DNA of 16,452 nt from an uncultured archaeon. Its GTDB lineage: Archaea; Asgardarchaeota; Lokiarchaeia; Sigyniarchaeales; Promethearchaeaceae. The DNA is taken from contig CAYRPF010000057.1 in NCBI GenBank assembly GCA_964426185.1, positions 1 through 16,452 on the forward strand. The letters run 5' to 3'. The notes under the pieces were generated by a model. The model was not told the DNA's origin, searched no databases, and worked only from the letters and a program-made list of their open reading frames with translations. Numbering within the stretch: the first letter of the stretch is position 1; every line of letters begins with the position of its first letter. The position numbers were made by a program, and so were the translations under genes. Positions 1 to 16,452 of the stretch are shown piece after piece.

Positions 1-153
1 CCAAATAACCTCAATATAAATAAATAACTTATTTTTATTTCACACCAAAATCCTTTTTAAGTTCATTCAATAACCTCATAGTAAGGTAACAAATTTATTT
101 AGGATCACACCTCAATACAATTATTAACGAAATTGCATTTTGCATATTATAAT

Positions 154-158
154 AGGAG
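154..158 (+). promoter_or_regulatory. Shine-Dalgarno site of the first GTPase gene
   Basis: AGGAG ending 9 nt before ATG 168. Confidence 0.7.
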
Positions 159-167
159 TACTAACTG

Positions 168-695
168 ATGAGCACATACAAACTAAAAATATTGCTCTGC
201 GGCCCAGCTGCTGTTGGAAAAACAAGCCTGATTCATCGCTTCATCAAATCAAAATTTGAAAGAGATTACAAACTTACAGTAGGTGTTGATATTCTTACTA
301 AAAATGTAGAATATGCTGCAGGAAAAACAGCCACCCTATCCATATGGGATATAGGAGGGCAAGAGAGATTTTCATTCATCCGAACCACATTTTATAAGGG
401 CGCATCCGGAGCGTTATTGGTGTTTGATTTATCACGTAGTTCGACCTTTGGTTCAATCAAAAATTGGCGTGCTGAAGTAAGTCAGTTTGCAGGGGATATA
501 CCTTTTGTTTTGATCGGCAATAAGTTGGACTTGATTCCCGAGGTAGGTGAAGTGATTGATCGTGATGAGTGTCGTGAGTATGCAGAGGATGAGGGTTCAA
601 TTTATATCGAGACTAGTGCGAAGGATGGAACCAATGTAGATGAAGCTTTCATCGAATTGACCCGGTTGATTGTTGCAAAGAGCGAAGGCAAGTAA
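168..695 (+). CDS. Rab-like (Ras superfamily) small GTPase, 175 aa
   Basis: All five G boxes present: G1 GPAAVGKTS, G2 LTVGVD, G3 WDIGGQERF, G4 GNKLD, G5 ETSAK. Rab-like FYKGASGALLVFD segment. No C-terminal Cys prenylation motif. AGGAG SD at 154-158. Confidence 0.96.
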   Translation: MSTYKLKILLCGPAAVGKTSLIHRFIKSKFERDYKLTVGVDILTKNVEYAAGKTATLSIWDIGGQERFSFIRTTFYKGASGALLVFDLSRSSTFGSIKNWRAEVSQFAGDIPFVLIGNKLDLIPEVGEVIDRDECREYAEDEGSIYIETSAKDGTNVDEAFIELTRLIVAKSEGK

Positions 696-833
696 ATTAA
701 ACAAACTTTTTTCACATTTTTATAAGAACCTAATTTTATCTTGGTCGCCTATTTAAATCTAACCAAAACTTTAAACTGGAAGACGTAGATTAATTTTTGT
801 TATATGATATGAGAATTTCATAAAGTGAATATT

Positions 834-1838
834 ATGTCGAATAAAAAACCCGATTATTATGTAAAAGATTTGGTCATCGACGATGAATATGGCGTCATTG
901 ATTCAGATGCTACCGTGGTTCAAGCGGCTCAAAAAATGAAAGAATTAGCTATCCCTGACTTAGTGGTAATTGATAAAGAAACTAAGAAGGTTTTAGGGGT
1001 AATAGCTGATTTTGATATAGTGCAGAATCTGGTAGCTGAAGGAAAAGATGCCACTTCTGAGAAAGTGACCGCGGCAATGTATACTATTGAGCCGGTAACA
1101 ACGGAGACAAACGTGATAGATGCCTTTGAGCGCATGAGAGATTTACATGTGAACGTTGTACCAGTTGTTGAAAAGGATAAACTTTTGGGAGTTGTAACAA
1201 TTCAAGATGTTTGGAGTTACATCCCTGACGAAAATGTGGATGAAATTGGTCTTATTCCAGTAGAAAATCCAAAGAATGCAGAATTCTGGTTCGCTTCAGT
1301 ATGCGCAACATTAGCCTTGTTGTTGGGATTCGTTCTTCCTTTGGTAGGTGTGGTGGGATTTTTTAATGGAGTTCCTCAGAATATCGCAAATGGTAGAGTA
1401 CTACACTTTTTCTTGCTGGATGCCCATGGTGCAAACTACTACATTTCCTACATGGATGTGGCCGGAAGATACAGATTTTGGATTGTGGTGATTATCTGGA
1501 GTATCATTACCTTAATTACGGGCGTTTTAGGGTTCTTTGCGATCGTTTATGCCAGTTTTTCAGATTTTCAACACATCCGAACTAAACCGTTTGTGCGAAC
1601 GATTTTGCCTCTAACTATGATTGTATCTTTGGTGATTGAATGGATTTTACTCGCAATTGGAATGTCCGTTATGGCAGTTTCCGGAACTATTTACGTCAAC
1701 ATTCTTGGGCTGATTTTCTCTATTTTGGCCATTGGCTTAATTATCTTAGCCTTGTTTCGAGACAATGTGTTCCGTCAATCGGTGTCGAATACAACTTCTG
1801 TTGAAGGGAATCTCGCAACCATGAAAGGAGGGCAATAA
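834..1838 (+). CDS. CBS-pair (Bateman) domain protein with C-terminal four-helix membrane domain
   Basis: Two CBS motifs (ATVVQAAQKMKELAIPDLVVID..VLGVIADFDIV and TNVIDAFERMRDLHVNVVPVVEKDKLLGVVTIQDV), then four hydrophobic segments (about aa 154-180, 218-243, 257-283, 291-311 of the ORF-track protein). ATG 834 preferred over GTG 825, not certain. Confidence 0.88.
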   Translation: MSNKKPDYYVKDLVIDDEYGVIDSDATVVQAAQKMKELAIPDLVVIDKETKKVLGVIADFDIVQNLVAEGKDATSEKVTAAMYTIEPVTTETNVIDAFERMRDLHVNVVPVVEKDKLLGVVTIQDVWSYIPDENVDEIGLIPVENPKNAEFWFASVCATLALLLGFVLPLVGVVGFFNGVPQNIANGRVLHFFLLDAHGANYYISYMDVAGRYRFWIVVIIWSIITLITGVLGFFAIVYASFSDFQHIRTKPFVRTILPLTMIVSLVIEWILLAIGMSVMAVSGTIYVNILGLIFSILAIGLIILALFRDNVFRQSVSNTTSVEGNLATMKGGQ

Positions 1839-1839
1839 A

Positions 1840-3426
1840 ATGCCACGTGGCGGAGGTAGTTTTGGAGGTGGGGGCTTTCGCGGAGGAGGATCACGCGGGT
1901 TTAGCGGTGGAGGATTTCGTTCAAGTAGTTTTTCACGTTCTGGTGGTTTTAGAGGTGGGTCTTCTTTTTCAGCACGGTCTTCTAGCTCTCGTCCATTTGG
2001 AAGAACCGGTGCTTCTCGAACTTTTTCCAGTAGCAGTCGTAGGGGCCCCTATTATCATAATCGCTACTATCCACATCGGCATTATTATGGATATTACCAT
2101 TATCCCTGGTATTATCGGCGTAGATGGTGGTACGGATACTATTATCGGCCATGGTATTATTCCCCAGGATATTGGGTTAGCGGAACCGTTTTCTTGCTGG
2201 TCTTCTTGCTGATTTTGCTCCCTTTGGTTGGAGTTGCAATTGCTTTTCCGTTCAGTGGAGGTTCGTCAGATGATACAATCAATTATCGTTCTACCGAAAC
2301 GCTCTATTTAAATGAATATTGGTATGAGTATGAATCCATTTCTGCGGGAGATTCTATACAATTTTCAGTCCAATCTAGCCCTGGACCCATAAGTTTTGCT
2401 ATAGCAGATCACCCCTTTGAGGAATTTCCTTTGGTTGATGAGACATTTCAAACAACTTTTACATCACAATTGTCGTATAATGATTTTGAATATTATCAAA
2501 TATTCTTGAATCCCGGCTCTCAGATTAGTTATCAATATACGAGCGATTTTCCCGTTGATTTTATAATTTTAGACGGCAATAACTTCAACAATTGGTATTA
2601 TTTTGAAGGATATTCGGCATATACAGAATTGTTGGCTTCTACTGGAAATACTGGCGTGCTAAATATTCCAGATGGATATCAAGATTATTATGTAGTTGTT
2701 TATAACCCTATTGAAGGGCAAGTTGCAAATGTGCAAGTTCAATTGGATATATATGCCACAGATATTCCGGATTTATCTTCAGCCTATTACTATGCTATCG
2801 GCGTTGATTCGATTTCTCAGAATAGTATTACCGTTCCTTCATCCGGTTCATGGTATTTCTTTGTATATGCAGATCCTCTCTACAATCCTTATGAATCAGT
2901 CGATATCACCTTCGATGTTACCTATGATACTTCGGCTCATCCTGTATCTGTGCAAGATCAATGGGCAAGCGCACGACCAACGTTAATTTGGATTTTAATC
3001 ATTGCGGGTGGTTTTTTGATTATCACTACTATTGCGCGCAAAAAGCAGAAGGCAAATAAAGATAAAATGAAACAACCGCAAGGTGCTTCTACTGCGTCTA
3101 AAACTTCTACGGTTTCCACAAGTTCTTCTTCTGCAACTTCTGCTTCAACAACATCAATGAAAACAACTTCTGCAAATATGAATGCAACTTCCAGTCAAAC
3201 TTTAGCCAGTACCTTGAAAAAGAAGTATAAATGTACTCGTTGCGGCGCAGAAATGGAAGCAGATGCAGTTTTCTGTCCCAATTGCGGGAAAAAGCGTGAA
3301 GGGCGATCTTTGGGCGTACCCTTGAAAACAACCCCTGGAAATCGCACTTACTGTAATTTCTGTGGTGCAAAACTACCTAAAGATGGAAAATTCTGTGAAA
3401 GCTGCGGAACTCCGATAGTACGCTGA
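1840..3426 (+). CDS. Two-TM membrane protein with N-terminal RGG/FG-rich and Tyr/Arg-rich regions, extracytoplasmic beta-rich domain and two C-terminal double zinc ribbons
   Basis: aa 1-69 G/S/R/F low complexity; aa 70-112 Y/H/R/W-rich; TM about aa 113-138; acidic aromatic domain aa 139-380; TM about aa 381-399 followed by RKKQK; S/T linker; four CxxC pairs (CTRC, CPNC, CNFC, CESC). AGGAGG SD at 1826-1831; starts 1 nt after the upstream stop. Confidence 0.9.
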   Translation: MPRGGGSFGGGGFRGGGSRGFSGGGFRSSSFSRSGGFRGGSSFSARSSSSRPFGRTGASRTFSSSSRRGPYYHNRYYPHRHYYGYYHYPWYYRRRWWYGYYYRPWYYSPGYWVSGTVFLLVFLLILLPLVGVAIAFPFSGGSSDDTINYRSTETLYLNEYWYEYESISAGDSIQFSVQSSPGPISFAIADHPFEEFPLVDETFQTTFTSQLSYNDFEYYQIFLNPGSQISYQYTSDFPVDFIILDGNNFNNWYYFEGYSAYTELLASTGNTGVLNIPDGYQDYYVVVYNPIEGQVANVQVQLDIYATDIPDLSSAYYYAIGVDSISQNSITVPSSGSWYFFVYADPLYNPYESVDITFDVTYDTSAHPVSVQDQWASARPTLIWILIIAGGFLIITTIARKKQKANKDKMKQPQGASTASKTSTVSTSSSSATSASTTSMKTTSANMNATSSQTLASTLKKKYKCTRCGAEMEADAVFCPNCGKKREGRSLGVPLKTTPGNRTYCNFCGAKLPKDGKFCESCGTPIVR

Positions 3427-3482
3427 TTTTTCGTTTTGTCGATTTTTTCATTTTCATTTTTTTTAATTTCTATACTTTTTCG
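3427..3482 (+). terminator. Oligo-T archaeal-type terminator region
   Basis: Several T5-T8 runs directly after stop 3426, between convergent genes. Confidence 0.55.
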
Positions 3483-3505
3483 GATTTATTCATGAACAAT
3501 ATTCA

Positions 3506-4102
3506 TCAATATGTCACATTTTTTAGAATAGCTCCTGGAAAACGAGCGTGCTCTAAGCGAGCTCCGGTGAAATCGGCATCTTCTAAGTTACAATTCTCAA
3601 AATCGGCATATTTTAAATTTGCATCTCGAAATGAACATCTTCTTAAATCAGATCGAGAAAAATCAGTTCCTATACATGAAGCTCCCATAAAGGAAGTTCC
3701 TTGACACATTGCATCGGTGATTAAACTGTGGTTAAGATTGACCTTGTTCCAATCGCAATTTTCGGCTAGAATCCCCACTAAATTGGCATAAGGTAAGAAT
3801 TTTCCTGTCAGCGTAAGATTATCTAACTGTAGATTATTTAATATTGCTTGCCCTGGAATACTTTGTTTAGAAAGATATATCCCTAAAATTATTCCATTGA
3901 TATTCATCGTCTGCCATTGACCCCCTCCGCCGTCTAATTTGAGAAATTTTTGATGATTTTTGAGAATGCTTTGAAATTCTTGCGGGGATATCACCTTGGA
4001 TGTTTCAGCTATCTTTCGGAGATGGATCCGATCTATATCAGAATAATCTGCTCCTTTTTGTTCGGACAGTGGAAATTTGATAGAAAGAGGTGCTTTTTCC
4101 AT
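3506..4102 (-). CDS. Pentapeptide-repeat protein, 198 aa
   Basis: C-terminal tandem pentapeptides of the A(D/N)(L/F)xx type (TDFSR SDLRR CSFRD ANLKY ADFEN CNLED ADFTG ARLEH ARFPG AILKN). N-terminal EFQSILKNHQKFL cap helix. Confidence 0.93.
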   Translation of the reverse strand: MEKAPLSIKFPLSEQKGADYSDIDRIHLRKIAETSKVISPQEFQSILKNHQKFLKLDGGGGQWQTMNINGIILGIYLSKQSIPGQAILNNLQLDNLTLTGKFLPYANLVGILAENCDWNKVNLNHSLITDAMCQGTSFMGASCIGTDFSRSDLRRCSFRDANLKYADFENCNLEDADFTGARLEHARFPGAILKNVTY

Positions 4103-4110
4103 GGAAACAC

Positions 4111-5241
4111 CTAATTCTCATGCAGTACGGGATACAAACGGGGCGGATCGATGATGATTTCTTCCAGATAACTTGATCGAATTCGATCAAATAGATCTGC
4201 TGCATGGGGTAAATTTTTTTCTTGAAGAAGCAGGTGAAATGCATCTGGTTCTACTAATCCGAGTTTTTCATTTGATTCCAAAAAATCCATAATGGCCGAC
4301 GGTGCATTAAGAACATGATATTTGATTTCCTCTGGCCATTCTTTGGTATAACGATACATCTTCTGCAATTTTTTGTGAGCCGATAGATAAATACCGCGTG
4401 TATCAAAAGAATCTTGGGAGATCGACATATCAATCTGCTTTGCATATTTCCTATTTTTTTGCTTCACTTGTTTCGTAAAATCTGCAAAAACTTCATCATC
4501 GTATGTTTTTTCCTCAGATGTGCCACTCAGCGAATTATTATTCAGAAATTCAAGTGATTCCAGTGAATCAAGGGCACCTGTGGTAATTAATAATGCCTTT
4601 CCCCCTTTATTGGAATAATTAAATGTTTGCAAAACTTCCTTTTCTCCAACTTTTGTGCTTCCATGATATGCCTTTATCTCCACGAAAAGAGCCCGTTCGC
4701 TTTCAATTTCTGTTTGATTGGGGAATTTTTCAGATTTTTTTCCAGAAACATGCAGAATTTTATTGGCTTCATTCACGGGTAGTAGCAAACAGTCGGGGTT
4801 TACTTGTTCTAATCTTGGTTCATCGAATGTGAGATAGTTTAGGGTGGTGAAAAATTCTTCTACAATCCATTTAAGGGCCATTTCTCGTAGACTTCGCGCG
4901 ATCGGAGAAGATGCTGTGTTAGGGGGAAATTTCATCTTGGGAGGGAAATTTTTCATTAAGTTTGTGAGAAATTTATCATTATCGTTAGCATAAATTAAAC
5001 GCTTTCGAACTTGGTTATAATAATACATGACGGCTCGTTTTCGTTTAATTTGGCCGTATTGATAATGAATGTGCCTAATAATATGAGGGCGAGTTTCGTT
5101 GGCGTATTGTTCGCGAAATGGGATTCTCTTTGAGGTGGTTTTAAATTCTTTTTCTAGAGGTGTTCCTATTAAATTACGGGGAATTTGATTTTTCATAGGA
5201 TATTTGATACAAAGAGGCTGCAAATTGGTTGAAATCATCAT
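4111..5241 (-). CDS. Putative PD-(D/E)xK (Mrr-like restriction endonuclease fold) nuclease, 376 aa
   Basis: Helix REMALKWIVEEFFTTLNY, then P149-D150, FVE188IK190, EVLQ205TFNY209 and KALLITTG in the order expected for Mrr-type catalytic domains. Basic N-terminal region. ORF is solid; the function is inferred from motifs. Confidence 0.68.
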   Translation of the reverse strand: MMISTNLQPLCIKYPMKNQIPRNLIGTPLEKEFKTTSKRIPFREQYANETRPHIIRHIHYQYGQIKRKRAVMYYYNQVRKRLIYANDNDKFLTNLMKNFPPKMKFPPNTASSPIARSLREMALKWIVEEFFTTLNYLTFDEPRLEQVNPDCLLLPVNEANKILHVSGKKSEKFPNQTEIESERALFVEIKAYHGSTKVGEKEVLQTFNYSNKGGKALLITTGALDSLESLEFLNNNSLSGTSEEKTYDDEVFADFTKQVKQKNRKYAKQIDMSISQDSFDTRGIYLSAHKKLQKMYRYTKEWPEEIKYHVLNAPSAIMDFLESNEKLGLVEPDAFHLLLQEKNLPHAADLFDRIRSSYLEEIIIDPPRLYPVLHEN

Positions 5242-5252
5242 AAAAAAAACAC

Positions 5253-5275
5253 TCAGTAAACAAAGAAGTTACTGA
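5253..5275. promoter_or_regulatory. Perfect inverted repeat TCAGTAA-N9-TTACTGA in a divergent intergenic region (candidate operator)
   Basis: 7-bp arms at 5253-5259 and 5269-5275, between the divergent nuclease and PDCD5-like genes. Confidence 0.4.
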
Positions 5276-5360
5276 TAAAATTAATTTCGCAAAATTTTTC
5301 AAGTTTGTTCATTTCTCTTATCATGAACTTTGGTAAATTTACGGCTGAAATGTGATTTAC

Positions 5361-5786
5361 ATGCCAGATGAAGAAGATATTGAATTGAAACGCTTGAGAA
5401 TGGAAAAAATGCAAGCAATATTAAGACAGAAGAAAATGGCAGAACAACGGGCTCAACGACGCGAACCCACTTTAGCTGAAAAAATTGATCAATTAATTAA
5501 TGTATTGTTGGCACCTGATGCACTGCAATATCTTCAATATATCAAAAGCCAAGATATAGAAGTCTACAATAAAATTCGCCAATATCTCTTTCCTCCAAAA
5601 CTTATTCAAGAAATAGATCTCCTAATGGCATATCTTTATCGGGGAATGATACGAAGACATATAATTTCTAAAACCGAGATTCAATATTTAGAAAGAAAGG
5701 CGCGAGGTATTGATTCCCAAATTCGGATAAAGAAACAAGGCGAAGAATTAACAACCCTTTCTAATTATCTCAAAGAAGAAGAGTAA
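5361..5786 (+). CDS. PDCD5/TFAR19-family double-stranded DNA-binding protein, divergent
   Basis: N-terminal DEEDIELKRLRMEKM helix, LLAPDALQYLQYIK (family pattern ILTPEARERLxxI), GMIRRHIISKTEI and C-terminal IRIKK. ATG 5361 preferred over GTG 5352. Confidence 0.72.
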   Translation: MPDEEDIELKRLRMEKMQAILRQKKMAEQRAQRREPTLAEKIDQLINVLLAPDALQYLQYIKSQDIEVYNKIRQYLFPPKLIQEIDLLMAYLYRGMIRRHIISKTEIQYLERKARGIDSQIRIKKQGEELTTLSNYLKEEE

Positions 5787-5842
5787 AATTTATTTCACCT
5801 TTTTATATTTTTTTTTAACCGAAAATTACTAAAATACTCCCG

Positions 5843-7078
5843 TTGAATAAAATTATGAATTCCGCTAGGCGAATAAAACCCGTTGGTTTTGTTTATACTG
5901 AAGATTATAATGCATACAACTTTGGTGAAGGACACCCTCTTACTCCTCTCCGAATAGAAGTTACCTATGAACTGATGAAGGCATACAACTTACTTGAACA
6001 TCCCAATTTACATAAAATTTCGCCAAAACCGGCTACGGAAGAACAAGTGCTAAGAATCCACACTCAGGACTATCTGAATAAGTTGAAAGAGCTAAATTCT
6101 TTGACCCGCCCTTCGTATAAAGCATTTCCCGAATTTGGACTTGGACCTGGTGATAATCCTATCTTTCCAGGAATGTATGATGCTGCCTTAAGCGTGTGTG
6201 GTGCTTCGATTGCCGGGGCCGATTATATTTTGAAAGAAAATCATAACCGCGCTTTCAATATTACTGGAGGGCTTCATCATGCAATGCCAGGAATGGCATC
6301 AGGTTTTTGCATTCTAAATGATGTTGCTGTAGCAATTCAATATTTGCTGGATAATTCCCCCCTAAAGACTAAAATCATGTATTTAGACATCGATTGTCAC
6401 CATGGCGATGGAGTTCAATGGATATTTTATGAGAATCCTCAAGTATTAACACTTTCATTTCATCAAGATGGGCATACCATTTTTCCTGGAACCGGGCATT
6501 TGAATGAAAACGGGAAAGGAAATGGAAAATATTATGCATTAAATGTTCCATTTTTACCTGGTACCTTTGATCGACCATATATTGAAACATTTGAAAGAAT
6601 AGTTTCAGGTGTGATGAAAGCCTACAGACCCGATTATCTCGTTATGCAGTGCGGGATGGATACTCATTTCATGGATCCCCTTACAAATGCAGGATTATCT
6701 ACCGAGGGGCAAGAAAAAATATTTAAAATTGTTAATAGCCTGGTTCCGGATTATTCAGGCGATAAACTCTTGGCTTTGGGCGGAGGAGGATATAATATTG
6801 GAGTTGTAGCTCGATCTTGGACTATGATTCTTGCAAATCTTTTAGGTGTTCAAATTGATGATCCTCTACCGACAGATTGGCTGAAATTCTTAGAGTCAAA
6901 ATGGGATGATTCCCCCACACACCTTCCTTTTCAATTACGGGATCGCAATTTTTATATCGAAGAGCGGCAGTTGAAAGATCCTTTTTGGGTGGATTCTATT
7001 GAGGCGCACTTGGATGTCATCGTACAAAAATTTGAAGATGAATATATTCCTGCAATAAGAGAGAATCCTAGAAACTAA
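5843..7078 (+). CDS. acuC: Zn-dependent class I HDAC-like / acetoin utilization AcuC-family deacetylase
   Basis: Motifs GHPLTPLR, GDNPIFPG, GGLHHA, SGFC, DIDCHHGDGVQ, SFH, FPGTG, ALNVP, QCGMDTHFMDPL and GGGGY all intact. Start is TTG 5843 or ATG 5855. Symbol reflects family, not proven function. Confidence 0.95.
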   Translation: MNKIMNSARRIKPVGFVYTEDYNAYNFGEGHPLTPLRIEVTYELMKAYNLLEHPNLHKISPKPATEEQVLRIHTQDYLNKLKELNSLTRPSYKAFPEFGLGPGDNPIFPGMYDAALSVCGASIAGADYILKENHNRAFNITGGLHHAMPGMASGFCILNDVAVAIQYLLDNSPLKTKIMYLDIDCHHGDGVQWIFYENPQVLTLSFHQDGHTIFPGTGHLNENGKGNGKYYALNVPFLPGTFDRPYIETFERIVSGVMKAYRPDYLVMQCGMDTHFMDPLTNAGLSTEGQEKIFKIVNSLVPDYSGDKLLALGGGGYNIGVVARSWTMILANLLGVQIDDPLPTDWLKFLESKWDDSPTHLPFQLRDRNFYIEERQLKDPFWVDSIEAHLDVIVQKFEDEYIPAIRENPRN

Positions 7079-7108
7079 AAAAAAAATTATAATAGAGATG
7101 ATTTAAAG

Positions 7109-7864
7109 ATTTCGATCCATCCCCCGATTATATTATTTGATCTAGATGGAGTGCTATTAGATTCCAAAGGTCATCTTCTTGCAGCATTTGAATCTTTAAA
7201 ATATCCGTGGATTAAATGGAATCAATCATTAATAAATTCAATATCTCCTTTAGAAATCATCCGAATGTTTGAAAAATCCGCTAAAGCACGCAGTATAGCT
7301 AGTTTTCAGAGCATGACCAATGAATTCATGGAATTGATACCGAATCGGATTCGAAGATTTACATTTTTCATTACATTTAAGAGAAAAATGGAGAAATATG
7401 ATTGGCAGTATAATGATTTTTTTCCAGGAACAGTGGATATGATAAAGAAATTATCTGAAAAAGGAATACTCTTTGGGGCAGCTTCAAATAGCTTCGGTGA
7501 AAGGGTTAAAAAATGGATTGAAAACAAAGGGCTTAATCAAATCATTCATTGTGTTGTTACCAGAGATGAACGAAAAACCTTGGGAGTAAAGCCAAATCCC
7601 GCGGTTCTCTTGGGATTACTTGTTAAAATGAAAAAATATTATCATCTCTCTCGTATAGATCGCTCACAAGTGGTGTTTGTCGGGGATAATGTCTCAGATA
7701 TTTTAGCAGCTAAATTAGCAAAAGTAAAATCTATTGGAGTATTAAGCGGGCATGCTTCCAAAACTGAATTAGAAATGTTACAACCAGATTTTTTACTCAA
7801 TTCCGTCTTGGAGCTCCCGAAAATCTTTCCTTCCCTTTTTCCTAAATTTTTTACAACTAATTAA
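7109..7864 (+). CDS. HAD-superfamily hydrolase (phosphoglycolate phosphatase-like), paralog 1; start codon unresolved
   Basis: The frame upstream of GTG 7151 is open and reads ISIHPPIILFDLDGV, which contains motif I DxD. Motif II ASNS, motif III KPNP, motif IV GDNVSD. No in-frame ATG/GTG/TTG before motif I, so ATT 7109 is a provisional start. Confidence 0.88.
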   Translation: MSIHPPIILFDLDGVLLDSKGHLLAAFESLKYPWIKWNQSLINSISPLEIIRMFEKSAKARSIASFQSMTNEFMELIPNRIRRFTFFITFKRKMEKYDWQYNDFFPGTVDMIKKLSEKGILFGAASNSFGERVKKWIENKGLNQIIHCVVTRDERKTLGVKPNPAVLLGLLVKMKKYYHLSRIDRSQVVFVGDNVSDILAAKLAKVKSIGVLSGHASKTELEMLQPDFLLNSVLELPKIFPSLFPKFFTTN

Positions 7865-7885
7865 TTTTTATAGGAACTAGAGAAA

Positions 7886-8644
7886 ATGGAAAAGCACCCA
7901 GTTCTGCTATTTGATTTTGATGGAGTAATAATGAGATCAGTTGGACCTTCTAAATTAATGGCAGAAAAATTACAAGATCCTCGATTAAAATGGAACCAAT
8001 CTATTAGAAATTCTTTAAATCCCAACGATTTAATTAGGATGTTTGAATTATCTTCCCGCCCTTCGAATTTGGAAAGTTTGCAAATAATGAACCAGAATTT
8101 TACTCCTTTATTACCTTCATTTATTCATCGTTGGCATTTCTTTTTGACAGTAGCAAAGCATATACCTGAGTATGAAAGAAAATTTAATCATATCTTTCCA
8201 GATATTTGCCCCACTCTCATGAATTTAAGAAAAATGGGTATAACATTAGGCATAATCTCAAATTCTAAACGAGAAAGAATAGAAAGATGGTTAATTCATT
8301 CGAATATTCAAGATTTCTTCTCCGTTATTGTTACTCGAGACGATCGCAAGCAATATTTAATTAAACCTGATCCCCGCCCTATTTTGGGAGCTTTAATCCA
8401 ACTAAAACGTAAATACAGATGGAAATCAGTCGATCGATCATATGTGGGTTATGTTGGGGATAATATAATTGATGTTCAAGCTGCCCATAGGGCTAAAGTC
8501 AAAGCAATTGCAATTCTAACTGGTCATGGTACTCTTCATTCGTTGGAACTTCAGAATCCATCAGTAATTTTAGAATCATTTGGGCAAATTCTAAATAATA
8601 TATCTCATATTTTTCCAGATTTCGAAATTTCATCAAGTGGATAA
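7886..8644 (+). CDS. HAD-superfamily hydrolase (phosphoglycolate phosphatase-like), paralog 2
   Basis: LLFDFDGV, ISNS, KPDP, VGDNIID, LTGHG. AGGA about 10 nt upstream of the ATG. Shares KWNQS, IRMFE and VTRD with the upstream paralog. Confidence 0.94.
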   Translation: MEKHPVLLFDFDGVIMRSVGPSKLMAEKLQDPRLKWNQSIRNSLNPNDLIRMFELSSRPSNLESLQIMNQNFTPLLPSFIHRWHFFLTVAKHIPEYERKFNHIFPDICPTLMNLRKMGITLGIISNSKRERIERWLIHSNIQDFFSVIVTRDDRKQYLIKPDPRPILGALIQLKRKYRWKSVDRSYVGYVGDNIIDVQAAHRAKVKAIAILTGHGTLHSLELQNPSVILESFGQILNNISHIFPDFEISSSG

Positions 8645-8722
8645 TAATGGAACCAATGCATTTTTGGGGACCCCCTCTTTCTCCTAACTATTCAATCAGA
8701 AATATTCAAAAATGGTGGTAGA

Positions 8723-11497
8723 ATGCTAATAGAAATTTCCCCCGAGAAAATGGATAAATCATTAACAAAAATTGTTCAAAAAATAAACCAGCTTCATGAA
8801 AAAAGTAAAATTTCAAAAATTAGAAGTCAAATCAGCAAAATATTGACCAAACTCAATCAACACCCCGAAAACGCTTATGTTTACCTTTATGTTCTTTCAA
8901 TTATAGTTGAAGAAATCCCTGAGTTGGCCGAAATTGAGATTATTGAGTATGTTCAGCCTTATATTACAGATGGTGCCTTGGACGAAAAAACAAATGCTGT
9001 TATTATAATCGGGTGGATCTTGCATCATTCACTTTCCGCCGAAAAAAACATTGACGATGAGCACATTCACAAATTTATCCAACTCTTAGGAGATGCTTTT
9101 ACAGAAGTTCGGATTAATGCCGCATTTTTCTTAAAAGATTTTATTGAAGATCAACAAGCAATATTTTTATTAAATTACCATGATTTTGTTCAATTCTTAA
9201 AAAATGAAACGAATCATGAAGTTTTAGAAGTAATTGGTATAATTTTGCAACAAATTCAACCCTTGATGAGTATTGGAATCTTAAAACAGTACTTAAGCGT
9301 TCTTGTTCAGATTTATGAAGAAAGCAATGTTCCCAAAAGGAGTGATGTTTTGCTTTTATTATTACAACAAGAAATTCCCGGATTGAAAGAAGCTGTTGAT
9401 GGCCATCGCTCAAAACGTGATTTACTTCAAATTATTCATAACCGTCCACCTTTAGTTAGGTTTATGGATCTGAATGATATTGCTGAGAATCAAAATATGA
9501 AAGTTGAGAAAGTAGAACAATACATACAAGCAGAATTAGATGAAGAAATGCATTATTCATTAGTATTCATGGAAAACCACCATAAAAAAATGCTGATTTT
9601 CGATAAGATGGAACTATTAAAATTTCTTTCTGGATCAAAAATTGCAATTGATACCGTTCGCAAGACATTGCAGCATATTGGAGTGGCCCATCAAGCAATT
9701 GGAGCTATTTTATTGCGTGATTTGCTGGACAGAGGGGAAATTGAAGGATTTTTAACTACTGAGTATTTTTACAGTCTTGATTTCATTCAGCAAGAATTAG
9801 AACAAGAACTTACAAAATCAGGGATGATTCATCTACAATCTGTTGAAAAACGCTATAATTCCGAAATAATTTCGAAATTGCTCGAAGAAATTACCTCTAA
9901 AACCCGATTTCATGGAATTTTTACCCAAGATAAATCACACTATTACACATTTAACTATTTGACCAAAGAAATCGAAAATGAGATGACCCGTAAGAATATT
10001 ATCGATTTAACCTCATATAAACAGAAATTTGGTCATGAAAATTTTCTCCGTTTGGAACAATTTTGTAAAGATCGCTTATTTAATGCTTATCATCAAGATC
10101 ACAAATGGTTGACTAATTTAGGTATGACTCGAATCCAACAATCAATTCGAACTGCAGAACAATTAGGTGAAGCTGATATCGAATATCTTGCTGCACAACT
10201 TGAAATTCCTGTGGAAATATATCGAAAGGTAATTAAACCGATTTTCAAAAGGAAAAATGGATTTTGGAATAAAGATGAAAACCACTTCTATTTTTCGAAA
10301 TTTGTTAAAAGAAGAATTAATGAGATACAATCTGAACCAAACCCTGAAATCCGGAAATCCCAAATCAAAGCATTAGCTGAAGAACTGCAAATTGATGAAG
10401 AAGATATTTCTCAAAAAGTAGATGAAAAACTTCAGAAAATTGCTGAACGTTTAATGGTAGCAGATGAAGTTGATATAAAACCTATGATGAAAGATTTGCA
10501 GATGGATTATAGGGAATTTCTTCAATTTATCGAAAGTATAGGTCGATCTGATGGATATCTAATTCTGAATAATAAAGTCATTTTTTCAGAAAAACGAATT
10601 CAAGAAGAAAAATCTAAAATTGCAGACAAAGTTTATTCTCGGGCTAAAAGAGCTGATTATTTTGATACTGATATCTTGGCAAATCAGTTGAAATATGCCC
10701 CTCAATTAATAAATGAAGCAATTGAACTTCTTCTGCAAGAAGGTAAAATTTCTGGAATATGGTTGAAAGAAAGGGAAAAATTCATTACTCTTCGTGGAAT
10801 TCAGAATCGAATGCAACAAGCAGAAGGTTATATAGATTTGAATAGTTTTATAGAAGAACGAGATCTTTTAGAAGAAGAAATAAATTTTCTCGAAGAGATA
10901 TTGCTACAAATGATCAAAGATCATGTACTTACTGGAGTCTACGATCCTAATAATAAAGTCTATCAAGACGAAGATACGGCTTCCAAAGCTAGTTTGGTAA
11001 CAGAACGAGAGAGGTTTACCAAAGAAATTATTCCGCAAATTGAAGATTTAGAACGTGCCTATACCCTACTCAGAGATATTTTCGTCAAAGAAGACATATA
11101 TCCCGGGGATATTGAAGAATATGATGAAATCTTGGAACAGACCATAAGAAAAATTTTCAATGCAGAAGCTTTAATCAAACGGATACTCAATAATGCCAAT
11201 CGGCGGTTAAATCGACAATTTTCCATTCCGAATTCGTCAAATTCCAGAAAATCTTCAAAGCGCAAAGTAAAGAAAAGACAAGGTCAAGCACCTGCAAAAT
11301 CATTTGACTTTAAAGATGATGAAGAAGTGGCTGTATTATTAAATGATTTCAAAAATTGGAAGGAATTATTGTTAGCTATTGAGCAAAAAAAAGGTGAAAT
11401 TGTCTTTTTAAAGAAAAAATTAAAGGTAAACCCTGATGATACCGATTCGTATTCAAAGCTCAAAAATTTGTTAGATTATCTCGGATTCAGTGAATAA
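8723..11497 (+). CDS. 924-aa protein: N-terminal HEAT/ARM-like repeats, tandem winged-helix repeats (UFL1/DDRGK1/PCI-like), C-terminal helical or coiled-coil region
   Basis: HEAT signature FIQLLGDAFTEVRINAAFFL. Recurrent winged-helix-like units (LLDRGEIEGFLTTEYFYS, GIFTQDKSHYYT, GFWNKDENHFYF, LLQEGKISGIWLKEREKFIT, MIKDHVLTGVYDPNNKVY). GGTGG SD-like at 8714-8718. CDS certain, domain call inferred. Confidence 0.7.
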   Translation: MLIEISPEKMDKSLTKIVQKINQLHEKSKISKIRSQISKILTKLNQHPENAYVYLYVLSIIVEEIPELAEIEIIEYVQPYITDGALDEKTNAVIIIGWILHHSLSAEKNIDDEHIHKFIQLLGDAFTEVRINAAFFLKDFIEDQQAIFLLNYHDFVQFLKNETNHEVLEVIGIILQQIQPLMSIGILKQYLSVLVQIYEESNVPKRSDVLLLLLQQEIPGLKEAVDGHRSKRDLLQIIHNRPPLVRFMDLNDIAENQNMKVEKVEQYIQAELDEEMHYSLVFMENHHKKMLIFDKMELLKFLSGSKIAIDTVRKTLQHIGVAHQAIGAILLRDLLDRGEIEGFLTTEYFYSLDFIQQELEQELTKSGMIHLQSVEKRYNSEIISKLLEEITSKTRFHGIFTQDKSHYYTFNYLTKEIENEMTRKNIIDLTSYKQKFGHENFLRLEQFCKDRLFNAYHQDHKWLTNLGMTRIQQSIRTAEQLGEADIEYLAAQLEIPVEIYRKVIKPIFKRKNGFWNKDENHFYFSKFVKRRINEIQSEPNPEIRKSQIKALAEELQIDEEDISQKVDEKLQKIAERLMVADEVDIKPMMKDLQMDYREFLQFIESIGRSDGYLILNNKVIFSEKRIQEEKSKIADKVYSRAKRADYFDTDILANQLKYAPQLINEAIELLLQEGKISGIWLKEREKFITLRGIQNRMQQAEGYIDLNSFIEERDLLEEEINFLEEILLQMIKDHVLTGVYDPNNKVYQDEDTASKASLVTERERFTKEIIPQIEDLERAYTLLRDIFVKEDIYPGDIEEYDEILEQTIRKIFNAEALIKRILNNANRRLNRQFSIPNSSNSRKSSKRKVKKRQGQAPAKSFDFKDDEEVAVLLNDFKNWKELLLAIEQKKGEIVFLKKKLKVNPDDTDSYSKLKNLLDYLGFSE

Positions 11498-11542
11498 CTG
11501 CACAAAAGTTCTATTTTCTCTTTTTTTTTACATAGTTTAAAA

Positions 11543-11550
11543 TTTATTAA
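11543..11550 (+). promoter_or_regulatory. Candidate TATA box for the 11572 gene (probably leaderless)
   Basis: TTTATTAA ends 21 nt before ATG 11572, no SD visible; preceded by a T9 run (11521-11529) likely terminating the upstream gene. Confidence 0.45.
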
Positions 11551-11571
11551 CTTCGATTCATTGGTTAAAAC

Positions 11572-13104
11572 ATGGTGGATTCGCCGGGATTAACGTTAGA
11601 AGAATTTGTGATCTATTCCAGTCCCAGATATTATCGCTTAATTTTTGAAGATATCAAACCTAAAACCAAAAACGGTGATTTAGTATCTGCTTTGAATGAA
11701 TTAAAGCGTGCTCGCATCTTAACTCCTTATTCACACTGGGATAAAGTAGTATTAACAGATCCATGTGGAATCACCTATCGAAATTTAATTGAAAAATTGC
11801 TACAATTGCAAATGCTCCAAGTCCCCCAGAATAATGGATTATTTGATTATCGGAGTGAATCAGGTAGACGCGCTATTGTGGAACTAATCCGATTTCTGGC
11901 TGCTAAATTTGATTTTACCAATTTCATGAATTATCTGCACATTCCACTTTTTGATTCGGAAAAAAATCCTGAGTGGATGAACCTATTTGGAGAAGATTCC
12001 AACTTAAATATTGATTACGAATCGCAAGATGGCCGGCAGAAATTAGTAGATTACCTTCAAAAAGTTAGTAAAAGGCATTCGCGACAAGGTTCACTAATGC
12101 ATAATACTATTTCGCATCAAAATCAACCCGTGCAGTTAAATTTGAAAATTTTAAAGAAATTTCTTCAAAATCATGGCTTAAAACGATCTGAACCTTTATT
12201 TAATCATTTTAATTCCGCTGTTCCTCCAGTTTTCCAGATTAAAGAGCGAAAATTCTTCGTAAACTTGGCTGAATTAACTAAAATTAAAGAAATTTTGGCA
12301 ACTTATATTATTAATTTTGAGAACTCAGAAAATGCCTGGTTAAACGACTACTTCAAACTTTTAAAGCTTCCCACAGGAAATTCCGGCTTGTTTGGCTTCC
12401 AAGTTGCCGATGAAATACAATACGCTTCTCAAACCGATGCTTTTTTAAATTTAGCTGTTGAAGGTCCACGCATTTTTGCAGGTCAGTTTTCCAGCATTGA
12501 AGGTCTGGGTGAATTAAGAGAAATTATGTTTCCCATTAATCCAGTAGAAACTTTGGTAATTTCTTGTAAGGATTTGGATCTTCTTTATTATTTTACCATT
12601 GAATCCGAAAAATGCATCTTTAAAATCCGAGAAAATCTTATAAGCATTAAGAATTTCCCAGAAAAATATATTACCTCCCGGAAAAGTAAAGAATTTGGAA
12701 AACTGGTATCACGTAGCCGAACATTGCAAGAAGCTCTTTTAATTCAAGAATTAGTACGGGAAACTCAAGATTTTAAGAAAAAACGGCTTCGGCAGAAGTT
12801 ACATCAAGTCAAAAATGATCTTCAAACCCAGATGGAGAATTTATCCAAAGTCAGTGCCAGTCTGATTACAATCTGTCAGATGATTTGTATGAAATTTAAT
12901 CGTGAATTTGCCTTGACTAAAACGATTTGCATTTTTGAACACGGCTTAATTAACTTGGTTGATATTGGAGGAGCAGATCAGATTTTAACTTCCGTTACTA
13001 TGGGAGAGATGGATTATGGAAGCACTTTAAAAAAAACCATGGAAAAGATCGAAAAATCACTGGAGGAAATCGTTGATTTGACTCCAAATTCAGAAAATAT
13101 TTAA
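11572..13104 (+). CDS. 510-aa protein with probable tandem Roadblock/LC7 (LAMTOR/MglB-like) domains in the C-terminal half
   Basis: Two segments (about aa 226-362 and 372-503) follow the Roadblock alpha-beta-beta-alpha-beta-beta-beta-alpha pattern, clearest in ENLSKVSASLITICQMICMKF..LTKTICIFEHGLINLVDIGGADQILTSVTMGEMDYG..MEKIEKSLEEIV. CDS certain, fold inferred. Confidence 0.55.
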   Translation: MVDSPGLTLEEFVIYSSPRYYRLIFEDIKPKTKNGDLVSALNELKRARILTPYSHWDKVVLTDPCGITYRNLIEKLLQLQMLQVPQNNGLFDYRSESGRRAIVELIRFLAAKFDFTNFMNYLHIPLFDSEKNPEWMNLFGEDSNLNIDYESQDGRQKLVDYLQKVSKRHSRQGSLMHNTISHQNQPVQLNLKILKKFLQNHGLKRSEPLFNHFNSAVPPVFQIKERKFFVNLAELTKIKEILATYIINFENSENAWLNDYFKLLKLPTGNSGLFGFQVADEIQYASQTDAFLNLAVEGPRIFAGQFSSIEGLGELREIMFPINPVETLVISCKDLDLLYYFTIESEKCIFKIRENLISIKNFPEKYITSRKSKEFGKLVSRSRTLQEALLIQELVRETQDFKKKRLRQKLHQVKNDLQTQMENLSKVSASLITICQMICMKFNREFALTKTICIFEHGLINLVDIGGADQILTSVTMGEMDYGSTLKKTMEKIEKSLEEIVDLTPNSENI

Positions 13105-13264
13105 TATTGCACTTAATTCGCCAAATAATGAAAATATGATGGTTTAATGCGAAGTGTTAAACAAACATTTTTCTATTTCCCACCAAATAAAAACTCTCTA
13201 TCTTTTTCTTTCATAAGCATTGTTCAATTTCTATTTTAAATTCTTTCTGTGAGGTATATATACA

Positions 13265-13426
13265 ATGGCAGAACAACCCCCTTCAAAGTTTCCCGCTCAA
13301 AATTCCAATTCAGAAAATCAAAAAACTAGAAAGATGAACTCTGAACAAGTAAAAGAAAAAGAAGAGTCCACTCCGGAAAAATCCAAAATTCATTATCCAA
13401 ATGGGTATATTGCCCGCATTCCATGA
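13265..13426 (+). CDS. Small protein, 53 aa, absent from the ORF track
   Basis: Manual translation: MAEQPPSKFPAQNSNSENQKTRKMNSEQVKEKEESTPEKSKIHYPNGYIARIP. GAGGT SD at 13251-13255, 9 nt before the ATG; T-rich tract right after the stop; purine-rich coding-like composition within a T-rich gap. Confidence 0.65.
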   Translation: MAEQPPSKFPAQNSNSENQKTRKMNSEQVKEKEESTPEKSKIHYPNGYIARIP

Positions 13427-13571
13427 TATTTGATTTTTTCTTCTACTTTACTTACTTTACCTATCTTAATGATTTTTATTCTTTCATAATTATTTTCTTT
13501 TCAGCAAAAGGTACCCTATTTCATTTCAATTTAACTGTTGATTTTTAACCAATTTTCTCCATAATAATATC

Positions 13572-14846
13572 ATGCATTCTTTATATCATACCAAAAAAGT
13601 CCGCTTTGCTCAATTATCAGATAAAGAACAGATTATGGATCTTACTCAGCTGAGTTATGGATTTTCTCAAGGAGAATTGAGAAAACTGGAACAAAACTAC
13701 GAGATTTCTTATCAAGATCACATGGTTATCTGTGATCAAGATAAAATTCTCGCTTCTCTCCGAAATATCCCACTTCAACAAAATCTTCGGGGAATATTTA
13801 AACCTATGTCTGGAATTGCGATGGTAGCAAGCAGTCCAGAACATCGGGGACAAGGGAATGTGCACAAGCTAATTGGTGAAACCTTTTTTTCCAATTATAA
13901 AAACGGAATTGCAGTCAGTACTCTTTATCCTTTTAAGGATACTTATTATGCAAAATTTGGATATATCAATGCCACTCCACATCGCTTCATTGAAATAAAT
14001 CCAGCATGGTTGAGTCGATGGAACGCCTTACCTAAAGATTACCGTCTTGAGCGTATAAAACTTGATCAATCTTCTGCTCAAAAAGCATTTATGGAACTCC
14101 ACCAACATACAATTAAACAATTTCATGGCGGTGTAAAGCGCCCCCCTAAAAGATGGGAAGAAATACTGCAAGGTAACCAGAATACCGCAGTACTTGTTTA
14201 TAATTCCGAGAATGAGGTTGAAGGATTCTTATCCTATTTTACTACGGGATACGGGTTTAGACTTTTTGATGAGCATACTATTGGTTCTTTCCAGCGAGTT
14301 CAATTTCTCTATAAATCGCTGGCTGCCAAGCATGCTCTTTTCTATTACATTTACCAACATCGGGATCAAGTTCACAAAGTTGTGTTACGCCTCTATCCTC
14401 ACGATGATGCATATTATTCTTGGTTACAAGGTTTTACCAAAGCCCACATTCGGCAACATCTCCAAACTATGGCTCGAATCATTAATCTTGAGACTGCTTT
14501 TGCCGATATTCCCGTTTCAATTCCCGGTAGTTTTGCTTTCACTGTTTCTGATCCACTTGCACCGTGGAATACAGGAACTTTTTCCTTCCATACTACCACT
14601 TCTTCAAATTCTTCTTCAAGTTCTTCTTCTGTTCATCTTTATTTGCAAGTGGAAAAAACAAGTTCAGAACCTGATTATACTAAGCCAACTTTCTCCATTG
14701 GGGCGCTCACTGGACTTTTATACGGCACTTCTTCAATTTCGGATTTGATTTATTTTAAATGGATTCAACGTCTCAGTTCCGAAGAAGAAAAATTGCTAGC
14801 AAATTGGTTTCCACGGCTTCCTTACTGTTTATCTGAATTTTTCTAA
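13572..14846 (+). CDS. eis: Eis-family (enhanced intracellular survival) tandem-GNAT acetyltransferase with C-terminal SCP2-like domain
   Basis: VASSPEHRGQG acetyl-CoA motif, STLYPF..YYAKFGY, MARIINLE, DPLAPWNTGTF and terminal EFF, all typical of Eis proteins. Length 424 aa fits the family. Confidence 0.92.
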   Translation: MHSLYHTKKVRFAQLSDKEQIMDLTQLSYGFSQGELRKLEQNYEISYQDHMVICDQDKILASLRNIPLQQNLRGIFKPMSGIAMVASSPEHRGQGNVHKLIGETFFSNYKNGIAVSTLYPFKDTYYAKFGYINATPHRFIEINPAWLSRWNALPKDYRLERIKLDQSSAQKAFMELHQHTIKQFHGGVKRPPKRWEEILQGNQNTAVLVYNSENEVEGFLSYFTTGYGFRLFDEHTIGSFQRVQFLYKSLAAKHALFYYIYQHRDQVHKVVLRLYPHDDAYYSWLQGFTKAHIRQHLQTMARIINLETAFADIPVSIPGSFAFTVSDPLAPWNTGTFSFHTTTSSNSSSSSSSVHLYLQVEKTSSEPDYTKPTFSIGALTGLLYGTSSISDLIYFKWIQRLSSEEEKLLANWFPRLPYCLSEFF

Positions 14847-14896
14847 TTTTTTGCAATCTTTTTCTTGAAATTTTTTCTTACAACATTGTAATTATA

Positions 14897-14904
14897 TTTA
14901 TAAA
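14897..14904 (+). promoter_or_regulatory. Candidate TATA box for the 14932 gene
   Basis: TTTATAAA ending 27 nt before ATG 14932; no SD visible. Confidence 0.5.
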
Positions 14905-14931
14905 TCCCGATCTCTTTGAAATTATATAGTT

Positions 14932-15594
14932 ATGAAAGATCTGTGGATAAAATGCCCATGTGGGGAAAAATTTAGATATTCTTTGGATTCTGACGATCCC
15001 CGGTTTAAATTGGGCCTAAAAATGCATGAACCAATATTAATTTCTCACAAAGATCATTTCATAACAATAACATTTAATGACAATTTAGACCCCATCAAGG
15101 TGGAACGAGTAATTTCCATAGAACCGAACTTGACTCCTTCTTTTATTCGATCCACACCCGCGCCAAATGTAGAGGAAACTGTAAAACGTGTTATTCGGTT
15201 GGTAAATCCCCGATTTCACTTTCTCCAATTTCTTTCTAAAATTTTACGAGAAATTCCGAATGAAGAAGATTATTTTCTTGCTGGACGCTTGACTGGGAAA
15301 TATCTCTGGAAAAAACGACGAGAACCCATATTGAAAATGGGTGCTACTTTCTCACCTAACCCTGAATTAATCGTAAAAACCGAAATTATCCCTATTTTTA
15401 ATAAAACCGCAAAAATAAACGTACTTCAAGAAGATAAATTTTCATTCGTATTACAAAACACCCTTTCACCACAATTTATGTTGGGTGTGGCGCAAGGAAT
15501 TATTGAGGCAATTCATTCTTTTTCACAAAATCAAGTTCTGATGAAATATGAGTATCTTATTTCAGGATCAAGTGTATTTTTCCGCATAATTTAG
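14932..15594 (+). CDS. 220-aa protein: N-terminal CxC..HxxH putative metal-binding domain fused to a V4R/TRAPP-Bet3-like domain
   Basis: C8-P-C10 and H39-K-D-H42. C-terminal YFLAGRLTGKYLW, FSFVLQN, FMLGVAQGIIEAI and terminal VFFRI match the GxxxG helix, strand, GxxxG helix, strand layout of V4R/Bet3 folds. Fold inferred. Confidence 0.55.
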   Translation: MKDLWIKCPCGEKFRYSLDSDDPRFKLGLKMHEPILISHKDHFITITFNDNLDPIKVERVISIEPNLTPSFIRSTPAPNVEETVKRVIRLVNPRFHFLQFLSKILREIPNEEDYFLAGRLTGKYLWKKRREPILKMGATFSPNPELIVKTEIIPIFNKTAKINVLQEDKFSFVLQNTLSPQFMLGVAQGIIEAIHSFSQNQVLMKYEYLISGSSVFFRII

Positions 15595-15759
15595 TAAGAA
15601 TCTTCTATTTGCATAAAAGTGTGTGCTTTTAGTAAAAGGGGTTACGATAAGGGAAAAAGAATGAACGAAAGAAAATCTTTAAAATATTTGCCAAATTAAT
15701 TATATACAATCGATAAATGCGCACAACAGGGATTTCAATTTATTCCAGATAAAATTGCC

Positions 15760-16353
15760 TTATGCAAGTAATGATTGAAAATTTTTTTGTAAGATCTCAC
15801 GGCTCGACTTCTCCTCCAATAGAATCATCTCTTCACAAATTGCGAATGTTTCTTTTACATTGAAGCCATTTTTAGCCGAAGTTAAAATATAACCATAGAG
15901 ATTGCACTCATCCTTATACTGTTCATAAAAAGCAATAAGATCCTCCTCATATTGATCCACCTGTTCATGATCGATTAAATCTACCTTATTGCCCACTAAA
16001 AGTATCGGAATCTCCACATTTTCTTTAATTACCATTTCGATCCAAGCAGGCATATTTGAAAACGATCGATAGCGAGAAAGATCAAACACTATGAGGGCGC
16101 CTTTTATACCCTTAATATAGGCGTCTTGAACAGGTCTAAAACGATCTTGCCCACCCAGATCCATTGCCAAAAATTGCTTTATTCCTTCTTCTGGATTAGA
16201 AGCCTCAAGTGGAATAAACTCAAAATCAACTCCGATGGTAATGGATTTACTTGTATCGAAGTCTCGTTCCATTTTGGCTGCGATCAAAGACGACTTGCCA
16301 CAAGCGCCGTCACCCATGATGCCAATTTTATGAATTTCAGGCTTCTTTCCCAT
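15760..16353 (-). CDS. Rab-like (Ras superfamily) small GTPase, about 197 aa
   Basis: G1 GDGACGKSS, G2 ITIGVDF, G3 MDLGGQDRF, G4 VGNKVD, G5 LTSAK. ATG 16353 (MGKKPEIHKIG, AGGA upstream) preferred over the ORF-track start 16425. No prenylation motif. Confidence 0.94.
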   Translation of the reverse strand: MGKKPEIHKIGIMGDGACGKSSLIAAKMERDFDTSKSITIGVDFEFIPLEASNPEEGIKQFLAMDLGGQDRFRPVQDAYIKGIKGALIVFDLSRYRSFSNMPAWIEMVIKENVEIPILLVGNKVDLIDHEQVDQYEEDLIAFYEQYKDECNLYGYILTSAKNGFNVKETFAICEEMILLEEKSSREILQKNFQSLLA

Positions 16354-16452
16354 TTTGATAGTGTTCCTAATATTGTTAATTAACACATAGTGTTTGAATG
16401 CTAAATACGTTTTTGAAGTATACAACTTCTTATTTTTAATGAAAAATTTCTG

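Follow-up and report, generated by a model that had tools for sequence, protein, structure and literature searches.

A single-chain protein conserved in one Asgard archaeal order combines an ARM/HEAT-type solenoid with a UFL1/DDRGK1-like winged-helix array

Introduction

The first winged helix (WH) of UFL1 is incomplete until a separate chain, DDRGK1, supplies the missing part, and human UFL1 uses its C-terminal domain and the WH rod to bind the 60S subunit. For activity, UFL1 needs its N-terminal helix (residues 1–26), which binds UFC1 (PMC10702826). Structures that contain the human backbone include PDB 8b9x, 8c0d, 8ohd and 8qfc, of which 8b9x holds a chimera of DDRGK1 207–305 and UFL1 27–200.

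In Asgard archaea, multidomain proteins with an E3 UFM1-ligase-1 domain, an adaptin/COPI appendage and Vps28 have been described (Liu et al., preprint 10.1101/2020.10.19.343400). Besides five WH units, members of this canonical family have Zn-ribbon cysteines at the N-terminus, a beta-rich ear and a Vps28-like tail, and they occur across the Loki, Thor, Hermod, Hod and Heimdall groups. They are named 'PCI domain-containing protein' or 'DUF2042' in databases, and relatives of the canonical paralogue are labelled as Lrp/ArsR/MarR regulators by their sources.

Here we describe a related protein encoded in a window of 16,452 nucleotides, which is the whole stretch of DNA analysed (contig CAYRPF010000057.1 of assembly GCA_964426185.1), from an uncultured archaeon of the Promethearchaeaceae.

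Results

Gene, distribution and neighbourhood

The gene occupies positions 8723–11497 of the forward strand and was translated without internal stops into 924 amino acids followed by a stop codon. Full-length, single-copy orthologues were found in 140 of the 149 other genomes sampled from three families of one order (13/13, 1/1 and 126/135 genomes), and in none of ~250 sampled genomes of other Asgard archaea of the same phylum. The named carriers all belong to the Promethearchaeales and include Lokiarchaeum ossiferum, whose orthologue is NEF87_004387, and Prometheoarchaeum syntrophicum. The identity of 17 full-length relatives ranged from 24 to 73%, with one at 24% and the rest at 40–73%, and 62 representatives of the family were left after clustering at 50%. 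The open reading frame is real and encodes a conserved Asgard archaeal protein, a core gene of this order.

The neighbours of the family gene were HDAC and HAD genes in close relatives, and purH/IMPDH in distant ones; the gene neighbourhood is uninformative and points to no partner. The downstream gene for a 510-aa protein (11572–13104), which has no Pfam match and is also adjacent in L. ossiferum (61% identity), was considered as a CDK5RAP3-like obligatory partner. This was rejected, as the gene was found in 6 of 13 genomes of its own family and in none of 42 genomes sampled from the main sister family. A 561-aa neighbour of a distant relative, with a faint UQ_con mark, bore no relation to it. 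Small open reading frames beside distant family members were likewise rejected as Ubls: on visual inspection the 98-aa neighbours resemble small wHTH proteins, and the remaining ones are unrelated.

Domain architecture

The full-length AlphaFold2 model (17 orthologues as input, mean pLDDT of 84.7) exhibited four parts: an ARM/HEAT solenoid, eight WH units, a long helical hairpin and a disordered loop within the hairpin. Because the structure search with the full-length model was swamped by the solenoid, aa 240–760 were folded separately for the WH part (32 orthologues as input, pLDDT of 86.3).

The ARM/HEAT-type alpha-solenoid (8723–9442, aa 1–240) was modelled as ~14 helices across aa 12–239, stacked in the manner of HEAT/ARM repeats. 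The family profile recovered transportin-1 (E of 1.8e-4) and symplekin (1.2e-3) from the PDB, and the ARM repeats of importin-alpha were superposed by VIA-align on aa 14–241 with a Z of 13.9, a level usual for any helical repeat. Pfam Cnd1/HEAT_2 matched some family members; for the window protein HEAT and Cnd1 were below their cut-offs, and no family-specific Pfam model exceeded its cut-off on the solenoid. The HEAT/ARM assignment is therefore supported at the family level. The likeness to karyopherins/importins and other ARM/HEAT solenoids concerns the ARM/HEAT-type helical repeats of the N-terminal 240 residues; in contrast to those proteins, the solenoid is short, with about five to six repeats.

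Both models showed eight strand/helix units of WH type over aa 245–752, in agreement with a sequence-only reading of this DNA that had counted roughly eight repeats over aa 245–750. When the units were compared with one another by hhalign, WH2, WH3, WH5, WH7 and WH8 recognised each other, mostly at 71–95% probability, except for a few pairs such as WH2–WH5 and WH5–WH8. WH4 was recognised by WH3 only (87–88%), and no sequence-profile match to other units was obtained for WH1 or WH6. WH1, WH4 and WH6 are WH-like mainly in the model.

The array begins with WH1 (9455–9604, aa 245–294), WH2 (9605–9775, aa 295–351) and WH3 (9776–9949, aa 352–409), followed by the atypical WH4 (9950–10114, aa 410–464), which has a single long helix. 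WH5 (10115–10294, aa 465–524) lies between two of the most conserved motifs of the family, WLTNLG..TRIQQ at the WH4/WH5 boundary (aa 462–476) and FYFSK at the boundary between WH5 and the linker (aa 522–536). The helical linker (10295–10462, aa 525–580) was modelled as three helices with lower confidence. It is followed by the divergent WH6 (10463–10588, aa 581–622) with a conserved LQMDY..F..FI motif, by the textbook PCI-type WH7 (10589–10789, aa 623–689), and by the acidic WH8 (10790–10978, aa 690–752), for which only weak PCI/MCM6_C matches were observed.

The C-terminal helical hairpin starts with the long helices of its first arm (10994–11221, aa 758–833). The disordered loop (11222–11320, aa 834–866, net charge of +7 in the window protein) has a pLDDT <50 at aa 834–857 and is flanked by two long helices; in the C-terminal helices (11321–11494, aa 867–924), conservation across the family peaks at aa 886–900. 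The basic loop pointed out in the sequence-only reading is present at aa 838–852. As a family trait it did not stand, the loop being K/R-rich in the closer subfamily only, and short and of mixed composition in distant members.

Like the PCI-domain subunits of CSN, the proteasome lid and eIF3, the protein has an alpha-solenoid followed by WHs. The bit scores of Pfam PCI (PF01399) were 7.8 for the whole protein and 13.8 for WH8, well under the cut-off of 22, and the proposed PCI likeness of the last unit is weak. WH7 superposed on the CSN4 WH (Z of 9.8, rmsd of 2.2 Å, 70 residues). In contrast to PCI subunits, which have one WH, the window protein has eight, and its PCI-like unit is not beside the solenoid.

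Comparison with the UFL1–DDRGK1 backbone

Pfam E3_UFM1_ligase (PF09743) matched the window protein with 35.2 bits (E of 1.4e-8, cut-off of 23.2 bits). The match placed aa 381–568, and hence WH4, on profile positions 28–214, and a second stretch covered positions 125–261. None of the 16 other aligned family members reached an E of 0.1 alone. Because only the window protein, 1 of 17 members, passed PF09743 unaided, the sequence signal for UFL1 likeness is borderline, and the evidence for it consists of profile and structure comparisons of a repeat protein. A single-sequence phmmer search of the PDB yielded no UFL1 and nothing relevant, and the full-length 17-sequence profile found HEAT proteins only. 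UFL1/DDRGK1 was seen in the PDB only with the 32-sequence profile of the WH array, which ranked the DDRGK1–UFL1 chimera 8b9x first among 177,635 PDB sequences (E of 3.7e-5, 187 positions).

In Foldseek, UFL1 chains took ranks 1–3 (8.2e-11 to 7.8e-9) and the chimera ranks 4–5 (3e-7); the lead of the UFL1 chains was about six orders of magnitude, with SelB, PCI and RPC82 1e3–1e6 times weaker. In an unbiased VIA-align search of 48,161 chains, the chimera 8b9x was at rank 1 with a Z of 10.4, 237 of 255 residues aligned and an rmsd of 6.6 over four WH units, while the runners-up (Z ≤8.4) covered single WHs. Other tandem WH arrays of the PDB, namely SelB, RPC82, cullins, PCI lids and ESCRT-II, scored far lower by both methods. 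Tandem winged helices in a single chain are also found in the C-terminal four-WH array of SelB, but its match was much weaker (Foldseek 3.9e-4, TM of 0.23; VIA Z of 6.9, rmsd of 19 Å) and its inter-unit arrangement is different. These comparisons supported the assignment of the WH array as specifically UFL1/DDRGK1-like, and the proposal that one polypeptide joins a HEAT/ARM module to such an array was borne out.

The VIA alignment started at residue 1 of the chimera and covered aa 281–526 of the window protein (model residues 42–287). In this core, the order and spatial arrangement of the WHs were those of the DDRGK1 WH, the composite WH and UFL1 WH1–2, so that unit order and packing equal those of the human backbone over four units. 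WH3 was the best equivalent of the composite WH formed by DDRGK1-pWH' and UFL1-pWH, which is continuous here, and its wing forms the start of the UFL1-like motif quoted in the sequence-only reading. The quoted peptides were found at aa 398–429 (nt 9914–10009), aa 650–690 (nt 10670–10792) and, for the basic stretch, aa 838–852; the UFL1 alignment of the first agreed with the Pfam register, the hhalign register and one PDB alignment.

The register was ambiguous by one unit. In one of four register tests, an hmmsearch alignment to the chimera, WH1 was placed on the DDRGK1 WH, whereas hhalign, VIA and the Pfam register favoured WH2. By hhalign, WH2 aligned with unit U1 of the canonical Asgard family, which maps to DDRGK1 207–297, and a WH is located directly ahead of the composite WH, which in turn precedes the UFL1 units, as expected for DDRGK1. 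By collinearity, the DDRGK1 equivalent is WH2 (aa 295–351), which lies before the UFL1-like part, an order shared with the human complex.

The DDRGK1-like unit had been assigned to aa 650–690 within WH7, and this assignment was misplaced. Pfam DDRGK (PF09756) gave no match to the whole protein at E ≤10 (cut-off of 27.8 bits), and WH7 alone reached 15.3 bits (E of 0.016), below that cut-off. In the family profile WH7 matched DDRGK1 (E of 0.26) no better than ribosomal protein eS25 (E of 0.19), and its fold tied with CSN4 and other PCI/generic WHs (Z of 9.8 versus 8.9). WH7 is a generic PCI-type WH. Equal or better matches to generic winged helices, named beforehand as an outcome that would count against the UFL1/DDRGK1 likeness, were thus observed for WH7 alone and not for the array as a whole.

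Several features distinguish the window protein from the human backbone. It is one chain, whereas the human backbone consists of two proteins that complete a shared WH; all WH units are complete within one chain in the models, and the incomplete first WH of UFL1 type is absent. No counterpart of the UFC1-binding N-terminal helix was found, since the helix-deleted chimera aligned without an insert in either register and plain WHs were present in the models. A DDRGK1-type N-terminal membrane anchor and a UFM1-binding region were not detected either, the N-terminus being a soluble ARM/HEAT solenoid in the model. Conversely, the window protein has eight units, a family-specific middle insert, the ARM/HEAT front and a different C-terminal end.

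Relation to the canonical Asgard family

Comparison of the window family with the canonical Asgard family by hhalign gave a probability of 98.6% (E of 1.2e-15). The canonical family itself matched 8b9x with an E of 1.1e-14, collinear on DDRGK1 residues 207–297 and UFL1 residues 26–248, and its members pass both the DDRGK and the E3_UFM1_ligase cut-offs. Both families are single-chain proteins with homologous WH arrays in DDRGK1-then-UFL1 order, and WH7 is collinear with canonical unit U4 (approximately UFL1 WH2). The alignable part was confined to the WH array (303–763 to 135–436), with an identity of ~23–24%, and the flanking domains differ. In contrast to the widespread canonical family with five WH units, the window family occurs in one order, and its eight WH units stand between an ARM/HEAT front and a helical hairpin tail; WH4, WH5, the linker and WH6 together add ~190 aa to what is found in the canonical paralogue. 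The latter is also encoded in the same genome and in L. ossiferum. The window protein is a divergent paralogue of the canonical UFL1-adaptin-Vps28 family, not a member of it.

It could be argued that any tandem WH array would score in this way and that the protein shares no particular ancestry with the UFM1 ligase scaffold. The single unaided pass of PF09743, the phmmer result and the one-unit ambiguity of the register are consistent with such a generic likeness, as is the match of WH7 to every canonical unit at 93–97%. However, the far lower scores of the other tandem arrays, the first rank of the chimera by family profile and the 98.6% link to a family whose members pass both cut-offs argue against it, and we consider this explanation very improbable.

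Another explanation is that the protein binds nucleic acids, as a multi-WH DNA/RNA protein of the kind seen among transcription regulators or in the C-terminal array of SelB, in which the solenoid end would mediate protein interactions. Single units matched NiaR, BirA and Z-alpha at Z of 8.0–8.4, about as well as PCI WHs, the BlaI repressor matched WH2 with an E of 0.003, and SelB was among the Foldseek matches; the regulator labels on relatives of the canonical paralogue point in the same direction. Nevertheless, the multi-unit arrangement fits DDRGK1–UFL1 and not SelB, the WH units are neutral to acidic (net charge of −6 for WH1 and −10 for WH8), the solenoid has a net charge of −11, and the sole strongly basic element is the non-conserved disordered loop. 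Nucleic-acid binding therefore appears improbable.

Ubiquitin-like conjugation genes

The genome, which is 92% complete, was searched for the UFM1 pathway. Ufm1 (PF03671), Peptidase_C78 (PF07910) and CDK5RAP3 (PF05600) gave no match at E ≤1, where Pfam could overlook divergent Ufm1-like folds, and UFC1 (PF08694) reached no more than 12.9 and 11.2 bits, below its cut-off of 25. Unlike the human system, the host genome thus had no profile match to UFC1, UFM1, UFSP or CDK5RAP3, and a protein search with the UFC1-like protein of a related genome retrieved nothing. Pfam DDRGK matches across the genome were sub-threshold only; three of them fell within both halves of the canonical paralogue, with two on contig C125 and one on C27. 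The head of a membrane protein (C26:24420–25757) had no Pfam match and not enough relatives to build a profile. One canonical UQ_con E2 and four ThiF-type E1-like genes were found, and one of the latter (≥508 aa) lies on the same contig, 9 kb downstream of the scaffold gene.

UFC1-like genes were detected in 22 of 400 Asgard genomes and in none of 14 control genomes. In the scaffold-carrying families they were present in 1 of 13 and 13 of 135 genomes, and at least 126 sampled genomes had the scaffold without a UFC1-like gene. One genome of the same family that carries the scaffold has a Ufm1-like open reading frame ending in VGG-F, located 2 nt before another that passes Pfam UFC1 (28.4 bits, cut-off of 25).

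These data bear on whether the protein is a working E3-like adaptor, in which the solenoid would hold a substrate and the WH backbone would place a charged E2 on it. Such an adaptor would serve either the patchy Asgard UFM1-type operon (Ufm1-like, UFC1-like, UBA5-like and JAMM) or the canonical Asgard ubiquitin system. The backbone of the window protein shares homology with the one scaffold-type UFM1 E3 known, and the Ufm1-like/UFC1-like pair, the occurrence of UFC1-like genes in Asgard but not in control genomes, and the E2 and ThiF-type genes of its own genome are in line with this role. On the other hand, neither a profile nor a protein search retrieved a UFC1-like gene from its own genome, the scaffold occurs without one in ≥126 sampled genomes, and the UFC1-binding helix required in UFL1 (PMC10702826) is without counterpart. 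As had been stated from the letters, the window is free of Ubl, E1 and E2 genes, and none adjoined the scaffold gene in the five loci read. We regard an E3-like adaptor as unlikely.

Discussion

As no UFM1 tagging enzymes were found in the genome, the protein is most likely a non-enzymatic scaffold. We estimate a probability of roughly 60% that it is a large non-catalytic scaffold and an order-restricted divergent paralogue of the widespread Asgard single-chain counterpart of DDRGK1–UFL1. To the shared core are added the ARM/HEAT solenoid in front, ~190 highly conserved residues mid-protein and the terminal helical hairpin. Such a scaffold would work without UFM1 conjugation. The WH rod may act as a rigid platform for one large partner, a second protein or peptide may be bound by the solenoid, and the helices at the C-terminus could either bind a third partner or self-associate.

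By analogy with UFL1/DDRGK1, the leading guess for the large partner would be the large ribosomal subunit; the protein is acidic to neutral overall, which gives no support for rRNA contact. A bolder version would be a pre-UFM1, single-chain WH clamp that docks on the large ribosomal subunit of archaea, or on some other large assembly, and that would recruit clients via the ARM/HEAT arm and the helical tail and would also act as an E3 in the minority of genomes with a Ufm1-like/UFC1-like operon. We consider this a long shot; if true, a tag-independent ancestral job of the UFM1 ligase scaffold would be testable in two cultured Asgard archaea.

The order of solenoid, eight WHs and helical hairpin represents a second Asgard architecture, which was absent from the literature as far as this could be searched. 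It is encoded by a near-universal single-copy gene of one order, beside the first architecture in the same genomes, and occurs with or without a UFC1-like E2. These observations add weight to a tag-independent ancestral function of the scaffold and to a single-chain origin of DDRGK1 and UFL1. With orthologues in the cultured L. ossiferum and P. syntrophicum, the protein is a tractable test object.

Domain architecture of the window protein

With a rough probability of 60%, the window protein is a scaffold that works without catalysis and independently of UFM1, and that represents a lineage-specific paralogue of the UFL1-like protein already catalogued in Asgard archaea. It was encoded by a single ORF (8723–11497, + strand) of 924 aa. 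Two AlphaFold2 models, one of the whole protein from a 17-sequence alignment (mean pLDDT of 84.7) and one of aa 240–760 from 32 sequences (mean pLDDT of 86.3), agreed on its parts. A helical solenoid of the ARM/HEAT type (aa 1–240) was followed by the winged-helix (WH) units WH1 (aa 245–294), WH2 (aa 295–351), WH3 (aa 352–409), WH4 (aa 410–464) and WH5 (aa 465–524), a linker of three helices (aa 525–580), and then WH6 (aa 581–622), WH7 (aa 623–689) and WH8 (aa 690–752). Long helices (aa 758–833 and 867–902) flanked a disordered loop at aa 834–857, where pLDDT was below 50. In a literature search, no paper was found describing this architecture of a solenoid and eight WH units.

In unit-by-unit hhalign comparisons, WH2, WH3, WH5, WH7 and WH8 mostly recognised each other (71–95%), with no mutual recognition in a few pairs, such as WH2–WH5 and WH5–WH8. 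WH4 was recognised by WH3 alone (87–88%), and WH1 and WH6 were WH-like in the model only. The models and these comparisons thus confirmed the approximately eight repeated units of the sequence-only reading, and the peptides quoted there were located at aa 398–429, 650–690 and 838–852. For the solenoid, the family profile matched transportin-1 HEAT repeats in the PDB at E = 1.8e-4, and also symplekin; several family members matched Pfam Cnd1 and HEAT_2. The importin-alpha ARM repeats were superposed by VIA-align on aa 14–241 with a Z of 13.9, a level common for helical repeats, so that this match indicates the fold class only.

The most conserved stretches were the tail (aa 886–900), WLTNLG..TRIQQ (aa 462–476), LQMDY..F..FI (aa 592–606) and FYFSK (aa 522–536). 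The three motifs all lie within a family-specific middle insert, and their conservation points to a putative family-specific binding surface there. The charge of the window protein was acidic to neutral.

Similarity of the WH array to UFL1 and DDRGK1

UFL1 and DDRGK1 form the backbone of the human UFM1 E3, and 8b9x is an engineered DDRGK1–UFL1 chimera. In a Foldseek search with the whole model, the UFL1 chains 8qfc_B, 8ohd_A and 9gy4_E ranked at the top (E of 7.6e-8 to 3e-6), and karyopherins matching the solenoid ranked below them. With the WH-array model, E-values were 8.2e-11 to 7.8e-9 for the same UFL1 chains and 3e-7 for the chimera, followed by RPC82 (1.3e-4, probability 0.5), SelB (3.9e-4), and PCI and cullin proteins (above 7e-3). 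VIA-align, a search independent of Foldseek, ranked 8b9x_B first of 48,161 representative chains (Z of 10.4, 237/255 residues, rmsd of 6.6 Å). This match comprised four WH units with their relative arrangement conserved, whereas the runner-up (Z of 8.4) covered a single WH, and the four-WH array of SelB gave a Z of 6.9 with an rmsd of 19 Å. Generic winged helices, the alternative against which the UFL1/DDRGK1 likeness had to be weighed, were therefore not found to match the array as a whole as well, since SelB, RPC82 and PCI proteins ranked well below the top matches in both searches.

At the sequence level, Pfam E3_UFM1_ligase (PF09743) matched aa 381–568 with 35.2 bits (curated cut-off 23.2), and among 177,635 PDB sequences, the top match of the 32-sequence array profile was 8b9x (E = 3.7e-5, 187 positions). 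On PF09743 alone, the 16 further aligned members all failed to reach even E = 0.1, so the signal at that level appears marginal, and the case for homology rests on the profile and the multi-unit structural agreement. Taken on these, the array is very probably homologous to UFL1/DDRGK1.

Relationship to the canonical Asgard family

Two distant matches of an exhaustive HMMER search passed Pfam DDRGK as well as E3_UFM1_ligase. A search started from one of these two led to a family of at least 191 clusters, in which most of the listed members had ∼690–800 aa. This canonical family occurred in Loki-, Thor-, Hermod-, Hod- and Heimdall-labelled genomes, usually annotated as 'PCI domain-containing protein' or 'DUF2042'. 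The profile of this family matched the engineered chimera at E = 1.1e-14, with DDRGK1 207–297 mapping to canonical positions 125–217 and UFL1 26–248 to 219–432. Because the two stretches map collinearly, the canonical family is a naturally occurring arrangement of DDRGK1 followed by UFL1 in a single chain. Its other features were Zn-ribbon cysteines at the N-terminus, a beta-rich domain and a tail resembling Vps28; this architecture is that of the fusion of Vps28, adaptin/COPI appendage and E3 UFM1-protein ligase 1 described by Liu et al. (preprint 10.1101/2020.10.19.343400). A third architecture was seen in P0075, a metagenomic protein of 1258 aa with DDRGK and E3_UFM1_ligase above cut-offs and below-cut-off matches to a GIFT/ABC_transp_aux-type N-terminal domain and a DUF11-like region.

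The canonical paralogue was also encoded in the window's own genome, split over two contig ends (C125:3–833, – strand, and C27:34926–36182, – strand) and sharing 69–80% identity with L. ossiferum NEF87_003698, so that this genome has two UFL1-like paralogues. The window and canonical families were aligned by hhalign at 98.6% probability (E = 1.2e-15, ∼23% identity). Since this alignment runs through the WH array alone, and the window family has ∼190 extra middle residues, the window protein is a paralogue that differs from the canonical family in its front, middle and tail and stands outside it.

The canonical units (U1, U2 and so on) helped to place the DDRGK1-like part. By hhalign, WH2 aligned to U1, the equivalent of the DDRGK1 WH, and WH3 to U2, whose human counterpart is a composite unit, with DDRGK1 contributing its end and UFL1 its start. 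The Pfam UFL1 match began at aa 381 (profile position 28), and the VIA superposition started by pairing chimera residue 1 with residue 281 of the window protein. These three registers agreed in placing aa 398–429 on the UFL1 segment after its first wing, and one UFL1 alignment gave the same pairing; the parallel with UFL1 proposed for this peptide was thus upheld. WH2 is taken as the DDRGK1 equivalent, with a register uncertain by one repeat because in the hmmsearch alignment to the chimera, which was displaced by one unit, it was WH1 that fell on the DDRGK1 WH. In whichever register, the DDRGK1 equivalent is upstream of the UFL1-like part.

The DDRGK1-like unit had instead been proposed at aa 650–690, within WH7. 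This unit reached 15.3 bits on Pfam DDRGK (cut-off 27.8), and the family profile matched DDRGK1 there at E = 0.26 and eS25 at E = 0.19. In superposition, it fitted the PCI WH of CSN4 (Z of 9.8) and the DDRGK1 WH (Z of 8.9, 25% identity) about equally well, and it also superposed on NiaR, BirA and Z-alpha domains (Z of 8.0–8.4). It was collinear with canonical U4, approximately UFL1 WH2 (97.5%). The proposed fused scaffold was therefore retained in part: a HEAT module with a DDRGK1/UFL1-type scaffold stood, but not the position of the DDRGK1-like unit, nor the PCI-like last unit (a weak 13.8 bits), nor the importance of the basic loop, which was K/R-rich in the closer subfamily only; the suggested action on ribosomes gained no support.

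Distribution and the UFM1-type system

A word-indexed search gave 17 relatives of 913–936 aa, aligning end to end with 24–73% identity, all labelled 'hypothetical' and all but one at least 40% identical to the window protein. They included proteins of Candidatus Harpocratesius, Lokiarchaeum ossiferum (NEF87_004387) and Prometheoarchaeum syntrophicum. Across 1.8 billion representatives, the exhaustive HMMER search extended the family to 62 clusters, down to ∼20% identity, most complete members sharing the window protein's length; the named members belong to Promethearchaeales. Among 400 genomes of the phylum searched with the profile, the gene occurred as a single copy in 13/13, 1/1 and 126/135 genomes from three families in its own order. 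At an E of 1e-10 or less, it was absent from a fourth family of that order (0/4) and from every other genome sampled, ∼250 in total. By this pattern, it is a near-universal, order-restricted core gene.

In human UFL1, activity requires the N-terminal helix (residues 1–26), which binds UFC1, and the crystallised chimera was made without it (PMC10702826). No counterpart of this helix was found: the window family aligned to the helix-less chimera without an extra segment, and both models had ordinary WH units at the helix position. In the own genome (3.26 Mb, 92% complete), no Ufm1, Peptidase_C78 or CDK5RAP3 Pfam match was obtained, and Pfam UFC1 gave noise only. One canonical UQ_con E2 was present, and four genes were over the ThiF cut-off, among them one for an E1-like protein that is truncated at the contig end and has at least 508 aa (C57:20263–21789, – strand; L021:4264–5790). 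It lay 9 kb downstream of the target on the same contig, with glutamate dehydrogenase and amino-acid permease genes, among others, in between.

The own genome also encoded a 445-aa membrane protein (C26:24420–25757, – strand) with an N-terminal domain of ∼96 aa, a long Pro/Ser-rich linker and a C-terminal membrane helix; it had no Pfam match, and its relatives were too few for a profile. Its weak relatives led to another genome of the same family (contig G133:C467), where a free-standing 92-aa ORF ending in VGG-F (L025:1495–1773, – strand) was followed after 2 nt by a 186-aa ORF (L025:932–1492, – strand). The former scored 12.8 bits on Pfam Ufm1 (E = 0.12), and the latter passed Pfam UFC1 (28.4 bits, cut-off 25). 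UFC1 was published as eukaryote-only (PMC10183829); UFC1-like genes were found in 22/400 Asgard genomes (18 above the cut-off) and in 0/14 control genomes. Because the scaffold was present in 140/149 genomes of its three families and a UFC1-like gene in 14/149, the scaffold does not depend on the Ufm1-like/UFC1-like system.

Genomic setting

The window was AT-rich (32–42% GC) and coding dense, with Asgard hallmarks including the histone deacetylase described below, a pentapeptide-repeat protein and a GNAT-SCP2 protein. Ras/Rab-type small GTPases, a typical Asgard feature, were encoded at both ends (168–695, + strand, Pfam Ras E = 1.8e-47; 15760–16425, – strand). Upstream of the target, a gene of the class I/II-type histone deacetylase family preceded two tandem paralogous ORFs of 237 and 252 aa (5843–8644, + strand), whose L. 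ossiferum counterparts bear HAD-type phosphatase Pfam marks; this block was also 5′ of the target orthologue in L. ossiferum and assembly GCA_030588345. Downstream, a 510-aa protein of unassigned fold class and without a Pfam match (11572–13104, + strand) had 61% identity to an L. ossiferum protein whose gene adjoins the orthologue there. The gene adjoined the target in four genomes, among those whose contigs permit checking, and was found in 6/13 genomes of the own family and 0/42 of the sister family. Distant target-family members were adjoined by purH/IMPDH genes. The neighbourhood offers no functional clue.

At two unrelated metagenomic loci, a conserved ORF of 97–98 aa, wHTH-like by eye, lay between purH and the distant members (L017:5659–5955, + strand; L020:8757–9050, – strand). 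Elsewhere in the window, a 528-aa protein (1840–3426, + strand) had a low-complexity N-terminus rich in Gly/Ser/Arg and Tyr, hydrophobic segments, a Ser/Thr-rich tract and two C-terminal CxxC...CxxC zinc-ribbon motifs; its ORF overlapped, by a few bases, the stop of the gene before it, which encodes a CBS-domain membrane protein.
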